Virus record (IMG/VR): IMGVR_UViG_3300042934_000980
Location: 124,001-188,000 of that record
Length of the DNA stretch: 64,000 nucleotides
Direction: 5' to 3' (one strand)
Made by a program: the position numbers and the translations under genes. This document shows positions 1 through 64,000 of this stretch, one piece after another. The notes under the pieces were generated by a model. The model had not been told where the DNA came from. It did no database searches and saw only the letters and a list, made by a program, of their open reading frames with translations. Every line of letters starts with the position of its first letter. The first letter of the stretch is position 1.

Positions 1-2182
1 CCCCCACCAGGAAACTTTCTTTCTTGGTGTACTTCTTAAAGTCGGGGTGTTCTTTGAGCAGCTCATCGATGTTGAAGTTCAAGGTGAGGTCACCCACCTG
101 GATAAAGCTGAACTTCTTGGCCAGGATGCTGTAGATGCGCGGGGAGACGTAGTCGGGGTTGTACCCAGAACCCAAACTGTAACTGAGGGTTGCCGGTACC
201 CCGTCTTTGGTTTCCCCACGGGCGCGGATCTGCTTGACCAACCAGAGGGAGTAGTCATCGACCACTTTCTGACTGCGGCTGATCATCAGCTTGCGGTCGT
301 AGTAGCTGGTCAAGGCCACCTTCACCGGGCTGATCTTGCGGATCGGCAGTTCCATGCGCTGCAGCTGCAAGTGCTGCTTAACCCCGTCCACGGTAAACGT
401 GGCATCCTTCTGCACCCGTGGCAGGCGAATCTCCGAGGTGCTTTGTGCCCCATTGACCGGATGACGCTGGAACTTGTACACGTCATAACTGCCTTCAACC
501 CCGTTGACCACCCGGTGTTCCAAGGCCGTCAGACAGATCCCGGCGTTCTGGATCCCGACAAACATACGAGCAATGTCTTTGTGCAGGAACTTCTCAGCGT
601 ACTCGCGCTTAAGCACTGCAGCGCGGCTGCGCAGCATGCTCTCATCCAACACGGTGATGAAGTTGCCTTCGATCTTACCGTCCAGGCTGTTGAGCTCTTC
701 AGGGGAGATGGTCATGAACTCGGCCAAGGTTTGACCGTTTTCCATTTCAATCTGCTGATAGCTCATGGCCTTGCGCATGAAGTGCTGCTGCTCGGCGACT
801 GTCAAGACGCCGTCACGGGCCCGCTCTTCCAAGGCCAGCTGCACGCCGCTTTCCGGGGTCGGGAAGGCGTTGCGTTTAACCGTGATGTCGGCGGCGGTGG
901 TTTCAACCTCCAGCAGCTTATCGTCTACGGCGCTGGTCCAATCCCCAGCATCTTCAGGATCAGGTACGTTTGCCGCGTCTCCTTGTCCCGCGTCCAGGTG
1001 TTCGTGATGTCCCGGGTCACCTCGGAGAACATCAGCGAGGCTACCACCAGTGCCAGAATCACCCAGATGCTCAGGCGAGCGAGGAACTTGTCCTTCTTCT
1101 CCGTCACCGGATGCTCGTCTTTGCTTTTGCGCAGCTCCTGTCGATCCTGGAGCCACTTGGCCAGCTTCTTTTTCGTCGCCGGCTTCTCCTCTTCCATCAC
1201 TGCTCTCCTCGGCCAGCTCTTTCTCGGTGGCCACCATACCAGAGAGTGTCATCAAGGCCAGATAAAAACGCTTAGTTACGTTCAGACGTTTGGACGACGA
1301 CATGGGGTGGCTGCCGTCTTTGGGGTTGAGCTCATCAAGCCACTCTTGTAGAGTTTTGACGTTGATCACCAGCGCTTTACTGTTGGCGGTAAAGATCCAG
1401 TGCAAGTCTTCCCGAGCTTGTGGGGTGAGCTTGCCGAATTGACTGTGGGTATAGTCGCCCAGCAAGAAAGCCATCAGGTCCAGCAACCAGTAAGAGTTCT
1501 GTGCCTTGGTTACCCGAATAACCGGGTTAGAAGGAACTGGAAGGCCGTCTTTAAAGCTTCCCACAAACTTTTCATAGTCCACCATCAGGTCGTTGTAGCG
1601 AGGTAGGTTAAGCGGCAGTTCAATACGAACGTACTGCTTGCGTCGGTTGCTACGCTCAGCCTCAACGTTAATCCCCTCGATCAACATGTTGAGGCGGTTG
1701 TAGCTTTGCTCAAACGCCATGAACATGGCAGAGCGCTGCGCCCAGGTCTTTTCGGCCAAGGCGTAGTTCTTCACCACCAACACGTCGGCTTTGTTCCAGA
1801 CGGTGTTGATGTCTTTGGTCCAGTTGTAGGTGTAGTGGCTGGCCCGGTACGCTTGGATGGCTTTACGCGCATCAAAGGTCAGAAGCCGCCCGCTGCCCAA
1901 GACCGGTTGGAACTTGGTCTCAAACTGGATGAAGACATTGTCCGGGCAGTTGGCAATGAACGCCTCAGACGTTGAAGGACCCAAGTCTTCAGCTAACTTG
2001 GGTAGGTAGTGGATCAGGGACATCTTGGGCAGGATGATCTCACCAATCCCTGCAAAGTTAGGGTCGGTCAGTTCCTGCCGTTTGCGTTGTACGAACAAGC
2101 GGTGAAACGATGCATACTGCGCCAGGACTTCAGCCCCTGTTACAGCATCCAGCTGGGCAAAGACACCCTGGGTTGGATACAT
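1..2182 (-). CDS. Virion RNA polymerase beta subunit, N-terminal part (phiKZ gp178-like); runs off the left edge
   Basis: Absent from the ORF track because it is open at the edge. Manual translation from ATG 2182 gives MYPTQGVFAQ..., with no stop in the parts read, and ...DGVKQHLQLQRMELPIRKISPVKVALTSYYDRKLMISRS. Lies directly after the beta' gene, as in phiKZ-like phages. Confidence 0.85.
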   Translation of the reverse strand, partial: MYPTQGVFAQLDAVTGAEVLAQYASFHRLFVQRKRQELTDPNFAGIGEIILPKMSLIHYLPKLAEDLGPSTSEAFIANCPDNVFIQFETKFQPVLGSGRLLTFDARKAIQAYRASHYTYNWTKDINTVWNKADVLVVKNYALAEKTWAQRSAMFMAFEQSYNRLNMLIEGINVEAERSNRRKQYVRIELPLNLPRYNDLMVDYEKFVGSFKDGLPVPSNPVIRVTKAQNSYWLLDLMAFLLGDYTHSQFGKLTPQAREDLHWIFTANSKALVINVKTLQEWLDELNPKDGSHPMSSSKRLNVTKRFYLALMTLSGMVATEKELAEESSDGRGEAGDEKEAGQVAPGSTGAAQKQRRASGDGEEGQVPRSPEHLGDSGTGGSLADVLRGDPGHHEHLDAGQGDAANVPDPEDAGDWTSAVDDKLLEVETTAADITVKRNAFPTPESGVQLALEERARDGVLTVAEQQHFMRKAMSYQQIEMENGQTLAEFMTISPEELNSLDGKIEGNFITVLDESMLRSRAAVLKREYAEKFLHKDIARMFVGIQNAGICLTALEHRVVNGVEGSYDVYKFQRHPVNGAQSTSEIRLPRVQKDATFTVDGVKQHLQLQRMELPIRKISPVKVALTSYYDRKLMISRSQKVVDDYSLWLVKQIRARGETKDGVPATLSYSLGSGYNPDYVSPRIYSILAKKFSFIQVGDLTLNFNIDELLKEHPDFKKYTKKESFLVG
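925..1197 (-). CDS. Overprinted small single-TM membrane protein nested in an alternative frame of the RNAP beta gene
   Basis: GAGGAG SD 7 nt before ATG 1197 (in-frame GTG at 1200); Lys/Glu-rich N-terminus; hydrophobic helix LSIWVILALVVASLMF; coincides with a low-complexity linker of the host frame. Confidence 0.6.
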   Translation of the reverse strand: MEEEKPATKKKLAKWLQDRQELRKSKDEHPVTEKKDKFLARLSIWVILALVVASLMFSEVTRDITNTWTRDKETRQTYLILKMLGIGPAP

Positions 2183-2187
2183 ACCCT

Positions 2188-3807
2188 TTACTCCTCAAGA
2201 CCACTGGTCGCAGCCTTCAACATAAACAAGATAGGTTCGTTGACAGGGTCGTAGAGAAACCGTCCGCTGCCACTGATGTAGTATTCACGTTTACCAAACA
2301 GGTCGCGTACTTCAGCCTTACTGTCTTCACTGCACACGCTGTTGCTGTTGAGCTGGTCGCCGTCGTGGTCAGAGTCATAGCCTGATTCACGGGTAGGGTC
2401 GACACTCATGGCGTCAAAGTAGTCCGGTGACGCGGAGCGGTGCGGGAAGCGTTTGCAGGTTTCCAGCTCGTCCCAGTCAGGCGCCGAACGCACCACCCGA
2501 GGTTTGGCCCCGGTAATGGTCAGCAGGTTGATCTGGGCCGGTACAATCGAACCGATACCAATAATCGGGTAACGTGTTTGCTGGGTTAACTGATCACTGA
2601 TGGCCGCTTGGCAGGAGAGGTAGAACAGCTCCATGTAGGTGATGCCCTTGACCAACTTCTTGTCCTTACCTTCAGGCAAGTCGTTGATGTCGTGCAACAC
2701 CGCCACTTCTTCACCGTCATCGTAGACCATGGCCAGGTAATGCCCTTCAATCAAAATCTCCTTGTTGCGCAAGTGCACGTTGGAGAACCCGTTAAAGAGT
2801 TTGTTCAAGCCGGTAAAGCTGGTCCACTTCTCAACCGTCTGCGCTGAGACTTCCACGTACTCGTATTCACGCGTCTTGGTGTTCACAAGCTTGGCGGTCT
2901 GCGAGCCTGGGGTAAACACGTTGGCCAGGTACTTGGTCATCAGGGCGTGAGCTGCCACGTACTGAAAGTTCAGCAGCGCTTGGTACAGCCCGATGTCGGT
3001 GGAGTTGGGGTTCACCCCGTTGCTGATAAACAGGTTGGGACGTGACACCTTACGTGCAGTAATCACGTTACGGGTACCGCCTACCACGCCGCGGGTCGAG
3101 ACCCGGCGCTGCATGATCCCGCCCTTGCCTTCTTGCAGGTTAAAGATAAAGGCATCGATCTCGTTAAAGCTGTTCTGCAAGCCCCAGCGCACGTTGTCGT
3201 ACAGCGGGTTTTCCGCGTCACGCGCATTGCCCAAGCTGATCACGCGGGTGCGGAACATAAGCTTGCGGTACAACTCGGTGATCTCAGGTTCAGTGGGGGT
3301 GCCGTTGGGCTCAAACTGAATGTCCCGGATACCCGCCGGTATCACCAACACCTTGCTGCTCAGTGACACCTGTTTAAAGTCGGTGACCAACTTGGCCCGC
3401 TGCTTGCGCTTGTAGGAATCGGTGGTGCTGGCCATCAACAAGGTGAAGTGGCGGATAAAGAAACTGAAGCCGGTTTCGCCATCCAAGATGTTGGATTTTA
3501 TGAAATCTTTAGCCTCCGAATCCCAAACCGCGTATTCCGTTCCCTTGAGAATGCCCAGGTACAGCGATTTGATTTGCGTCAGGGCTTTAAAGTAGGTTGG
3601 GTTAAAGAGCTCAAGCTTGGTGTCAATGTACGCTTCTGTTCTGTCGCGCTCTTTACTGCCCAGCTTACCGAATATCTCCAGGGAGTAGAGCCCGTCGTCG
3701 TTCAGGTTTTGGGTCATCCCTTCAAAGGCGTCAGTGGACGTCACTTCTTTGAAGACACCCGGAACGATAGACTTGGGGTCTAACAGTTTAAGGTTTGTGG
3801 GTTTCAT
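2188..3807 (-). CDS. Virion RNA polymerase beta' subunit, N-terminal/catalytic part (phiKZ gp180-like)
   Basis: DGLYSLEIFG, VLVIPAGIRD, GKGGIMQRRVSTRGVVGGTRNVI, TRYP and catalytic DxDGD (DSDHDGD). Confidence 0.92.
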   Translation of the reverse strand: MKPTNLKLLDPKSIVPGVFKEVTSTDAFEGMTQNLNDDGLYSLEIFGKLGSKERDRTEAYIDTKLELFNPTYFKALTQIKSLYLGILKGTEYAVWDSEAKDFIKSNILDGETGFSFFIRHFTLLMASTTDSYKRKQRAKLVTDFKQVSLSSKVLVIPAGIRDIQFEPNGTPTEPEITELYRKLMFRTRVISLGNARDAENPLYDNVRWGLQNSFNEIDAFIFNLQEGKGGIMQRRVSTRGVVGGTRNVITARKVSRPNLFISNGVNPNSTDIGLYQALLNFQYVAAHALMTKYLANVFTPGSQTAKLVNTKTREYEYVEVSAQTVEKWTSFTGLNKLFNGFSNVHLRNKEILIEGHYLAMVYDDGEEVAVLHDINDLPEGKDKKLVKGITYMELFYLSCQAAISDQLTQQTRYPIIGIGSIVPAQINLLTITGAKPRVVRSAPDWDELETCKRFPHRSASPDYFDAMSVDPTRESGYDSDHDGDQLNSNSVCSEDSKAEVRDLFGKREYYISGSGRFLYDPVNEPILFMLKAATSGLEE

Positions 3808-3834
3808 TCAAATTTACCCTTAGTAGGAGTTAGC

Positions 3835-6800
3835 ATGGCTGCTAATGATGATTTTGATGCGGGTTGGGGCGACGATCCCTTTTCGGGAGACATGGATTTC
3901 GACATGGATTTCGATTCGCCCTCGAAAAAAGGTTTTCTTCGTTCGTTCGCCAGTGGCTTTCTAAGCGGTATCACCAGCAAAACAATCGGTGACACTGACG
4001 CCCGCATCAACACGCTGAAGATGGTTCTGCCACGCACCTACACCGGTGCCTTCAGTACACTGACAATGTTGAATCAACGCCGCCGTGAGGTCTTGGACGA
4101 GATCAAGGGCGGTACCTTCGAGTCTGTCAAAGACTTGCAATATTTGGCCGGCCGCGCGGCGACTAAACTGCGCAAGACAGGTCCTAATAGAATCGCCGAC
4201 AGCTTTCAGAACTTCAGTCAAAACGACTTTTCGGACTGGGAGAAAAAGGATTACAGCGGAGGTGACTCAGGCCCAAGCCTGCAAGAGACCACCGATGAGG
4301 ACGTAGCCTCAGCACTGGCTAACAACCAAGGCGACGCCACCCTGCAACGCGATGCGATGGTAGGGGTCGGTGAAGCGGTTACCGGGATGATGGCTGAGGT
4401 GGGGGGTCGTACCCTCGGTCAGCTGAGCGCCATGAACCTGACCGGTGCCCGCACCAATCAGCTGCTGGAACAGATCATTGATCACCAGCGCCGGGTGCAA
4501 GCGCGTAACGACGCCATGAAGCTGAACATCATGACCCGTTCGTTCTTGACCGATGCCAAGTTCTACAAGTTCATGGAAGCGTCTAACCACCGCATGATCC
4601 AGGAACTTAAAGGCATCAGCGAGTGGAGCAAGAAGTCGGACTATGAGAAAACCACTCACAGTCAGGCCATGCGTAAAAGCATTCGCGACTCGGTGTTCAA
4701 CACCACCAAGAGTAAACTGGGTGGGATTGCCAGCTTTGTTAACGAGAAGTTTGGTAAAGGGGCCCGCACCGACTTCAGCGACAGCTTAGGCGAGATCACA
4801 GGCGCGCTGCGCATGGCGTCTGAGATGACCGAAGGCGCTGAGATCAACCTAGGTGACATGATCGGTAATGCCGCAGCCGGCTTGTTTATCAACAACCTGC
4901 CCAAGCTTGGGAAAACAGCGGCAGCGCAGCGGTACTTGGCCAAGTTCAAAGCCCAGTTCCCCAAGTTCTCCAAATGGGCGGACGATGCCTACATTCGCAT
5001 TACCGACCTAGGTAACGTAGCCACGTACAACCTGGGCAACATGGAAGGCACGGTCAACACCCTGCGCCGTCACTACAAGGGAAGCTTTAATAACGACGAA
5101 CCGGACAGCTACGATGAGTACCTGGCCACCCTGCCTGCCGGTCAAGCCCCGCTGAGCAAAGTGGAATGGACTGTCCTGCACAACGTGCGCAAAGCCAGCA
5201 ACAAAGCCATCAATGGATTGATGGAGTCGATGAGCACCTCTCAAGGCTCACGCTTTAACCTGACCCGGCGTACGCTGGATGACGGGCAAGAACAGCAGCT
5301 GTGGAACCGTCGCTCTGACCGGACCCTCAACGAAGTTCTGCCGCAATGGCTCAGTCAGATTCATTTGTCGATCGAGAAGTTTCGTACCGGCAATGACGAT
5401 CTGCGGGCGATGACCTACGACTACACCAAAGCCAAGTTCATCGGGCATGATCAGAAAGCGGCCAGCACCCTTAATCAGGTGTTTGATAAACGTCAGTTCA
5501 GCAGCCAAGCTGAGATGGCCCGCAGGCTTGCCGAAGACATTGACACCGACGGTGCCCTGTCAGAAGAAGCCAAGCGTGCTTTGGCGTACCGGTTGGCGCG
5601 TGATACGGATGCGGACATGGGCTTTAGCCCGTACAACTACCTCAAAGGGGAGAACGACGGACTGCCGCCTGCGGTTGCAGCTGAAATCCGAGACTTGATG
5701 AAACGGGAATTCGGGTTGACCGATGACCACATCAAAGAGTTCTTCGATGACGCTAACCCTGCCAAGATGACCAAGGCACTGACTTACCTGCCCACGGAGA
5801 AGGGTCGGGAGAAAGCGGCTAACATCTTCTCCTCGGCGCAAAGCTTGGGTGCGTTTATTCCAGACATCGCCAACCGTCTGGATGTGCTTAAGTCAAGCGG
5901 GTACTACGACGCGTTAAAAGGCACCGGGATCATCAAAGATGAAAACGGCACTGATGTGGTGGATTCGGAGCTGTTCTGGAAAACCCTGCAAGATTACATC
6001 GCAGACCCCAAACGCAGCACCGCCCCTATGCCTGCTGATGCAGCGCCTGGCCCGAGCCGTCCATTCGGCGGTCCGCCGCAACCGTTCCCGCCCTTCCCTC
6101 CGATGCCTACGCCGCCTCCGGCACCGCCTTCGACGGTGAGTGTTCAGTTCCCGGACGTGATGAAGGTTAAAGGGGTGGACAAGATCGTCAGCATGATGGA
6201 GCTGATGACCAAGGAGATTGACAAACGCGGTAAACGGCGGAACGGTCCTACCCCGCCACCGCAACCGTTGGATCCCAAAGACTACACCAACGTGCTGACA
6301 GAGATCCGGGATGATCTGGCGTACTTGACGTACTTGGAGGACATCAAGAAAGACACCGGGCACCTGTTGGGGATTAAGGAAAGCATTGACCTGTTGGGTC
6401 GTGGCTTTGCGCAGGGTGCACGCGGGCCTGAGGTGCCACCTACGGACCTTAAGCCGGTCACCGATGGCTTGGATGCGGTGAAGGCCAACCTACTCACCCT
6501 GATCGATCTGGCGGGGACTCGCAACGAGACCTTGGACAAGATCCTGCTGCGCCAGCCGCCTGAGGGCAAGCCCACCTCTGAAAGCGATGAGCAAATCATC
6601 GACCAAGAAAAGCGGGGGCTCTTGGACCGCCTAAAACAAACCAACTTCCGCGACATGTTCAATGGAAGTGTCGACAAGATCTTGGACAACCAACCGCTGG
6701 TACTGGGTGGGTTGCTGGGTGGTTTGGCAGGGCTTGCGGTCTACAACCCTAAAGGGGCTGCGTTGATTGCAGGGGGTGCGGCAGCAGCTACCGCCTACGG

Positions 6801-9800
6801 CAAACTGCGCAGCATGACCGCCGCACGGCGCGCCAAGGCCACTGAGGACTTGTACGAAGAAGGCTCGGACGTACCGATTCTGGAATCGTTCAAGCTGCAG
6901 CGCGGTGATTACTTGGACATGGCCACGGGGGTGATCTTAACCAGCTGGGAGGGGATCACAGGCAGCGTCAAGGACATCACCAACGGCACCATCATCGGGG
7001 GTCGTAAGCTTGCCAAGAAACTGTTCAACGCTGAGAACAAGGAAGTGTTCCTCTCAGGGCTGAACAAGCTGCGTGAAGGGTTGATTAAAGCCTTCCGCTG
7101 GCTCGACCCACTGAACCGTTTGACGGGGGTCAAGAACAAGCTGGTGAACCGCTTCTACCAGATGGATGTGTACAAGGAAGGGGCTGACTCGCCGACCTTG
7201 GTGGGTAAACGCTTTGCTACCGGGGCATACTGGAAACGCACTGAAGCAGGCGAGCTGGAACAGATCAACGGTTGGAACGAGATCAACGGTCCTGTCTACG
7301 ACGCCGAAGGTAATGTGTTGATTACCCAAGAAGAGTACGACATGGGGCTTAAGACCTCGATGGGGGCGAGCGTCAATAAACTGCAGGCGGCCAGCGCCAC
7401 CGCAGGACGCTTTGGCTTGGACTTCTTGCGCAAGATCAAGGACAAGGTCAACCCGTTGGCACAAGACGGTCTGGACAAGGCTAAGAGCGCCTTTAAAGCA
7501 GACTACACCCCAGTGATCAGTTCGGTGGATCGTATCTATCACCTGCTGCTCAAGCATTGGGGGTACAAAGCGGAGGAGGAATCTGAAGTCCTGCCCGATC
7601 CAGCCCCGCCGTCGGTGGACGACAAACCTGCCGATGCACCGGCTCCCGCTGAAGAAGCGCCAGCCCCAGGGGATGTTCCAGTCCTGCCCCGCAAACCCAA
7701 CATCGGGCCTAAAGGCAAGATGCAGGAAACCATCGAAGCGATCGGGGATAAGCTCACCGGCAAAACCCCAGAGGGTCGCTTGAACTCCCTGCAAGACCGT
7801 GCAGCGAAAGCTGAGGAGAAGAAGGACAACACGGTCAAGGACTCGATCATCCACATTGCGCAAAGCTTTGGCTTTGGTAATAAGGACGAGGGGGAGAAGA
7901 AAAAGAAATCGGGGTTGTTTGGGATGCTGCTGTCGGGCATCGGGATGATGACCAAAGGGATTTGGGGGTTGAGCACGTTCTTTACCCGCACGATCTTCAA
8001 AGGTCTGGGCACCCTGTTTAACTTTGCAGGGATGGGGCTTAAAGTCCTGCCGGCCATTGGCACCGGGATTGCGGCGTTGGCGAAGGGGATGTTGACCTTG
8101 CTTAAAACGCGCAGCTTAACCCAAGCCGGGGGCGCCACGATAGACTCTATCCGTAACCGCCGCAGACGACCACGTCCAGGCGATCCAGAGGTAGGTCCAC
8201 CCCGTCCACGTCCGCCGCGCAACAACTTTGCCACCGGGGCGAAGATCATGGGGGCAGGGATGGCGGTGGGGTTAGCGTCGGATGCCTTGCTGGCTACAGG
8301 CGCTGTGGATGAAGGGTCGGTCACCGATAAAGTGCTAGGTGTGGTAGAAACCGCAGGCACCGTAGCAGGTGGGGTGCAGATGGCAGGTGCTGCTGCCAGT
8401 GCATTGGGCTTTAACGTAGCCGGTTGGACAGCTGCCGCAACCGCAGCTGCAGGAACCGTGGGGACAACCCTTGCCGGGTGGGGAGGCGCTGCAATGGCTG
8501 CCGCCGCACCGCTGCTGTTTAACCCTGTGACTTTGGGGATTGCAGCGGTGGGTCTGGCAGGGTATGGCATCTACAAGTTTGTGACCCGTGGTGAAGGGAA
8601 ACAACTGGAGCTTCGGATGGTGCAGTACGGTGTCGCTGACACTGACAGTGATCTTGCCAAGAAGCTTCTGAAAGCTGAAGAGATGCTCACCCCGTTTGTG
8701 GTGATTGGTAACGGCCGGGCTTCCTTGTCGAAGAACGCCCCGATCCAAGAGGTGATGAAGATGTTTGTCACCGACCCACAAAACCAGAAAGAGCTGGGGG
8801 ATGTCTTTACCTGGTTCAATGGTCGGGTTAAGCCTGTGATGTTGACTTACCTGGCATGCCTTGATGTGGTGAAGATCAAGTCGTTGAAAGAATACGACGA
8901 GTCGAAAAGCCAAGACGTCTACAAGGTGGCCAAGCAGGTTAACGAAGCCTTGAACGGGATGCAACCTTACCCGTACTCGATCGTCGCTAAGGTGGACGCT
9001 GACATTAAGTTGCTCGGCGAGAAGGCCACCAAGATCCGTTGCATGACCCTGCTTGAAGAGCTCAAAAGCTACATCGACCGCAAGACCGATGACGATGATC
9101 TGAAAGGCGTGGAAACCTTGGCTTTCAGAAACACCGAGGGCTTGCAGAAAGAGAAGGCGGAACTCCAAGCCAAGCTTAACCAACCCGGTTCGTTTGGCAA
9201 GGGGTCTGAGGCTCGGGATAAACGGGAAGCTGCGCGGGTGCGGCTGGGTCAAGTTGACGAAGAGTTGCGCCGCCTGAACACCACCTACAAGGCCGGTGAA
9301 GTGGTGCAGCAGGTGTACGTCAGCGACTTGCTGCCGGAAAACAAAGCCATGGACTTGCTCACTGCAATCCGGGTGGCGTGCTACGGTAACGAGGAAGACT
9401 TGGCGTGGCGAGTGGAGGCGGTGCTTAAGCTTGAGCGCTATTGCGAACAGTTCTTCCGGGTCACCGGGGATAACGTGGAGTTCACCGGGCAAATTGGGGA
9501 CCTCTTCAACCTGTTCAAAGACAGCTTCCGCTTGGACAAGGGTGATGCCGATGACTGGTGCCTGTGGTTCCGTGACCGCTTCTTGCCGGTGATGAGCAAC
9601 TACGTGAAAGGCTGTAACAACTACCGCCGGGGTCGCCCTGGTGTAGTCTGGAAAACCCTGACCGCAACGGCTCGGTATGAGATCGCTAAACAGCTGATCG
9701 AAACACGCACCAACATCCCGGGCAGCAAGATGGATTACCCGGTGTGGAACGTACGTGTGGCACCGTTTAAGGATGCCGTGTCACCGGCCAAACCTGATAA

Positions 9801-11880
9801 GGTTACCCGGATGCTCAAACTGTTGGGTGAGGCAAGTACGGTTGCCAAGCTCAAAGACCCGGAAGGGGAAGCAGGTCGTACCAACGCAAGCTCGTGGGCC
9901 AATGCAGTCGCCCCGCACAAGGTCGGTGGAGGGTTCACCAAAGAAGCGGCCAACGTGCAGGACGTCAGCAAAGCCCGTACCCGAGGCGATGTGTTGGGTG
10001 GTGGTCAGTTTGGCACCAACGGTGGGGGAACAGGCAACACCTACACCGGCAACGGCGTGTACATGACCCCTGCCAACAAGTACGGCTTTACGCCCCTTAA
10101 AGGTGAGAGCGACACCAGTCACCTGGACATGAGCGGGGTGCAACAACAGCAAGGCAATGACAAAGGGGTGTCGGTTCCCAAGAAACTTGCCCAGCAGATC
10201 CTGATCCGGGAGATGTTGAAAGCAGGGTTCACCGACCCGCGCGCAATTGCCGAGATGCTGGCCCTAACCGACTACGAGTCCGGTGGCTACTCCAGGACCA
10301 CGGAGAATATGAAGTACTCCAGTCCTGCGCAGTTGGTCCGTATGTTCCGGGAAGTGCGTGACCTCAACCAAGCCCGCCAATTGGTGGAAGCGGGTGAAGT
10401 GGCCATTGCCAACACGGTGTACGGGGGTGGCAAGGGTGCCTCGATCGGTAACACGCAGCCTGGTGACGGGTGGCGGTATCGGGGCCGGGGCTTTGTGCAG
10501 TTAACCGGACGGGCTAACTACGCCAAGATCGGTCGGCAATTGGGGATTGATCTGGAGAACAACCCAGAGCTGGCCTCCAATGACCCGAACGTCATGGCGC
10601 AAGTGGCGGTGCAGTTCTTTAAGAACAGCAAGATGCTGCAAAGCATCACCCAGACCGGTAACTTCGGGGAAGCAGCCAAAGGCCTGAACGGTGGCAATGA
10701 ACTGCCCGGGATGCCGCAGCGCTACCAGTTGTACCTGCGGTATCTGGACCAGCTCCAGAAAGGCACACTGGGAGCAGACGGGGATACAGCGCCTGCAGAG
10801 GCGCCTAACGCGGCTAACCAGACTGCGGGGGGAATGTACGGCGGTCAAGCCGCAAACGACCCAGGCAGAAGCACAGGGCCTGCAACAGGCGGTGGTGCTC
10901 CGGCTGCGACCATGCCGACTCCGGCAGCGTCGGGTCCAATGCTGGGTGGGGGCGGTGCAATGCCGTCGTTGGTCAGCTCGCCTTCGGGCGGGCAAGTAGG
11001 GGGTGGGGAACCTCTGGTGGGGAACAATTCCACTGGGGCCGGTGGGCTTCGTTTGAAGTCGGCAGAAGCTGTTGCAGGAGGTCAGAGTCATCCGGGCGTT
11101 ACTGCTCTGGCGAAGATCATCCAGCAACGCGTGGCGGGGTTCCGTTACTTCACCGCATTGAACGATGCGTACCACCATTCCAAACCGGGCAACTCGAAAC
11201 ACAAAAGCGGTTTGGCCCTTGACTTTACGTTGACCAATGGTATTGCAGGAAGTGACGCGGCGGCTGCACAAGTGACCGAGATCCTGCGCACCGCAGGCTT
11301 GACACCCGCTGAGTTCAAAGTGATCAACGAGTATCGTACCCGTACGGCTAACGGTACCGGTGGTCATGTCCATGCGCACTTCATGTCTGCAGAAGCTGCA
11401 CAGAAATTCTACCAAGCTTCAGGTGGCAGTCAAACTAACACCGAAGACACCTCGACTGGGGAAGGTGCGGTCTCACCGCAAGACACCCCAAACCGGGCAC
11501 AACCTGCTGTTCCACCACTGAGTGGGGAGGATGATGCACCGGTAGGTCCAGGCACGGGGATTCCTGCTGCGGCTGCTTCGCCGCGTGGTATGGCGCAAGG
11601 TCCTGCAACCCCGCAGGCTCCAACGCCATTGCCAACCACACCTTCTGCTGCACAGCAAGCGCCTGAAGGGTACCGAGCACCTCCGGTTGCACAACCGGTT
11701 GCCGCCCAACCCCCTGCTGCACAGGACAACGCTGCGTTGGCGGATGCTCTGAACAAACTGGCCACGGCGATGCAAACCACAGGCGGTGCTCAAGCCGAAC
11801 TGATGAAACAGGCTGTGGAACAACTGATCCAGCTGAACAAGAAAGGCGCAGCTCCTGCACCTTCTGTGAAGTTGGGTTAG
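3835..11880 (+). CDS. Tape-measure-like tail protein with C-terminal GH19 muramidase and M15-like peptidase domains (phiKZ gp181 position)
   Basis: 2681 aa, AGGAG SD, divergent from beta'. Gly/Ala hydrophobic segments; YESGG..TTENMKY and DGWRYRGRGFVQLTGRANY (GH19); SKHKSGLALD...HVH (H-x6-D, HxH). Confidence 0.88.
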   Translation: MAANDDFDAGWGDDPFSGDMDFDMDFDSPSKKGFLRSFASGFLSGITSKTIGDTDARINTLKMVLPRTYTGAFSTLTMLNQRRREVLDEIKGGTFESVKDLQYLAGRAATKLRKTGPNRIADSFQNFSQNDFSDWEKKDYSGGDSGPSLQETTDEDVASALANNQGDATLQRDAMVGVGEAVTGMMAEVGGRTLGQLSAMNLTGARTNQLLEQIIDHQRRVQARNDAMKLNIMTRSFLTDAKFYKFMEASNHRMIQELKGISEWSKKSDYEKTTHSQAMRKSIRDSVFNTTKSKLGGIASFVNEKFGKGARTDFSDSLGEITGALRMASEMTEGAEINLGDMIGNAAAGLFINNLPKLGKTAAAQRYLAKFKAQFPKFSKWADDAYIRITDLGNVATYNLGNMEGTVNTLRRHYKGSFNNDEPDSYDEYLATLPAGQAPLSKVEWTVLHNVRKASNKAINGLMESMSTSQGSRFNLTRRTLDDGQEQQLWNRRSDRTLNEVLPQWLSQIHLSIEKFRTGNDDLRAMTYDYTKAKFIGHDQKAASTLNQVFDKRQFSSQAEMARRLAEDIDTDGALSEEAKRALAYRLARDTDADMGFSPYNYLKGENDGLPPAVAAEIRDLMKREFGLTDDHIKEFFDDANPAKMTKALTYLPTEKGREKAANIFSSAQSLGAFIPDIANRLDVLKSSGYYDALKGTGIIKDENGTDVVDSELFWKTLQDYIADPKRSTAPMPADAAPGPSRPFGGPPQPFPPFPPMPTPPPAPPSTVSVQFPDVMKVKGVDKIVSMMELMTKEIDKRGKRRNGPTPPPQPLDPKDYTNVLTEIRDDLAYLTYLEDIKKDTGHLLGIKESIDLLGRGFAQGARGPEVPPTDLKPVTDGLDAVKANLLTLIDLAGTRNETLDKILLRQPPEGKPTSESDEQIIDQEKRGLLDRLKQTNFRDMFNGSVDKILDNQPLVLGGLLGGLAGLAVYNPKGAALIAGGAAAATAYGKLRSMTAARRAKATEDLYEEGSDVPILESFKLQRGDYLDMATGVILTSWEGITGSVKDITNGTIIGGRKLAKKLFNAENKEVFLSGLNKLREGLIKAFRWLDPLNRLTGVKNKLVNRFYQMDVYKEGADSPTLVGKRFATGAYWKRTEAGELEQINGWNEINGPVYDAEGNVLITQEEYDMGLKTSMGASVNKLQAASATAGRFGLDFLRKIKDKVNPLAQDGLDKAKSAFKADYTPVISSVDRIYHLLLKHWGYKAEEESEVLPDPAPPSVDDKPADAPAPAEEAPAPGDVPVLPRKPNIGPKGKMQETIEAIGDKLTGKTPEGRLNSLQDRAAKAEEKKDNTVKDSIIHIAQSFGFGNKDEGEKKKKSGLFGMLLSGIGMMTKGIWGLSTFFTRTIFKGLGTLFNFAGMGLKVLPAIGTGIAALAKGMLTLLKTRSLTQAGGATIDSIRNRRRRPRPGDPEVGPPRPRPPRNNFATGAKIMGAGMAVGLASDALLATGAVDEGSVTDKVLGVVETAGTVAGGVQMAGAAASALGFNVAGWTAAATAAAGTVGTTLAGWGGAAMAAAAPLLFNPVTLGIAAVGLAGYGIYKFVTRGEGKQLELRMVQYGVADTDSDLAKKLLKAEEMLTPFVVIGNGRASLSKNAPIQEVMKMFVTDPQNQKELGDVFTWFNGRVKPVMLTYLACLDVVKIKSLKEYDESKSQDVYKVAKQVNEALNGMQPYPYSIVAKVDADIKLLGEKATKIRCMTLLEELKSYIDRKTDDDDLKGVETLAFRNTEGLQKEKAELQAKLNQPGSFGKGSEARDKREAARVRLGQVDEELRRLNTTYKAGEVVQQVYVSDLLPENKAMDLLTAIRVACYGNEEDLAWRVEAVLKLERYCEQFFRVTGDNVEFTGQIGDLFNLFKDSFRLDKGDADDWCLWFRDRFLPVMSNYVKGCNNYRRGRPGVVWKTLTATARYEIAKQLIETRTNIPGSKMDYPVWNVRVAPFKDAVSPAKPDKVTRMLKLLGEASTVAKLKDPEGEAGRTNASSWANAVAPHKVGGGFTKEAANVQDVSKARTRGDVLGGGQFGTNGGGTGNTYTGNGVYMTPANKYGFTPLKGESDTSHLDMSGVQQQQGNDKGVSVPKKLAQQILIREMLKAGFTDPRAIAEMLALTDYESGGYSRTTENMKYSSPAQLVRMFREVRDLNQARQLVEAGEVAIANTVYGGGKGASIGNTQPGDGWRYRGRGFVQLTGRANYAKIGRQLGIDLENNPELASNDPNVMAQVAVQFFKNSKMLQSITQTGNFGEAAKGLNGGNELPGMPQRYQLYLRYLDQLQKGTLGADGDTAPAEAPNAANQTAGGMYGGQAANDPGRSTGPATGGGAPAATMPTPAASGPMLGGGGAMPSLVSSPSGGQVGGGEPLVGNNSTGAGGLRLKSAEAVAGGQSHPGVTALAKIIQQRVAGFRYFTALNDAYHHSKPGNSKHKSGLALDFTLTNGIAGSDAAAAQVTEILRTAGLTPAEFKVINEYRTRTANGTGGHVHAHFMSAEAAQKFYQASGGSQTNTEDTSTGEGAVSPQDTPNRAQPAVPPLSGEDDAPVGPGTGIPAAAASPRGMAQGPATPQAPTPLPTTPSAAQQAPEGYRAPPVAQPVAAQPPAAQDNAALADALNKLATAMQTTGGAQAELMKQAVEQLIQLNKKGAAPAPSVKLG

Positions 11881-11888
11881 CCTTGGTG

Positions 11889-11912
11889 AGGGGAGGGTTT
11901 TCCTCCCCTTTT
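11889..11912 (+). terminator. Intrinsic terminator
   Basis: AGGGGAGG-GTTTT-CCTCCCCT followed by TTT, just after the stop at 11880. Confidence 0.7.
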
Positions 11913-11938
11913 CCTTTAACCGTAATAGAGTGCTCACT

Positions 11939-14113
11939 ATGGCGCAGGTTACTACACGAGATCGTGACATCATCACGAAGTCGTTTCGGATGTTGACACG
12001 TGGTATTGCTCCTAGCGAGCTATTAGAAAAACTGGACTGGGACCGTTACTTTAACGTGTTCAGTTCTGCAACTGGCGACAACCGTTACATCAACCCTGTT
12101 ACCCAATTCAGTCCTGCCACCGATCCTCGCTATGGCCGCTTTATGGTCACCCAGGAAGGTGGGATGGGCAGTCTCTACAAAGAGATGTTTGAAGACAACG
12201 TGACCCTGCTGACCTTAACCGCAGGCGTCCCTCAATTTGCCGGGCTGCTCAGTTTCATCACGAACATGTTCAGCCCCACCGCAGCGATCATTGCTAACAA
12301 AGGTCGCGCACCCGGCCCTGCGTTCTACATGGGCCAAGCCGCTGGCTCCATTGCGTTTGTGGGCATGCAAGCTATCAGCATCGGGACCCAGTTCTTGGCG
12401 TTTCTGATGGATTCCCCGCGCAACTGTTTCTGGACCGTTAAACCCGCAATGGGCGCTTACACCATGGCGGCTACCGGGGTCCTCAACGACCTGATGGTCA
12501 AGTTGGGTTACATTGATCCGATCTTGCCAAAGCGGGCGCAAGAACAGAACGACCCGCTGTATGGACTTAAGCCTGACTACGACAACACCCGTTCCGTGGC
12601 GCAGATGAGTGTGCTGATGCCGGATGTGGTTAACTCTGACGGCACCATTGACCTGATGCGTCTGGTCATGAAAGGCACCCGCAAACACCGCGTGATGCTC
12701 AAGAAGCTGGCCGAGCTTGACAACGACACTTTGATCACCACCCCCGATGAGAAGTTTGACCGAATCAAACAGATGGTCGAGGAAGTGACCTTTGGCACGG
12801 AAGTGATGTCAGGGTCCTCCAGCCAAGAGTACATCGAGCAGGAAATGGGTACCGTCGGTCGAGTACGCGGTGACACCGAGGGTAACTACACCGAACAGGA
12901 CAGTGCGTTCTATAACGAAAGCGCCTACAACAACATCAGCAACACCGACCAAGCGGTCACCAGTGTTGGGGTGAGCGGTGCAGCTGCAGGCGATTCAGGC
13001 GCTGCCATGCAGACGATGGGGACAGCCGGCTCCTATGGGACCAACACTACCCCAGTCAACCCCAACGAGCGTACAGGCAGACCTACCGCCGCCACCCCCG
13101 ATGCGTCAGCGAAGGTGACTGTGGCCGATGGTCAACAGGCTTACTACGAGGACAACCCCAACGACCGGACCTGGGCAGGCGACATCATGGACTTGGTGCA
13201 AACCGCGTTCTACGGTGGTCTGGACGCTATCACCTTCCGGGTAGAAGGCAACCAAGGGGCGGTGACCGACAGCTTCTCCAACAACCACGGCCCCTCGCCG
13301 ATGGCGGAGAAGTTCAACTCCATCGTCTCTTCGGTGAACGACTTTAAGTTTGACATCGCAGGCGGTGCTACCGGGATCGGTATCATTGATGGGGTGGTCA
13401 ACATGGTCAAGGAAGCGGCCATCGGTGCGTTGTCAGGCTCTGTGATTGGTAACATCCCGCTGGCGATGGCCAACAACAGCTACGTGAAGATCCCTGAGCA
13501 CTGGACCGGGTCGACCAGTAACTTGCACACTGAAAGTTACGAGATGAACTTTCATTGCAACTACGCTCACCCCTATGAGCAGGTGATGAAGATCTGGGTG
13601 CCGTTTGCCCTGATCCTTCCCTTGGTGGCCCCGATGACGTCGGGCGGTAGCTCCTCCACGTCCCCGTTTATGGTCAAAGCGTTCTGCAAGAGCCGTCAGA
13701 TCATTCGCACCGGGATGGTAACCGCTGCCCGCTTTACCTTTGGTGAAGGGGAAGCCGGTTGGACCCGGGACCGTCGTCCACTGAACCTCAAGATCGTGTT
13801 GGACATCACCGACTTGGACCCTTTGGTGTCGATCCCCATTGACCGTTCGATGAGCCTGTTGGACCTGACCAACCCGGCAGCGGTTGCCCAGCGCCTGTTT
13901 ACCGACGACACGGCGTACAACAACTACTTCGCACGTTTGACCGGGATGGATTACTTGGATACGGTACTGCGGTATTCCAAGATCAACCGGCAGTTGACCA
14001 ACATCGTTGTTGACATGAAGACCAGTATGCGGGCGGATAACTTCGCCTCCAAGATCTCGGACTCGATTGTTGGTGATCTGGGGCGTATCTTCACTAAACC
14101 CATTGCACGGTAA
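11939..14113 (+). CDS. Virion structural (tail/baseplate) protein, phiKZ gp182-like
   Basis: Long ORF directly after the tape-measure gene; INPVTQFSPATDPRY and GMGSLYKEMFEDN resemble this family as I recall it; synteny. Confidence 0.7.
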   Translation: MAQVTTRDRDIITKSFRMLTRGIAPSELLEKLDWDRYFNVFSSATGDNRYINPVTQFSPATDPRYGRFMVTQEGGMGSLYKEMFEDNVTLLTLTAGVPQFAGLLSFITNMFSPTAAIIANKGRAPGPAFYMGQAAGSIAFVGMQAISIGTQFLAFLMDSPRNCFWTVKPAMGAYTMAATGVLNDLMVKLGYIDPILPKRAQEQNDPLYGLKPDYDNTRSVAQMSVLMPDVVNSDGTIDLMRLVMKGTRKHRVMLKKLAELDNDTLITTPDEKFDRIKQMVEEVTFGTEVMSGSSSQEYIEQEMGTVGRVRGDTEGNYTEQDSAFYNESAYNNISNTDQAVTSVGVSGAAAGDSGAAMQTMGTAGSYGTNTTPVNPNERTGRPTAATPDASAKVTVADGQQAYYEDNPNDRTWAGDIMDLVQTAFYGGLDAITFRVEGNQGAVTDSFSNNHGPSPMAEKFNSIVSSVNDFKFDIAGGATGIGIIDGVVNMVKEAAIGALSGSVIGNIPLAMANNSYVKIPEHWTGSTSNLHTESYEMNFHCNYAHPYEQVMKIWVPFALILPLVAPMTSGGSSSTSPFMVKAFCKSRQIIRTGMVTAARFTFGEGEAGWTRDRRPLNLKIVLDITDLDPLVSIPIDRSMSLLDLTNPAAVAQRLFTDDTAYNNYFARLTGMDYLDTVLRYSKINRQLTNIVVDMKTSMRADNFASKISDSIVGDLGRIFTKPIAR

Positions 14114-14131
14114 AAAACAAAGAAGCGGCCA

Positions 14132-14169
14132 TAACCCCTACCCACCCCGCAAGGAGTGGGTAGGGGTTA
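14132..14169. terminator. Hairpin between convergent genes
   Basis: TAACCCCTACCCAC..GCAA..GTGGGTAGGGGTTA. Confidence 0.75.
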
Positions 14170-14174
14170 GAGGG

Positions 14175-15290
14175 TTATAAGGTTTTAGTGTACACCGGAG
14201 CGTCTTTGAAATTAGCTTTCATGGTGGTCACGGCGCTCTGCTCACGAAACATCCCAGCGGTGGCCAATAAAGGCTGCAGGTAATCCACCTTGCTCAGCAG
14301 GGTGATCATGTCTTTGCTGGCAGAGTTCACAATGGCCAAGTTCAAGGCAATGCCAAACTGGGTGCTGCGTTGCCACCAGTTAGGTCCACAAACCCGGGTC
14401 ACCACCGACAATAACTTATCCCGCAACTGGTCGTAGTCTTCTGGGTAAACCTCCTTGTCAAACCGGAAGGAGCGGAACAAGGTTTCCAAGAAGTCAGGGT
14501 ACCCTGCGTTGATGGCATTGATCCCGTTTTGATCGAGTAGCGCCAGCACCGCGTCAATACTCACCACGTCACCTTGCGTGATCATGATGCGCACCGAGTC
14601 CACCATGATGTCATCGGCGGACTTCTTGACTTTGTACAGGTCATAGATCGACTTGTAGTTGTCGCTCATGCCCAGTGAGGCGGCTTGCTTCATCACTGAG
14701 TTGTACATGGCCGTTTGCACGGAGGAGTCGATGAACTCATTGATCCCGGTAAACTGCTGGACCTGGCGCAAGGTTTCTTTGCCCACCAGCGTACGCCAGT
14801 TGGTGTTGACCCGAAACGTTTTACCGTCACTGTCCACCAACCCCGGAAGACTCACCCCAGTCAACGCTTTGAACTCGTTGTTGATGGAGGTGGCGATCTT
14901 ACGCATGCCGGAGCTTTGGCTGTTAATGGGGTACCCCATTTGTCCGCTGACCGCACTGAGCAAGTCATCTTGGTCAAACGTTACCCCGTTCTCACCCACC
15001 CGAATGGCCTTGGTAATGGCCTTGGTATTAAGCAGCCCGCCTGAGAGCATACCAATGATTCCGTCCAGCTCACTGACCGCAGCGCTCTTGTATGCGGTGA
15101 TGGTGCCCTTAACCGAAGTGTCAGTGGGCTTAAGCAGCGCCGCACCTTGCTTAAGGTTATCCCCCGTCACGTCCGCTGGGTTCAACACCCCGTCTTTGAC
15201 CTTGGTCATCGAGCTTTGGGTGCTGCTCTTGAAATTGCTGAGGCTGTTGTTTAAATCAAAGCCGCCAAAGATACTGTCTGCCATGGTCAT
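14175..15290 (-). CDS. Hypothetical protein, probably virion structural
   Basis: 371-aa ORF with AGGA SD and typical codon usage; in the structural neighbourhood. Confidence 0.65.
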   Translation of the reverse strand: MTMADSIFGGFDLNNSLSNFKSSTQSSMTKVKDGVLNPADVTGDNLKQGAALLKPTDTSVKGTITAYKSAAVSELDGIIGMLSGGLLNTKAITKAIRVGENGVTFDQDDLLSAVSGQMGYPINSQSSGMRKIATSINNEFKALTGVSLPGLVDSDGKTFRVNTNWRTLVGKETLRQVQQFTGINEFIDSSVQTAMYNSVMKQAASLGMSDNYKSIYDLYKVKKSADDIMVDSVRIMITQGDVVSIDAVLALLDQNGINAINAGYPDFLETLFRSFRFDKEVYPEDYDQLRDKLLSVVTRVCGPNWWQRSTQFGIALNLAIVNSASKDMITLLSKVDYLQPLLATAGMFREQSAVTTMKANFKDAPVYTKTL

Positions 15291-15315
15291 TTCCTACGAA
15301 AAATAAAAGAAGTGC

Positions 15316-15339
15316 AGGTAGGGGCCATGGCCCCTACCT
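15316..15339 (-). terminator. Terminator (perfect 24-bp palindrome)
   Basis: AGGTAGGGGCCATGGCCCCTACCT, followed by a T-rich tract on the minus strand. Confidence 0.7.
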
Positions 15340-15347
15340 TAACACCG

Positions 15348-15776
15348 TTATTCAGGATCTTTAGGCTTGTGACTGACCCTGGGGTTACCCATAATCCGGA
15401 TCGTCTCTTCGACCTCGTAGATGTTCCCGTCTTCATCTTCGATGATCAGCTTGATCTTGCAGGTTTTCATCCGTAAAATTGACAACCCTTCCAGCAATTT
15501 GTTAAATGTAAGAGTGGGCTTCTGGAAGTAGGTGTCTTTGATGTTGCCTTGTTTGGTGATGCGCTCTGCTTTGGCCTTGTCACGGTCCACCGTGGTCACG
15601 ACCCAGTCTAAGTAATCCCGCAAATAGTTGCCCCATTTGCGAGGGTTCATGTCCAGCTTCTTCAAAAGCTTACGGTACAAGATAGCTGGCGTGTCGCGAA
15701 GCTCGTGATCTTCCACGTACTTCTGGGAGATGCTGCTCAGCTGACTTGCTTTAAGCTCCCTTTTGTCCTTTCTCAT
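15348..15776 (-). CDS. Conserved jumbo-phage hypothetical protein
   Basis: 142 aa; LYRKLL..W..YL...GNI...LTFNKLLEGLSIL pattern resembles a phiKZ-like core family. Confidence 0.7.
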   Translation of the reverse strand: MRKDKRELKASQLSSISQKYVEDHELRDTPAILYRKLLKKLDMNPRKWGNYLRDYLDWVVTTVDRDKAKAERITKQGNIKDTYFQKPTLTFNKLLEGLSILRMKTCKIKLIIEDEDGNIYEVEETIRIMGNPRVSHKPKDPE

Positions 15777-16371
15777 GTGTTCCCCTTACTTCTAAATTCA
15801 ACACCATCCGTAAGGACTGAATGAGGTCTAGCACCAAGAACGTGAAATACCGGCTCTTGAAAAACTCTAAGGTGCTATAACTCGCCGTTGATTCCCTGCC
15901 CCCGTAGACGTTGCTGTCGTCGGTTGGGGTGTTGACGCTGGTGTACTCTTCCAGCAGTAGGATAGTACTGCTGATAAAACCTACCATGCTGGCATGGTTG
16001 CTGTACCAGTCAAGCAGCGGTAGTGGGCGGGGGTTTACCGTGTCTTTGAAGTAGTCCTCAAAGTTAGGCGGTGCCCCGTCCAGTTCGATCCGCTCCAAGA
16101 GCCTGTAAGCCGCTCCAGACGTCTTGGTGAACGTGATGATACGAAGACTCTTGTAGAGCTTTAAGTCTTCCTCTAGGTGCCAATCAAAGCCCTTCAAGGA
16201 TCGCCCCAACTCGGCGATATTATCAACATACCGCACCACGGGGGAAGTGAAACCCTTTTCCACCTTATCGAGCTTAGCAAGCATTTCTTTGGCTACTATA
16301 ACCCTAACCTTCGGACCGATTATCGGTAACCGAGACAGCAGGTAACGTAGCCATCTAACGGTATCCGTCAT
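15751..16371 (-). CDS. Hypothetical protein
   Basis: 206 aa, GGAG SD, overlaps the next gene's start. Confidence 0.7.
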   Translation of the reverse strand: MTDTVRWLRYLLSRLPIIGPKVRVIVAKEMLAKLDKVEKGFTSPVVRYVDNIAELGRSLKGFDWHLEEDLKLYKSLRIITFTKTSGAAYRLLERIELDGAPPNFEDYFKDTVNPRPLPLLDWYSNHASMVGFISSTILLLEEYTSVNTPTDDSNVYGGRESTASYSTLEFFKSRYFTFLVLDLIQSLRMVLNLEVRGTHEKGQKGA

Positions 16372-16383
16372 TTCATCTCCAAC

Positions 16384-17175
16384 CTACAGCGTGTCCCTGA
16401 TACGTTTTGGAATGAACGTGGGGAGCGTTTTAATTTCATTCTGGGTAGCTACCGCCCAAGAACAGTTCTTATGCTTAGGTCTTTCACCGTTACAGCACTT
16501 GGTAATAGACGACGACTGAAATCCAAACAGTACGTGATCTTTACGTCCAGAAAGCACAAATTGATACCCTGCATAAGGACCGGAGATTACACTTCCCTTT
16601 ACAGGTTTCACCCGATGGTGCTTTGATCCCACGGTAAATTTGGTGATCCCTATCCTTATCGCATGATCAATATTCTCTTTGGCTGTACACCACTCAAGGT
16701 TAACCAAATCGTTGCATGTCTTCACACCGTTAATATGATTAGTCTCCAGATCCCTTGGGTGTTTACCACCTAAATGTTCTGGAAGAGGGACAAATGCACA
16801 GGCCATTGCTCTATGCAATTGCAGGGTTTCGTTTTGCTTTAGTCCGCAATTGATGTAAATGGCTTGATAGTCTTGGTTGACGCTAGGTTGGATAAACTTA
16901 GGGTTGTTGTCCCGGAAGGATACCACCCTTCCTTTACTGCTAATAAAAATCTTGTACGGCTTTATGACCTTTAAGCCACCAGACTTTTTCACAAAAGGTT
17001 TGTACTTGTAGTAGACAAGAGGAACCCATAACTCAAATTCAGGTTCCCCTTCTAATTTTGTGTCTAGCGCTTTGCGAACAATAGAAAGGTTAAACGGGTA
17101 CTGGGTGTTTTTGTAGACCGCCAATTCTTCAATGGTTAGGAGGTCTTTTATGCTATGAAGAATTCTTTTAGGCAT
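16384..17175 (-). mobile_element. Free-standing HNH homing endonuclease (NUMOD4/HNH/NUMOD1-type architecture)
   Basis: ISSKGRV, LHRAMACAFVP, NHINGVKTCNDLVNLEWCTAKENIDHA, C-terminal SSITKCCNG..KHK; visibly more AT-rich than its neighbours. Confidence 0.9.
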
Positions 17176-17210
17176 GACAATACCTTATCTCATGTCTTAT
17201 CCACAATCAG

Positions 17211-17227
17211 GTAATATAGGTTTAAAA
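17211..17227 (-). promoter_or_regulatory. Phage early (vRNAP) promoter
   Basis: TTTTAAACCTATATTAC on the minus strand, 35 nt before the HNH start; TATATTAC is the phiKZ early promoter core. Confidence 0.75.
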
Positions 17228-17231
17228 AATT

Positions 17232-17729
17232 ATGGACGACTTCGATAATGAAGATAAAGTGGGTCCGGTTGACGATCCCATGATTGTAGAGCTCTTGGAA
17301 AAGATGAAAGTCGCCATTCCGGTGTCCGACGAAGACCAAGACCAAAAGTCGCTGGTTACCATCATCCAAGAAAACCGTGCACTGCTGCTTAAATACGCCA
17401 TGGGCAAGTACTTGGAAAACCCCAAGTCCGCCTCCCTGCTGGAAGGCGTTACCAGCCTGATCGCCCACATGGAAAAGACCGTGCGTGATGACCGCAAGGA
17501 ACGGGCTAAGAAAGCAGACTCGCAAAACAACGTGCTGGCGTTCAACCAGATGCTCGACGCCATGGCCAAGATCAACGAAGGCAAAGTCCTCATGCCGCAC
17601 TTTGACATGTCCGACTTTATCTTGGACCCGGGCAAGACCCTGTTGATCAGCGCTGACATTGCCCCTATCAAACCAGAAGAACTGGTGATGGGCAATCATG
17701 TGGTCGATCTAGACGGCAATCCGGTGTAG
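17232..17729 (+). CDS. Hypothetical protein (helical)
   Basis: 165-aa ORF with typical codon usage, followed by a hairpin. Confidence 0.75.
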   Translation: MDDFDNEDKVGPVDDPMIVELLEKMKVAIPVSDEDQDQKSLVTIIQENRALLLKYAMGKYLENPKSASLLEGVTSLIAHMEKTVRDDRKERAKKADSQNNVLAFNQMLDAMAKINEGKVLMPHFDMSDFILDPGKTLLISADIAPIKPEELVMGNHVVDLDGNPV

Positions 17730-17754
17730 CGAAAATAAAGGTTAGCGTAAATAA

Positions 17755-17788
17755 TCCAACTGGCCGGGGACTACCCTGGCCAGTTGGA
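17755..17788. terminator. Hairpin between convergent genes
   Basis: TCCAACTGGCCGGGG-ACTA-CCCTGGCCAGTTGGA. Confidence 0.7.
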
Positions 17789-17795
17789 GGTAACC

Positions 17796-18533
17796 CTATT
17801 TCGTTTCTTCAAAGTCGTAGAACGCGTGGGCAATGGGGATAAACTTCACCGCCGTTGCAATCGTCAAAGACCAAGCGTAGATCCGATCCAGGATACTGCC
17901 TTGCAGGCTGTCCACCTCGCGCACCAAGATGTCCGGCACCACAAAGGTGGTGTTAGGATTGGGTTGCTCTTGGATGTGCTCCATGAACGTCCGGCACTCT
18001 TCGGCAAGGATGTTGTACTTGAACACGTAATCGAACTGTCGGTAAAACGACGGTTCGGCTTGGCTTACGTCTTCGTTCAACACCCGCACATCCACCCGGC
18101 CACCGTACAGGGTAAAGCAGTGATCAATGAACGCTTGGGTCAGCTCCTCATCAAACGCATAAGGTGCCAAGTTGACGTACAAGATAAACCCGCTGATGTT
18201 GATCGGCGTGTCGGTCATCTGCTCCAACTCCATCACCCGGCGCAACAGCTGACGCGACAGGTTGGTGGGGTAGTACATCAGAAAGTTGGTCAGTGACCGT
18301 TCCTTGTACGCCTTCTTGAACACCTCAGCATTGATCTTCAGGTGCGGGAACTCAAAGGTGTCCATCCGCCGGTTCTTGTAGTTCTGGTCCATGTGCTGGT
18401 TCCAGAGCCGATCGCCTTCGCGTTTGCGCAGCGTGTCGTCAGTGATCCCCTCAGTCATGATCCATTGCAGCAAGCCACGGCGGTAGTCGTAGAAGCTGTC
18501 GAGGTCGGCGTAAACCTTAATGACTCGGTTCAT
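17796..18533 (-). CDS. Conserved hypothetical protein
   Basis: 245 aa, coupled to the upstream gene by an ATGA overlap; VYADLDSFYDYRRG N-terminus. Confidence 0.75.
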   Translation of the reverse strand: MNRVIKVYADLDSFYDYRRGLLQWIMTEGITDDTLRKREGDRLWNQHMDQNYKNRRMDTFEFPHLKINAEVFKKAYKERSLTNFLMYYPTNLSRQLLRRVMELEQMTDTPINISGFILYVNLAPYAFDEELTQAFIDHCFTLYGGRVDVRVLNEDVSQAEPSFYRQFDYVFKYNILAEECRTFMEHIQEQPNPNTTFVVPDILVREVDSLQGSILDRIYAWSLTIATAVKFIPIAHAFYDFEETK

Positions 18534-18940
18534 TGCTGAGCCCCTTGCTCCGTCTGTTTAAACACCAGTGCGTCCAAGTAGATGCGAAACGCCAGTGCAA
18601 TGACAAAGCTTTTGTTCTCAAACAGCGTGCCGTCAAACGTCGCCGTTTCACCCCCCGGAGTACCTTCCAGCACTTGGGTAAAGGTATTGGTCAGTTGTTG
18701 GAGCGCTTCCTGGTCTGGACCGAGCTCTGTCAATACTTGCAGCTGGATATTGAGCCAGCGGTCAAAGATGTCAGAGCTCTTGGTGACTTGGGCGACAAAG
18801 TCTTCGTAGGCCTCGTCAAAGCGAATCAACGGACGGCGAAACAATTCACCCATGGCCAAGGTCAGTTCAGTGCGCTGATCGTCGAGCATCATGGTGTAGG
18901 CACCACTGACCACGTCTTTTAAAATCAACAACTTATCCAT
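18530..18940 (-). CDS. Hypothetical protein
   Basis: 136 aa within a tightly packed operon. Confidence 0.7.
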   Translation of the reverse strand: MDKLLILKDVVSGAYTMMLDDQRTELTLAMGELFRRPLIRFDEAYEDFVAQVTKSSDIFDRWLNIQLQVLTELGPDQEALQQLTNTFTQVLEGTPGGETATFDGTLFENKSFVIALAFRIYLDALVFKQTEQGAQQ

Positions 18941-18943
18941 GGA

Positions 18944-19633
18944 TCACCCGTACCGGCGGTTGATGTTGTTGTCCAGGTGACGACCCCGAAACAGAAAGTG
19001 GGCGGTCTCCAGTACCTTAGCCACACCGCCTTTCTTCAGGCTGCCGTTGGTGGTGGTCTTGCCCGTGGTCAACAGGTCGTTGCGGTAGGCCTTGAGTGCT
19101 TCCAAGTCACCGCCTTTGACGTTGTACAGCTCGTTGGCCATGGTGTAGAGCCCCAGGTTACGCAGCACCGTGATCTCAGGTTGCGAGATACCGGTGGAAC
19201 GCGATTCACCCATCACCTGTCCGGTCAAGTCGTCGATCATGTAATCGTTCTTGGCCGCCCCGAACTTCTTGACCAGCATCTGACGCTGTTTACGCACTTC
19301 AGCGGTGCCGATGATAGCCTTGTAGGTGGTCATCGACTTGATGTTGGTGTCCTCATCGTAAATGATCAGGCGCTGTTCAGGATCAACCCCGTATTGCTTG
19401 GACAGCTTAAGCAGGTGCTCGTAGTCGAGCTTTTCTGCCTTGTTGTAACTGCTGGCCCAGATCGACAGGGGCATGCCTTGTTCCAGCTTAACGACAAACT
19501 CTTCAAGCTGTTTGTCGGTCATAGGCTTGAGCAACCGTTCGTAAATCACCCGGTTGCCACCGCCGCGGGTCAATGACCCCATGAAGGTGTAGATGAACTC
19601 TTCAAAACCTGCACGATTGCCGGCCATGATCAC
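18944..19633 (-). CDS. Virion RNA polymerase beta subunit, C-terminal part (phiKZ gp149-like)
   Basis: RKQRQMLVKK...IDDLTGQV...ISQPEITVL..LGL....ELYNVKGGD, matching the beta C-terminal region pattern. Confidence 0.8.
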   Translation of the reverse strand: MIMAGNRAGFEEFIYTFMGSLTRGGGNRVIYERLLKPMTDKQLEEFVVKLEQGMPLSIWASSYNKAEKLDYEHLLKLSKQYGVDPEQRLIIYDEDTNIKSMTTYKAIIGTAEVRKQRQMLVKKFGAAKNDYMIDDLTGQVMGESRSTGISQPEITVLRNLGLYTMANELYNVKGGDLEALKAYRNDLLTTGKTTTNGSLKKGGVAKVLETAHFLFRGRHLDNNINRRYG

Positions 19634-20001
19634 TTCCTCTGATAACGGTACTGGGTGGAGGTTTTGTTCACGTTGGTGACGACCTCCTTCGCAGCCAAGA
19701 TGAAGGGATCGGATTCGTTGATGCTGATGACGATCAGTTCGTCAAAGAGCATGGTGTTGTTCTCCAGCGTCTGGCTGAAGAGGGTTTTGTTCCGGTCATT
19801 GACTTCCAACGACGGGATGGAGCCATCGACGTGATGAACCCCGTATTTGCCGGTGACGGTATAAAACGCAACCTCACCTTCACGCTTTTCAACAATGCGC
19901 TGTTTCAATAGTTCGATGTATTCGGCAGGGTCTTTACACAGGTTGACAAAGTTACTGTCTGCCAGAACCAAGATGATGCTTGCGCAGGGGATGGGATCCA
20001 T
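19630..20001 (-). CDS. Hypothetical protein
   Basis: 123 aa, GAGGA SD. Confidence 0.7.
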   Translation of the reverse strand: MDPIPCASIILVLADSNFVNLCKDPAEYIELLKQRIVEKREGEVAFYTVTGKYGVHHVDGSIPSLEVNDRNKTLFSQTLENNTMLFDELIVISINESDPFILAAKEVVTNVNKTSTQYRYQRK

Positions 20002-20072
20002 TGGTGTACTGTCCTCAAACTGTTAGGCAAAGGGGCCTGATAACATAGACCTAGACCCCTTAACCTTGACGA

Positions 20073-21506
20073 TTACTTTTTATCCAGCCAGTATGGCTTG
20101 CGTTCACCCAATGCAATCTTGAGCAGTTCCATGGTGGAGACGGTGTGTTTCTTGATCTCAGGGTTGGTGAACCAGTAGTCCACGGTGTTTTCCAGAATGT
20201 CATTCCAGTCAATACCCTGATCTTTGATCAGCTTGTACAGCTCGGCGGGGGTAATGCGGTACTTGTGTTCCAGGTTCAGCCAGAAGGTCTGCATGAACCA
20301 CATCTGGAAACAGATGGCCAAGGCGCGGTAGAACTTCTTGTCCTCGGTGGATTTTCGCCACACCGTGGTGCGCCCGACCTTGCATTCTGGATACAGCACA
20401 CAGGCGTGACTGATGGCACTGCCTTCCAGGCCAAACATGTTGGACGATTTCATAGCATGATACATGCTGAGGCCTTCCTGGATCCCTAGGCTTTGGGAAC
20501 CAATAAAGAACAGAGCACTGCCAGAGCTGCCACTCTTGTTACGAAAAATGTTAGTTGTGTAGTACAGTAGATCAGGGTTTTCTTTTGCATCTTTACCAAT
20601 GGACACGTCATTGCCGAAGGGATTGGGGTACATCCACTCCTGGCCGGATTTAAGGGCACTGCCCCGGATGATTTCATAACCGATTTGCGGCAGCCGCATC
20701 AGGGATTTAGGCCCCTTCAGTTTCTTGCCTTGGCGAATGAAGACCGATTCTTTTTCCAGCGGTTGACCGGTCATGTTGACGATGTCAGTGACCTGCGCCG
20801 TCCAGACCTGGTAGATGCCCACTTGGCTACCCAACACGTCAGCGTCTTCATAGACAATGCGGCGTTGGTTACCAATGACCAGGTCGCGGGTCTTCTGCGC
20901 ACCGCCTTCGTCGACTTCTTCTTCTTGGAACTTGGCCGAGGTCTTCTCGAAGTGCATTTCCGAGATGGAGTCAACCACAGTCAGGATCGGTGAGATGATC
21001 TTGATCTGCTCGCCGTTGTTAGCCTTGTACGGCGTGGCGATGTAAATGTCGACCTTGTCTTTGATCGCCTGCTTGATTTCTGCATGACGGTCTTTGAACC
21101 ACTGGTGAACGAAGTTACCGTCGCAACCTTCAGCACGGCTGAAGTAGAAGAAGCGTTTGTCCAGCACGTTGGCGTAGAAGTCACCTGGGATGCCAGAGAG
21201 ACGGTCGTACGCATCGGCCAGACGGTCTACGTCAAAGGTGGATTCGATGTCAAAGAAGGCGTTGACCAACGTGTGATATCGATAAAGCCCATTGGCCATA
21301 ATCAAAACAGCTTGACCGGTCTTTTGCGTGTTGTTACCGCCAGTCACTGCGTTGTTACGGCAAATACCACCATTCATGTAGGTCACATCATCAGGACCTA
21401 CTACAAAGCCACCGTTGATCATGTCCATCAAAGGCGAGTAATTCAGTGTCGGGATAACAGTGTTCGAAGACTTCTGTGTCGTAGCCCATGCGTGCGGAGT
21501 TGCCAT
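20073..21506 (-). CDS. uvsX: UvsX/RecA-like recombinase (phiKZ gp152-like)
   Basis: MNGG...AVTGGNNTQKT (UvsX-type Walker A), FFDIES, TVVDSISE (Walker B), RNKSGSSG; synteny. Confidence 0.85.
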   Translation of the reverse strand: MATPHAWATTQKSSNTVIPTLNYSPLMDMINGGFVVGPDDVTYMNGGICRNNAVTGGNNTQKTGQAVLIMANGLYRYHTLVNAFFDIESTFDVDRLADAYDRLSGIPGDFYANVLDKRFFYFSRAEGCDGNFVHQWFKDRHAEIKQAIKDKVDIYIATPYKANNGEQIKIISPILTVVDSISEMHFEKTSAKFQEEEVDEGGAQKTRDLVIGNQRRIVYEDADVLGSQVGIYQVWTAQVTDIVNMTGQPLEKESVFIRQGKKLKGPKSLMRLPQIGYEIIRGSALKSGQEWMYPNPFGNDVSIGKDAKENPDLLYYTTNIFRNKSGSSGSALFFIGSQSLGIQEGLSMYHAMKSSNMFGLEGSAISHACVLYPECKVGRTTVWRKSTEDKKFYRALAICFQMWFMQTFWLNLEHKYRITPAELYKLIKDQGIDWNDILENTVDYWFTNPEIKKHTVSTMELLKIALGERKPYWLDKK

Positions 21507-21606
21507 CTTTATTACTTCCCGATATTTTATGACTTTAACTACGGACCACTTCCCTTAATAGGGGAAAATCGGTCGTCTCTAAACTATACTGATGCCGAGG
21601 TCAGTT

Positions 21607-22464
21607 ATGGAACATTCTACCCTTTCATCGTTTGCCGATAACTACGCAAACGAGATGCAAGAGCTGACCAATGCATTGGCGTTGGTGCGCACCCCCACCC
21701 CACTGTCGGTGATGGGAACCGAAGGCCTGAGCCTTGGCGAAAGCTTTGGCCTGTTCTTCAAAGAGTTTTCCACCAACATCGACAAGCGCATGGCCGGGCT
21801 GAGCAAGTCGGTACACAAGGTGGATTTCTCCCACGCGGAAACCAACATCCGCAATAAGAAGGTACTGTTTGTCAAAAACGGTGGCCTTCTGGTGCTGACC
21901 CCTCAAGGGTTCCGTCCAGGTCTTGCGAACATGGCAGGGCACACCAAAGCAGTTACCGGTGGGGTCTACCTGATCAGCAGTCTCAAAACCGAGGCAACAA
22001 GGCTATATCATTGGCTCAAGCAAATTGCCAAGACCGGACGGATGGACAGCTCGTTCCGCTGGACCGTGTCGGACTTCGACCAGGCCATGGATGCAGGGGT
22101 TAACTACATCAAGAACCTGCCTGTGCAAGACCGCCAAACCCGTCACCCGCTCGCTCAGGTGTACGTAAGCTTTGAAGAGTTCTTCGAAGTGGTCAACGGC
22201 TTCAACAACTCGGTCAGCCTGATCGGTGCGCGCGATATCGAACTGATCACTCGCGAACTGACCAACGTCTACGAGCTCGGTAGCTTGATCGTCAACAAGA
22301 TCAAAGCCAACGACTTGCTGCTCAATGAAGCAGCGATCGCCGACATTGAATCTGTGATCAACCGGTTCGTGGAACTGACCAACGTCTGCGGTGCGATGAT
22401 GGCCTTGCTCAACGAGTTGACCCAGGTGTTCACCGAACAAAGCAAAACGTTCGAAAAATTATAA
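21607..22464 (+). CDS. Probable virion structural protein
   Basis: GAGG SD before ATG 21607; divergent from uvsX; upstream TTTTATG late-type motif near 21524-21530. Confidence 0.65.
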   Translation: MEHSTLSSFADNYANEMQELTNALALVRTPTPLSVMGTEGLSLGESFGLFFKEFSTNIDKRMAGLSKSVHKVDFSHAETNIRNKKVLFVKNGGLLVLTPQGFRPGLANMAGHTKAVTGGVYLISSLKTEATRLYHWLKQIAKTGRMDSSFRWTVSDFDQAMDAGVNYIKNLPVQDRQTRHPLAQVYVSFEEFFEVVNGFNNSVSLIGARDIELITRELTNVYELGSLIVNKIKANDLLLNEAAIADIESVINRFVELTNVCGAMMALLNELTQVFTEQSKTFEKL

Positions 22465-22474
22465 GAACCGGACA

Positions 22475-22509
22475 TATAGCGTAGGCAGGGGTAACCTGCC
22501 TACGCTATA
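22475..22509. terminator. Hairpin between convergent genes
   Basis: TATAGCGTAGGCAGG-GGTAA-CCTGCCTACGCTATA. Confidence 0.75.
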
Positions 22510-22513
22510 GCCG

Positions 22514-24016
22514 TTATTCCGCTTTTCTACCTAGCTCGGCTAGGGTTAGAACCCGCAGGTTGGCAATCGCGCTGGTGTGTACGTAGATGAACTCTTCAGT
22601 CTCCACCAAAGTGCAGAACCGCAAACCCTTGTCATTGCGTGTGTCCGTTACCGCCCACACCTTGATATTGGGATCTTCAATCGAACTGAACGCATTGCGC
22701 TCAGGGATGTCGTACCCCACCGACAACAGGATGTTGACAGGCTTCACCGCCTTGGGGTGTTCGACCGGTACCTTAATGGTGGTCCGCAACTGGTTAAAGT
22801 CCGGATGCACCTTAAGCTTGGCCACCCCCTTAGGGTTCACCTCTTTGGTGTAGATCAGGTCGGTGATGTCGTAGAACCGACAGTGCCCAAAGATGTTGTT
22901 GGCATCCTTTTTACGGAACGCTTGAAACACCACATCCATCTCCAAGAGAAAGTCTCGGATACGGTAGGACATCATCACAGGCTTGATCAGTTCAATCAAC
23001 ACCGGGCGGCCGTTCTGTTTTACAAACGGGGACACCAGCTGATGCTTGACAGGCACTGCCGGTACGGTGTCCAAGAGCCTGGCCACGTCTTTGGAGACGA
23101 GTTGGTTCAAGTCACCCGCTGACAGGTAGCCGTCGGGGTTATCGATGCGCCGATGGGTGTAGCCAAAGAGCTTGTCCAACAGAGCCACTGGGCGTTTGGT
23201 GTAGAGCCTGGAATAGGTCACATCCGGGGTCAACTTGCCGTAGTAGTTCTTGTCAGGTTCCACCTTACCAAACCCGTACACCCGGTACCCGTCTTGTTCC
23301 TTAAAGAACTCTTCAGGGTTGTTGGTCTCAAAGTACCACCGGGTGGCGCTGACAATCTTGTTGAAGTCAACCTCGGGGTTTTCGTAGTCTTTGCGCGATT
23401 GAATGATGAGCTTGGGGGATTTGTCAAAACCCCAATTGTAAATCACCTCGGCCAGGTCCAGTTGCTTTTGAGCGTCGCGGTTACCCATACCGCCTTCAGC
23501 GCTGCCGGCAAAGTCAAAGAAGATCTTGCGGTCTTTGTCCAAGCTGACGACGTTTAGCTGGGCTGCTACCAACTCACCCAGATTACGCTCATCCTCGGTC
23601 ACCACATGCTTACCGATTTTAAGCTCGTCTTTACCCAGCCAGTCTTTGACCTTGGTGATCAGTTCCAGCTCCTTGTGCGGGGTGACGATGCACAAGTTCT
23701 TTTGTTTCTGGTCGTTGGCAAGCTTAAGGATCTCTAGGAGACCCAACAGCAAGCTTTCGAGAAAGCTGCGTGCCGTGGGCACGGTCAGGGTTAAGACGTC
23801 CGAGACCACCACTACGGTGTTTGCTTTTTGTGGATTACCGGTGTAGTACCCAGTGGAAGTAGGAACGTCTTTGGCTAGTTTCTTCTTGCCTTCCTGAGCG
23901 ACATCGTAAGTGTAGCCGTGACCGCCGAGGAAGTGATGTTTTTTGGTCTTCCCTTCTACGGCTACATTAGCAACCAGATAAACCACCATGTTTATCGTGG
24001 GGATCTTATCATCCAT
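22514..24016 (-). CDS. RNase H-fold protein (phiKZ gp155-like), catalytic residues apparently degenerate
   Basis: GGHGYTY, LESLLLGL and GNRDAQKQL align with RNase HI elements; position matches gp155. Start uncertain (24016 preferred over 24196). Confidence 0.65.
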   Translation of the reverse strand: MDDKIPTINMVVYLVANVAVEGKTKKHHFLGGHGYTYDVAQEGKKKLAKDVPTSTGYYTGNPQKANTVVVVSDVLTLTVPTARSFLESLLLGLLEILKLANDQKQKNLCIVTPHKELELITKVKDWLGKDELKIGKHVVTEDERNLGELVAAQLNVVSLDKDRKIFFDFAGSAEGGMGNRDAQKQLDLAEVIYNWGFDKSPKLIIQSRKDYENPEVDFNKIVSATRWYFETNNPEEFFKEQDGYRVYGFGKVEPDKNYYGKLTPDVTYSRLYTKRPVALLDKLFGYTHRRIDNPDGYLSAGDLNQLVSKDVARLLDTVPAVPVKHQLVSPFVKQNGRPVLIELIKPVMMSYRIRDFLLEMDVVFQAFRKKDANNIFGHCRFYDITDLIYTKEVNPKGVAKLKVHPDFNQLRTTIKVPVEHPKAVKPVNILLSVGYDIPERNAFSSIEDPNIKVWAVTDTRNDKGLRFCTLVETEEFIYVHTSAIANLRVLTLAELGRKAE

Positions 24017-24074
24017 TGTGAGCTGCTCTGCTAAGGAGTTAATGTTGCGCATTAGATTGCTGGCGAGGTAATTA

Positions 24075-24542
24075 TTAACGGGTGGTGGTCCTGCTGGGTG
24101 CAAGGCACTTTTGCAGCAACACTTCGTTGTTTCTTTTGATTCGCTCAGCGTCTTGAAGCGTGCGCAACAAGATAGGACGTAAAAAGTTGTTCTCATCCTT
24201 AAGCATGATATTGTTCTTGAACAACAGCATGTTCTCCTGCTTGATCAGGTTTACTTGCCTGTTCAAGCTATCGTTGATACGGATAAAGCTGTTGATGGGA
24301 CCGCCATCGGTTTGATCGAACAGCAAGCTGACTTTGGAGACACCCGATTCCATGTCAGCCAGTTCCATGCGTAAATTTACGTTAGCCATTAACATGCTAA
24401 CCCCTAACCATCCCAGAATGGCGATGAGGAAAACGGCCGATTTAAGAGCAGACGTCAATTGTTCTTCGACCGTATCCCCCTTCACAAATCGTAGGACAAA
24501 TTCTATGAATCTGTCGGCTAGCTCTTTGATGAGCCCAAACAT
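24075..24542 (-). CDS. Membrane protein, single TM plus coiled coil
   Basis: AVFLIAILGWLGVSMLMA TM helix, heptad-rich C-terminal half, AAGGA SD. Confidence 0.7.
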   Translation of the reverse strand: MFGLIKELADRFIEFVLRFVKGDTVEEQLTSALKSAVFLIAILGWLGVSMLMANVNLRMELADMESGVSKVSLLFDQTDGGPINSFIRINDSLNRQVNLIKQENMLLFKNNIMLKDENNFLRPILLRTLQDAERIKRNNEVLLQKCLAPSRTTTR

Positions 24543-24579
24543 AAGAGTTATCCTTTACTTCATAGGTGGATGATCAGTC

Positions 24580-25920
24580 ATGACAACCAGTTACCTTTCT
24601 TTTGGTAGTATTGCAAAGCTTCACAACAACAGTCTACTGGTCACCTCACCAATCGGTGAACTGTCCAACAAGGCGCGCACGTACGCCAAGGACCCCGGTG
24701 TCTTTAACCTCGACTCCAAAGTCAGCGAGACTGTTCTCTACAACTTTCTGTCACAGACAGACAACGTTGATATCGTCATGCCCCAGGCTATTGCCGAGGT
24801 GCAGATCAATATCGGCGACTGGTTGTACACACAGGCCAAAAACGGCAACATCACCGGTAACCGCCCCAATACCCTCGCGTTGCTGCAAGCCACCTTCAGC
24901 AACAACATCGAGATTACCGACATTGGGGAGATGGTCACCAACAACGCCATCTTCTTTCCAAGTTTCGTAAAAGGCAATCACATCGTCGGCGACGACAAAC
25001 AAAGTTTCTACCTCTGGTTTGCCGAAGAATACTTCCGCACGCAATACCCGGTTGTTTCGTTCACCGTGGTGCACCCTCTCCCGATCGAGGAGATGGACAC
25101 CTTGATGTCCCTGAACTACCACCAGATCGAAACCCGGTTGTTGAAAGAGACGCCCGACGTCATCGAAGACCGCGCCCACGCCCTGACCAACCAGAGCGCT
25201 CACCCCTACACCGAACGCAACGTGGTGTCGTTCCAGATCATGGACCTGGTGAACACCCCCAACTACAACGTTGGGTACTGGCGCTTTCTGGAGTGGGGTA
25301 ACGGCGAAGACTCCGAAGATCAGCTGTTTGACCAGATCAAGAAAGAAATCCTGGACAACAGCAAGTACCCGGAAAGCCAATGGGAAGACAAGATCCCCGA
25401 TCTGTTCAACCCGTTGGAGTGGTACGTACTGCCTTACTTCAACCGCTTGGGGGTCAAGAACAAGACCAACGGTGCCAGCTCGCTCTCGCCGATTGTTGAC
25501 CGCGAAAGCATGATGGCGTTGGTGGATCACTTCCTGACCCCGAACATGACAGCTGACCACGTCATAAAATCCACCCAAGTGGTGCCCTTTCTCTACAAGT
25601 CGCTGGCCTGTGCCTTTGTAGCGAAACTGAACAACCGCGAGGGGATGGAAAAGATCGACGCGATCATCCCCGATTATCAACTGATCCCATCGACCGATTC
25701 AGACTTCGACTTGATGTCTGGGGCGACCATGGATTTTGTCATCAAGATGCAAGAACTGCTGGCAGCGGCTGAAACCGTTACCCCGATCAACCTGACTCCG
25801 GCTGGGATCACCCGTATTGTGCGCTTTGGCAAAACGTGTGTGGCCCGGCGTATCGGCAAGGTCAAGTACATCGTGGTGACGCGTTACCAGTACCTGCAAG
25901 ACGGATTGATCGAGGAATAA
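24580..25920 (+). CDS. Probable virion structural protein
   Basis: 446 aa; SPIGELS..ARTYAKD N-terminal pattern; synteny with phiKZ gp157-like genes. Confidence 0.65.
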   Translation: MTTSYLSFGSIAKLHNNSLLVTSPIGELSNKARTYAKDPGVFNLDSKVSETVLYNFLSQTDNVDIVMPQAIAEVQINIGDWLYTQAKNGNITGNRPNTLALLQATFSNNIEITDIGEMVTNNAIFFPSFVKGNHIVGDDKQSFYLWFAEEYFRTQYPVVSFTVVHPLPIEEMDTLMSLNYHQIETRLLKETPDVIEDRAHALTNQSAHPYTERNVVSFQIMDLVNTPNYNVGYWRFLEWGNGEDSEDQLFDQIKKEILDNSKYPESQWEDKIPDLFNPLEWYVLPYFNRLGVKNKTNGASSLSPIVDRESMMALVDHFLTPNMTADHVIKSTQVVPFLYKSLACAFVAKLNNREGMEKIDAIIPDYQLIPSTDSDFDLMSGATMDFVIKMQELLAAAETVTPINLTPAGITRIVRFGKTCVARRIGKVKYIVVTRYQYLQDGLIEE

Positions 25921-25923
25921 CCC

Positions 25924-26574
25924 ATGGCAGAACTGACGCAAAACCTGATCCCTACCCTGCGGGCAGCCGGTCGGTTTGAAGCGGAAGCGCCGTTTGATAA
26001 GGTGGTGAACGTTGCCACCTATTATTCGGTTGAAGCGCTGCGCACCATCGAGGAGATGGAAGCGTTAAAGCTTAACCTGTACAGTCTAGTGTTTGCCCCC
26101 ATCGGGCTTAAGCAGGAAGACTACAGTGCTGTGCTGGAACGTGCCCGTGCAGCCGGTTCGATCATTGTCACCCTGACTGCACGCAACACGGCTCCTGTGT
26201 ATGTGCTTAGTACCTACTTCAAATCGTTCCCCTTGGTGGACGGTGTAGCGTACGAACGCATGGTGCTGGTGGCTGACTGCGGTGCTTTGCCGCCAGGGAT
26301 GAAAGACGCCTTAGCCCAAGCCCAAGCGCATTTCTCCTCCTACTTAGCCAACACGGTGGGAATCAGCGCGCAGGTGCAATTGGGAACCGTCCCCACCATT
26401 GGTTACGTGTCTGCTGAAGAGGCCCGTATCTTTGAGAACACCCGCTTGAACAAGATCACGGACGGCGATAACGACGTGGCCAAGATCAAGAAGCTTCAAG
26501 ACGAGTTGGTGGCCAAAGACGCGTACATCGTGGAATTGGAAACCCGTTTGGGTGCACGCCCTGCAACAACATAA
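25924..26574 (+). CDS. Conserved hypothetical protein
   Basis: 216 aa, GAGG SD, C-terminal coiled coil. Confidence 0.75.
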   Translation: MAELTQNLIPTLRAAGRFEAEAPFDKVVNVATYYSVEALRTIEEMEALKLNLYSLVFAPIGLKQEDYSAVLERARAAGSIIVTLTARNTAPVYVLSTYFKSFPLVDGVAYERMVLVADCGALPPGMKDALAQAQAHFSSYLANTVGISAQVQLGTVPTIGYVSAEEARIFENTRLNKITDGDNDVAKIKKLQDELVAKDAYIVELETRLGARPATT

Positions 26575-26582
26575 AGCGGCCA

Positions 26583-26620
26583 TAACCCCTACCCCGACCA
26601 TAACGGTGGGGTAGGGGCTA
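26583..26620. terminator. Hairpin between convergent genes
   Basis: CCCCTACCCC...GGGGTAGGGG. Confidence 0.7.
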
Positions 26621-26628
26621 CGGTTTAT

Positions 26629-28422
26629 TTACACACGGCGGATAGAGCCTACTTCGATGCCGTCGCTGATGTCAGCTTTGACGCGGTAGTCGTACGGTTT
26701 GATGAACGGGTTACCCAAGTTCAACAGGTATGAGTACAACGCTTCTACAAAGCTTTCGGTGTAGCGGTTCAAGATCAGACTGGTAAAGTCCAGTTCCGGA
26801 TCGACGACCTTGGTGGGTGCTCGGTCGTCATGATACTCCCAGACGATCCAGCTGTTCAGGTCCAGACCAATGCGCCCGCCCTTGGTCGTCAGACGCCGTA
26901 CAACGTTGTCTGTTACGTGCATGACCATGTCTTCTACATCTTCAGGCTTGCAGCCGTACAGCTTCTTGGTGAAGTGTGAGGCGGCGAACATGAGGGTCTT
27001 GACTTCTTGGGCAAACTCGGCCTGGATCACCGGGTGCTGGCTGATCAGCTTGCGCGTCTTTTCGATGTCGTTGTTGGTGTGCTTGGCGAGCACAATGATC
27101 TGCTTGGCGGTGACCAAACTTTTCTTGTCAACGTTCCATTCAAAGATGTTGATGGGGTTATCCCCCACGTTGATCTCACCGCTTTCCGGCAACAGCGGGT
27201 AGACCTTTTCCAGGCTGACGTTCAGCGTTTGCATGGCCTTGTCCGGTGCCTTGAACACCAAGTACAGGTCATGGTCCCGTTTACCGTCCACGTTGATCAG
27301 CGAGAGCGCACGCTGGGTGATGTCGCGCAGGTTTTCGGCCACCTTGTTCTTGAGGCGCTTGACATGCCCGTCTAGATCGGTGAAATCACCGTCAACCAGA
27401 CCTTCCATGGGGTCGGCGTTGAACATCGATCGCATCATCCAGCTCAGCGGCAACTCTATAGGTGTCTTCGACACATTGAGGTGCAGCCCCTTCTTTTGCC
27501 ACTCTTCGCGGTAGTTCCCGCCCTTGGCCCAGACCAGATCGCCGTCGTCGCGGATACCGGCAATGAACTTGTCAAAGTCCTTGTCCAGCACGGCGTACGT
27601 CTGCGACTTGTCGCCCAACTGGAAACGAATCCAGCGCGCTTCGTCGTCACCGATAATGCCTTGGAACGTGAAGATGGTAGGATCAACCACAGTCCCAAAA
27701 CCTTCCTGGGTGTTTGGGTTGACGCGGTTGTAGAACACCAGCAACCGATCGACCACCAGTTGAGTCTGTGCGTCCAGCTGGCCTTCGGCCGGGTGCAGGA
27801 TCTGCATACCAAGGGTCTTGCCTTCGACCAACCGTTCCAGCAAACCGCCATCCAGACCGCGTGTGAGGTTACTCATCGGTTCAATATAGCCCTGGGGTTG
27901 GTCTGTGGTTCCCCCTCGCCAAACAGGAGGCTGTTTCACGAAGTTGTCGGGGTTGCTCAGCACTGCCATGTCCACAGGCTCCCTGGCGTCCATAGCCTCG
28001 CGGTACTCCACAACGATGTCCCGGTGCGCCAGACGTTGTTGGAAGTCCAGAATGTTGGTGCAGTGCAGCCAGTGTTCGAGGTCTTTCGTGAAACCTGCCT
28101 CTACGGCCTGTTCGAACTCGACGTCATCATTGACCAGCGGGATCCAGCCCCATTTGTACTGATCATAATAAGGAGCGTGTTCAGGAATGAGGAACACCAC
28201 GTCGTCGCCAAAGAGTTTGGTATAGACGTTACGGGCCATGGTGGAGAGCATGGCTTCACGGTTCTCTGCCCATTCTTGCTCACTTGGAATCTGAGCGAGC
28301 ACTTCTTGCGTGTCGACTGAAGGGTCAATCACAGGTGATGGGATGTCGGTGGAGAACGCTTCTGGGTTTTGCAGCAGGGATTTGATAGCAACGCTACCTG
28401 CTGGTTTCTTTTCGTCAGCCAT
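26629..28422 (-). CDS. Hypothetical protein (597 aa)
   Basis: Long ORF, AAGGA SD, typical codon usage; no motif recognised. Confidence 0.8.
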   Translation of the reverse strand: MADEKKPAGSVAIKSLLQNPEAFSTDIPSPVIDPSVDTQEVLAQIPSEQEWAENREAMLSTMARNVYTKLFGDDVVFLIPEHAPYYDQYKWGWIPLVNDDVEFEQAVEAGFTKDLEHWLHCTNILDFQQRLAHRDIVVEYREAMDAREPVDMAVLSNPDNFVKQPPVWRGGTTDQPQGYIEPMSNLTRGLDGGLLERLVEGKTLGMQILHPAEGQLDAQTQLVVDRLLVFYNRVNPNTQEGFGTVVDPTIFTFQGIIGDDEARWIRFQLGDKSQTYAVLDKDFDKFIAGIRDDGDLVWAKGGNYREEWQKKGLHLNVSKTPIELPLSWMMRSMFNADPMEGLVDGDFTDLDGHVKRLKNKVAENLRDITQRALSLINVDGKRDHDLYLVFKAPDKAMQTLNVSLEKVYPLLPESGEINVGDNPINIFEWNVDKKSLVTAKQIIVLAKHTNNDIEKTRKLISQHPVIQAEFAQEVKTLMFAASHFTKKLYGCKPEDVEDMVMHVTDNVVRRLTTKGGRIGLDLNSWIVWEYHDDRAPTKVVDPELDFTSLILNRYTESFVEALYSYLLNLGNPFIKPYDYRVKADISDGIEVGSIRRV

Positions 28423-28438
28423 TGTTACTTCCTTTCTA

Positions 28439-28702
28439 TCAAGTTCTTTTGTGTTTGCCGGTGTGTAGAGTTGTGTACTGCTCAGAAACTGGGTGCTTCA
28501 CGACAGTGGCGTTCTTATCCAGTTCTTCAAGAAGGGTCATACCGTCCAAGAACGGCTTGCCGCAAATACGTTTACCGTCCACCACGATCGTGTGAGGGGC
28601 GACTTTATCTTTGTCAAGATCAGCAACCACGAAATTCAAACCCCCAGTACCGGGATCAACTGCCGTTACTTGGACGGGTTGTTCGGTTTTATTATCAGAC
28701 AC
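28439..28702 (-). CDS. Hypothetical protein
   Basis: 87 aa, GTG start with AGGGG SD. Confidence 0.6.
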   Translation of the reverse strand: MSDNKTEQPVQVTAVDPGTGGLNFVVADLDKDKVAPHTIVVDGKRICGKPFLDGMTLLEELDKNATVVKHPVSEQYTTLHTGKHKRT

Positions 28703-28729
28703 TGGCGTTCCCCTTTAAGGACAATAATC

Positions 28730-31582
28730 ATGTTTAATATGTTTTCAGTCGGAGTCAAGCAAACGGGAGTGTATACCCATATCACTGGCGTTTCTTTTTA
28801 CAGCATTGCCAAGGACATTGAGAAGTTCTTCAGCTCCGGGCTGGTGACCAAGTACATGGTGCGCCGGGAGACGTGGGACACCATCAAGGTCCATGACTTC
28901 TTTCTGGTGGAGCTGCATTACATTCTGGGTGAGCTGCTTAAGATCCGCACCATTCGCAGCCGCAGGCGTGCACTGAGCGAACTTAAGTACCTGCTAGAAA
29001 CTGAGACGTGGATCAAAGACACCCTGACCCCGTCGGGCAAACCGTTTGACTTTAAACGGCTCAATGACTTTGTCAAAACGCCGTTTCCTAAACAGCGTGA
29101 ATTCTTGGAACAATACCCGCTGATTGAAAAGAGCTACCACCTGAGGGGCATCCTGCTCGACTCAGTGGCCGGTAGTGGTAAGGCTCAGCCGTACTCCACC
29201 AAGGTTAAAGTCCCTAAGGGATGGAAACACTTGGGGGAATTGAAAGTGGGGGAAGAAGTGTCCACCCCAGACGGCGACTACGCCAAGATCACCGCCGTGC
29301 ACCCACAAGGGGTCACTGACGTATACCGCTTCCACTTTGAAGATGGGCGTTGGGCTGACTCGCACCCTGAGCACTTGTGGCAGGTCGATGAGATCAGTCG
29401 TATACAAGGCGAGGAGATCATCAGCGCCGACCACATCACCACCACCCAAGACATCCTTAACCACTTCCAAGACTACGAGTACCAGATCCCTTTGGTGGGA
29501 CAGATGGACGGGCTCTTGGAGATGGGTGGGGTTGAGCATGCAGCCATAGCGGAAGAGTTGCTGATCTCAGCAATACCGATAGATGATCCAGTGATGGAAC
29601 TTTCCTACTTGGACCGGTTTGGTATCGTGCGCTCGATGTTGGAGCTGAGCGGCTGTCAGATTGCCCCTACCGGGATTGCGTTCATCACCACCAACCAAGT
29701 GGCGGCTAAGAACTTCCAGAAGCTGGTGTGGAGCGTGGGCGGGATTGCCACGTGGACCGAAGTTCCGGGTAACCCCTTCCGGATTGAACTCTACCACCCG
29801 CAAATTGAATTGATGGTGGAGAACCTGCTCGGTCCTGGGCTGGAGCTGGGGGAGATCATCAGTTTGGAAGATCACCTCAACCTGCGCCTCAAGATCACCG
29901 CGGTGGAGAAACGGCCTCAGGAAGAGACGCTCTGCATCTCGATCGATCACCACGCCCACCTGTACGTCATTGACGACTACATCATCACCCACAACACCTT
30001 TACCTCGCTGATGTGGGCGCATCTGTTGGGTGACGGAGCGACGGTGGTGGTGTGTCCGTTGGGGATTGTTAACGATGTATGGACCAAACAGATCAAGGAG
30101 CACCACAAACAAGAGAAGCGGGTGTGGACCAGCATCAGCGGGCTGCCGCTTGCAGAAGGGTACGACTTCTACATCGTGCACTACGACTTCCTGCGGGGAA
30201 CTGGCTACGGCTACTTAAAGGAGTTCTTGCTTAAGCTTAAAAAGTCCAGCAAGCACGAACTTAAGTTGATCTTGGATGAGTCGCACAACTTTAACGAGAT
30301 CAGGGCCAAGCAAACCCAGCGGTTGATAGAACTGGCGGACCTGCAAGTGTTTGACCATTCCCTGCCCATGTCGGGGACCGCCCTTAAAGCCCAAGGCAGT
30401 GAGATCTACCCCACGCTGTGCCTGATTGACCGGCACTTTGATAAGGTGGCTCGCGAGTTCTTCTTGGCCTCCTACGGGCGTAACCGCCAGTCGCTCATGA
30501 ACATGCTGGCGCACCGCATTGGTCGGGGTAAGTTCACCATCCCAGAACTCTTGGGCTTGGGCGATCCACCTCCGATCAATGTCATCAAGGTGCAAATCCC
30601 GGGTGGGCAGAAGTACACCTTGGATGCGATCAAGCTGGAGATGCAGGTGTACATCCAAGAGCGCATGGCGTTTTACGATGAGCACATGCCCAAGTACCTG
30701 GCCTTCTACAAGGAGGTGTTGTCCAGTTACGAGTTCTCCGTGCAAAAGCACCCCAAGGAGCTGGCGGACCTGCAACGCTATAAAGCCATCGTTAACCGGT
30801 TCCGCACCCAAGGGTATTCCAGTTTCACCGACGCCCAAGACAGTGCATTCTGTAAGCGGGTGGAGGAGGACATTGAGAAGACCCTTAAAGGTCAAGACCT
30901 GCACGATTTCCGCAATGTGAAGTCGGCGGTCAAGTACCTAGGGCTTAAACTGCGCGGCGAAGCGTTGGGTAACGTGTTGGGTAAAGCACGCATCAATGCG
31001 ATCAAGGAAACCATCGAGCACGCAGGCTTACCCGAGCTGATCAACAACGTGGAGAAGAAGACGGTTATCTTCACCTCCTACGTCGACGTTGTGAAGCTCT
31101 GTGATGAGTACCTGCGCGATAAAGGCTTTAAGCCTAACTTGGTCTACGGGGAGGTTAACAAAGACCGTGAAGAGGCTGTCAGAAGCTTTGGTGCGGTGCC
31201 TGAGATCAATCCGTTGATTGCGGCCATGGATTCTCTGAAAGAGGGTATTCCGTTGCTGATGGCCAACCAAACCATCTTCCTCAACGCGCCTTACCGGGAT
31301 TACGAGGTCAAGCAGATGCAAGCCCGTACCTGGCGTACCGGTCAAGACAGCCCGTGTTTCTACTGGCTGATTGACTTGGACACCGGGGATCAGGTGAACA
31401 TCACCACGCGCAGCCTCAACATCTTGGAATGGAGCCGAGAGCAGGTGGATGCATTGCTCAGCCGCAGTGAAGGTCATGCCCTGCTGGGGGATGTAACCGG
31501 TGAAGAAGCCTTTAGCTTGGTGGACGAACCTGTAACCAAACCTTTGCAGGTAAGAGCCGGAGTACTCAGTCTCTTTGGGTAA
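28730..31582 (+). CDS. SNF2/SF2-family helicase containing an intein
   Basis: AAGGA SD before ATG 28730; ILLDSVAGSGK|T, VVVCP, LILDESHN, MSGT, EGIPLLMAN, QMQARTWRTGQ. Confidence 0.9.
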   Translation: MFNMFSVGVKQTGVYTHITGVSFYSIAKDIEKFFSSGLVTKYMVRRETWDTIKVHDFFLVELHYILGELLKIRTIRSRRRALSELKYLLETETWIKDTLTPSGKPFDFKRLNDFVKTPFPKQREFLEQYPLIEKSYHLRGILLDSVAGSGKAQPYSTKVKVPKGWKHLGELKVGEEVSTPDGDYAKITAVHPQGVTDVYRFHFEDGRWADSHPEHLWQVDEISRIQGEEIISADHITTTQDILNHFQDYEYQIPLVGQMDGLLEMGGVEHAAIAEELLISAIPIDDPVMELSYLDRFGIVRSMLELSGCQIAPTGIAFITTNQVAAKNFQKLVWSVGGIATWTEVPGNPFRIELYHPQIELMVENLLGPGLELGEIISLEDHLNLRLKITAVEKRPQEETLCISIDHHAHLYVIDDYIITHNTFTSLMWAHLLGDGATVVVCPLGIVNDVWTKQIKEHHKQEKRVWTSISGLPLAEGYDFYIVHYDFLRGTGYGYLKEFLLKLKKSSKHELKLILDESHNFNEIRAKQTQRLIELADLQVFDHSLPMSGTALKAQGSEIYPTLCLIDRHFDKVAREFFLASYGRNRQSLMNMLAHRIGRGKFTIPELLGLGDPPPINVIKVQIPGGQKYTLDAIKLEMQVYIQERMAFYDEHMPKYLAFYKEVLSSYEFSVQKHPKELADLQRYKAIVNRFRTQGYSSFTDAQDSAFCKRVEEDIEKTLKGQDLHDFRNVKSAVKYLGLKLRGEALGNVLGKARINAIKETIEHAGLPELINNVEKKTVIFTSYVDVVKLCDEYLRDKGFKPNLVYGEVNKDREEAVRSFGAVPEINPLIAAMDSLKEGIPLLMANQTIFLNAPYRDYEVKQMQARTWRTGQDSPCFYWLIDLDTGDQVNITTRSLNILEWSREQVDALLSRSEGHALLGDVTGEEAFSLVDEPVTKPLQVRAGVLSLFG
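29183..29995 (+). mobile_element. Class 3 intein (271 aa) in the helicase Walker A motif, with a degenerate endonuclease remnant
   Basis: GSGK/AQPYSTKV...HPEHLW...TLCISIDHHAHLYVIDDYIITHN/T; Ala1 and the W-C-T triplet. Confidence 0.9.
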
Positions 31583-31595
31583 TATAGGTTCTAAA
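31579..31595 (-). promoter_or_regulatory. Early promoter motif oriented antisense to the helicase
   Basis: TTTAGAACCTATATTAC overlapping the helicase TAA. Confidence 0.6.
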
Positions 31596-31621
31596 CCTTT
31601 TAACGAAAAAAAAGAACCAGT

Positions 31622-31658
31622 AGTAACTACCGCACCCTTAGTGGGTGCGGTAGTTACT
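31622..31658 (-). terminator. Intrinsic terminator
   Basis: 16-bp stem AGTAACTACCGCACCC/GGGTGCGGTAGTTACT; T8 tract a few nt downstream on the minus strand. Confidence 0.8.
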
Positions 31659-31665
31659 GGATTCT

Positions 31666-32283
31666 TTAGGCTTGCATTACTACTTTGCGGGATTCAATCA
31701 TGCGGTTAGCCGAGAGGAAGAACACACTGCGGGCTGCATGACGCAAGGCGGTGTAGCGCTTAATCACCGATTCGGTCGTGCGGATTTCGCGTTTCATGTC
31801 TTCAGGGTTAACCTTCAGGGCCTCCAATTCCCGCTGGGCCTTGTCGACCTTAACTGTCAGTGTTTCACACAGTTCCCAGCACTGATCTTGCAGGACGTCT
31901 TCGTCCAAGGGTTCGAACAGCTCGAACTCCACCACTTGCTGCGGGCAGAACGTATTGTCCTTACCTTCACGGTTGAACAGCTCCAGCGCCACTTCCAACG
32001 GCACCTTCACGTCGCCCAGTACATCGCGGGCATCCACGTTACCGCCTACCGAGCCGGTGGACAGGTGCACTTGGTTGTCTTCTGCATCTACGTGCACAGG
32101 GTTCAGGCAGTAGACAGTGTGGTTCAGCAACGCCACGACGTGCTCACGGCCATTGACCTGCAGACGACCCAATCCAGCCAGCCGGATTTCACGGGCGCCG
32201 CTGTGGTCATCTTTGATCAGGCCTTTGGTGGCTTTAGCACGGGTAACTAGGTCTGCGAAAGAAGCTTTGATGATACGAGTCAT
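31666..32283 (-). CDS. Hypothetical protein
   Basis: GGAG SD before MTRIIKASF (32283); C-terminal coiled coil. Confidence 0.75.
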   Translation of the reverse strand: MTRIIKASFADLVTRAKATKGLIKDDHSGAREIRLAGLGRLQVNGREHVVALLNHTVYCLNPVHVDAEDNQVHLSTGSVGGNVDARDVLGDVKVPLEVALELFNREGKDNTFCPQQVVEFELFEPLDEDVLQDQCWELCETLTVKVDKAQRELEALKVNPEDMKREIRTTESVIKRYTALRHAARSVFFLSANRMIESRKVVMQA

Positions 32284-32341
32284 GATAATAATTCTCCAAT
32301 TTGGATGGCATGATTGCCGGTAGGTGTTAAATGAAAGTAAC

Positions 32342-32608
32342 TTAGTTGTCCAGCGGGCCGTACCGACCGGTGTACTGGGCAACCAATATGTCCAGCTCCT
32401 GCTGCACAGGGCGCAGCAGGGCTCGGGCAATAAATACGTCACCAGGGACTTTAGGGTTAGCAATAACCCCTTGGTACACCTGAACCGCTTCTTCTTTACG
32501 GCGAATCATCTGGATCAACTTTAACCGAGCGTCAAGCTCTTTTAAGTAATCCGGGATGACGGTGCAAGGTTGACGTCGGTTGGGGAACAACGGAATAACT
32601 TCACCCAT
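32342..32608 (-). CDS. Small hypothetical protein (MGEVIPLF N-terminus)
   Basis: 88 aa, in operon. Confidence 0.7.
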   Translation of the reverse strand: MGEVIPLFPNRRQPCTVIPDYLKELDARLKLIQMIRRKEEAVQVYQGVIANPKVPGDVFIARALLRPVQQELDILVAQYTGRYGPLDN

Positions 32609-32618
32609 GACTTAACCC

Positions 32619-32993
32619 TTAATGCAAGGAGCCAGAGCGACCGTGCCCTTTGCTGGATTTGTTCATGGCGGCCGAGACCAGAGGGCTCTTCCAGTTCTGG
32701 TCTTCGTTCATCAGCTTGAGCAGAGATGGGCTGGACTTCACCAGAGGACTCATCTCCATTTCAAACCGACCGCCTTTGCGGATGTGCAGTACGCCCAGTT
32801 GGTGACCGATCTCGGTACTGGCAAATTCAATGAAATCACCTTCGTTGCAGTAGCTGATGGCCAGCTGCAACATCCGTGGCATCGCGGTGTCAAAGTAACT
32901 GTAGTGACGGACCATGATGACTTCTTTGGATTTACCGCGAGTCATGGTGGCGACAACACGGCGACGATGGATACTGCTAACTTCTTTACTCAT
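32619..32993 (-). CDS. Hypothetical protein
   Basis: 124 aa, preceded by a degenerate early promoter. Confidence 0.75.
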   Translation of the reverse strand: MSKEVSSIHRRRVVATMTRGKSKEVIMVRHYSYFDTAMPRMLQLAISYCNEGDFIEFASTEIGHQLGVLHIRKGGRFEMEMSPLVKSSPSLLKLMNEDQNWKSPLVSAAMNKSSKGHGRSGSLH

Positions 32994-33033
32994 GGTTATT
33001 CTAACCCCAATTATTTGGTTTACTGGTACTTAA

Positions 33034-33050
33034 GCAACATACGTCTAAGA
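33034..33050 (-). promoter_or_regulatory. Degenerate early promoter
   Basis: TCTTAGACGTATGTTGC, 3 mismatches to the copy at 33690. Confidence 0.5.
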
Positions 33051-33060
33051 CCGACCGGTC

Positions 33061-33654
33061 TTATAAGGCTTCGATTGCTAGGCGGTGTTGATCCACCCGA
33101 TCGCCGAACACTTTCAAATACATGTCAGGATAACGAACATATCCACCTCGGCTGTACTTTTGTTTGAGGTGTTGGGTTGCACCCTCTCTGCATTCATCTT
33201 CTGAATAATGAGGGTGGGTCTTTTTCAGGTAGGACATGGCGCGACCGATCATGTGATCGATGTTGCCTGGAAACTCCCGGTCAGCTGAGTTAATCAGCTC
33301 ACAGAAAGTATTCTTGAACGACCCTTTAAAGGACGCACGGTGCTGGCCACACCCCCAAGCCACCAACATGGTTTCTGAAGGGCTCAGGTTTTCAAGTATC
33401 ACCGGATGATCGGTAGTGCTCATCCAATGAAATGCCAGTTCATGGTGGTTGTTGCGACTCCAAGCGAAGAAGTCGTGGAAGTAGGCGGCGAACAGAATGA
33501 GCTTAGGGTCAAACCCCAAGTCCAGTTGTTGGTTGATCACAAGACCGGTTTGATAAACCGTTTCGAAATGACCTTGCCGGTGGGCCGGATCGTTCATCTC
33601 CCACTTGTCAGCAAAAGCATTAACAATCTGTTGCGTGAGCGGATGCTTATTCAT
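33061..33654 (-). CDS. HD-domain phosphohydrolase
   Basis: AHRQGH..V, FAAYFHD, HH, INSAD. Confidence 0.8.
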   Translation of the reverse strand: MNKHPLTQQIVNAFADKWEMNDPAHRQGHFETVYQTGLVINQQLDLGFDPKLILFAAYFHDFFAWSRNNHHELAFHWMSTTDHPVILENLSPSETMLVAWGCGQHRASFKGSFKNTFCELINSADREFPGNIDHMIGRAMSYLKKTHPHYSEDECREGATQHLKQKYSRGGYVRYPDMYLKVFGDRVDQHRLAIEAL

Positions 33655-33689
33655 AATCTTCCTAAGAAGGTTGGTTACTTATCCTCCAA

Positions 33690-33706
33690 GTAATATAGGT
33701 CTAAGA
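33690..33706 (-). promoter_or_regulatory. Early promoter
   Basis: TCTTAGACCTATATTAC, 35 nt before the HD gene. Confidence 0.75.
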
Positions 33707-33741
33707 TGCTCTGTAAGTTAAAAATAAAAACACTGAATAAC

Positions 33742-33769
33742 CCCCTACCTCCCCTAGGGGAGGTAGGGG
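33742..33769 (-). terminator. Terminator (perfect palindrome)
   Basis: CCCCTACCTCCCCTAGGGGAGGTAGGGG, then a T-rich tract on the minus strand. Confidence 0.7.
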
Positions 33770-33791
33770 TATTCTTAATCAATCCAGTTGC

Positions 33792-34349
33792 TTAGCAGGT
33801 GACCTTGAAAATCAGTTGTTCGTAGTACTCTTGGGTAAACGCCTGATCCACCATGCGCGGCATGCCAGAGAAACCGAACTCTTTGAACAACAAGATCTTG
33901 CCCCGAAATGATTGCAGCAAGTGCTTTTCCATGAACGCTTCAATCGAGTCGTTCATGATGTCTTGCTCATCGTCCGGGTTCCAACGGTCATCGCGCCGCA
34001 ACCATTTAGGGTTGGCACGAATCTCAAACCCGTAGATCTGGTCCTGGTCCATGATCATGCCGTGGTTACCATCGTCGCGCAGCGCCTGCATGATGATGGG
34101 GATGTCGTTGATCTCTTTGAAAGCTTCTTTGAGAAACTTCACTGGGTCACCGGCTTTCAGCACACTCGACACCACCCCACGCTTGGCATGCGCCGGCACT
34201 TCAGGGTCGTTCATCAAGCGCAGCGCCAGCTTCTTAAGCTTCTTGATGTTGGTGGTGAAGTGGTCCTCAAAGTACTTAAGTACCCGCCCTTCCTGCTCCA
34301 GCGGCGATTGACTAGCGTCGCCTACAAACGCCGGTGCGCCCTTTTGCAT
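33792..34349 (-). CDS. Hypothetical protein
   Basis: 185 aa, TAATG coupling with the upstream gene. Confidence 0.75.
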   Translation of the reverse strand: MQKGAPAFVGDASQSPLEQEGRVLKYFEDHFTTNIKKLKKLALRLMNDPEVPAHAKRGVVSSVLKAGDPVKFLKEAFKEINDIPIIMQALRDDGNHGMIMDQDQIYGFEIRANPKWLRRDDRWNPDDEQDIMNDSIEAFMEKHLLQSFRGKILLFKEFGFSGMPRMVDQAFTQEYYEQLIFKVTC

Positions 34350-34537
34350 TACACCACCCCCAAAGCTTGCATGAGCTTCTCAACCGCCAAGTACCAAGCC
34401 CACGGAAAGCAGACGATGGCCACGCAGGTGCTCACGAAGCCTTTGGCGGCGACCACTCCAAGGAGCCACAGAAACAACCAGAAGCTGGCCACCCAACCGT
34501 GCTTACTACCCAAGCTAAATGAAAACTTCATATCCAC
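34349..34537 (-). CDS. Small membrane protein
   Basis: 62 aa, two hydrophobic segments, AAGGA SD. Confidence 0.7.
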   Translation of the reverse strand: MDMKFSFSLGSKHGWVASFWLFLWLLGVVAAKGFVSTCVAIVCFPWAWYLAVEKLMQALGVV

Positions 34538-34818
34538 TTCCTTAACCAGTTCTTTAGCCGCACCTTAAAGGGCACATGCTCTTTGAGTTCAGGGATTCGT
34601 TCAGGGTTGACCTTAATAGTCAACAAGGCCTGCTCGATTTCTTTTGCTTCATCCTCCAATGCCAGCGCTTCACGGCGCAGCGCGGCAGAGGCTTCAGGGT
34701 CGCTGTGGTACAAGGCCCAACTACCCTGGTGTTTACGCTGGGCTTCTTCGAGCAGGTGTTGACGTGACAGTGTTAAGTGGTGCTTATTCTGGTTATACTT
34801 GCGACCGCTCAATGGCAT
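34528..34818 (-). CDS. Hypothetical protein
   Basis: 96 aa, overlapping operon arrangement. Confidence 0.65.
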   Translation of the reverse strand: MPLSGRKYNQNKHHLTLSRQHLLEEAQRKHQGSWALYHSDPEASAALRREALALEDEAKEIEQALLTIKVNPERIPELKEHVPFKVRLKNWLRKWI

Positions 34819-35135
34819 GATAAACCTTCTTCAGATTCAAGGAATTTGATCATGTCCTCAGCGAAGAGGGCATGCACCGGGGCAAAGTTCTTGGCGCGTT
34901 GCACCAGTGACGCGGTGATGGACACAAAGTAGTGATCGGCACTGCCTTGGGCGACAAAGTACATCCCCTTGACGATCCCCACAGTCTCATTCCACACCAC
35001 GTAAACGTTTCGCTTTACTCCATTACCGAGCTCCAGCACTACCTCACCCAAAAAGACTTTATCTTTGGTGAGTTGATCAACGCCGATGTCAAGTACGGTT
35101 GGATTAAGACGTTGCTTCATAAACAGGTACCTCAA
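34809..35135 (-). CDS. Hypothetical protein
   Basis: About 103-108 aa; GAGG SD before MKQRLNP suggests a slightly later start. Confidence 0.65.
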   Translation of the reverse strand: MRYLFMKQRLNPTVLDIGVDQLTKDKVFLGEVVLELGNGVKRNVYVVWNETVGIVKGMYFVAQGSADHYFVSITASLVQRAKNFAPVHALFAEDMIKFLESEEGLSCH

Positions 35136-35157
35136 TTACAAAATAGCGGACATAAGC

Positions 35158-35184
35158 CCAGTGCCGGTTAATCGCCGGCACTGG
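35158..35184 (-). terminator. Hairpin directly after the alginate-lyase-like gene
   Basis: CCAGTGCCGG-TTAATCG-CCGGCACTGG. Confidence 0.65.
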
Positions 35185-35190
35185 TACTAC

Positions 35191-36315
35191 TTACTTAACA
35201 GCGTCTCGTTGCTCGTTACACCAAGCACGCAGCGCTTTGCCTTCACTATCATCCAGGTTGTCGAGGGTGTCCTCCAACTTGGAAAGATTGTCTTTGGCAG
35301 TTTTCTTCGCCCCGTTCTCAATGTTGCCCTGGATCTGCTTAACCAGCTTTTGAACGCTGGCCAGCTTAGCCTGAGGCACATCTTTGAACAGTTCGTCAGT
35401 GTTCTCCGGCGTTGCAGGTGTGGCTGGGGTAGAAGGAGCCGGGGAGCTACCGTCGGTGGGTGAAGGGGGTACCGGGGTGGTTGGCTTCTCAGGGGCCGTC
35501 GGCTTAAGCGGCGGCAACTGGAAACGCTCAGGAGCATCAAGGTCAAACTGTTCGTTGACCCGCCAGAACGCACCCTCGTCCAGATCAATGATGTCCAGAT
35601 CTAGGGTATCACCGTGGTACAGGGCGCACTCAAAGTGAGCCATGATCGCGGTGCCGTCTTTTTGCTCTTTCACCGGCAGCTTAATGTCGGTCTGGCAGTA
35701 CAGCCCCCACTTGGCGTACAACCCTTTGTCTTCACTGTACGAGCCGTCTTGGTTGATCTTGACGGTCTTGATGATGGGGTTGTTGGACTTCCAGTTGAAA
35801 CCGGCAACAAAGGTGTCTTTGTTGAAGCCAAACGCCAGGTCATAGATCTGACCCCGCTTAACACCCTTGACCAAGATGAACGGCTTTTCCTTGGCCTTGA
35901 AGGTCTCAGCCAACTGCACGTTCAGGTAGTAGGTGTCGGTTTCTTTGTCGTACAGCCACTGTCCTTTAACCAACGGACGGGTGGAGCTGCCGTGCCACTG
36001 AAGCCCGATGGCTTTGCCGTCTGGCCCCAGGTCAAAGATGGCCTGACGTACTGCGATGACGCTGCCTTTGTACTGGCCAATCTTGGCCGCCGCCTTGTTA
36101 CCCGTTTTAGGATCCATCTCACGGGTTTCAGAACGACCGTACTTGGTATTCTCAGTGGGCTTAAGGTCAGCCCCCTTGGTGCGTACGATCGAAATGATCC
36201 GGTCTTTTCGACTGGTGTCCCAGAACTCGTTGTTGAGGTTGGGCAAGTCTTTTTGACTGGTGGTCTTGTTGCAAGGGTCGGTGTGGTTAAAGCAGTTAAT
36301 CTGCGCAAATGGCAT
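35191..36315 (-). CDS. Polysaccharide lyase family 7 (alginate lyase)-like protein with Pro/Thr linker and C-terminal helical domain
   Basis: All three PL7 signature regions in order: TENTKYGRSETRE, LQWHG...PL, YAKWGLYCQ. GAGG SD before ATG 36315; no signal peptide. Confidence 0.78.
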   Translation of the reverse strand: MPFAQINCFNHTDPCNKTTSQKDLPNLNNEFWDTSRKDRIISIVRTKGADLKPTENTKYGRSETREMDPKTGNKAAAKIGQYKGSVIAVRQAIFDLGPDGKAIGLQWHGSSTRPLVKGQWLYDKETDTYYLNVQLAETFKAKEKPFILVKGVKRGQIYDLAFGFNKDTFVAGFNWKSNNPIIKTVKINQDGSYSEDKGLYAKWGLYCQTDIKLPVKEQKDGTAIMAHFECALYHGDTLDLDIIDLDEGAFWRVNEQFDLDAPERFQLPPLKPTAPEKPTTPVPPSPTDGSSPAPSTPATPATPENTDELFKDVPQAKLASVQKLVKQIQGNIENGAKKTAKDNLSKLEDTLDNLDDSEGKALRAWCNEQRDAVK

Positions 36316-36376
36316 GATGAAAGCCTCTGTGGTGATGGAATGCCCTGGGTACTCACTCAAGGCATAACATCCACGG

Positions 36377-36652
36377 TCAACCTTCCAACTGCCGCTTTAA
36401 CTGCTCCCTGAGCAACGCCATCTTTTCACCCAGCGCCAGCATGCGCAGCACCACGTTCTCGCGCTCTGTAACCGTTGCGAAGGTGGGGATCGAATCACGC
36501 AGGTTGGCGATCCGCATTTCAAGCGACAGGATCTCAAGCGACAGACCCAGTTTTTCCGTGGTTTGCGGGGAATCGAGAAGCTGCAACGTGTTAGGAAACG
36601 TTGGTTGCGCACGGCGGTGTTTGAACTCCGCCATGTAGATTACTTGACCCAT
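36377..36652 (-). CDS. Small hypothetical protein (MGQVIYMAEF N-terminus)
   Basis: 91 aa, GAGGT SD. Confidence 0.75.
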   Translation of the reverse strand: MGQVIYMAEFKHRRAQPTFPNTLQLLDSPQTTEKLGLSLEILSLEMRIANLRDSIPTFATVTERENVVLRMLALGEKMALLREQLKRQLEG

Positions 36653-36703
36653 ATAGCACCTCGTAATGATAGTTAGAGCTTACGGTTAAGCGTAGCTGTT
36701 CGA

Positions 36704-36826
36704 CTATGTTGCTTGCACGATAAAAACAAAGCCTGCGATAACAACCCCCACAACCAACCCCACCACCATTACAAAAATGAAGAAGGACCGGTTTGCTTTA
36801 AAGTACTCTTTCCAAAACCCTTCCAT
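36704..36826 (-). CDS. 40-aa single-TM protein (not in ORF track)
   Basis: MEGFWKEYFKANRSFFIFVMVVGLVVGVVIAGFVFIVQAT*, AGGGGT SD. Confidence 0.65.
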   Translation of the reverse strand: MEGFWKEYFKANRSFFIFVMVVGLVVGVVIAGFVFIVQAT

Positions 36827-36854
36827 ACAAAAAATACCCCTAATCAGTTATAAA

Positions 36855-36880
36855 CCTAGTGCCGGAAAACCGGCACTAGG
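36855..36880 (-). terminator. Hairpin
   Basis: CCTAGTGCCGG-AAAA-CCGGCACTAGG. Confidence 0.65.
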
Positions 36881-36886
36881 GTATTC

Positions 36887-37126
36887 TTAGCTTTTCTTGC
36901 TTAGCGTTTGAAGTTGCTTATTCAAACCCTGCAATTGCTGGTGCAGTTCTTGAATGTACAACGCCACCTGTTGTTGATCAACAGGGTCTTTAACAGAAGC
37001 TGATGCCAAAGACAACGCACGAATACGCTTGGCCAGAGCGTCCATGCGTGTTCTGATTTCAAGTATATCCTTTTTTGTTAAACGGCCGGATGGAGAAAAA
37101 TCTGCCATTTGAATCGCCACACCCAT
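36887..37126 (-). CDS. Small coiled-coil hypothetical protein
   Basis: 79 aa, AAGGT SD. Confidence 0.7.
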   Translation of the reverse strand: MGVAIQMADFSPSGRLTKKDILEIRTRMDALAKRIRALSLASASVKDPVDQQQVALYIQELHQQLQGLNKQLQTLSKKS

Positions 37127-37140
37127 GTGCTGGGGACCTT

Positions 37141-37401
37141 TTATTTTCGGTTAGGTTGCTGAAGCACAAGCGGAGGGACATCCCTGCCCAGCGACAAGAA
37201 GTACTGAGTTCTCCTCGCAATAGCCTCTTCGAGTATCGCATTGGCAAGCGCGGTGATGCGTCGCCGTTTCCTAGGTAGGGTCCAAAAACGAATGGACCCA
37301 TAGAGTCGTTCCGCTTCATCGATCAGATCACCGATAAGTCTGAGCTCGTTTACGCGGTACAAAGCACAGTGGGTGTTCTTTAAAGCGACCACCTTGTTCA
37401 C
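37141..37401 (-). CDS. Hypothetical protein
   Basis: 86 aa, GTG start, GGAGGAG SD. Confidence 0.7.
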   Translation of the reverse strand: MNKVVALKNTHCALYRVNELRLIGDLIDEAERLYGSIRFWTLPRKRRRITALANAILEEAIARRTQYFLSLGRDVPPLVLQQPNRK

Positions 37402-37410
37402 AACTCCTCC

Positions 37411-38268
37411 TTAGAACTTAGAGGCTTCGACTTGTTCTTTGGTGAGGTTGTAGTAGTAATAATCAAGGGTACGGCGAGGAAACTGGTCTTCACCCCCTAC
37501 CCAGGCTTGCAACCAGCGACCCGACTGCCCTACCCCTACGGTATAGTGTGCAAAGCGCTTGGAAAGGGCTATCGCCAAATCAGCAATGTCTTCCTTTTCC
37601 AAGGCCCAGACTTCCATCGATACTGTGCCCAAGGCGAGCTCGATACGAAAGTTTTGGACAAACTTAGGTATCGTTTTCATGATCACGCCCTTAAACCCAA
37701 GCTTGAACGCGTAGTCCTCGCGGATCAGGAAGGGCTTGCCGTCTATGTTCCAAGCTACCAGCTTACCGTAGTTGCGCTCATGACCATTCTCGTCGGTACG
37801 AATAACGTCTTCGATAACCTTGGAATGTTCTGTATCCCCATGGCGCCCAACTTCGATATTGCCCACATGGACATGCTCTTCGACGTCTACCGCAGGTGCT
37901 GTTACCGAAAGGTTAAAAGGTTCGCCACCGGTGTCAATGTAGGCCTGCACCAACCGCTGGATGACCTTGCGATGGTCTTGCTGCTCAAACACCATAAACC
38001 AGTGATCGCCCATGGCGTGTTCATGGCCCATGCAGTCCAGGTCCAAACCAAAAGACTCGCCAGTGTCCGGGGCACGGGTCATGAGCTCCAGATGCTCGTC
38101 GCTGTTGTTAACCTGGAGTTCCAGCAAACCCTGAGCATAGAAGCTATGCCCTACCCCCGCATTACTGCCCTTGATAAGGATATCACCAAAGAACGTCTCG
38201 CGGTCAAAGGGGCTGTACAGCGTGCCGGCGGGCAATTCGAGAAACTTTTTCAGGTTTACAATTTTCAT
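37411..38268 (-). CDS. Hypothetical protein
   Basis: 285 aa, AAGGA SD, downstream of an early promoter. Confidence 0.8.
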   Translation of the reverse strand: MKIVNLKKFLELPAGTLYSPFDRETFFGDILIKGSNAGVGHSFYAQGLLELQVNNSDEHLELMTRAPDTGESFGLDLDCMGHEHAMGDHWFMVFEQQDHRKVIQRLVQAYIDTGGEPFNLSVTAPAVDVEEHVHVGNIEVGRHGDTEHSKVIEDVIRTDENGHERNYGKLVAWNIDGKPFLIREDYAFKLGFKGVIMKTIPKFVQNFRIELALGTVSMEVWALEKEDIADLAIALSKRFAHYTVGVGQSGRWLQAWVGGEDQFPRRTLDYYYYNLTKEQVEASKF

Positions 38269-38314
38269 GACGTAATCCTTTTACGGTTTTAATAAGTGGT
38301 TATTACTCCCCTGA

Positions 38315-38331
38315 ATAATGTAGGTCTGAGA
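38315..38331 (-). promoter_or_regulatory. Early promoter (variant)
   Basis: TCTCAGACCTACATTAT. Confidence 0.65.
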
Positions 38332-38440
38332 TTCATTTAAATGTAATGCGGCGTTAAATATAATTTGCAGTGTCAGTATTTTTACCCCGATGATTTTATG
38401 TTCCATCCCCCTAAATACCTTTATCAACTGTGGAACTCCT

Positions 38441-39025
38441 ATGGCCTTTCCTAATCAGCAACTGTTTTTGGACAGGTTCATCGCTTATAACAAAAACAGA
38501 TATAAGGATGATCCTGAAATCGTTGAGGCGCTGAATGCCCTTCAGCTCGGCGCTGTCACCTTCCTCAATCCCCGTAAAGAGACCGTCGACGGGGTCACCC
38601 AGCACCTGACTGACCTGAACGTTCCAGGGGTGCTGACGGCGGTCAACCAACGTTTCATCCCAGCCGATTACCCCCTTCACGGTGTGGCTCAGCTTGTTTC
38701 TGAAAATCCACTGGTCATGGCTGACCTGCAACTGGAAATGGAAGCCGGGGTATATTGGTTGCGCACTGACGAGGACGGCAGCAAGGTCGGGGCCCTGTTG
38801 GTAGCACATGGTGAAAAGACCGAAGCCAACGTGCTCTCTTTGATCAAAGGCAAGTGCCTGTTTGATCTGCAAGACAGCGAAATCACGGTCAACGACGACG
38901 TCACCCAAGTGGCGATCGACTCTCCGACGATCACCGGTCTTTTGGCCGTGGTGGAATCGCTGGGTGATATCACCGAGGCTGTCTACAACGGCGACTTCGC
39001 TTTTGACGGCACCCTGACTTACTAA
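38441..39025 (+). CDS. Probable virion protein; paralogue of 53001-53594 and 53711-54280
   Basis: LFLDRFIAYNKNRYKDD vs LFVTRFVAFNLNRYKDD; C-terminal YNGDFAFDGTLTY; TTTTATG upstream at about 38394-38400. Confidence 0.75.
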   Translation: MAFPNQQLFLDRFIAYNKNRYKDDPEIVEALNALQLGAVTFLNPRKETVDGVTQHLTDLNVPGVLTAVNQRFIPADYPLHGVAQLVSENPLVMADLQLEMEAGVYWLRTDEDGSKVGALLVAHGEKTEANVLSLIKGKCLFDLQDSEITVNDDVTQVAIDSPTITGLLAVVESLGDITEAVYNGDFAFDGTLTY

Positions 39026-39093
39026 GGACAGAAGTAGGGGGCTCCACAGGCGTAGCACCGACACACATTTATATTTCCTCAAGGGAAGTTATC

Positions 39094-42063
39094 ATGGCTG
39101 ACACTGAAGTAACAGAATGGGTACAAGACGTACCCCTCATCGAAGTCGGTGAGAAGGTTAAGGGCGGCGTTGACGGCGCCGCTAACAAGAGCTCCAAAGA
39201 ACTGATCAAACGCACCGACTACCTGTACGCCCAACTGCAAGCACTGGTGGTGGGTGGACTGAGTGTCCTCGGTAAGCTGGACAGTGAAGCAGAACTGGAC
39301 GCCATCGACACCACCGGGTTGGTCAAAGGCACCGCGTACTTTGTCAGCGGCTCCCTGCGAGTCTGGAACGGCGAAGAATGGACGGACTCCGGCTCTTTGC
39401 TCGGTCCTCGCGGCATCAACCTGCTCGGCACCTGGCCTGACGCCCAAGAGTTGCCAGCGATCGCTTCCAACGAAGTGGGTGACGCCTACATCTGGAAAGG
39501 CGACGTCAACATCCTGATCCCGGTGGGTGAAGGTGAAACGGCTACCCGTGAGTGGGCCAGCATCGGTCTTAAAGGCCCTCAAGGTGATTCGGCCTACGAG
39601 CTCGCCCAAGACATCGACGGCTTCCAAGGCACCAAAGCCCAGTGGCTGGCCAGCTTGGTGGGTAAAAGCAACTACCAGATCTGGTTGGACCAAGGCAACA
39701 CCGGCACCGAAGCCGACTTCTTGGCCACGCTCAAGTCAACTGAACCAGGCCCACCCGGTGAGTCGGTTAAAGGCGACCCAGGTGACCCTGCCACCCCGTT
39801 TGCGATTGAAGGCACGGTAGAGTCGGCGGATCAGCTCCCTACCCCGGGTGATGCGCGCAAAGCGTACTACATCGGCAGCCACCTGTTTGTCTGGGTTGAA
39901 TCCCAGAGCAACTACGTGGACTTGGGTTCGGTAGGCGGTCTCTCTGCTTACGACCTGTGGAAGGCTGAAGGCAATACAGGCACCCTCGCTGACTTCTTCG
40001 AGGCGTACCGGTCGACAGTTCCGGGTCCAAAAGGTGACAACGGTGCCAACGTCAACGTCAAGGGTACCCTGAGCACTTCGGACAGCTTGGCGGCGTTGCA
40101 AGACCCGCAGAACCAAGACGCCTACGCGATGAGCGACACAGGTAACCTGTGGATCCTTATCGATGGGACTTGGACAGACACCGGCCCATGGCGTGGTAAG
40201 AGCAACTACGATCTCTACGTCGAGAACGGCGGTCAAGCCGATCAACCCACGTGGCTTGCCAGTCTGCAAGGCCGTGATGGGGAAGACGGGACCAACATCC
40301 AGCTCAAGGGTATCGTTCCTTCCTACGAAAACCTGCCAACCAGTCCTGCCGAACAAGACGTGTACGCCGTACGCGACCTGAACAGCATCTTTGCCTTCAT
40401 CAACGGCGGCTGGGACCTGATGGGTCAGTTCAAGGGTGAAGACGGTGAAGATGGCCAGAACGGCACCTCCATCAATGTCGTCAAGATCCTGACCGCGGAT
40501 GACACCGCCATTCCAGCGGCTGCTGGTAACGCCGGCAAAGCCTACGTGGACCTCGACGGTCACATCTGGCTGTCCAACAACAGCATCTGGATCGACGTTG
40601 GTCCTGTGGGTGCTGCAGGCCCTCAGGGTCCTCAAGGTACAGGCTTTAACCTGCGTGGTAACGTGGCCACTGCCGGTCAGCTGCCTAACACCGCCCAGGT
40701 GCAAGACGGCGATGCCTACATCACCACCATCGACAAGATGCTCTACGTGCGCGTGGAAGGTCAGTGGAACGGTCCGTTTGACATCATCGGTCCTGAAGGT
40801 CGTCAAGGTGTGCCAGGTCCTCAAGGTGCTGATGGTAAGTCCATCGCCATCATGGGTTCCTACACCACCGATGCCGACTTGAAAGCCGCTCACCCCACAG
40901 GCAACTTGGGTGAAGGCTACTTGGTGGGCACTCACCTGTGGATCTGGACGACTGCCGATGGCGGTAAGTGGATCGACGTGGGTGAAGTACGTGGTCCACA
41001 AGGGTTGCCAGGGCCTGAAGGTAAAGCCAGCACCAAACCCGGCCCTAAAGGTGAGCGTGGTACGGTGTGGATCACCTTGCCGGCCGGTCAAGATGAGCCT
41101 TCGCAAGGCTTTGCCGGTAACGTGGGTGACTGGGCGGTCTCGGACACCTTCAAGGTGTACTACCGCAGCGTCAACGGCTGGGTGTACTGGGGTCAACTGG
41201 TAGCGGGTGATGTAAACTCGCCGCTGGAAAGCTTTGGCAAGGCTGTGCGTCTGGGTAACCAGTGGGTGGTGTTGCCGATCGATGAAGTGGAAGCACCTCA
41301 AGACGGCAAGTTCTACGTTCGTCGTCTCAAAGCAGGCAGCAACCCTTTGGCTACGGAATGGGTCGCACTTAAGGAAGTGCCTGAAGAACTCACCGCCAAA
41401 GACGGTAAGCTCTACGGTCGGTTCTGGGATGCCGCCACCACCAAGTTCCTGTGGAAAGAAGTGGCTATCCCTTCCGGCATCGCCGATCTGGTCACCAAAG
41501 ACGGCAAGCAGTACGCCCGGGTGTTTGAATCGGGTGCGACCACGCCGATCTGGAAAGAGATCGTCACCATCGCCGACATCACGGCCAAGGACGGGAAGTA
41601 CTACGCCCGCTTCTTTGCAGCCGACGGCACCGCCCCGATCTGGAAAGAAGTCCCTGTAGGGATCTCCGACCTGACCACTAAGGACGGTAAGCAGTACGTT
41701 CGGGTCTATGAGGTGGCAGGTGCTGCACCGATCTGGAAAGAGTTTGTGCTGCCTACCATGGACAAGTACACACTCAAGATGTTGGCGGCCACCACCATCC
41801 TCGACCTGAGCCAGGCACAGGTGTTCAGCATTGCCAATAGCTCGGCCCGCACGCTTGCGTTCATGGCCCAAACCCAACCGGCTGCTGACCGCTCGATGAC
41901 CGTGGTATTGATCATCAACGGTGCAGGTGTGATCACCTGGCCTGCCAACGTGGTCTGGACCGGCAGTACTCAACCGATCTTGGGGGCAACCACCACCGTG
42001 GTGACCCTGTTGTGGGACGGCATTGGCGGTCGTTGGATCGGTAGCGTAGGCGCCAGCATCTAA
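39094..42063 (+). CDS. Long tail fibre with collagen-like segments and repeated modules
   Basis: N-terminal KGGVDGAANK..KEL.KRTDYL anchor; GPxGPxG triplets; SAY(E/D)L...WLASL repeats; (K/Q)DGKxYxR repeats; C-terminal LDLS..QVF...TWP domain. Confidence 0.88.
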   Translation: MADTEVTEWVQDVPLIEVGEKVKGGVDGAANKSSKELIKRTDYLYAQLQALVVGGLSVLGKLDSEAELDAIDTTGLVKGTAYFVSGSLRVWNGEEWTDSGSLLGPRGINLLGTWPDAQELPAIASNEVGDAYIWKGDVNILIPVGEGETATREWASIGLKGPQGDSAYELAQDIDGFQGTKAQWLASLVGKSNYQIWLDQGNTGTEADFLATLKSTEPGPPGESVKGDPGDPATPFAIEGTVESADQLPTPGDARKAYYIGSHLFVWVESQSNYVDLGSVGGLSAYDLWKAEGNTGTLADFFEAYRSTVPGPKGDNGANVNVKGTLSTSDSLAALQDPQNQDAYAMSDTGNLWILIDGTWTDTGPWRGKSNYDLYVENGGQADQPTWLASLQGRDGEDGTNIQLKGIVPSYENLPTSPAEQDVYAVRDLNSIFAFINGGWDLMGQFKGEDGEDGQNGTSINVVKILTADDTAIPAAAGNAGKAYVDLDGHIWLSNNSIWIDVGPVGAAGPQGPQGTGFNLRGNVATAGQLPNTAQVQDGDAYITTIDKMLYVRVEGQWNGPFDIIGPEGRQGVPGPQGADGKSIAIMGSYTTDADLKAAHPTGNLGEGYLVGTHLWIWTTADGGKWIDVGEVRGPQGLPGPEGKASTKPGPKGERGTVWITLPAGQDEPSQGFAGNVGDWAVSDTFKVYYRSVNGWVYWGQLVAGDVNSPLESFGKAVRLGNQWVVLPIDEVEAPQDGKFYVRRLKAGSNPLATEWVALKEVPEELTAKDGKLYGRFWDAATTKFLWKEVAIPSGIADLVTKDGKQYARVFESGATTPIWKEIVTIADITAKDGKYYARFFAADGTAPIWKEVPVGISDLTTKDGKQYVRVYEVAGAAPIWKEFVLPTMDKYTLKMLAATTILDLSQAQVFSIANSSARTLAFMAQTQPAADRSMTVVLIINGAGVITWPANVVWTGSTQPILGATTTVVTLLWDGIGGRWIGSVGASI
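41299..41745 (+). repeat. Five 30-33-aa (K/Q)DGKxYxR...W(KE) repeats in the tail fibre
   Basis: QDGKFYVR, KDGKLYGR, KDGKQYAR, KDGKYYAR, KDGKQYVR. Confidence 0.85.
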
Positions 42064-42124
42064 GTGACCGTGCGGTAAGGTTAACGCAACTTACCGCATC
42101 ACCCTTTACATTGAGGTAAGTAAC

Positions 42125-43192
42125 ATGGCTGACGAAAACGTTGTGGATAACGACGAATTGGGTGAAGAGCCGTCCAAAGAAGAACTGGACGCCGCCCCTG
42201 ATGCAAACGCTGAACCCGAGGCAGATAACACCGCCGCTGAAGAAGGCACGGATGAAACGGTTGAAGGTGACGTTGAGCCTGAAGCTGAATACTCCAACGC
42301 CGTGGCAGCTGAAGCTCCGGTTGCCAGCGCGGAACTGGGTGAAGGGGAATACCCTGACCACCAAGTCCCTGCGCCGGTATCGGACAGTCCTACCCAGGAA
42401 ACCACCAACGAACCCCTGCCTGACGATCACGTAGACCAAGTGGCAACCACCACTGCGGTGACGGAAGAAGAAAGCGAGGAAGCGCCTGAACCTGAGGTGC
42501 CTCAGGAACGTGTGAACGCCTCAACCTTGCTGATCGAGCTGGAATCGGGCGGGTATCCGGTGACCCTAGGTGCGATCTTCTCCAAGTACTCGGACCGTTC
42601 GTTCCCGCAGTCCCCGTTGTTGCATGATCTTGAAGCCTTGGGTTACGCCAAGGTAGAACCCACCCCTCGCCCTGAAGGCGCCGTCGTAACTGAAGGTAAG
42701 CCGGTGGAAGAGGACGGTGTGTGGAAACGGGTCTGGGTAGCACGGGACTGGAACGACGAAGAAAAGGCCACGCAGCTGGCGGCCCAGAAGGAGCAAGCGA
42801 ACCAAAAGATTCTGCAGGTTCGCAATGACGACTTCGAGATGGGCTTGGAGTTCTCCTTCCAGGACACTTCGTTCCACGCCCAGTTGCGTGACGGCGACCG
42901 CATCAACCTGATGTTTCTCAATGACCAAGCCAAAGAACGTCTGGCCGCCGGCAGTGACGAAACCGAACCGTTCCGCAGCTACGAGAATATCAGCTACGAA
43001 CTGCCTCCACAGGAGTTGCTGGATCTCACGTACGCAGCGTTGGCAGCCTACAAGGCCATCCTGCGCAACAGCTGGGCCATCAAGGACCAAGTCGACAGAG
43101 CCACCACAGTAGCCGAGTTGCCGGAAATCCCGGGTACGTTCCTGCCTTCAAGCAGTGCCCTGAAATTGGGCGCAAGCGAAGCAACTGAGTAA
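42125..43192 (+). CDS. Tail fibre assembly protein (DUF4376-like C-terminus) with acidic disordered N-terminus
   Basis: EGKPVEEDGVWKRVW, QLRDGDRINL, FRSYENI, SWAIKDQVDRATTVAEL; directly after the fibre. Confidence 0.72.
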   Translation: MADENVVDNDELGEEPSKEELDAAPDANAEPEADNTAAEEGTDETVEGDVEPEAEYSNAVAAEAPVASAELGEGEYPDHQVPAPVSDSPTQETTNEPLPDDHVDQVATTTAVTEEESEEAPEPEVPQERVNASTLLIELESGGYPVTLGAIFSKYSDRSFPQSPLLHDLEALGYAKVEPTPRPEGAVVTEGKPVEEDGVWKRVWVARDWNDEEKATQLAAQKEQANQKILQVRNDDFEMGLEFSFQDTSFHAQLRDGDRINLMFLNDQAKERLAAGSDETEPFRSYENISYELPPQELLDLTYAALAAYKAILRNSWAIKDQVDRATTVAELPEIPGTFLPSSSALKLGASEATE

Positions 43193-43252
43193 CACGCACG
43201 TAGGTGGCCTCCTCAGCTGAGGAGGTCGCTTACTCTTCAAAGGAATTAACCC

Positions 43253-43984
43253 ATGCTAGAAGCAATGCTGTTAGGTGCAAGACCTACCGTCATGCCAGCA
43301 CCCATCTTTCTGTTTGATATGGCGACCCAAAAAGCCAGTGGTCCGAATGGGAATATCCCGGTCACCACCACTGTTGCCGGTGGGAGCGTTGTGGACAACG
43401 CATACCTCATTAACGACAAACCGTCCATGAGCCTGCCTGCCGCCACCAGCAACTTGGTTATTAACATAACCACGCCACTGGATCTGACAAACGGACCGCT
43501 GCCGAATGAATTCACCTTGGAATGGTCGTTCATTCACCACAGTGGGTTGGCGGCTGCACAGTATTACGGTAGCACGTACTTTCAAAACGGTGCCGGTAAC
43601 CCGGGCGCAGCGATCTATTACGGTGATACCCCGTTCAACAACTCGTTGCTCTATTCGACAACACCGGGCACTGCATCCTCAACGTGCTGGGTGCTTACCG
43701 GGGCAACCAAAACGGCTCAGCTGGCACTTCTGATCCAAGCGGCCATCGTGGTAAGGGGAGGCTTGGTGTACTTCTACCGAAACGGCACCTTGCTGCGCGT
43801 TCAACGATACGGTGAGTGGATCGAGCAGGACGCCAGTGCCAACCAAGGTACTTGGAATGCTCTGAGTCGTATCACCTTGGGGTGGTTTAACTCTACCTTG
43901 AAGAACGCCCCGAGTCACTACGGTAACATTCGTATTTCCAACTACGCCCGCTATACCCAGAACTACGTCCCCACACCGTTCTAA
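43253..43984 (+). CDS. LamG/ConA-like tail-associated protein
   Basis: EFTLEW, AIVVRGGLVYFYRNG, NIRISNYARYTQNYVP. Confidence 0.75.
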   Translation: MLEAMLLGARPTVMPAPIFLFDMATQKASGPNGNIPVTTTVAGGSVVDNAYLINDKPSMSLPAATSNLVINITTPLDLTNGPLPNEFTLEWSFIHHSGLAAAQYYGSTYFQNGAGNPGAAIYYGDTPFNNSLLYSTTPGTASSTCWVLTGATKTAQLALLIQAAIVVRGGLVYFYRNGTLLRVQRYGEWIEQDASANQGTWNALSRITLGWFNSTLKNAPSHYGNIRISNYARYTQNYVPTPF

Positions 43985-44037
43985 GGGATAAGAGTAATTA
44001 ACGGGTCACATTCCACCCCTGAGCAGCAGGACAAACC

Positions 44038-44496
44038 ATGAGTGATTTTACTCGATTCAGTGCCATTGAGCGATTGGGGTACGACGTTGAATCCAGCCGT
44101 AAGTACGGTAAGGATATCTGGAGCGTAGCGCCTGGGTATCGTTACTACATCGGATTCAAAGGGTCTACACGTTACGTTGACGTGGAAGACGGCTTTCTGA
44201 CTGACGGGGCTACTATCCCGCGTTTCCTGTGGTGGTTGTTGCCACCGTTGGGCGAATACAGTCAAGCAACCAGCTTGCACGATAAACTGTGCCGGTCGTA
44301 TTACATCTTGGAACTCATCAACGGCGTTGAGACCCAAGTCCCTGTCACTCGTGCTGAGATCGACGCGATCCTCAAAGAAGCCCTGGAAGTGTTGGAGGTC
44401 AAGAAATGGAAAGAGACCTGTATCATGGCTGGGGTGAATGCGTACCGACTCTTTACCAACCCCACGGAGGCCCGAGGACTGGCTGACAGTTTATAA
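44038..44496 (+). CDS. DUF1353 family protein
   Basis: GFLTDGATIPRFLWWLLPPLGEY..ATSLHDKLC...RAEIDAIL.EAL. Confidence 0.85.
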   Translation: MSDFTRFSAIERLGYDVESSRKYGKDIWSVAPGYRYYIGFKGSTRYVDVEDGFLTDGATIPRFLWWLLPPLGEYSQATSLHDKLCRSYYILELINGVETQVPVTRAEIDAILKEALEVLEVKKWKETCIMAGVNAYRLFTNPTEARGLADSL

Positions 44497-44534
44497 TCGG
44501 GTCGCCATCCACCCTAACCCGCAAAGGTTAAGAC

Positions 44535-44996
44535 ATGGCTGATATCAAAGAGAAACCCGACGCGTTCCCATCCGTGCCGTTGATTCAACCTGGATGGAAG
44601 ATCAAAGGCGGTGCGGAGGATGCCGCTGCCAACCTTCAAGCGGTCGCGCTGACCCAGCGTACCGCCCACCTTAAGAAGCAGCAAGATGAAATCAAAAAGT
44701 TGCTACTGGGTGGGATAAAAATTATTGGTCGTCTGGTGAATGAAGATGCACTGGACACCATCGACACCTCCAAGCTTTCCATGGGAGACGGCTACTTTGT
44801 AGACGGTGCAATATTCCTGTGGAACGGCAAAGAGTGGGTCAGTTCGGGCTCGCTTAAAGCGGACCCGGTTGATCTGGCTGAAGGGGTCAGCACTGACCCT
44901 GGCAACATCCTCCGTTTAGGAGAAGATGGTAAGTTGTACGTGTCCTTTGACACTACACGGGATCTTCTTTCGATTTACAATGCCGCTAAGGAGTAA
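44535..44996 (+). CDS. Short tail fibre anchor protein (paralogue of the fibre N-terminus)
   Basis: About the first 105 aa align with the 39094 protein (VPLI..G.K.KGG..AAN..RT..L; YFV.G...WNG.EW..SGSL). Confidence 0.8.
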   Translation: MADIKEKPDAFPSVPLIQPGWKIKGGAEDAAANLQAVALTQRTAHLKKQQDEIKKLLLGGIKIIGRLVNEDALDTIDTSKLSMGDGYFVDGAIFLWNGKEWVSSGSLKADPVDLAEGVSTDPGNILRLGEDGKLYVSFDTTRDLLSIYNAAKE

Positions 44997-45001
44997 GACG
45001 T

Positions 45002-45514
45002 ATGTCACTTGCACTTCAACTGGAAGACTTGGCCGAACAGCTGGGTAAAGATTACAAAACCCTGGTGGGGTCTCAAGGTGATCTGAGCACCCTGCCCACC
45101 GAAGCCAAAGACAACGTGGTCAATGCGATCGCCGAAATCTACAGCCTGCTGGCCGATGCCGGTATCCACATTGACGACACCGCAGGTGCCGGTCAAACAA
45201 ACGTGGTGCTGTCCGCTGACAAAGTGGTGGCGCTGCTGGAAGAAGCCAAGAAGGCTGTCAAAGATGACTTGCTCTCAGGCGCAAGCGAAGCTTATGACAC
45301 CTTCAAAGAGCTGCAAGACCGCTTTGAAGCTGACGAAGAAGGCGCAGCTGCCGTCACAGCTGCCTTGGGTAAGCGTGTGCGGTTTGACGCTCCCCAAACG
45401 TTGACTGCTGAAGAGCAGACCACCGCTCGTAACAACATCGGTGCGGTAGCCGCCGCTGACATCGGCGACACCGAAGTTGACTTGGTAGCCATCTACAACG
45501 CCGCCAAGGCTTAA
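45002..45514 (+). CDS. Tail fibre-associated protein
   Basis: GDLSTLPTEAKDNVVNAIAEI, SADKV, AYDTFKEL, QTLTAEEQTTARNNIGA. Confidence 0.75.
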   Translation: MSLALQLEDLAEQLGKDYKTLVGSQGDLSTLPTEAKDNVVNAIAEIYSLLADAGIHIDDTAGAGQTNVVLSADKVVALLEEAKKAVKDDLLSGASEAYDTFKELQDRFEADEEGAAAVTAALGKRVRFDAPQTLTAEEQTTARNNIGAVAAADIGDTEVDLVAIYNAAKA

Positions 45515-45572
45515 GCGCTAGGAGCAAGGGCCGTGTGCGGTTTGGCACGGCCTCTTTTAAAAGGAGTAGTGT

Positions 45573-46649
45573 ATGGACCTTGTGGCGAGGGTTGTTGCGT
45601 TTGTTAAAACTGCCGCCGCGGATTTTAAATCGTTGTCTTCAGCGGTTTCATCCAAGGTAGATAAAGTCGAGGGCAAAGGACTCTCTACGGAGGATTACAC
45701 CACCACCGATAAAGGCAAGGTTGCCTCGTTAGGCGACTTGGGTGGTCAGAACTTGTTTTACAACTCAGCCATGCGGTTGAGTACCATCCCAGGCTTGGCA
45801 GACGGCTGGAAGATTGACGTACCCGGAAGCCCCGGTGCCTCAACAGTAACCTTCTCTCTGGTTCCGTCTCCTATGAACTTGGGAGAGAATGCACAGCGGC
45901 TGACTGTCGCGGGGTTGAACACCAGCACCTTGTACCGCTCGTTGATCAATGACCCTTCCTACCAACCCCCTAGGGTGTGCGAGGGGATGAACATCACCGT
46001 CTCCACGCATGTGAAAGGCACGGCTGGACTGGGTCTTCGGATCTACGTGCAGGCCCTCAGTGCAGCAGGAGCGGTCTTGGGTACGGTTAACAGTGCGTTG
46101 TCGGCATTGGACGGTACGGTGCAACGGTTTTCCAAGTCGTACAACAACCTGCCGGTGGGTACAACGCGCATTCAGGTGGTGTATCGGATTTATGGCGGGA
46201 CGACGGTCACAGCGGGGGTGGTGGACTTTACCCGTCCTCAGTTGCAGATTGGGTTGCTCTCTAGCTGGACTGAGGACACCCTCAGCCACATGACCGGTTG
46301 GATCACGTTGCCCTTGCTCAGCGGGTTCAGTGCGGTAGCCAGCCATCCCCCTCAGTACCGCATCGTCAATGATGAAGTGAAGCTTCGTGGTAAAGTGACC
46401 ATGGGGGCTAAAGTGCTGTCTGGCGGTTCTTACCCGTTCGCCACGTTACCTGCTGGGTATCGCCCTGCGGGGATGACCACCGACAGTGAAGTGATGATGG
46501 TCCCTGTGGTGTGCTCCTCCAGCGTCGGTACAGCGTGTCACTGTTCGGTTACCCGCACGGGGACTTGTTCCATTGTGCTGGGTGGTTCGTTGTCTTTGGC
46601 CTCTTCCACCTACGACCTGTCCAACGTTAGCTTCTCAACGACGGCATAA
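45573..46649 (+). CDS. Tail fibre / receptor-binding protein
   Basis: KVDKVEGKGLSTEDYTT.DK motif, GGQNL..NS carbohydrate-binding-like domain, C-terminal PQYR...V.LRG...ATLPAGYRP. Confidence 0.8.
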   Translation: MDLVARVVAFVKTAAADFKSLSSAVSSKVDKVEGKGLSTEDYTTTDKGKVASLGDLGGQNLFYNSAMRLSTIPGLADGWKIDVPGSPGASTVTFSLVPSPMNLGENAQRLTVAGLNTSTLYRSLINDPSYQPPRVCEGMNITVSTHVKGTAGLGLRIYVQALSAAGAVLGTVNSALSALDGTVQRFSKSYNNLPVGTTRIQVVYRIYGGTTVTAGVVDFTRPQLQIGLLSSWTEDTLSHMTGWITLPLLSGFSAVASHPPQYRIVNDEVKLRGKVTMGAKVLSGGSYPFATLPAGYRPAGMTTDSEVMMVPVVCSSSVGTACHCSVTRTGTCSIVLGGSLSLASSTYDLSNVSFSTTA

Positions 46650-46670
46650 CGAAAAAATAAATAGACGTGA

Positions 46671-46709
46671 ATAACCCTACCCAACCCATTACGGGTTGGG
46701 TAGGGTTAT
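46671..46709. terminator. Hairpin between convergent gene blocks
   Basis: 17-bp stem ATAACCCTACCCAACCC/GGGTTGGGTAGGGTTAT. Confidence 0.8.
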
Positions 46710-46717
46710 AACTGGTG

Positions 46718-46927
46718 TTATTCCATTTCTTCCAGTTTCTCTTCCAATTCTTCAAGCAGCTCTTGGAGAGTTTCAGCTTCAACGCCTTCATCAACCTCAT
46801 CACCAAACCAACCCACCCAAATCCCGTTTTGGACGTCGTAGTTCAGTGTGAGGTCAAGTTGGTCGATGTCGCACAGGTCTTGGAGTCGCGAGATCCGCTC
46901 TTCCAAGGTAACGTCGATAACTGGCAT
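46718..46927 (-). CDS. Small, very acidic protein (HicB/DUF1902-like pattern)
   Basis: 22 D/E vs 3 K/R in 69 aa; YDVQNGIWVG...VEAETLQEL. Confidence 0.65.
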   Translation of the reverse strand: MPVIDVTLEERISRLQDLCDIDQLDLTLNYDVQNGIWVGWFGDEVDEGVEAETLQELLEELEEKLEEME

Positions 46928-46950
46928 GGTACAGCCCTCGCGATCAGTGA

Positions 46951-47823
46951 TTAACGCGAAGGGGTCAGTTGCACGACGTCTTCAGACACCGTAGTACCCG
47001 CCAACTCGTCCACCGTGGTGCCGGCCAGGGCTTTCTCAAGCAGCGAGATTTGCTGGGCGCGTTCACGGAAGTTCATGTCAGCAGGGCTGCGCGGGGTGGC
47101 GCGGCGGTCACGGCGTTCGTTGCGTTCGATCACACGCAGCGTCTTGTTGATCTGCGCTTTGGGGTACACGTTCAGGTCATACCCGTACACGTAACCACCA
47201 ACACTGATCATGGCGTCTTGAGGCGCGTCAGGATCGAAGTAAATCCGGCAGGGCATGTCTTCACCCTCAGCGCTGCGAATCGTCGTGACGAGTTCTACAG
47301 GGTCTGGGAAGACTGCTTGCATGATCTTCTCGAAGAAGCTTGTGATGATCATGGCCGTCTTGATGTAGATCCGAGGACCTTTGATCAAGTTGTTGTACAA
47401 CAGTTCCAACACCGCTTCACGCATGTTGGTCGAAGCTTCGGGGACGTAAAACGCGAAAGATACATTGCCCCGGACCACGACGTAGTGCGTACGCTGTGTG
47501 CAACCGATGGCGACAAAGCGGAAGTTACCGTTGTCGCCGACGATCATGTTGTACGAAATGATCGGGCCTTCCAGAAACACTTTAACCGCAGGACCAGGTC
47601 CCTCGGGGTTCAGCTTGGGCTTACCGGTGTGGGAAAGAACTTCCAGCACACGTTCCTGGGTTGAATCGATAAACGCCTGATCCAACCCCAAGTCGGTGAT
47701 CAATACACCGCCGTTCCCTTCTTCAACGCGGTTGCTGGCTTCCAGCACCACTCTTAACGGACTTTGTGAAAACTTGGGAAGACGATCGTTAAGCTCGTTG
47801 AGATTACTCGACACTGAACTCAT
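46951..47823 (-). CDS. Hypothetical protein
   Basis: 290 aa, AAGGAG SD. Confidence 0.8.
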   Translation of the reverse strand: MSSVSSNLNELNDRLPKFSQSPLRVVLEASNRVEEGNGGVLITDLGLDQAFIDSTQERVLEVLSHTGKPKLNPEGPGPAVKVFLEGPIISYNMIVGDNGNFRFVAIGCTQRTHYVVVRGNVSFAFYVPEASTNMREAVLELLYNNLIKGPRIYIKTAMIITSFFEKIMQAVFPDPVELVTTIRSAEGEDMPCRIYFDPDAPQDAMISVGGYVYGYDLNVYPKAQINKTLRVIERNERRDRRATPRSPADMNFRERAQQISLLEKALAGTTVDELAGTTVSEDVVQLTPSR

Positions 47824-47848
47824 AAATACTCCTTGTTGTACTGCTGGT

Positions 47849-48388
47849 TTATTTCAACCTTCTAATGTGGATGTCTTGTGGACCAACACTCTCAAGTGGA
47901 AGGGAACTGTCATTAAACGGATGCGTCATCCGGGTAGGCGATCTGTTAGTGTTCCTAACTTGGATGATCCCCACCATCCTCATCTCTACCGGATCAAGTA
48001 TTCGCCACTCACCTGTCACGTGAGCATCCCACACCAGTCTTTCATTGGTTAGGACCTGGGGCGAAACAATCCGTTCTTTGCCAGTCAACTTCGGTCGGTA
48101 CACATAGAAATTAAGATAAGGTACTTTACCGACCTCAAAAAATTTCGCGACGTTTGGAAATACCCCAAGAAAGCATCCTTCCAACGTTGGGGCTACACAG
48201 ACCGCTTGCATCGGTGGTTCCGGGTACGCCCAAGTGGAATCTTCCTGTTCACCTGGTGTATCGAAGCCTGCCTGCTCACCCGGGGTCCACAGACCTTCAA
48301 GTGCGCCGTTAAGGCTTAAGTGAAATAAATCCCCGAAACTCCATTCAGTCTTGGGGACAACCAGCTTTTTAACGTTGACCTTTGCCAT
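47849..48388 (-). CDS. Hypothetical protein, possible ADP-ribosyltransferase fold
   Basis: LFHLS...VCVAPTLEGC...FYVY...VWDAHVTGEW. Confidence 0.55.
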   Translation of the reverse strand: MAKVNVKKLVVPKTEWSFGDLFHLSLNGALEGLWTPGEQAGFDTPGEQEDSTWAYPEPPMQAVCVAPTLEGCFLGVFPNVAKFFEVGKVPYLNFYVYRPKLTGKERIVSPQVLTNERLVWDAHVTGEWRILDPVEMRMVGIIQVRNTNRSPTRMTHPFNDSSLPLESVGPQDIHIRRLK

Positions 48389-48509
48389 CCTTTACCTGTT
48401 TGCCTTTCGCAGCTGCACGGACACTGCGATAGATGTTTTCGATCCGCTTACGCTCCTCAGGTTTCATGGGAGGATGAAGCAACCCGATATAATCAATCGT
48501 TCGCCCCAT
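48369..48509 (-). CDS. 46-aa basic protein (not in ORF track)
   Basis: MGRTIDYIGLLHPPMKPEERKRIENIYRSVRAAAKGKQVKDGKGQR*; TGATG coupling with the upstream gene; fills the gap. Confidence 0.55.
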   Translation of the reverse strand: MGRTIDYIGLLHPPMKPEERKRIENIYRSVRAAAKGKQVKDGKGQR

Positions 48510-48814
48510 CATACCCGTGCCCGCGCTAAACGCTGCAAATCGCGCATCAAGCGATCAACGTCCTTTTCTAGGTTGTAGATACGGGCAGGCTTTACCATGT
48601 CAAGCGCTACCATCGACGCCCCACGCGAAGTATTGACGTACATCATCTCCATCTCCCCAGGGCGATGTCCGCCAAAGGTTTCAGGTTTGCTGTTCACGTC
48701 GGTCACTGCGCGACCACCCACCAACAGGCGGTTGTGTTCCAGAGTGATGGAGTGATCTGACGTGACTCGGTGAGAACCGAGCATCGCCAACCCCAGTAGG
48801 TTCTTTAGCTTCAT
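48509..48814 (-). CDS. Hypothetical protein
   Basis: 101 aa, ATGA coupling. Confidence 0.7.
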   Translation of the reverse strand: MKLKNLLGLAMLGSHRVTSDHSITLEHNRLLVGGRAVTDVNSKPETFGGHRPGEMEMMYVNTSRGASMVALDMVKPARIYNLEKDVDRLMRDLQRLARARV

Positions 48815-49446
48815 GATTTATGACTCGGTCGGGTAGATAGGTTGGGTAGGTTCTTTCTAACCCAATCCTGAACGTCAGAGTTATCGGACTCACTGACCGT
48901 GTGGGTGATGTGCTTACAAAGACGATCCGTCACCAAATCGTCAAGCACCGAGGGGGCTTCCTGCTTGTGCCATGTCCCCCAGTGCAGAGTTCCCTGGGCG
49001 TTTGCCAGCGCCTGTTGAATGTGCTCCTTAGACGGCATCAGACGGTCGGCGTACTTCTTATCCTCATAACCACCTTTACCCACGCACCAGACCGCTGCAC
49101 CCGCTACCACCAGCGTTCCGCCTGCAGTGCAAGTAAGCGCCGGGATACGCCGCTTAGGGTGTGGGGCCATCTTGAACATGCTGACGTACGGCCAATTGCT
49201 GACATAGTCGGCTGGATTGGAAATATACCCCACGTTTGAGGGAATACGAAACTCCCGGTGGCTCAGCAAGTCATGGTCTTTGTACTCTTGGCGACCTACT
49301 TGTTGGATGAATGCCGGGGCGTTATAGAGGAGGTACTCCACCCCGTTAAACGTCTGTATGTGTCGGTGACGGCTGTACTGCTCGTCTTCTTGGACCTTAA
49401 GAGACAGAGGCGTACGCCCAACTAACACAAGAGGAAGCTTTTCCAT
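48811..49446 (-). CDS. Hypothetical protein
   Basis: 211 aa in operon. Confidence 0.7.
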   Translation of the reverse strand: MEKLPLVLVGRTPLSLKVQEDEQYSRHRHIQTFNGVEYLLYNAPAFIQQVGRQEYKDHDLLSHREFRIPSNVGYISNPADYVSNWPYVSMFKMAPHPKRRIPALTCTAGGTLVVAGAAVWCVGKGGYEDKKYADRLMPSKEHIQQALANAQGTLHWGTWHKQEAPSVLDDLVTDRLCKHITHTVSESDNSDVQDWVRKNLPNLSTRPSHKS

Positions 49447-49449
49447 GGT

Positions 49450-49875
49450 TCACCCAAAGATGGCGTTGAGGTTTTGGACGACCTTTTTCAGTTGTTCGTA
49501 GTTCTCGTCCGTTTCAGGCAGATCCATGTAGCACAGCCCGATTTCCTTGGCTGCGGCAAACATCTGCTCACGACTGCCGGTCAGCAGCATGACCTTAAGC
49601 ATCTGGTCATGAGTGGCCTTGTCGTCAATGCGAATAAACGCCACTTCGTTACTCACAGGTGGCGACAGCGGCCGCCCATTGATCGTGTCGCTCAAAGCGC
49701 TGTCAATCCACTTGCTGTAGTACGGGTACTGCTTGCGGATGGGACCCAGGTAGCATTCGTCCAGATCGGCAATGGCTTTGCCCACCACACACGCTTCATC
49801 TTCAAGCCCTTTGACCGACTGGCTGAACGAATCGCAGGCAGCCTTGGTTTTTTCAAACAACTCTTGTTCCATCAC
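49450..49875 (-). CDS. Hypothetical protein
   Basis: 141 aa, AGGGG SD. Confidence 0.7.
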   Translation of the reverse strand: MMEQELFEKTKAACDSFSQSVKGLEDEACVVGKAIADLDECYLGPIRKQYPYYSKWIDSALSDTINGRPLSPPVSNEVAFIRIDDKATHDQMLKVMLLTGSREQMFAAAKEIGLCYMDLPETDENYEQLKKVVQNLNAIFG

Positions 49876-49939
49876 AAACCCCTAATTACGTCTTTTAAAC
49901 TGATAGCATATTGTCAGTATACTATCAGTTTTCTAGTAC

Positions 49940-50560
49940 TTAAAACTCAACCGGCACCCGGACCTTGGTCAGGATCCCGATGGTGTTGAGTAAAGGCGTG
50001 CTGATCCCCATGTACTGGGTATCCTGCCCATGGCGACTGGGGTAGGTGACACTGATATAGCCCGGTGGGGTGTGGTCGCAGACTTCCAAGCTCAGCGAAC
50101 AGGGTTTGCCGTCTATCATGCCGTTGATCACTTTGCGGTATTCCCCGTACCGCTCGTAATCCAAGGCAAAGATGAAGAACCTCGCCAGAGCGCGGAAGAG
50201 CTGCGAAGACTTGGGTTGGCGGTCAAACACCAGATGCTCGTACAAAAGCCGCCAGCCCTCTTCATAGCCCCTTACAGCACCCTCTGCGGTGTAGATATAA
50301 CGCTTACCGTTACAGTGCCAGTAGTAACGCGTCTGCGCCTCATCGCTGATGGTGATCAGCATGTCATCATTCAGATGCGTTACCGAGTAGAACTTCACCG
50401 CGCCCTTAAGCGCGTGGCGAATGCGCATGATCTTTTTGGCGTTACGGCGCTGCGGCATAGCCGAGGTAGGGCAACCCGTCACACTGTCCACATTTAACTG
50501 GGTGCCCACATTGCCGTAGTCAGGGAAGACCCCAACGTGCGAATAGGTTTTCTTAAGCAT
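49940..50560 (-). CDS. Hypothetical protein
   Basis: 206 aa, GGAGG SD. Confidence 0.75.
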   Translation of the reverse strand: MLKKTYSHVGVFPDYGNVGTQLNVDSVTGCPTSAMPQRRNAKKIMRIRHALKGAVKFYSVTHLNDDMLITISDEAQTRYYWHCNGKRYIYTAEGAVRGYEEGWRLLYEHLVFDRQPKSSQLFRALARFFIFALDYERYGEYRKVINGMIDGKPCSLSLEVCDHTPPGYISVTYPSRHGQDTQYMGISTPLLNTIGILTKVRVPVEF

Positions 50561-50574
50561 AGCCCCTCCGAGGG

Positions 50575-51927
50575 TTACTTGATAATATCGAGCACCGGTT
50601 GCTTAAGCTCGGTGCTGTCCAGCTCACGTTGGATCGGGTTACAGAACCCGTCACTGGTGGCCACGATCAGTTCTTTGTCGGTCTGAAACAGGTAGATGTC
50701 AGCATCTTTAAGGATCATGATGCCTTTCTCCCCCATCCCGGCTTTATTCTGCCAGTAGGTTTTATTGCCTTTAAGCCCGACCACGGTGATCTTGTCGCCG
50801 TTGACGTTCATGACCGTGTCGACCAGCACCTTGTTCTCATCAACTAAGCGAAACCCAAACAAGGTTTTGTAAGGATAACTGAAGGTTCGCTTACCGCTGA
50901 TGGTCAAGTTGCCTTTGGACACTTTACAGCTGCGCTCATCGGTGTAACGCCCGGTGGTAATGCTGGACATCACATACAGATAAGCCCCGTACACCAAACC
51001 GCCGATGATCACCGCAAACAACAACCGCCACAGCACACCGGCTATCAAGCGGTTACGCTTAAGACGCTTGTTCTCTTTACGGGTTTCCAGCAACATCCGA
51101 GCCAACGAGCCTTTGTCGTGCCAGTCATCGTCACAGGCCAGGTTCAGGCGTTCGTCGTGTTCCGGTTCCAGCTGGCGGAACTTGCTGGGCGTGTGCAAGT
51201 CCATCCAGATGCCCGGTGGTGACAGCACCCACATGCTGTCGCGCCAAGCATAGGCGTCATACATGTCAAGGGTGTTGGGATCTGGAAGTTCTTTGTCGTT
51301 AGGCCAAGGACCCAAGACGCGCAAACCAGGAAGTGCGGAATTGGATTGTTCAGGGGCGGTGGGGTTGACGGTTTCACGGGTAGCCGCCTTCAGCAACCCA
51401 TTAAGCACCCCGTTCTTCTTCTCCCACTCTTCGCGTGTCCCTTCAAACCCAGAGTCCTGTGCCCGCTCCCACAGCTGGCATTCAACGCTTGGCACAGGAC
51501 TGCCCAAACGAACAGTCCAACCTTGTTTGGTTTTGCTTTGCAGTTCGCCGCGCCACAGCATTCCTGCACCCAATGGAATGGTATCATCCTCAGGCAGCTC
51601 TTCTTCGGTAGGCCATACCCCCAAGTACTTGTCAGGTATGGTCACCCAACCATGGGTAGTCAGAATTTCCTGGCCTTCACCAGTTTCAACGATTTGACCG
51701 ACAACCGAGTGGTAGGTGGTCAAGTCACCTTTAAGTGTCCAGTAAGGGGTAAGAAGCCCTGCAATAGATTGCAGCTCAACCACCCACAACTCATTACCCG
51801 CTACAGCAGCCGCGCCAATTTCACACACTTTTGCGTCGGGTAAAGGCTCGCCCGGTTCGAGAAAAAGTGACACCTCCCAAGAACTGTCCCCGATGGTAAT
51901 GGTCTTTAACTTCTCTTTGTCAACCAT
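50575..51927 (-). CDS. Single-pass membrane protein containing tail-fibre-like repeats
   Basis: AAGGA SD before MVDKEK; repeats YLGVWPTEEELP, SGFEGTREEW, LRVLGPWPNDKELP..DAYAW; TM LLFAVIIGGLVYGAYLYVM. Confidence 0.75.
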   Translation of the reverse strand: MVDKEKLKTITIGDSSWEVSLFLEPGEPLPDAKVCEIGAAAVAGNELWVVELQSIAGLLTPYWTLKGDLTTYHSVVGQIVETGEGQEILTTHGWVTIPDKYLGVWPTEEELPEDDTIPLGAGMLWRGELQSKTKQGWTVRLGSPVPSVECQLWERAQDSGFEGTREEWEKKNGVLNGLLKAATRETVNPTAPEQSNSALPGLRVLGPWPNDKELPDPNTLDMYDAYAWRDSMWVLSPPGIWMDLHTPSKFRQLEPEHDERLNLACDDDWHDKGSLARMLLETRKENKRLKRNRLIAGVLWRLLFAVIIGGLVYGAYLYVMSSITTGRYTDERSCKVSKGNLTISGKRTFSYPYKTLFGFRLVDENKVLVDTVMNVNGDKITVVGLKGNKTYWQNKAGMGEKGIMILKDADIYLFQTDKELIVATSDGFCNPIQRELDSTELKQPVLDIIK

Positions 51928-51962
51928 AGTGTAATTTGTCCTTAAACAAAAAGAAAGCAACC

Positions 51963-51999
51963 CCAATACGCCATTAGGGGTTACCTAATGGCGTATTGG
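51963..51999 (-). terminator. Intrinsic terminator
   Basis: 16-bp stem CCAATACGCCATTAGG/CCTAATGGCGTATTGG, T-rich downstream on the minus strand. Confidence 0.75.
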
Positions 52000-52005
52000 A
52001 AGTTG

Positions 52006-52575
52006 TTAGTGGAGAGACTCTAACCGAGTCAAATGGAAGGGGACCATCGTCGTGGTCTTGTCCTTCAGGTTGGCAAATACCAACACACCAAATTCAGGGT
52101 GCGGGGTGTGCCGGTTCAACGTCATCTGCATCGGGATGGAATCCATCACAAACATTACACTTTCCCGGCGCAGATGTTTCATCAGCAACGCAATGTTGCC
52201 CAGGTACCCGTGGTCGAAGAACTCTTGGATCGACGCCATGGTTTCCGGACCGACACTGCAGCCCCACTGGGTTTTGTCGTGCGAGCGACTGGCAAAGTCG
52301 TTGAAGACGTTCACAGCCTGACTGCCAGTCTTGGCAACATCGGGGCTGTTAAGCAGGCGGTCCTTGGGGAAGTTGTTGGTTTTGATCATCTCGTCCAGAT
52401 GGTCAACAGCGTAGACAAATTCTTCCAGAACGGTTTCTTGCAAGGGCGTTTGTTTGAACTCTCGTACAAGTTCAGGGTTCAAGGTGCGGGTAACTTCCTC
52501 GAACGTTAATACCGGTTCTGCTTCAAGTACGAGTGGGTTCAATGCATCGCCAACCTCCGCGAGTAGTGCATTCAT
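52006..52575 (-). CDS. Hypothetical protein
   Basis: 189 aa, AGGA SD. Confidence 0.75.
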   Translation of the reverse strand: MNALLAEVGDALNPLVLEAEPVLTFEEVTRTLNPELVREFKQTPLQETVLEEFVYAVDHLDEMIKTNNFPKDRLLNSPDVAKTGSQAVNVFNDFASRSHDKTQWGCSVGPETMASIQEFFDHGYLGNIALLMKHLRRESVMFVMDSIPMQMTLNRHTPHPEFGVLVFANLKDKTTTMVPFHLTRLESLH

Positions 52576-52673
52576 GGTACGTGTATCCTGTTATAAGAGC
52601 GGTGGAGTTGCTATAAGTACATGTTTGAGTTATTTAAAGTTAGAAGGTCTAGAAGAGGTCTTGACACAGTGTA

Positions 52674-52690
52674 GTAATATAGGTTTCAGA
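52674..52690 (-). promoter_or_regulatory. Early promoter
   Basis: TCTGAAACCTATATTAC. Confidence 0.75.
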
Positions 52691-52726
52691 TTGGCCAAGA
52701 CCTCCCCTTATTAGGACGTCTTTACC

Positions 52727-52909
52727 TTAACGCATGATCCCTGCATACCCTACATACGCCAACGACACACCTACCACCATGACTGCGGTAATCAACAGGT
52801 TCTTCCAACGACGTTTGCGGATCTGGACCTCCAGTACATCTGCCATGGCGATCTGGTCCAGTGAGGACATGTCGTATTTTGGGAGGTGACTATGAGTACG
52901 ATCGGACAT
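52727..52909 (-). CDS. Small membrane protein with C-terminal TM
   Basis: AGGAG SD before MSDRTH; RKRRWK followed by a hydrophobic helix. Confidence 0.7.
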   Translation of the reverse strand: MSDRTHSHLPKYDMSSLDQIAMADVLEVQIRKRRWKNLLITAVMVVGVSLAYVGYAGIMR

Positions 52910-52952
52910 TGTTATTCTCCTAAATTTCCTAAATGCGGAATAATGGCAGAAC

Positions 52953-52978
52953 GGAAGAGCGCCCGAAGGCACTCCTCC
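52953..52978 (-). terminator. Hairpin with cUUCGg tetraloop
   Basis: GGAGGAGTGCC-TTCG-GGCGCTCTTCC on the minus strand (G:U pairs fit this strand). Confidence 0.65.
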
Positions 52979-53000
52979 TTTCTAGCTAACCCTGATGGGA

Positions 53001-53594
53001 TCAGACGGCTGGTTCTTCTGGGAAGGTCAGTTGACCATAATCGGTATCAGGGATGGTGAACACCTCAGCTTGCGCCACGGCGTGAACAACGCTACCCCAG
53101 ATGCACGGGGCGTCGATCGACACAGTGGTGGCGTCTGCGGTGACTTCTTGATCCAGCGTGTCGTACTTGAGCGCTGTGGCAAACGCAGCTTTGGCAGCAG
53201 CAGGACGGTCAGCTTCGGCTGTGCCGTGCGGCAGCAAGATTGCGATCTTGGTGGTGGTCCCGTCTTCGTCCAGGAACGCGTAGGTGCCGGGTACTACCAG
53301 CGCCTTGACCGCGTCAAAGTCTTCGTAGACGGTAGCATCCGTCATGTCGTAACCGCGGGCGCTGTTGGGGTTTGCAGCGGTCCAAGATTGCTCCAGACCG
53401 ATAAAGCGACGCGCTGCCGACTTTACGGTAGCCGAACGCAGACCATTGGCACCTGACGTGATGTCTTCGAAGGAGAGTTCTGCTTCAGTCAAACCGTCGA
53501 ACAACGCTTTCTTCTCAGCATCGTCTTTATAACGATTCAGGTTGAAAGCCACGAAACGGGTGACGAACAGACTCATCCGGGAGGATTTAGCCAT
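53001..53594 (-). CDS. Probable virion protein (paralogue family)
   Basis: Similar along its length to 53711-54280 and 38441-39025; TTATG upstream at about 53641. Confidence 0.75.
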   Translation of the reverse strand: MAKSSRMSLFVTRFVAFNLNRYKDDAEKKALFDGLTEAELSFEDITSGANGLRSATVKSAARRFIGLEQSWTAANPNSARGYDMTDATVYEDFDAVKALVVPGTYAFLDEDGTTTKIAILLPHGTAEADRPAAAKAAFATALKYDTLDQEVTADATTVSIDAPCIWGSVVHAVAQAEVFTIPDTDYGQLTFPEEPAV

Positions 53595-53664
53595 TACTGT
53601 ACTCCGGGGAATGAGGTGTGGTGGTCAGGGAATCCTGTCACATAATATCTCATCCAACCGGCTA

Positions 53665-53693
53665 TAAAGCCCTACCCAGTGGGTAGGGCTTTA
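53665..53693 (-). terminator. Hairpin
   Basis: TAAAGCCCTACCC-AGT-GGGTAGGGCTTTA. Confidence 0.7.
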
Positions 53694-53710
53694 CGTTTAC
53701 GCCAACAGCC

Positions 53711-54280
53711 TTAGCCGTTGAGGTCCATCGGCTCACCTGGCTGCAGTTCAGCTACAGGCGCCTTGGCGACCACGTAGTCGACTTCACCGTAGATGGTGTC
53801 GCCTTCCACGATGATGGTGCCATCGGTCGCGGTGATCTGGTCAGCCGGGATGTCGTACTTGAGCGCGTCGATCAGCACGGCAGTGGCGGCGTCGGCTTGC
53901 TGGGCTTCAGCGGTGCCTTCGGCGATGACCACAACGGCCTTGGCGTCAGCGCCTTCGCCGACCAGGTACACACCAGGCTCTTGCTTGGCTTGTGCCGCGT
54001 CCGTGTCAGCCAGTGTCTCGCTGTCGGTCAGGGTCAGGACTTTGGGGCTGTTGACATTGGCCGACTTCCAGGTCTGATCAGGCCCGGTAAAGTTGCGACC
54101 TTGCGAGTCGATGTTGGCGGTGCGCACGCCATCGGCTTGGTGCTGGATGTTGGTGATCTGCAGATCTTCCAGGGTCAGGCCTTCGAAGCTCTTCAGCATT
54201 TCCTTGTCGGCTTTGTACAGCTGCTGGTTCTTCTGAACGAAAGGCCCCAGCAGAAGGCTTAGGGGCGATTGCTTGCTCAT
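53711..54280 (-). CDS. Probable virion protein (paralogue family)
   Basis: F.GLT..L...I...A.G.R.A...S..R.F.G..Q.W..AN.NS and ALKYD shared with 53001-53594. Confidence 0.75.
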   Translation of the reverse strand: MSKQSPLSLLLGPFVQKNQQLYKADKEMLKSFEGLTLEDLQITNIQHQADGVRTANIDSQGRNFTGPDQTWKSANVNSPKVLTLTDSETLADTDAAQAKQEPGVYLVGEGADAKAVVVIAEGTAEAQQADAATAVLIDALKYDIPADQITATDGTIIVEGDTIYGEVDYVVAKAPVAELQPGEPMDLNG

Positions 54281-54343
54281 GGGTAGTCCTCAGTGAGTGG
54301 GTGTAGCAGACCGGGGTGGTCGTAAGGCATATAATCCGTGTTG

Positions 54344-54550
54344 CTAGAAGAGCAGGGCTTTAACGAACCACAGCCCGACCACCGACCAGTACGCGGTGTG
54401 AAGCTTAAAGCGGTTGATTAAAACCAGCGCGGTAAACAACAGAATACCTAAGAGCGGGGATGCCTTATGAGCGAATAAGGGGATAAGCAGCAGCCCCAAC
54501 ATGTACAGCCCTCCCTCAAAGCTGAACAGCTTCTTCATTTCAGCAGTCAT
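54344..54550 (-). CDS. Small multi-TM membrane protein
   Basis: 68 aa, mostly hydrophobic, GAGGT SD. Confidence 0.7.
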   Translation of the reverse strand: MTAEMKKLFSFEGGLYMLGLLLIPLFAHKASPLLGILLFTALVLINRFKLHTAYWSVVGLWFVKALLF

Positions 54551-54578
54551 TACTACCTCAAAGATACAAAAAAGAAAA

Positions 54579-54602
54579 GCAAGGGAAATGACTCTCCCTT
54601 GC
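54579..54602 (-). terminator. Terminator of the chaperonin gene
   Basis: GCAAGGGA..TCCCTTGC followed by TTTTCTTTTTT on the minus strand. Confidence 0.75.
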
Positions 54603-54614
54603 CTTACTTAGGTC

Positions 54615-56336
54615 TTAGTGCGTCTTGACCGCGTGCAGCTTGTCGCCCAACAGCAGGCTGCTGGCATTGGCCAAGATCTTGGCTGTTTGCAGGCCGCCCT
54701 TAAGCGCTGTGACCAACGCGAACGCAGTGTCGTACACACCCAGGTCTTGAGCTTGTCCCGTTTCACCGGTGGCCAAGTTGGTGATGTCCGGTACATTACC
54801 TGCGTACTTTTTGAGCAGCTCTGGCAGGTCAGGTATGTACGCACCCTCGTCGCTTTGCTTGGCCAGATGCACGTACGGCACGCACACCAGCTCGGCTAGG
54901 CGTTCGAGGATCTTTGCATCCGTCTTGTCCCGGGCGAAGGTCACCGGATACAGGCTTTCCTTATTCTTGGGGGCAAGGACCACATGGTCTTGGTGATGGC
55001 AGTGATCATAAAGATCCGACAACACCAACAATCCAGCCTTCATCAACGAGGTACCGGCGCCTGGCAGAATGCCGTTGTCCAACGCACTCTTGACCGCCTT
55101 GACGACGTCCTCGAACCGATCCAAACGCTCCTTCACGTCCGAATAGGTTTCACCGCCCACAAAGATGGTGACCAACTGGCCGCGCAGGTTACGGATCCGG
55201 CTTTCGTTGAACTTGGCGCGTACGCTGAAACGGTCACCCATTTCGTACCCGCTCAGTTCTTGCTCGATGGCATCAGCACGCTGCTGCACGCGCACTAAGG
55301 CATTAGCATCCAGCTCGCTCACCAACGAGCGGCTGTTGCCGACCGTGACGTGCATGTTCGGAACGTTGAACTCCGCACCCACCGCGTCTTGCAGCTGAGT
55401 GAACATCGGCACGCCAAAGATGGTGGCGATATCACCCATGATCAAGCTGCCCACCGAACCACCGGCGTTGGTGTTGATCCCCACGAAAGTTGGGCCGCCC
55501 AGGAAGGTGTTGACCATTCCACCCATGCGTGCACTGGATTTTACTTGGTTATTGATGTTGGCCATGACAGCCCCCACCTCATGCTCGATCGAGCGGGCAA
55601 TGATAAGGATGTGGTCGGTCTGGCCCTTGAACTGGTCATGCAGCTTGATCAGCTCATCGGTCAGGTCCGCACCACGCCCCAGCGTACCGTCGATCACCAC
55701 CGGGATGAAGTTTTCCAGCAAAGTGTCGGCACCGTTGCCGTACTTGCTAAAGCCTGGGTTACTGAAACTCATGTTCAGTGGCAGGCCGTTGCTGTGCACC
55801 ACCTTGTCTTCGCTGCTCTGGCCTTCCTTGAGCTCGATGGCAGGGTAACGATCACCCGACTGCTTGTAGATGTCGGTGATGATGGTCGACAGCTCGTGGT
55901 CGCTGTTGGAGGAGGTCAGGGCCAGCTTGAACAACCGATCGTCTTCCGGGGTAACCTGGATGGCGAGGCTGCGCAGCTTCTTGCCGATCTCACCGATCAC
56001 TTGCTCGATGAAACGCTGTTCACGAAAGCTCTTGAACTGGCTGAGCACGCTGTACAGTTCAGCGGTCAACATGACGGTGGTGGTGGTGCCATCGCCACAC
56101 TCGTGGTCGGTCTTGATCGCCGCTTCAACGATCACCCGGTTAATGACCTCATCACGCGGGTCATCGAACTTGATGGACTTGGCGACCGTCACGCCATCCT
56201 TGGTGACCTTAACCGAGGTGCCGGTGCCGATCAAAGCGAGTTTGCCATTGGGACCCATGGTGGCCACAACTGCTTGGTGTACCTTGGTCATGACGTCTTT
56301 GACCATGTCCTGGGTGTTATCCAAAGTCAGCAGCAT
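54615..56336 (-). CDS. groEL: GroEL-like phage chaperonin (EL gp146-type)
   Basis: TMGPNG, VTKDGVTVAKSI, GDGTTT, KERLDRFEDVVKAVKSALDNGILPGAG; no GGM tail. Confidence 0.95.
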   Translation of the reverse strand: MLLTLDNTQDMVKDVMTKVHQAVVATMGPNGKLALIGTGTSVKVTKDGVTVAKSIKFDDPRDEVINRVIVEAAIKTDHECGDGTTTTVMLTAELYSVLSQFKSFREQRFIEQVIGEIGKKLRSLAIQVTPEDDRLFKLALTSSNSDHELSTIITDIYKQSGDRYPAIELKEGQSSEDKVVHSNGLPLNMSFSNPGFSKYGNGADTLLENFIPVVIDGTLGRGADLTDELIKLHDQFKGQTDHILIIARSIEHEVGAVMANINNQVKSSARMGGMVNTFLGGPTFVGINTNAGGSVGSLIMGDIATIFGVPMFTQLQDAVGAEFNVPNMHVTVGNSRSLVSELDANALVRVQQRADAIEQELSGYEMGDRFSVRAKFNESRIRNLRGQLVTIFVGGETYSDVKERLDRFEDVVKAVKSALDNGILPGAGTSLMKAGLLVLSDLYDHCHHQDHVVLAPKNKESLYPVTFARDKTDAKILERLAELVCVPYVHLAKQSDEGAYIPDLPELLKKYAGNVPDITNLATGETGQAQDLGVYDTAFALVTALKGGLQTAKILANASSLLLGDKLHAVKTH

Positions 56337-56390
56337 TTACGTGTTCTCCGTACAAGTTTAAAAAGTTAATGGTTGCTGTGCTACGGGTAA

Positions 56391-56407
56391 GTAATATAGG
56401 TTTCAGA
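56391..56407 (-). promoter_or_regulatory. Early promoter of groEL
   Basis: TCTGAAACCTATATTAC, identical to the copy at 52674. Confidence 0.78.
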
Positions 56408-56493
56408 TTTGCTTACAAAAAACAAAATGGCGGCATAGAGGTTAGGGACCTCCCCTCAAGCCTGTTGGCCCGACTAAAGGGGAGGGTGTTGCT

Positions 56494-56859
56494 CTACGAA
56501 GCCTGGGCAGCCTTTTTGGACTGCCACGGTTCTTTCTGGACCAGGAAGAGAAGTTTTTCCTTGTTGTGCTCTTCAAACACAAACGCTGAGTCAGCGACAA
56601 AGCGGTGCGGTTCGGTAACCGAAATCAACACCTCAAAGTCAATGCCTTGCTCCAGGATATTCTCCACCTGCCCAATGCAGTCTTGGCTGTCCACGTCACC
56701 TTCTGGTTGCATGACCAGTAGCACTAAGCCGCTGTCGATCATCAACTTCAGGCGCTCGTACTGTTCAGGCTCAAGGACGTTGGGAACTTTAACGGTAATC
56801 ATGGGGTCCTCAGGTAATATACCCGCCTCAGTGATGCAACAGTGAAAAGGGGTAACCAC
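56494..56859 (-). CDS. Hypothetical protein (weak resemblance to the Lon N-terminal domain)
   Basis: 121 aa; LEPEQY..LM...LLVMQP...IGQVENIL...EVLI....RF. Confidence 0.55.
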   Translation of the reverse strand: MVTPFHCCITEAGILPEDPMITVKVPNVLEPEQYERLKLMIDSGLVLLVMQPEGDVDSQDCIGQVENILEQGIDFEVLISVTEPHRFVADSAFVFEEHNKEKLLFLVQKEPWQSKKAAQAS

Positions 56860-56864
56860 TACCC

Positions 56865-57212
56865 CTACACGATTTTAGGTTTACGCATGTCTTTCATGAT
56901 GCGAAACGAGGTGTCGTCGTGGGCCAGTCTGAGTGGCTCACGGGTGCTCTCGTGTTCTTGTCGTTCCGCTTCATTACGTTCTGCGTGCGCTAGGTGTTCA
57001 TTCAAGTCCGACTCGCGACCTTGGGTGTAGAGCTCGTAACAGGTTTGACACATGAGGTGATGCTCAGCGCCCCATTTGTCGTGCTTAGCCAGATAACCAA
57101 ACGCTTGATCACCCTCATGGAGGTGTTCACAATGGTCACCTTCAGATACCCGGCCATCCTCACAGAACCCTACTAACCGCTCTGTCGGACCCCAGGTAAT
57201 CCAGGTGTCCAT
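56865..57212 (-). CDS. Zn-binding protein, paralogue 1
   Basis: HCEHL...LMCQTCYE. Confidence 0.75.
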   Translation of the reverse strand: MDTWITWGPTERLVGFCEDGRVSEGDHCEHLHEGDQAFGYLAKHDKWGAEHHLMCQTCYELYTQGRESDLNEHLAHAERNEAERQEHESTREPLRLAHDDTSFRIMKDMRKPKIV

Positions 57213-57214
57213 TA

Positions 57215-57760
57215 TCAGTCATCCTTTTCAGGTTTGGGTGGGGGTTGCTTCTTTACCGCCTTGGGGAGTTTAAACACTTGGATCTTGCCCCCGGTATGAG
57301 GATCCATGTCCTTGGCCAGTTTAATGGCCCCTTTAGCACCCTTACCTAAGCGCAGCGCAGCTTCGGCGTGAATGCCACCTGACCCGATACCAAAGGGGAC
57401 GTAACACCGTGTTACGTTGAAGGTGTCGGGGACGTTAGCCCCTTGCTTGTAACTGCCCTGTATCGACCACCCATTATGAAACTCATCGATCACAATGGCT
57501 GAAAAGCTCATCTTGGTCGCGATCTTAAGTTCAGTGCGGTGAGTGATCCCTTCTTTGCTTTGCAAGGCTTCTTTAATGAAAAGCTCACAACCTGGCTGCC
57601 CTGCCCGTCCAAAGGCAATCACTCGCTGGCCCATGATTTTCCATTCTTCCCCGACCTCAGGAAAAAGGATCTTCCTTACCGTGGCATTGGAAATAATCCC
57701 GCCACGCACCCGACGTGAATCGGAAGCGAGTTTGCCTTTTGTCCAAATAACTGTAGTCAT
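57215..57760 (-). CDS. HslV/proteasome-beta-like Ntn peptidase
   Basis: MTT N-terminus, LASDSR, KI, GRAG, GIGSGG..A.AAL..G..A..AIKLA..MD..TGG. Confidence 0.82.
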   Translation of the reverse strand: MTTVIWTKGKLASDSRRVRGGIISNATVRKILFPEVGEEWKIMGQRVIAFGRAGQPGCELFIKEALQSKEGITHRTELKIATKMSFSAIVIDEFHNGWSIQGSYKQGANVPDTFNVTRCYVPFGIGSGGIHAEAALRLGKGAKGAIKLAKDMDPHTGGKIQVFKLPKAVKKQPPPKPEKDD

Positions 57761-58197
57761 AGGTCGTCTTCTCTATCCCAGTGTTCGTCGTCCAGCGATT
57801 CCATTTCTTCACGGTCGCGGTCGATCTCTTGTTGATCTCGCAGCAACCGATCCTTGTGCCGGGCTTCTTGTTGACAGCCTTTGCAGATACGCATGCGGAT
57901 CCGTTCGTACTCAGGAGTGCCTGGGTCGTACGGGGTGTAGGTTACAGTCTGACTGCGCGGAAACTCACCCCCGCAGTCGTGGCACGTGGTCGGCTCTTCC
58001 CGCTTCTCCACCACGAACTTCTCGTAGCAGGGCTTGCACATCAGGTACATCTCAGAGCCGAACGAATCGTGCTCAGACGAATGCCCGAACACTTCACCCC
58101 CATTGTCCAAGTGTTCGCAGTGACCGCCCTCGCAAACATTCCCATCCATGACAAACCCAACTTCTTTGTGGGTCAAGCCAAAGGTAGTCCAACCCAT
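57757..58197 (-). CDS. Zn-finger protein, paralogue 2 (extra CxxC...CxxC)
   Basis: GGAG SD before MGWTT; HCEHL, LMCKPCYE, CHDC, CKGC; ATGA-coupled to the peptidase. Confidence 0.75.
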   Translation of the reverse strand: MGWTTFGLTHKEVGFVMDGNVCEGGHCEHLDNGGEVFGHSSEHDSFGSEMYLMCKPCYEKFVVEKREEPTTCHDCGGEFPRSQTVTYTPYDPGTPEYERIRMRICKGCQQEARHKDRLLRDQQEIDRDREEMESLDDEHWDREDDL

Positions 58198-58198
58198 A

Positions 58199-58567
58199 TC
58201 AGTGCACTCCTTTGGGAGCTGAGTGGAGCATGGCAGGGGCGGTGACTTTGATCGAGCGCAGGTAATCTTCAGCCTGCACGTCAGCCGGGTGGAATTCGTT
58301 GAGCAGGTCGCAAACAAACTTGCCGATCTCTTGTTGCTGCACCGGATTGCCCTCGCGGTCAACAATAGCCGGTTTACCCGTGGCTTTGTCGGTACCCCGA
58401 AAGTACACGTCCCGGTACGCGTCAATCCGCTTACCCAAGCGCTTTTGGAAATTGGCCAGAAACGTTGCGGCGTCCTGATCACCTGCTTTGGCGCGTTCGT
58501 TGAGCTGGTTAAGCAGCCGGATGGTTGCAACTTCCAACGGGGAAAGGATGTTCTTGAAATGGTCCAT
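58199..58567 (-). CDS. Hypothetical protein
   Basis: 122 aa, AGGAG SD. Confidence 0.75.
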   Translation of the reverse strand: MDHFKNILSPLEVATIRLLNQLNERAKAGDQDAATFLANFQKRLGKRIDAYRDVYFRGTDKATGKPAIVDREGNPVQQQEIGKFVCDLLNEFHPADVQAEDYLRSIKVTAPAMLHSAPKGVH

Positions 58568-58723
58568 GGTACTTCTCCTACCAATACGGCGCTCATTTTG
58601 AGCTTAGGTTAATAACACCCTTACAAATATAAGGGCTGGTGGTCGGCAATGAGGGTGTTGCCTTTACGGATCAAGGTTTCACCCACGGTTAGCCCGTCGA
58701 TAACCCCTTTGATGTGGAACCGT

Positions 58724-59245
58724 TTACTTCCGTGCACCAGGAGGAAATCCCTCTTCCGGACTGATGTCACTTTGAAGATACTGTAAGTCTTTAGGAGACA
58801 GTACTCTTCGGTCTTCAGCGTCAGGGTTCGACTGGGCATCGAGATCATCCGTCTTGATCATCGACGAGCATTGGGTGTACAGCGACTTGTCCATGAACCC
58901 TGCATCAGAGTCCATTTCGTAATGGCTGATGCCGATGTTGGTCACCCCATGATCGTCTTTGTAGAGATAAAGGATCCGCGAATCTTGCTCCAGGTAATAG
59001 GTGGTAGCAAGCCCCGCTAACCCCACACTGGCCGGATCGACCGTGGTGAACACCTTGTCGCGAAACACCACACTGCCGGTGCCCAGCAAGAACACGTTGG
59101 TGCGCTCGTGGGTGTTGATGTTGTGGAAGTTGTCCGGGTTATTGGTGTAACCCACCTGACTGCAGACAATGGCGTCCACCGAAGACTGGGCCAGCGCTGG
59201 AGCTGCCAGCAGCAACCCCAGGGCCCCTGCGATCAAAGCTTTCAT
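58724..59245 (-). CDS. Exported protein with Sec signal peptide
   Basis: MKALIAGALGLLLAAPALA|Q; two Cys in the mature part; ATGA-coupled start. Confidence 0.75.
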   Translation of the reverse strand: MKALIAGALGLLLAAPALAQSSVDAIVCSQVGYTNNPDNFHNINTHERTNVFLLGTGSVVFRDKVFTTVDPASVGLAGLATTYYLEQDSRILYLYKDDHGVTNIGISHYEMDSDAGFMDKSLYTQCSSMIKTDDLDAQSNPDAEDRRVLSPKDLQYLQSDISPEEGFPPGARK

Positions 59246-59832
59246 GCACATGCTCCTTCAACAGCGTTGGAGAATTCGATCTGTTCGATCTGGGTCAGGT
59301 GGTCCGCCATGGCCTGGCGGAACTCTTCGATCTTTTCCTCGAAGCTGCCGGTGGTGTGGTCGACCCGGGTCACGTCCCAGCTGATGGCCATGTCAAACAG
59401 CCCCTCGCCAAAGATCTTGAGGTTCAGGGTGCCGTCTTTGCACACCGCATGAAAGTACATGGGCTTTTCTTGGCACAATACCTTGCTGTACGGGTACGCC
59501 ATGTTACCGCGTGCCCACAGCTGCACATCTTCCAGCACATCGATCTGTTCCAGAAGGTCTTGCTGGTAGTTCTTCAGCTTCTTGGTGACTTCCCACATCG
59601 GGACGCCCTTTACCGGGATGCGCACTTCGTTCTTCCAGCGCCCCCACTGACCGAAGTCAAAGTCCAGCTCAAACCACAACTCTCCCAGCCGGTTACGATT
59701 ACCGCGAGACAGAATAACAACATTACGCAGCGGAAACGAATCAGCCAGTTTACGATTTTGGAATAGAACAGCCATGGGTACAACTCCTAGTTTTTCAAAG
59801 ACTCCAATAGTCCCTGGTAAAAGGTAAAACAC
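59242..59832 (-). CDS. Hypothetical protein
   Basis: Up to 196 aa; start uncertain (AGGAG precedes an internal Met). Confidence 0.7.
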   Translation of the reverse strand: MFYLLPGTIGVFEKLGVVPMAVLFQNRKLADSFPLRNVVILSRGNRNRLGELWFELDFDFGQWGRWKNEVRIPVKGVPMWEVTKKLKNYQQDLLEQIDVLEDVQLWARGNMAYPYSKVLCQEKPMYFHAVCKDGTLNLKIFGEGLFDMAISWDVTRVDHTTGSFEEKIEEFRQAMADHLTQIEQIEFSNAVEGACA

Positions 59833-59838
59833 AACGGG

Positions 59839-60111
59839 TTATTGACCACCTCTTAGTTTGAAAGAGATGGCGTCGAGCTCGTTCACAGAGTACGCACCAT
59901 TAAGAACGATGTGCCTTGGGTCTTCATGCGGGGCATGCCGGCCCAAATCCTCCGAATCATAATGGTGCGCTTTTTCTGCGACTTCCACACGAACCACCGC
60001 CACTAACCCCTCTTGTCTCAGCAAGGCGCTGATCTTTTTAAAGAGGGACTCGTTTAAAGAACCATCAAGACCTGTTATCGTGATGGTGTTCTCTGGGGCT
60101 AGTTCAGACAT
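59839..60111 (-). CDS. Hypothetical protein
   Basis: 90 aa, GGAGG SD, first gene after an early promoter. Confidence 0.7.
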   Translation of the reverse strand: MSELAPENTITITGLDGSLNESLFKKISALLRQEGLVAVVRVEVAEKAHHYDSEDLGRHAPHEDPRHIVLNGAYSVNELDAISFKLRGGQ

Positions 60112-60158
60112 TGATCCTCCTGGATCTACTACTTATCGGCTATTGCCTATACCCCCTG

Positions 60159-60175
60159 GTAATATAGGTTTGAAA
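60159..60175 (-). promoter_or_regulatory. Early promoter
   Basis: TTTCAAACCTATATTAC. Confidence 0.75.
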
Positions 60176-60186
60176 ACAACTGTAAC

Positions 60187-60627
60187 TCAATTGATTTCAG
60201 TCATGCCGATGGTGATGGGAATGAACCCCAGGGATTGGTAAAACAATTGAGCCTCTTTGTTGTTGATCACGGTGTTGACCCGGGCAGAGCCCGAAATCAT
60301 CTCCTTGATCTGGCGCACCAGTTCCTTACCAATGCCTTGTCGCCGCCGTTCCTCGATGACGTACAACCCAGAGATGCAACCTGGGTCGCGCTTGGTCGTA
60401 CAGATAAAGCCTAAGAGCTTGGTGTTCTCTATGGCCAGTGCCAGCTTACCCACTTGCATGTAAGCGGTGGTCGCTGCGGCCACCAGTTGCTCATCGGTCA
60501 TCTCAACCCGGTCCAGTAAGTGGAACCGGTCCTCATTACCCAGTTTGATGAACAGCTCCTTTAAGCCATGGGTTTTGGGGTAGTCGGAATGGGGGTTGAC
60601 AACAGGCAGTTTAACGTAATGAATCAT
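60187..60627 (-). CDS. GNAT family acetyltransferase
   Basis: ISGLYV.E.RRRQGIGKEL (motif A), NKEAQLFYQSLGF; AAGGAG SD. Confidence 0.9.
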   Translation of the reverse strand: MIHYVKLPVVNPHSDYPKTHGLKELFIKLGNEDRFHLLDRVEMTDEQLVAAATTAYMQVGKLALAIENTKLLGFICTTKRDPGCISGLYVIEERRRQGIGKELVRQIKEMISGSARVNTVINNKEAQLFYQSLGFIPITIGMTEIN

Positions 60628-60713
60628 GGTGAGACTCCTTGTTTTACACACCTAACAACCCAAGGACCTAACGGCCCCTGAGTCGTCATAACGGATGGAG
60701 GATGGGGTTTAAT

Positions 60714-62000
60714 TTAAGAGACCAGTTCGAGCACAGGTCTCCAGCCAATGTCAGCGTTGACGTTGGTGGCAACGGTAACAAAGTAGTTGTTGATGCTGCG
60801 GCGCAGCACCACGTAGCCGCTGGCGGCGGCGTTGGACTGGTTACGGGTACTGGTCTCGTAACACAAGGTGGAAGCACCGTTGGCGTACGTTCCAGAGCTT
60901 ACTACCGCGCCCAATTCAGCGTCGGTAAAGGCTGCCCATTTCTTGCCGTTGCTGGGTTGGCTGGCGCTGATGTTCTGGAACAACCGGGTCCACTCGGAGT
61001 TCAGGGTGCCGGGTGGGTTGGTGGTGTTGTGGTTGGCTGTGGCAGGGTCGGCATCAGCACCTTTGATACAGCGCACGTTGTAGGTCTTACCAGCAATGAC
61101 CACTTGCTTGGTGCCTTTGGTCAACCCTAGGGCATTGAGCTGGTTCCAGCTTAGCCCGTAACGGAATGGCTTCTTGGCCACCAGCAAGGTCTTGCCTTCC
61201 TGGGTTTGGAACTTAAGCCAGCCGGCGTCGGTGTTGGTGGCTGTACCGTTGGTCAATCCCACGGCCGTGGTCAGGTCGGCGTTACTGATCAGGTCAGCAG
61301 GGGCCACTTCACCTTGGTAGGAATCCCCCGCGTAAGGGTCAGGCCCCAAGTACTCCAGCACCGGACGCCACGCAGGTTCTTTGGAGTTGTTGGTCAGCAG
61401 TGTCACGTAGTAGTTAAGGATGCCTTTATACCCACGCACCACGCCGTACCCGGTGGCGGCCTCGTTGCTTTGCCCGATGGAAGATTTGTTACTCACCCAC
61501 GTGGAACTGGCAGTGGCACCGTTTACAGTCCCCAGATCGGCCTCTGTAAATTGCGCCCAGTTACGGCTGGCCGGGTTGGCCACGCAAACGTTTTCCAGCA
61601 ATCGGTTCCATTCCGAGGCATCGGTGCCTACCGGGTTACTGGTGTCGTGCACCGCAGAGGAAGGGTCCTCATCAGCACCGGTCATGATCCGTACCAAGTA
61701 CTGGCTGTTGCCAATGTTGACCTTGGCGTTGCCGTTGATCAGATCCAGCGCCAGCAGGTTGTTGTAAGACACCGCTGAACGGAACGGTCTTTTGGCAATG
61801 TGAAGGGTCTTGCCCTCCTCGGTCGTAAATTTAAGCCAGGTGGCTGTAGCGTTAGCCACTGCCCCGGCGCTTAGTCCAACCAACGCGGTAAGGTCAGCGT
61901 TGGTGATTAAATCTGTCGCGGCAATCTCGCCCAAGTAGGTGTCGTTATAGACCCGCCTGGCAGGAGTGTTGTGCGCTGAAAACAACATGGCTTCAAGCAT
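60714..62000 (-). CDS. Probable virion/tail-associated protein with two tandem ~200-aa domains
   Basis: Internal duplication Y.GE....DLI.NADLT..VGL..G...WLKF...EGKTL..AK.PFR...SEW.RL...WRPVLE. Confidence 0.8.
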   Translation of the reverse strand: MLEAMLFSAHNTPARRVYNDTYLGEIAATDLITNADLTALVGLSAGAVANATATWLKFTTEEGKTLHIAKRPFRSAVSYNNLLALDLINGNAKVNIGNSQYLVRIMTGADEDPSSAVHDTSNPVGTDASEWNRLLENVCVANPASRNWAQFTEADLGTVNGATASSTWVSNKSSIGQSNEAATGYGVVRGYKGILNYYVTLLTNNSKEPAWRPVLEYLGPDPYAGDSYQGEVAPADLISNADLTTAVGLTNGTATNTDAGWLKFQTQEGKTLLVAKKPFRYGLSWNQLNALGLTKGTKQVVIAGKTYNVRCIKGADADPATANHNTTNPPGTLNSEWTRLFQNISASQPSNGKKWAAFTDAELGAVVSSGTYANGASTLCYETSTRNQSNAAASGYVVLRRSINNYFVTVATNVNADIGWRPVLELVS

Positions 62001-62090
62001 GATGTTAGCCTTGGCAAGATAAGTTAAGAGACGAAAGAAATGGGTTATTCCCTCGAAGACACGCTATAAAATCTGAAACAAAAAAAAATA

Positions 62091-62133
62091 ACTACTCCAG
62101 CAGCCAAGGCGTTAGCCCGGCTGCTGGAGTAGT
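62091..62133 (-). terminator. Intrinsic terminator
   Basis: 15-bp stem ACTACTCCAGCAGCC/GGCTGCTGGAGTAGT plus a T9 tract on the minus strand. Confidence 0.8.
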
Positions 62134-62146
62134 GGTTGGTTACGAT

Positions 62147-64000
62147 TTAGTCGAGACTAACAATCCCTTTCTTCAAGGTAAACCCGAAGAACTCCCGAAC
62201 AGCTGGATCTTTGGGCATGGGTACCATAAACCGCATGGCCCTGCCGAAGTAATCGCTGTCAGGTTTGACCATCACCACCAGATTGTCCAGGTTACCCCCG
62301 GCGTTCTGGAAGTGCTCGATCGCCCCTGCCTTGTCCGCCTCGTTTGCAACAACCATTACGGCTTGCCACTGCGAGGTACGGGTCAGGTGATGGACCAACC
62401 CCACACACGCCGGCGGAATCTGTTCGTCCGTGTACAGCAACGGAAGCACCAATTCCTCGGTCGTCATTTCCAGATCACCCTCAGGGAAACGCTCAGCGCC
62501 CAGGTAGTTGCCCCGCTTTGTGCAGGTATGAACAAAGCCCTGACCTTGGGTGTCGACCGACCGATGGTAAATCTTTGTCCGGTCTGTATCGGAGACGATC
62601 AACGTGCTGAGGTAGAAGCGACCTTCCGGCAGAATGGGTGGGTTCAGGTCAAACCCTGGCGGGATCACCGTATCACCCGGCGCCAATTCCATTGCTTTGA
62701 GATCCTTCACCAACCGAACACCGAAGTGTTTAGTCCAGCCTTCTGCCGTGGACAGCTCTTTAGCCCCGTCCAGCTTTTTCCAACGTTGCATTTCTCCGTA
62801 AGGGGAAGCTTTCAAACCACCCGGCAACAGCGACTTTTCAGCACTGCGGCTTTCGGAGCCTGAGAAAAGGTCTACCCCTTTGAGATTGGCAGCCAGGTTG
62901 CCCAAGATACTGCCCCCGGTTCCACGCTGAGCTTGTTCATCGCGCATGGTTTCCATGCGTTCGACCAGAACAGCACTGAGGTCCCGATCGGTAAAGCCAC
63001 GCAATTGAGCATCCAGCTCTGGGCCAAACGGAGTACCGTTTTGACGCCATTTTGCGATCTCTAACAACTGGTCGGTGTCAAGGTCACGCAACACTGTCAG
63101 ATTTTTCTGAGACACGTTACCGCCTGGCGCATCAGTCAGGATAAACCTTGACAACGGTTCACCAGTGATGTCTCGCGCAATGAGGTGATCTAGCGGTACC
63201 AGTGGCTTGGCGGTGTTGAGGTATGTGCCAGCCTCCGCAACCATGCCGCCGACAGGTGCTGAGAAGATGTTAGAATCAACATCCGTCATGCCCCGCCCCG
63301 GAAGGATGACTTGACGCAGTTGATTCACCTGAACCAGCTCGATATTAGGGATCGGGGCATCAGGTAACTTCGCCACCAGTTCCCGCACCCGCGCCGCGAA
63401 CAACAGAGCTTCCAGCTCTTTGGTGTTAAGGTAGCCCTCCACGTAGTAGGTACCATCTACTTGGTCGTAATACCTGTCACGCTGTCCAGTGACTGATTCC
63501 TCAGCCTCTTTGATCGTCTTGAACTCTGGCAGACCACGGGATGGGTCGGTTTCCAGCATTTTGTGCACTGCACTTTTAAGCGCTTCACGCATGGCTTCAG
63601 AAGTCAGTTCGTGATGGTCTTCAACCGTTTGGTACGCGAACAGTACCTGGTTGATGATCGCTTTGCCCTTGATGAAGCCAGAGCCCGTGTCGGTACCGTA
63701 GGTGGATTCGTACCAATCACACCAGTCCGGATTGACCGTCAGGATGCGCCCTTCATCACCCGCCATAGCCAGCTCAGGCATCTCAGACACGCCGTGAGAT
63801 GGCATCCCTGGGTAACGCCCTTCTGCTACCGCCAAACGCCGTGAGAGCCAACGCAGACGCTCCTTGACCGCGGTCATGATGGCGATCTTGGGAAGGCCCT
63901 CGATATGACCCATCATGACTGCCAGTTCGGCGTTCATATCACGGTCGTAGTTCATGAAGGCGTAGTTGGCCAGCTCATCATCACTGAGGTCAGCCGCTGG
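62147..64000 (-). CDS. Large hypothetical protein, probably 5'-truncated by the window edge
   Basis: The frame stays open from 63955 to 64000 (PAADLSDDELANYAF-MNYD). Confidence 0.75.
   Translation of the reverse strand, partial: PAADLSDDELANYAFMNYDRDMNAELAVMMGHIEGLPKIAIMTAVKERLRWLSRRLAVAEGRYPGMPSHGVSEMPELAMAGDEGRILTVNPDWCDWYESTYGTDTGSGFIKGKAIINQVLFAYQTVEDHHELTSEAMREALKSAVHKMLETDPSRGLPEFKTIKEAEESVTGQRDRYYDQVDGTYYVEGYLNTKELEALLFAARVRELVAKLPDAPIPNIELVQVNQLRQVILPGRGMTDVDSNIFSAPVGGMVAEAGTYLNTAKPLVPLDHLIARDITGEPLSRFILTDAPGGNVSQKNLTVLRDLDTDQLLEIAKWRQNGTPFGPELDAQLRGFTDRDLSAVLVERMETMRDEQAQRGTGGSILGNLAANLKGVDLFSGSESRSAEKSLLPGGLKASPYGEMQRWKKLDGAKELSTAEGWTKHFGVRLVKDLKAMELAPGDTVIPPGFDLNPPILPEGRFYLSTLIVSDTDRTKIYHRSVDTQGQGFVHTCTKRGNYLGAERFPEGDLEMTTEELVLPLLYTDEQIPPACVGLVHHLTRTSQWQAVMVVANEADKAGAIEHFQNAGGNLDNLVVMVKPDSDYFGRAMRFMVPMPKDPAVREFFGFTLKKGIVSLD

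What the first reader, a model, noticed from the sequence alone, without database searches (positions are those of the whole stretch)
35191..36368. Jumbo-phage-encoded PL7 alginate-lyase-like gene: no signal peptide, stand-alone and probably late-expressed
Seen: the three PL7 signature regions occur in the right order. RSETRE (36118-36135) matches canonical RSELRE, QWH (35992-36000) matches QIH/QVH, and YAKWGLYCQ (35692-35718) matches YFKAGxYxQ. The Arg, Gln, His and Tyr catalytic positions are kept. A Pro/Thr linker (PTAPEKPTTPVPPSPT..PATPATP) leads to a ~70-aa helical domain. There is no signal peptide. A TTATG motif lies upstream (~36363) and a hairpin follows the stop. Known: PL7 enzymes are beta-jelly-roll alginate lyases, and QIH/QVH correlates with polyG/polyM preference; typical phage depolymerases are beta-helix tailspikes; phiKZ late promoters are marked by TATG. 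Inference: the phage makes a soluble or virion-tethered alginate lyase, released at lysis or displayed via the helical tail, to clear mucoid biofilm matrix. QWH may mark a distinct specificity.
Basis: partly seen in the sequence, partly recalled or inferred. Interest (0 to 1): 0.88.

Follow-up and report, generated by a model that had tools for sequence, protein, structure and literature searches.

The report
Phage PL7 polyuronate lyase with helical tail
A 220-kb soil jumbo phage carries a real, free-standing gene for a PL7-type polysaccharide lyase (the alginate-lyase fold) joined to a small conserved helical module; it probably cuts the host's slime polymer late in infection, but substrate, host and virion attachment are untested.

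Summary
The gene is window 35191-36315 (-), 374 aa, starting at the ATG at 36315. It matches Pfam Alginate_lyase2 above the curated cut-off. A confident AlphaFold model superposes on solved PL7 lyases (Z 27.8 on P. aeruginosa PA1167; TM 0.81 on A1-II'). The R-x-E-x-R, Q-x-H and Y-x-K-x-G-x-Y-x-Q residues align with the A1-II' catalytic residues and are invariant in 14 phage homologues. There is no signal peptide: residue 1 is already part of the fold.

The genome is a 220,495-bp, 96%-complete phiKZ-like phage of the EL/RisingSun clade, from soil. The host is probably Pseudomonas.

New findings:
- The family is rare and so far phage-only, with a fixed architecture of PL7 domain, variable linker and three-helix C-terminal module.
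- A collinear relative keeps only the linker and helical module, so that module works on its own.
- The TTATG belongs to an oriented TATG signal. It is conserved about 50 nt upstream in six of the seven orthologous loci and also precedes the tail-sheath and major-head genes. A hairpin follows the stop. This fits a monocistronic late unit.

Alginate specificity, virion tethering and a special meaning for QWH are not shown; W, I and F alternate at that position. I rate it a new variant of a known kind, of moderate interest.

The parts
35191..36315 (-). Coding sequence of the 374-aa PL7-like lyase (ATG 36315-36313, stop TAA 35193-35191)
   Evidence: ORF. The start is fixed by the AGAGG ribosome-binding site and by the homologues' N-termini. 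The coding score is high and the GC is 54.0% against 54.1% for the genome.
35521..36315 (-). PL7 beta-jelly-roll catalytic domain (residues 1 to about 265)
   Evidence: Pfam PF08787, 46.6 bits against a cut-off of 29.7. pLDDT is above 90. Z 27.8 to 1vav and 25.8 to 2cws. Foldseek E 4.7e-15.
36118..36135 (-). RSETRE (residues 61-66), the PL7 region R-x-E-x-R
   Evidence: Aligns with RSELRE of A1-II'. R61, E63 and R65 are invariant in 14 homologues.
35992..36000 (-). QWH (residues 106-108), the PL7 region Q-x-H with the catalytic His
   Evidence: Aligns with QIH of A1-II'. Q106 and H108 are invariant; the middle residue is W, I or F.
35692..35718 (-). YAKWGLYCQ (residues 200-208), the PL7 region Y-x-K-A-G-x-Y-x-Q with the catalytic Tyr (Y206)
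   Evidence: Aligns with YFKAGNYVQ of A1-II'. Y200, K202, G204, Y206 and Q208 are invariant.
35401..35520 (-). Pro/Thr-rich flexible linker (residues about 266-305)
   Evidence: pLDDT 38-50 with no secondary structure. Its length ranges from almost nothing to about 75 aa among orthologues.
35194..35400 (-). C-terminal three-helix module (residues 306-374; helices 315-333, 337-352, 360-373)
   Evidence: pLDDT about 85-92. Present in all 14 family members. Found alone as the 119-aa protein P0009 at the orthologous position of a collinear relative. No family or fold assignment.
36361..36370 (-). ATGTTATGCC, a phiKZ-type TATG promoter-like motif; the G at 36363 is the putative transcript start, 48 nt before the ATG
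   Evidence: The octamer occurs three times in the genome, always between genes, once before the tail-sheath gene. A TATG is kept about 50 nt upstream of the start codon in six orthologous loci. Sense bias is 42 to 14 and the modal distance is 43-66 nt. TATG is the phiKZ late consensus (PMC4666361).
36340..36365 (-). Stem-loop at the very start of the putative 5' leader
   Evidence: -19.3 kcal/mol, z -2.0. By eye, several orthologous loci also show a short inverted repeat right after the TATG; this was not tested statistically.
36324..36328 (-). AGAGG ribosome-binding site, 8 nt before the ATG
   Evidence: Read from the sequence.
35158..35184 (-). Terminator-like hairpin CCAGTGCCGG-CGATTAA-CCGGCACTGG, 6 nt after the stop
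   Evidence: -22.6 kcal/mol, z -3.9. All seven related loci have a G+C-rich hairpin soon after the stop. A near-copy lies at 36855-36880.

Best explanation
The gene encodes an active PL7-family polysaccharide lyase. This is a beta-jelly-roll enzyme that cuts uronic-acid polymers by beta-elimination, using His108 as the base, Tyr206 as the acid, and Arg61 and Gln106 to neutralise the carboxylate.

It is made in the cytoplasm of the infected cell from its own TATG-type (non-virion RNA polymerase, late-class) promoter, as a one-gene transcript ended by a hairpin. It has no export signal, so it can reach the host's extracellular polymer only when the cell lyses, or by riding on the virion. The polymer is most plausibly the alginate of a soil Pseudomonas.

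The C-terminal three-helix module, joined by a linker of unconstrained length, is a separate docking or oligomerisation unit. Its partner is unknown.

Shown: the fold, the catalytic residues and their conservation, the domain architecture, the transcription signals, the phage context, and the autonomy of the C-terminal module.

Inferred: enzyme activity, substrate, timing, host, and the role in clearing matrix for progeny spread or adsorption.
For: Fold and motifs:
- Pfam PF08787 above the cut-off; all 14 homologues match it.
- The family profile aligns RSELRE, QIH and YFKAGNYVQ of A1-II' with the phage motifs.
- The model has pLDDT 89. The top 42 PDB hits are PL7. Z is 27.8 to PA1167 and 25.8 to A1-II', then falls to 18 for PL18, 15 for PL20 and under 13 for other jelly rolls.
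- R61, E63, R65, Q106, H108, K117, Q134, Y200, K202, G204, Y206 and Q208 are invariant across homologues that share only 22-65% identity.

Native gene: GC and codon usage equal those of the genome.

Transcription: TATG motif statistics, conservation and sharing with the sheath and head genes; hairpin after the stop.

Host hint: the best tail-fibre matches are Pseudomonas jumbo phages. The only homologue in 50,697 phage records is gp117 of P. syringae phage Nican01.

Endolytic hint: the loop before the Q-x-H strand is as short as in A1-II'. By the rule in PMC9345997 this predicts longer oligomer products.
Against: - No activity data exist for any member of this phage family.
- PL7 also contains beta-glucuronan lyases, and 7nde scores Z 25.0, so alginate is only one candidate.
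- The host is not identified. The core genes are equally close to Erwinia phages.
- The gene lies in a block of small genes of unknown function on the strand opposite the tail-fibre operon, not in a structural module.
[quoted passage not shown] Here it also precedes a helicase gene and an HNH gene, so late timing is probable, not proven.
- An early-like promoter variant at 38315-38325 lies upstream on the same strand, although a hairpin at 36855-36880 intervenes.
Confidence: 0.62

Rival explanations
1. It is a virion-displayed depolymerase. The C-terminal three-helix module docks the enzyme onto the capsid or tail, so each particle carries a tethered jelly-roll lyase that digs through exopolysaccharide during adsorption. 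This differs from the best explanation only in where the enzyme acts.
For: - The helical module is present in every homologue.
- It is kept as an intact 119-aa gene in a collinear relative that has no PL7 domain, as expected for a part with a structural partner.
- A catalytic domain, a Pro/Thr linker and then a binding module is the usual layout of tethered carbohydrate enzymes (general knowledge).
- It has a late-type promoter like the virion genes.
- The tail-fibre operon starts about 2 kb away.
Against: - The module has no similarity to any known virion, anchor or decoration domain.
- No paralogue of the module exists in the genome.
- Known phage depolymerases anchor by N-terminal domains and are trimeric beta-helices.
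- The gene is outside structural modules in all loci seen.
- The linker is almost absent in P0003-P0005, so a long reach is not required.
Confidence: 0.25
2. It is a lyase for a polymer other than alginate, such as glucuronan or another uronate-containing capsule, exopolysaccharide or O-antigen, in a host that need not be Pseudomonas.
For: - PL7 includes glucuronan lyases. 7nde scores Z 25.0 against 25.8-27.8 for the alginate lyases.
- Identity to any characterised PL7 is only about 20%.
- Core genes are as close to Erwinia phages as to Pseudomonas phage EL.
- The fourth residue of Y-x-K-A-G is W, M, A, Y, S, V, L or I in the family rather than the usual A.
Against: - The nearest structures are alginate lyases, including the one from P. 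aeruginosa.
- The only cultured carrier infects P. syringae, an alginate producer (the alginate point is general knowledge).
- The tail fibre resembles those of Pseudomonas phages.
Confidence: 0.3
3. The jelly roll is a non-catalytic sugar-binding (lectin-like) module, or it has an intracellular role unrelated to matrix degradation, such as an accessory or counter-defence function.
For: - There is no export signal.
- The neighbours are small genes of unknown function.
- In a 277-kb relative the next gene is an Acb1-family anti-CBASS gene.
Against: - The full catalytic set is invariant across 14 divergent homologues, which a binding-only module would not need.
- No polyuronate substrate is known in the cytoplasm.
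- The adjacency to Acb1 was seen once only.
Confidence: 0.07

Closest known systems
PA1167 of Pseudomonas aeruginosa (PDB 1vav), a minimal single-domain PL7 alginate lyase
   Same: Same beta-jelly-roll fold: Z 27.8, rmsd 1.8 A over 211 of 222 residues. In both, the fold starts at residues 1-3 of the chain with no leader in front. The catalytic regions are the same.
   Different: Only 20% identical. The phage protein carries a Pro/Thr linker and a three-helix C-terminal module that PA1167 lacks. It is encoded by a phage.
A1-II' of Sphingomonas sp. A1 (PDB 2cws/2zaa), the mechanistic reference for PL7
   Same: RSELRE, QIH and YFKAGNYVQ align with RSETRE, QWH and YAKWGLYCQ. TM 0.81 and rmsd 2.6. 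The loops flanking the cleft have equal length (PMC9345997).
   Different: About 20% identity. The segment after Q-x-H is 5 residues shorter in the phage protein. W replaces I in Q-x-H and W replaces A in Y-x-K-A-G.
Virion-borne phage alginate lyases and other phage depolymerases (phages PT-6, AF; beta-helix tailspikes)
   Same: A phage-encoded lyase presumed to open the host's exopolysaccharide (review PMC10975011).
   Different: Those are described as tail components, and typical depolymerases are long trimeric beta-helices with N-terminal anchors (criteria in PMC13385381). This one is a 374-aa jelly roll with a C-terminal helical module, encoded outside the structural modules.
Nican01 gp117 (XAI70130.1) and the metagenomic homologues P0002-P0017
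   Same: Same architecture and the same invariant residues. All lie in phage-like contexts.
   Different: 22-65% identity. All are annotated only as hypothetical proteins, and one as 'cytidine deaminase' by its source. None has been characterised.
PL7-like proteins of soil giant viruses (Hyperionvirus, Edafosvirus) in BFVD
   Same: They are the only strong viral structural matches, E about 8e-13.
   Different: They belong to viruses of eukaryotes and share 13-18% identity. Whether they have the helical module was not examined.

Membership tests
Polysaccharide lyase family 7 (PL7) | Beta-jelly-roll (beta-sandwich) catalytic fold | tested here: met
   The model has pLDDT 89. Z 27.8 to 1vav and 25.8 to 2cws. 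TM by target 0.81-0.84.
Polysaccharide lyase family 7 (PL7) | Conserved region R-x-E-x-R | tested here: met
   RSETR at residues 61-65, aligned to RSELR of A1-II'. R61, E63 and R65 are invariant. Region definitions are from PMC8618178.
Polysaccharide lyase family 7 (PL7) | Conserved region Q-x-H (catalytic His) | tested here: met
   QWH at residues 106-108, aligned to QIH. Q and H are invariant.
Polysaccharide lyase family 7 (PL7) | Conserved region Y-x-K-A-G-x-Y-x-Q (catalytic Tyr) | tested here: met
   YAKWGLYCQ at residues 200-208. Y, K, G, Y and Q are invariant. The A position varies and is W here.
Polysaccharide lyase family 7 (PL7) | Sequence-profile membership (Pfam Alginate_lyase2 / dbCAN PL7) | tested here: met
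   PF08787 scores 46.6 bits against a cut-off of 29.7, and 14 of 14 homologues match. dbCAN and the CAZy subfamily were not available.
Polysaccharide lyase family 7 (PL7) | Beta-elimination activity on alginate or another polyuronate | not testable with these tools
   This needs an enzyme assay. No member of the phage family has been characterised.
Virion-associated phage depolymerase (tailspike or tail-fibre type) | Trimeric beta-helix catalytic domain with an N-terminal virion anchor | tested here: not met
   The fold is a jelly roll from residue 1. There is no N-terminal extension.
Virion-associated phage depolymerase (tailspike or tail-fibre type) | Encoded within the tail or structural module | tested here: not met
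   The gene lies in a minus-strand block of small genes of unknown function. The same holds in Nican01 and the other loci.
Virion-associated phage depolymerase (tailspike or tail-fibre type) | Physical presence in the virion | not testable with these tools
   This needs virion proteomics.
phiKZ-type late (non-virion RNA polymerase) transcription unit | TATG at the transcript start, upstream of the gene | tested here: inconclusive
   The motif is present 48 nt upstream, conserved in orthologous loci, oriented and enriched, and shared with the sheath and head genes. The start site and the timing were not measured, and the motif also precedes helicase and HNH genes.
phiKZ-type early transcription unit | Extended AT-rich early consensus (here ACCTATATTAC preceded by a T-rich stretch) | tested here: not met
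   The gene's own spacer has no such motif. The nearest copies are at 38315-38325 (a variant, upstream, with a hairpin in between) and at 33690-33700 (downstream).

The most novel reading that the evidence does not exclude
The three-helix C-terminal module may be a new kind of docking domain that tethers a small jelly-roll lyase to the phage particle, or to another phage assembly, through a flexible leash. That would be a mode of depolymerase display unrelated to beta-helix tailspikes. The passenger enzyme would be exchangeable or dispensable, as in the collinear relative that keeps only the module.
Probability: 0.2. Interest if true: 0.65.

Novelty: new variant of a known kind. Interest (0 to 1): 0.45.

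Why it matters
Phage depolymerases are studied almost entirely as beta-helix tailspikes, and search pipelines even require that shape (PMC13385381). This family therefore escapes them: the one copy in a cultured phage is labelled hypothetical.

If the enzyme is active, it adds a compact, signal-less PL7 lyase to the phage toolkit against exopolysaccharide. It would be a candidate anti-biofilm enzyme for alginate-producing Pseudomonas. The detachable helical module also gives a concrete question about how phages deploy such enzymes.

Separately, the analysis yields candidate early (ACCTATATTAC) and late (TATG) promoter signals for an uncultured EL/RisingSun-like jumbo phage.

Tried and rejected
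- Single-sequence phmmer against PDB sequences found no PL7 chain. Only the family profile did, at E 0.0014.
- PHROGs had no family for the protein and NCBIfam had none.
- Megablast of the region against 50,697 phage records found nothing.
- The first AlphaFold run, with 6 sequences, was poor at the N-terminus: pLDDT 63.5, with residues 1-76 under 50. It was replaced by a 14-sequence run.
- A profile search of the 5.8-billion-protein set added only one new member.
- For the C-terminal module, the ESM Atlas feature and structure search gave only generic helical bundles under the reliability thresholds. There is no paralogue in the genome. The weak hits to CG11900/3nqw and to the repeat protein P0011 were judged compositional.
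- The sigma-70 scan found nothing upstream of the gene, as expected for a phage with its own RNA polymerases.
- My first length-greedy gene caller mis-called antisense ORFs in this 54% GC genome. A codon-model caller replaced it, but it still missed the conserved 86-aa gene at 37141-37401.
- Recent horizontal acquisition was rejected, because GC and codon score match the genome.
- QWH as a specificity marker was rejected (PMC8618178).
- No RNA runs hold the sequence, only soil DNA metagenomes.

Full report
**Observation.** The minus strand carries an open frame at 35191-36360. Its real start is the ATG at 36315. An AGAGG lies 8 nt upstream, and all close homologues begin at the equivalent Met. 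The product has 374 residues. The Pro/Thr-rich stretch, the C-terminal helical region, the TTATG at 36367-36363 and the hairpin after the stop (35158-35184; -22.6 kcal/mol, z -3.9) are all present.

**Is it a PL7 lyase?**
- Pfam Alginate_lyase2 (PF08787) matches at 46.6 bits, E 4.7e-12, above the curated cut-off of 29.7.
- A single-sequence search of PDB sequences found no PL7 chain. A profile of the six closest homologues did find A1-II' (2cws). It aligned RSELRE, QIH and YFKAGNYVQ with the phage motifs. By the chain numbering these correspond to Arg146, Gln189, His191 and Tyr284 of A1-II'.
- A first AlphaFold model from 6 sequences was weak. A second, from 14 diverse homologues, reached mean pLDDT 89, with values above 90 over residues 1-270.
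- Foldseek returned PL7 structures as its 42 best PDB hits: 2cws at E 4.7e-15 and TM 0.81, and 1vav at TM 0.84.
- VIA-align gave Z 27.8 and rmsd 1.8 A over 211 of the 222 residues of P. aeruginosa PA1167. Z falls to 18 for PL18, 15 for PL20 and below 13 for unrelated jelly rolls.
- Across 14 homologues sharing 22-65% identity, R61, E63, R65, Q106, H108, K117, Q134, Y200, K202, G204, Y206 and Q208 are invariant, and all 14 match PF08787.
- Such conservation of the catalytic set argues for an active enzyme rather than a binding module.
- The fold begins at residue 1 (model 3-235 aligns to PA1167 2-223), and the N-terminus has no hydrophobic stretch. There is therefore no signal peptide, although no dedicated predictor was available.

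**Genome and host.**
- The window is bases 124001-188000 of a 220,495-bp viral record judged 96% complete. It comes from soil metagenomes.
- It encodes a phiKZ-type RNA polymerase beta subunit, a GroEL and virion proteins.
- Its RNAP subunit and major head protein are 61-68% identical to Erwinia phages RisingSun/Joad and to Pseudomonas phage EL. It is thus a new lineage of that clade.
- The tail fibre is most like those of Pseudomonas jumbo phages, including two that infect P. syringae. Pseudomonas is the most likely host, but this is not shown.
- The gene's GC (54.0%) equals the genome's (54.1%) and its codon score is high. It is a resident gene, not a recent import.

**How common is it?**
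- Only one of 50,697 phage records has a homologue: gp117 of P. syringae phage Nican01, annotated as hypothetical.
- A word-indexed search of 5.8 billion proteins found five close relatives. An exhaustive HMMER search of 1.84 billion representatives found 12 proteins at E up to 0.001.
- Every context that could be read is phage-like: jumbo contigs of 108-278 kb, and neighbours such as RusA, thymidylate synthase, SNF2 helicase and Acb1.
- In the BFVD library of viral structures the only strong matches belong to giant viruses of eukaryotes from soil.
- A preprint on soil viruses counts 33 PL7 annotations among 1.43 million viral genes (10.1101/2024.12.20.629349). Phage PL7 genes have therefore been tallied, but I found none characterised.

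**Architecture.**
- Every member has the PL7 domain, a linker of very variable length (almost none in P0003-P0005, about 75 residues in P0006) and a C-terminal helical module. One member has three such modules in tandem (P0016).
- The module is predicted confidently as three helices. It matches no Pfam, PHROG or NCBIfam family, and only generic helical bundles in the ESM Atlas. It has no paralogue in the genome.
- The most telling result comes from locus L006, which is collinear with the window gene by gene. At the PL7 position it has a 119-aa gene (P0009) made up only of the linker and the helical module, 38% identical to the window's.
- The module therefore functions without the enzyme. Because the two-part architecture is found in distant phages, loss of the PL7 domain in that lineage is more likely than gain. 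This is inference.

**Transcription signals.**
TATG is the phiKZ late consensus with its G as the start site, but it is necessary rather than sufficient (PMC4666361).
- I called genes over the whole genome and examined the spacers between them.
- TATG is strongly oriented in spacers between co-directional genes: 42 sense against 14 antisense, TTATG 22 against 5, and TATG[CT]C 10 against 1. A third of the sense copies lie 43-66 nt before a start codon. The PL7 copy lies at 48 nt.
- The exact octamer ATGTTATG occurs three times in the genome, always between genes. One copy is 84 nt before the tail-sheath gene. The major-head gene has TTTATGTGC upstream.
- Six of the seven orthologous loci, with proteins 41-63% identical (the C-terminal module alone in L006), keep a TATG about 50 nt upstream of the start codon. 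In the jumbo relatives it usually sits just after a hairpin and a T-run. In L011 the only TATG lies further upstream, directly after the hairpin.
- All seven loci also have a G+C-rich hairpin soon after the stop.
- A different, extended motif, ACCTATATTAC with a T-rich leader, resembles the well-conserved extended element reported for phiKZ early promoters. It occurs about a dozen times, all on the minus strand between genes, for example before GroEL. None lies in the PL7 spacer.
- The gene thus looks like a one-gene unit with a late-class promoter and its own terminator.
- There are caveats. TATG also precedes a helicase gene and an HNH gene. An early-like variant at 38315-38325 lies upstream on the same strand behind a hairpin at 36855-36880. 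No RNA data exist.

**Mechanism proposed.** The phage makes a cytoplasmic PL7 endolyase late in infection. The loop before the Q-x-H strand is as short as in A1-II'. By the published rule this predicts longer oligomer products (PMC9345997), which suits thinning a matrix rather than feeding on it; this is a low-weight inference. Without an export signal, the enzyme meets extracellular polymer only at lysis or on the particle. The helical module is a docking or oligomerisation unit, and whether it binds the virion is open. Alginate is the leading candidate substrate for three reasons: the nearest structures are alginate lyases, the likely hosts are pseudomonads, and the cultured carrier infects P. 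syringae. A glucuronan lyase scores nearly as well (Z 25.0), so the substrate remains unproven.

**On QWH.** The middle residue is W in 8, I in 5 and F in 1 of the 14 homologues, and the QIH/QVH rule has many exceptions (PMC8618178). In a beta-strand this side chain should point away from the cleft that Q and H face (inference; I could not inspect coordinates). I see no basis for reading QWH as a specificity marker.

**Verdict.** The finding is real and the core annotation is right. It is a new variant of a known kind: a known enzyme family and a known phage strategy, in an undescribed, phage-restricted architecture with a free-standing gene. Interest is moderate. The most testable open point is the role of the detachable helical module, and the cultured phage Nican01 offers a direct experimental route.

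Noticed in passing
L006:8001-8360 and L007:2275-2634 (protein P0009): A relative that is collinear gene by gene with window 34528-38268 carries, at the PL7 position, a 119-aa gene made up only of the Pro-rich linker and the three-helix module. The identical protein is present in two separate sequencing runs.
   Followed up: partly
window 17211-17221, 31579-31589, 33690-33700, 52674-52684, 56391-56401, 60159-60169 (all minus strand); variant at 38315-38325: An extended motif, ACCTATATTAC preceded by a T-rich stretch (often TTTTTAACTTACAG), recurs about 12 times in the genome. All copies are on the minus strand between genes, including one before GroEL. It looks like the early (virion RNA polymerase) promoter of this phage.
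   Followed up: partly
window 31579-31589 (-): One copy of the early-like motif sits right at the stop codon of the plus-strand helicase gene (28730-31582) and points antisense into it. The next minus-strand gene is 2.9 kb away. This may be an antisense transcript or an unannotated gene.
   Followed up: no
window 35158-35184 and 36855-36880: Two near-identical hairpins (core GTGCCGG...CCGGCAC; 0 expected by chance) bracket the pair formed by the 91-aa gene and the PL7 gene. Many terminator hairpins in this genome are followed at once by (T)TATG, so each unit's terminator abuts the next unit's promoter.
   Followed up: partly
window 36340-36365; L004, L006, L008, L009 upstream regions: A short stem-loop begins at or just after the TATG in the window and in several orthologous loci. 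It is conserved in position but not in sequence. In phiKZ the region downstream of TATG is needed for late-promoter activity (PMC4666361).
   Followed up: no
L021:7043-7621: In a 277-kb contig the PL7-like gene (P0017) is followed directly by an Acb1-family (anti-CBASS) gene. This was seen once only.
   Followed up: no
window 37141-37401 (-): This 86-aa ORF was missed by my gene caller, but it is conserved (47% identity) at the same position in L006, so it is probably a real gene.
   Followed up: partly
protein P0016 (431 aa): This family member has three tandem copies of the C-terminal helical module. Its source labels it 'cytidine deaminase', which looks like a mis-annotation.
   Followed up: no
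window 54615-56336 (-): A GroEL-type chaperonin gene (phrog_5725, E 7e-119), as in Pseudomonas phage EL, with the early-like promoter motif 62 nt upstream.
   Followed up: no
BFVD entries A0A3G5A6J6 (Hyperionvirus) and A0A3G4ZVM8 (Edafosvirus): The only strong viral structural matches to the model are PL7-like proteins of soil giant viruses of eukaryotes. The Edafosvirus alignment spans 355 columns, so that protein may also have a C-terminal extension.
   Followed up: no

What the first reader, a model, noticed from the sequence alone, without database searches (positions are those of the whole stretch)
54615..58197. Candidate phage proteostasis locus: GroEL plus HslV/proteasome-like peptidase between two paralogous Zn-finger genes
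Seen: in one co-oriented run are a Zn-finger protein (57757-58197), ATGA-coupled to an MTT-starting Ntn hydrolase (57215-57760), then a second paralogue of the Zn-finger gene 2 nt later (both share W.T.G.T...VGF..DG.V.EG.HCEHL..G...FG....HD..G.E..LMC..CYE), a 121-aa ORF, and a GroEL with its own early promoter. No GroES or HslU-like ATPase is present in the window. Known: HslV and proteasome beta subunits use Thr1 and usually need partners; the EL chaperonin works without a co-chaperonin. Inference: a fold-or-degrade module in which the Zn-finger paralogues act as adaptors or activators of an ATPase-less peptidase, possibly targeting host defence proteins or removing protein tags. A hairpin and promoter separate groEL from the rest, so linkage to groEL may be positional only.
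Basis: partly seen in the sequence, partly recalled or inferred. Interest (0 to 1): 0.72.

Follow-up and report, generated by a model that had tools for sequence, protein, structure and literature searches.

The report
Phage protease gene beside zinc-finger genes
A giant phage carries a proteasome-like protease gene wedged between two copies of a zinc-finger gene just upstream of its own chaperonin, but comparison with about fifteen related phages shows this is mostly gene shuffling in a variable region, not a conserved fold-or-degrade machine.

Summary
On the minus strand lie Zn1 (57757-58197), an ATGA-coupled HslV/proteasome-beta-like hydrolase starting with Thr (57215-57760), a truncated paralogue Zn2 (56865-57212), a small ORF, and an EL-type chaperonin (54615-56336) with its own promoter motif and flanking hairpins. 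The 220-kb genome has no GroES and no AAA+ ATPase.

The window comes from an uncultured EL-related jumbo phage. The peptidase has the full catalytic residue set and a confident Ntn fold, but belongs to a small phage-specific family equally distant from HslV and 20S beta subunits. It is a second paralogue; the first sits beside the PhuZ tubulin gene, as in EL.

The proposed module is not conserved:
- The block upstream of groEL is hypervariable.
- Ten related loci have the Zn gene without the peptidase, including the two closest relatives, where Zn1 and Zn2 are directly adjacent.
- Two loci have the peptidase without a Zn gene.
- More distant phages carry the two genes 90-145 kb apart, or only one of them.

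A weaker link survives. In all four phages with both genes at this locus they are adjacent and overlap by 4 nt, once in reversed order. Complex prediction gave no answer. These are new members of known kinds, of modest interest.

The parts
60159..60166 (-). Early-promoter-like motif AACCTATATTAC. It probably starts the transcript that runs through o90, o196, o175, orf122, Zn1, the peptidase and Zn2.
   Evidence: TATATTAC occurs 7 times in the window against 0.28 expected and 12 times in the genome, always on the minus strand. The extended consensus (G/A)AACCTATATTAC follows a T-rich tract and resembles EL's annotated promoters.
58199..58567 (-). orf122, a small gene of unknown function. Its stop lies 1 nt before the Zn1 start.
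   Evidence: A homologue sits in the same position in L045. It has no Pfam or PHROG hit.
57757..58197 (-). Zn1, a 146-aa zinc-ribbon protein of phage family phrog_8344. It has two predicted metal sites (C27/H29/C54/C57 and C72/C75/C105/C108) and an acidic C-terminal helix.
   Evidence: phrog_8344 at E 5.7e-24. The ligand columns are invariant or nearly invariant across 40 homologues. The AF2 model has pLDDT 89.6. No fold match beyond generic Zn ribbons was found.
57215..57760 (-). HslV/proteasome-beta-like Ntn threonine peptidase, 181 aa. It is the second paralogue in this genome, with candidate catalytic residues T2, D14, K30, G126-S127-G128 and D153...T156-G157-G158.
   Evidence: phrog_1040 at E 4.9e-25. 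The AF2 model has pLDDT 96.4. Top PDB fold hits are HslV and 20S beta subunits at TM about 0.6. Conserved residues are shown. The ATGA overlap with Zn1 is seen.
56865..57212 (-). Zn2, a 115-aa truncated paralogue of Zn1. It keeps only the first metal site.
   Evidence: E 8.6e-18 against Zn1. Orthologues of 115 aa lie directly after Zn1 in L044 and L045.
56842..56870 (-). Hairpin followed by CUUUUC just after the Zn2 stop. It is a possible weak terminator.
   Evidence: RNA fold energy -12.8 kcal/mol.
56494..56859 (-). Small ORF of 121 aa as listed, probably 102 aa from the ATG at 56802. It belongs to a family of ~95-aa genes that always lies just upstream of groEL in relatives.
   Evidence: Homologues are found in L008, L018, L024 and L044-L046. 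It has no family or fold lead. A TATATTAC lacking the extended consensus lies at 56814-56821.
56434..56498 (-). Strong hairpin followed by a U-run. It separates the small ORF from the groEL promoter.
   Evidence: RNA fold energy -33.0 kcal/mol.
56391..56398 (-). Early-promoter-like motif AACCTATATTAC, 54 nt upstream of groEL.
54615..56336 (-). EL-type phage chaperonin (GroEL homologue), 573 aa.
   Evidence: phrog_5725 at E 6.8e-119 and Pfam Cpn60_TCP1 at 2e-24. It is 41% identical to EL gp146 over its full length.
54576..54605 (-). Intrinsic-terminator-like hairpin with a T-run after groEL.
   Evidence: 13-bp stem followed by TCTTTTTTGT. Fold energy -20.4 kcal/mol.

Best explanation
This is part of an early-transcribed accessory-gene region of an uncultured, EL-related, PhuZ-encoding jumbo phage.

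**Components (shown).**
- The chaperonin is an orthologue of EL gp146. It is transcribed on its own, bounded by a promoter motif and hairpins.
- Upstream, between conserved flanks (gp139-like o175 and the ~95-aa genes plus groEL), lies a hypervariable block whose content differs between relatives.
- In this phage the block holds a tandem pair of zinc-ribbon genes, Zn1 and its truncated copy Zn2, with an extra copy of the phage-specific HslV/proteasome-beta-like threonine peptidase between them.

**Peptidase mechanism (inferred).** The peptidase is most likely catalytically competent. Thr becomes N-terminal after Met removal, and the Asp/Lys/Ser/Asp set is present. Like HslV and 20S beta subunits it probably forms rings. 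It works without a phage-encoded unfoldase, either on unfolded substrates, together with the genome's other paralogue, or by borrowing host HslU.

**Zn proteins (inferred).** They are early proteins of unknown role found widely in jumbo phages. Their adjacency to the peptidase is a lineage-restricted co-expression arrangement, produced by local duplication, deletion and shuffling. It is not a conserved protease-adaptor system, and neither gene is functionally tied to groEL.
For: **Identity of the phage**
- The window is part of a 220,495-bp IMG/VR virus record.
- It shares synteny with EL gp136-gp148 around groEL.
- A first peptidase paralogue lies next to a PhuZ-like tubulin gene, as EL gp15 lies next to gp16.

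**Peptidase**
- PHROG hit, confident fold and conserved catalytic columns.
- The family is small: 180 representatives among 1.84 billion proteins.
- The Zn-locus copies form their own clade with 100/97 support.

**Variable block**
- Gene content differs across L008, L018-L024, L039, L040, L044-L046 and L054.
- The closest relatives, L044 and L045, have Zn1 and Zn2 adjacent with no peptidase. Their identities to the window are groEL 60-61%, p189 70-72% and Zn2 61-63%.

**Transcription units**
- Enriched promoter motif and hairpins.

**ATGA coupling is not special**
- The genome has 54 candidate ATGA junctions with open frames on both sides.

**No unfoldase or GroES**
-.

**Literature**
- A jumbo phage with two HslV genes and no HslU has been reported (PMC7823757).
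- An HslVU-family protein, RAY gp116, localises to the phage nucleus (bioRxiv 10.1101/2023.02.24.529968).
Against: - In all four phages with both genes at this locus (window, L008, L024, L015) the genes are adjacent with a 4-nt overlap.
- L008 and L024 are close relatives with the same flanking genes but opposite gene order. That fits the pair moving or duplicating as a unit.
- The peptidase is the most conserved gene of the locus. It is 65-69% identical between the window and L008 or L024, against 57-59% for groEL and 47% for Zn1. It is therefore not a decaying passenger.
- No activity, oligomeric state or expression has been measured for any of these proteins.
Confidence: 0.6

Rival explanations
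1. Zn1 (and/or Zn2) is a dedicated cofactor of the Zn-locus peptidase clade, acting as adaptor, gate-opener, inhibitor or preferred substrate. The two genes form a mobile two-gene module. groEL is unrelated.
For: - Adjacency with a 4-nt overlap in 4 of 4 phages that have both genes at the locus, in three arrangements: Zn-pep, pep-Zn and Zn-pep-Zn.
- The reversed order between near relatives L008 and L024, inside identical flanks, is most simply explained by duplication of the pair followed by loss of the outer copies.
- The Zn-locus peptidases form a distinct, well-supported clade. They share an invariant basic C-terminal KLPKAV motif, whereas the Zn proteins end in acidic tails.
- Most jumbo phages that have one family also have the other.
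Against: - Ten loci have the Zn gene without the peptidase, including the window's closest relatives.
- Two members of the same peptidase clade have no Zn gene within 2-5 kb.
- In SPN3US, phiEaH2, Caitlin and pVa-21 the two families lie 90-145 kb apart.
- EL and Dewey have the peptidase only, and RSF1 has the Zn gene only.
- All adjacent arrangements could descend from a single ancestral event.
- ATGA overlaps are common in this genome.
- Complex prediction returned no answer, with score 0.00. This counts neither for nor against.
Confidence: 0.2
2. This is the full proteostasis-module reading. The chaperonin, peptidase and Zn proteins act together as a fold-or-degrade triage system.
For: The genes are co-oriented within 3.6 kb, and all carry early-type promoter motifs. 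groEL lies downstream of the Zn gene in 11 related phages.
Against: - groEL has its own promoter motif and is insulated by a -33 kcal/mol hairpin plus U-run upstream and a terminator downstream.
- EL keeps groEL and both flanks but has neither the Zn gene nor the peptidase at the locus.
- RisingSun has groEL but neither family.
- L039 has the peptidase with no Cpn60-family gene called in the 5 kb downstream.
- Most loci with Zn and groEL lack the peptidase.
Confidence: 0.04
3. The phage peptidase is not a self-standing protease. It is a subunit that co-assembles with the genome's other HslV-like paralogue, or docks onto host HslU to redirect or block host HslVU.
For: - Every one of six complete or near-complete related genomes has at least two HslV-like genes. 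They occur as a tandem pair at the PhuZ-side locus, or as one copy there plus one at the Zn locus.
- In G002-G004 the second tandem copy begins MSV instead of MTT.
- The phage encodes no AAA+ unfoldase.
Against: - EL shows only one copy by tblastn and HMM.
- No oligomer or HslU-docking test could be run here.
- G001 has three copies, so a fixed 1:1 pairing is not obvious.
Confidence: 0.15

Closest known systems
Pseudomonas phage EL gp146 chaperonin (PMC7185714)
   Same: A full-length homologue, 41% identical and in the same PHROG. The flanking genes match (gp139-like upstream; gp147- and gp148-like downstream). The genome has no GroES homologue.
   Different: It is only 41% identical. The genes directly upstream differ from EL gp140-145. 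The window phage and its relatives carry a family of ~95-aa genes immediately upstream that gave no tblastn hit in the EL locus at E <= 0.01.
Phage 'peptidase HslV family' proteins (phrog_1040), such as EL gp15 and Caitlin gp1. pSal-SNUABM-04 ORF1/ORF116 and RAY gp116 are reported in papers as HslV-family but were not scored against this family here.
   Same: Thr directly after the initiator Met, conserved Asp/Lys/GSG/D..(S/T)GG motifs, a size of about 160-240 aa, no phage HslU, and more than one paralogue per jumbo-phage genome.
   Different: The window copy belongs to a separate, well-supported clade found only at the groEL-upstream variable locus. It is about 31-36% identical to the PhuZ-side paralogues and has its own invariant C-terminal KLPKAV motif.
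Bacterial HslV (ClpQ) of the HslUV protease, and 20S proteasome beta subunits
   Same: An Ntn alpha-beta-beta-alpha fold (TM about 0.6) and equivalents of Thr1, Asp17, Lys33, Ser129, Asp166 and Ser169. As in HslV, there is no propeptide.
   Different: Identity is 17-20% and there is no Pfam hit. The family profile matches HslV and beta5 about equally weakly (E 1e-6 to 1e-8). No HslU partner is encoded. The loops before the Asp and the Lys are 3-4 residues shorter. The oligomeric state is unknown.
phrog_8344 zinc-ribbon proteins of jumbo phages (for example SPN3US ACQ60_gp164, phiEaH2 G173_gp027, RSF1 ORF172, pVa-21_188)
   Same: The same N-terminal (M)NW start, the CxH...CxxC...CxxC...CxxC ligand pattern, a conserved His after the last pair, and an acidic C-terminus.
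   Different: In those phages the gene is single, lies next to an HTH protein or other genes, and is 90-145 kb from any HslV-like gene. Here it is duplicated, with one copy truncated to the first metal site, and it flanks the peptidase.

Membership tests
HslV (ClpQ) peptidase of HslUV | N-terminal Thr nucleophile exposed by removal of the initiator Met (no propeptide) | tested here: met
   The protein begins MTT. T2 is nearly invariant across 78 family members and invariant within the clade.
HslV (ClpQ) peptidase of HslUV | Catalytic support residues equivalent to Asp17, Lys33, Ser129/Gly130, Asp166 and Ser169 | tested here: met
   D14, K30, G126-S127-G128 and D153...T156-G157-G158 are conserved. 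The profile alignment to proteasome beta8 places them on T1, D17, K33, GSG and D..SGG.
HslV (ClpQ) peptidase of HslUV | Ntn-hydrolase alpha-beta-beta-alpha fold of the proteasome beta/HslV type | tested here: met
   The AF2 model has pLDDT 96.4. Top Foldseek hits are HslV (4g4e, 4ho7, 1g3i) and 20S beta subunits, with probability 1.00 and TM about 0.6.
HslV (ClpQ) peptidase of HslUV | Sequence-level membership: closer to HslV than to other proteasome-type subunits | tested here: not met
   No Pfam hit at E <= 1. The family profile hits beta5/beta8 at 1e-8 and HslV at 1e-6. Only 180 representatives at E <= 1e-3 among 1.84 billion proteins; this reads as a separate phage family rather than cellular HslV.
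HslV (ClpQ) peptidase of HslUV | Cognate AAA+ unfoldase HslU encoded with it | tested here: not met
   No AAA_2 or AAA domain in the 220-kb genome, and the controls were positive. Use of host HslU was not testable.
HslV (ClpQ) peptidase of HslUV | Double hexameric ring assembly and peptidase activity | not testable with these tools
Activity needs a bench assay.
phrog_1040 (phage 'peptidase HslV family') | Significant full-length profile match | tested here: met
   E 4.9e-25 over residues 1-172. The paralogue at G000:C1:92349-93053 scores E 1.2e-24.
EL-type phage chaperonin (phrog_5725; Pfam Cpn60_TCP1) | Full-length chaperonin homology and no co-chaperonin gene | tested here: met
   E 6.8e-119 over residues 5-568. 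It is 41% identical to EL gp146 over 100% of its length. The genome has no Cpn10. Independence from a co-chaperonin is known for EL only (PMC7185714) and was not tested here.
phrog_8344 zinc-ribbon family | Profile match plus two four-ligand metal sites | tested here: met
   Zn1 scores E 5.7e-24 and has all eight ligands. Zn2 scores only 5.7e-07 over the N-terminal half and lacks site 2, so it is a partial member. Metal binding itself was not tested.
Conserved functional gene module (Zn finger + peptidase + chaperonin) | The neighbourhood is kept across related and distant genomes that carry the genes | tested here: not met
   Zn and peptidase are adjacent in 4 loci. There are 10 Zn-only loci and 2 peptidase-only loci. 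The genes are far apart in SPN3US, phiEaH2, Caitlin and pVa-21, and only one family is present in EL, Dewey and RSF1.

The most novel reading that the evidence does not exclude
The Zn-ribbon protein and the Zn-locus peptidase clade form a mobile two-gene cassette. In it, a small zinc protein with an acidic tail stands in for the missing AAA+ partner, acting as gate-opener, substrate selector or inhibitor of a phage proteasome-like protease. This would be an ATP-independent regulator of an HslV-type peptidase, used early in jumbo-phage infection. The Zn1/Zn2 duplication around the peptidase, and the reversed order in a near relative, would be footprints of the cassette duplicating as a unit.
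Probability: 0.12. Interest if true: 0.7.

Novelty: new member of a known kind. Interest (0 to 1): 0.3.

Why it matters
If the ordinary reading holds, the value is in annotation.
- It separates a phage-specific proteasome-like peptidase family from true HslV.
- It shows that jumbo phages of this group keep two or more paralogues and no unfoldase.
- It maps a hypervariable early-gene block next to the EL-type chaperonin.
- It defines a promoter-like motif for an uncultured phage.

The residual pair hypothesis is cheap to test with two recombinant proteins. If it were true, it would give the first non-ATPase partner for an HslV-type peptidase.

The wider open question is what an HslU-less HslV-like protease does in a nucleus-forming phage. 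It stays open, but it now has defined paralogue clades to work with.

Tried and rejected
- **Near-identity DNA search.** Megablast of 5 kb against 50,697 phage records gave no match, so the phage has no close cultured relative.
- **Pfam.** The peptidase, Zn2, the 121-aa ORF and orf122 gave no hit. Zn1 gave only sub-threshold FYVE/DUF hits, which I rejected as generic zinc-ribbon resemblance.
- **Fold searches for Zn1.** The PDB search gave nothing at E <= 0.001. AlphaFold DB clusters gave a best E of 3.8e-3 to an uncharacterised protein. The ESM Atlas gave only generic small zinc proteins. No functional lead came from any of them.
- **Atlas search for the 102-aa ORF.** It was uninformative, so the idea that it is a GroES analogue has no support.
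- **Complex prediction.** Zn1 + Zn2 + peptidase returned 'no answer' with score 0.00.
- **More members of the Zn-locus peptidase clade.** Scans of metagenome and viral contigs returned only contigs already in hand, plus two distant family members.
- **ATGA overlap as a sign of special coupling.** Rejected, because the genome has 54 such candidate junctions.
- **The long 279-aa reading of Zn1 (start at 58596).** Rejected, because all homologues start at the MNW/MGW position and orf122 has its own homologue in L045.

Full report
**1. Observation**

- Zn1 (57757-58197, 146 aa) ends in an ATGA overlap with the next gene.
- That gene (57215-57760, 181 aa) begins MTT.
- Two nucleotides after its stop begins Zn2 (56865-57212, 115 aa).
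- A small ORF follows at 56494-56859. Relatives suggest it really starts at the ATG at 56802, giving 102 aa.
- groEL lies at 54615-56336.

Profile searches confirm the gene identities.
- Zn1 matches phrog_8344 at E 5.7e-24.
- Zn2 matches the same family at 5.7e-07, over its N-terminal half only.
- The MTT protein matches phrog_1040 'peptidase HslV family' at 4.9e-25.
- The chaperonin matches phrog_5725 at 6.8e-119 and Pfam Cpn60_TCP1 at 2e-24.

Zn1 and Zn2 are true paralogues, 47% identical over residues 3-73 at E 8.6e-18. Zn2 has lost the second of the two metal sites.

**2. Source genome**

The window is bases 124001-188000 of a 220,495-bp IMG/VR virus record that is 96% complete. It has no near-identical relative among 50,697 phage records.

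The chaperonin is 41% identical to gp146 of Pseudomonas phage EL. The surrounding genes are syntenic with EL gp136-gp148: an acetyltransferase, a gp139-like gene, and gp147- and gp148-like genes.

The genome holds a second HslV-like gene at G000:C1:92349-93053. It lies next to a PhuZ-like tubulin gene, just as EL gp15 lies next to gp16. The phage is therefore an EL-related jumbo phage that encodes PhuZ.

**3. Transcription units**

TATATTAC occurs 7 times in the window against 0.28 expected, and 12 times in the genome. Every copy is on the minus strand.

Six of the seven window sites share the longer form (G/A)AACCTATATTAC after a T-rich tract. This resembles the promoters annotated in EL.

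Three sites bear on this locus.
- A site at 60159-60166 precedes a run of seven genes that ends with orf122, Zn1, the peptidase and Zn2.
- A site at 56814-56821 precedes the small ORF but lacks the longer consensus.
- A full-consensus site at 56391-56398 precedes groEL.

A modest hairpin (-12.8 kcal/mol) follows Zn2. A strong hairpin (-33 kcal/mol) with a U-run precedes the groEL promoter, and a terminator follows groEL.

The chaperonin is therefore its own transcription unit. This is a sequence-based inference, since no RNA data exist.

**4. The peptidase**

The AF2 model built on 78 homologues is very confident, with pLDDT 96.4. Its best PDB matches are HslV from E. coli, Trypanosoma and Haemophilus, together with 20S beta subunits. 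Foldseek gives probability 1.00, TM about 0.6 and 17-20% identity.

The catalytic columns are conserved: T2, D14, K30, G126-S127-G128, and D153 with T156-G157-G158. A profile alignment to proteasome beta8 places them on Thr1, Asp17, Lys33, the GSG loop and D166/S169. The active site therefore looks complete.

It is nevertheless not a close HslV.
- Pfam gives no hit.
- The family profile matches beta5 and HslV about equally weakly, at E 1e-8 to 1e-6.
- An exhaustive search of 1.84 billion representatives finds only 180 relatives at E <= 1e-3.

No AAA+ protein is encoded in the genome.

Two published observations fit this picture. Salmonella phage pSal-SNUABM-04 has two HslV genes and no HslU (PMC7823757). 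[quoted passage not shown]

**5. The zinc proteins**

Forty homologues share invariant C27, H29, C54 and C57, nearly invariant C72, C75, C105 and C108, and an invariant H114.

The AF2 model (pLDDT 89.6) has a small beta domain, a zinc ribbon and a long acidic C-terminal helix.

The fold searches of PDB and AlphaFold DB clusters and the Atlas look-up returned only generic zinc ribbons. The function remains unknown.

Homologues occur in SPN3US-like, Erwinia, Vibrio and Ralstonia jumbo phages. In SPN3US and phiEaH2 the gene follows an HTH-protein gene. In none of the four loci inspected does it lie near an HslV-like gene.

**6. Neighbourhood survey**

This was the decisive test. I collected every relative I could reach. 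I scanned each locus with HMMs built for both families.

| Arrangement at the groEL-upstream locus | Loci |
|---|---|
| Zn and peptidase adjacent, 4-nt overlap | window (Zn1-pep-Zn2), L008 (Zn-pep), L024 (pep-Zn, reversed), L015 (Zn-pep) |
| Zn gene, no peptidase | L018, L019, L020, L021, L022, L023, L044, L045, L046, L054 |
| Peptidase of the same clade, no Zn gene within 2-5 kb | L039, L040 |
| Neither gene | EL |

The short contig that shares L015's peptidase protein has an upstream 167-aa gene that also overlaps the peptidase by 4 nt. That gene is probably the Zn-family protein P0175, which has the same length and comes from a contig of the same size.

The window's closest relatives are L044 and L045. 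Their identities to the window are groEL 60-61%, p189 70-72% and Zn2 61-63%. In both, Zn1 and Zn2 are directly adjacent with nothing between them.

At the whole-genome level the picture is just as loose.
- SPN3US, phiEaH2, Caitlin and pVa-21 have both families, 90-145 kb apart.
- EL and the 40-kb phage Dewey have only the peptidase.
- RSF1 has only the Zn gene.
- RisingSun has groEL and neither family.

The three-part module is therefore not conserved, and the link to groEL is positional.

**7. What survives**

Where both genes are present at the locus they are always adjacent and overlapping.

L008 and L024 are close relatives. Both have the same upstream 201-aa gene and the same downstream gene, yet the order of the pair is reversed. 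This fits duplication of the pair as a unit followed by loss of the outer copies. The window's Zn1-pep-Zn2 arrangement could be such an intermediate.

The Zn-locus peptidases form their own clade with 100/97 support. They are the most conserved gene of the locus, at 65-69% identity against 57-59% for groEL and 47% for Zn1.

Three points weigh against a functional link.
- All arrangements may trace back to one ancestral event.
- ATGA junctions are common in this genome, with 54 candidates.
- The complex prediction of Zn1 + Zn2 + peptidase returned 'no answer', which is not evidence either way.

**8. Paralogue pattern**

All six related complete or near-complete genomes carry at least two HslV-like genes.

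| Genome | PhuZ-side locus | Zn locus |
|---|---|---|
| G000 (window) | 1 | 1 |
| G005 | 1 | 1 |
| G001 | tandem pair | 1 |
| G002, G003, G004 | tandem pair | 0 |

In G002-G004 the second tandem copy begins MSV rather than MTT. This hints at hetero-oligomers or specialised subunits. I could not test it.

**9. Verdict**

The proteostasis-module idea is not supported. A lineage-restricted Zn-peptidase pairing remains possible at low probability.

The components are new members of known phage families in a hypervariable early region. Interest is modest.

Noticed in passing
G000:C1:92349-93053 (outside the window); L028-L031, L034: Each of six related jumbo-phage genomes has two or three HslV-like paralogues. 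They occur as a tandem pair next to the PhuZ-side locus, or as one copy there plus one at the Zn locus. In three genomes the second tandem copy starts MSV instead of MTT, so it may use a Ser nucleophile or be an inactive subunit. This suggests hetero-oligomeric rings.
   Followed up: partly
window 17211-17218, 31579-31586, 33690-33697, 52674-52681, 56391-56398, 56814-56821, 60159-60166 (all minus strand): The promoter-like motif (G/A)AACCTATATTAC follows a T-rich tract. It occurs 7 times in the window against 0.28 expected, and 12 times in the genome, all on one strand. It resembles the promoters annotated in phage EL and could be used to map early transcription units of this uncultured phage.
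   Followed up: partly
window 56494-56802; L008:7085-7686, L018:2954-3560, L024:5096-5673, L045:6582-7141, L046:6758-7350, L054:6461-7053: One or two paralogous ~90-100-aa genes always lie immediately upstream of groEL in this phage clade. The window keeps only one. No family or fold lead was found. The EL chaperonin paper (PMC7185714) notes that an unrelated cofactor cannot be ruled out, so these are candidates worth testing.
   Followed up: partly
window 58621-59251 (minus strand): A 175-aa ORF with a signal-peptide-like N-terminus, related to EL gp139, overlaps a 75-aa ORF in another frame by 125 nt. Both frames find homologues in L045 (66% identity each), L039 and the EL locus. In the EL locus the second frame's match runs into the stretch with no annotated gene between gp139 and gp140. 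This may be an unannotated small gene or a frameshift product. No classic slippery site was found.
   Followed up: partly
window 53001-53594 and 53711-54280 (minus strand): Tandem paralogues related to EL gp147 (phrog_18233, with a weak match to a virion structural protein family) lie just downstream of groEL. The duplication is shared by L008, L018, L044, L045 and L046.
   Followed up: no
L016:4376-4855; L003:4001-4489 (phage Dewey): HslV-like peptidases of the same phage family also occur in small genomes. One is in a contig with P22-like early genes (Ant, HNH and HTH_3 domains) and one in the 40-kb phage Dewey. The family is therefore not restricted to jumbo or nucleus-forming phages.
   Followed up: no
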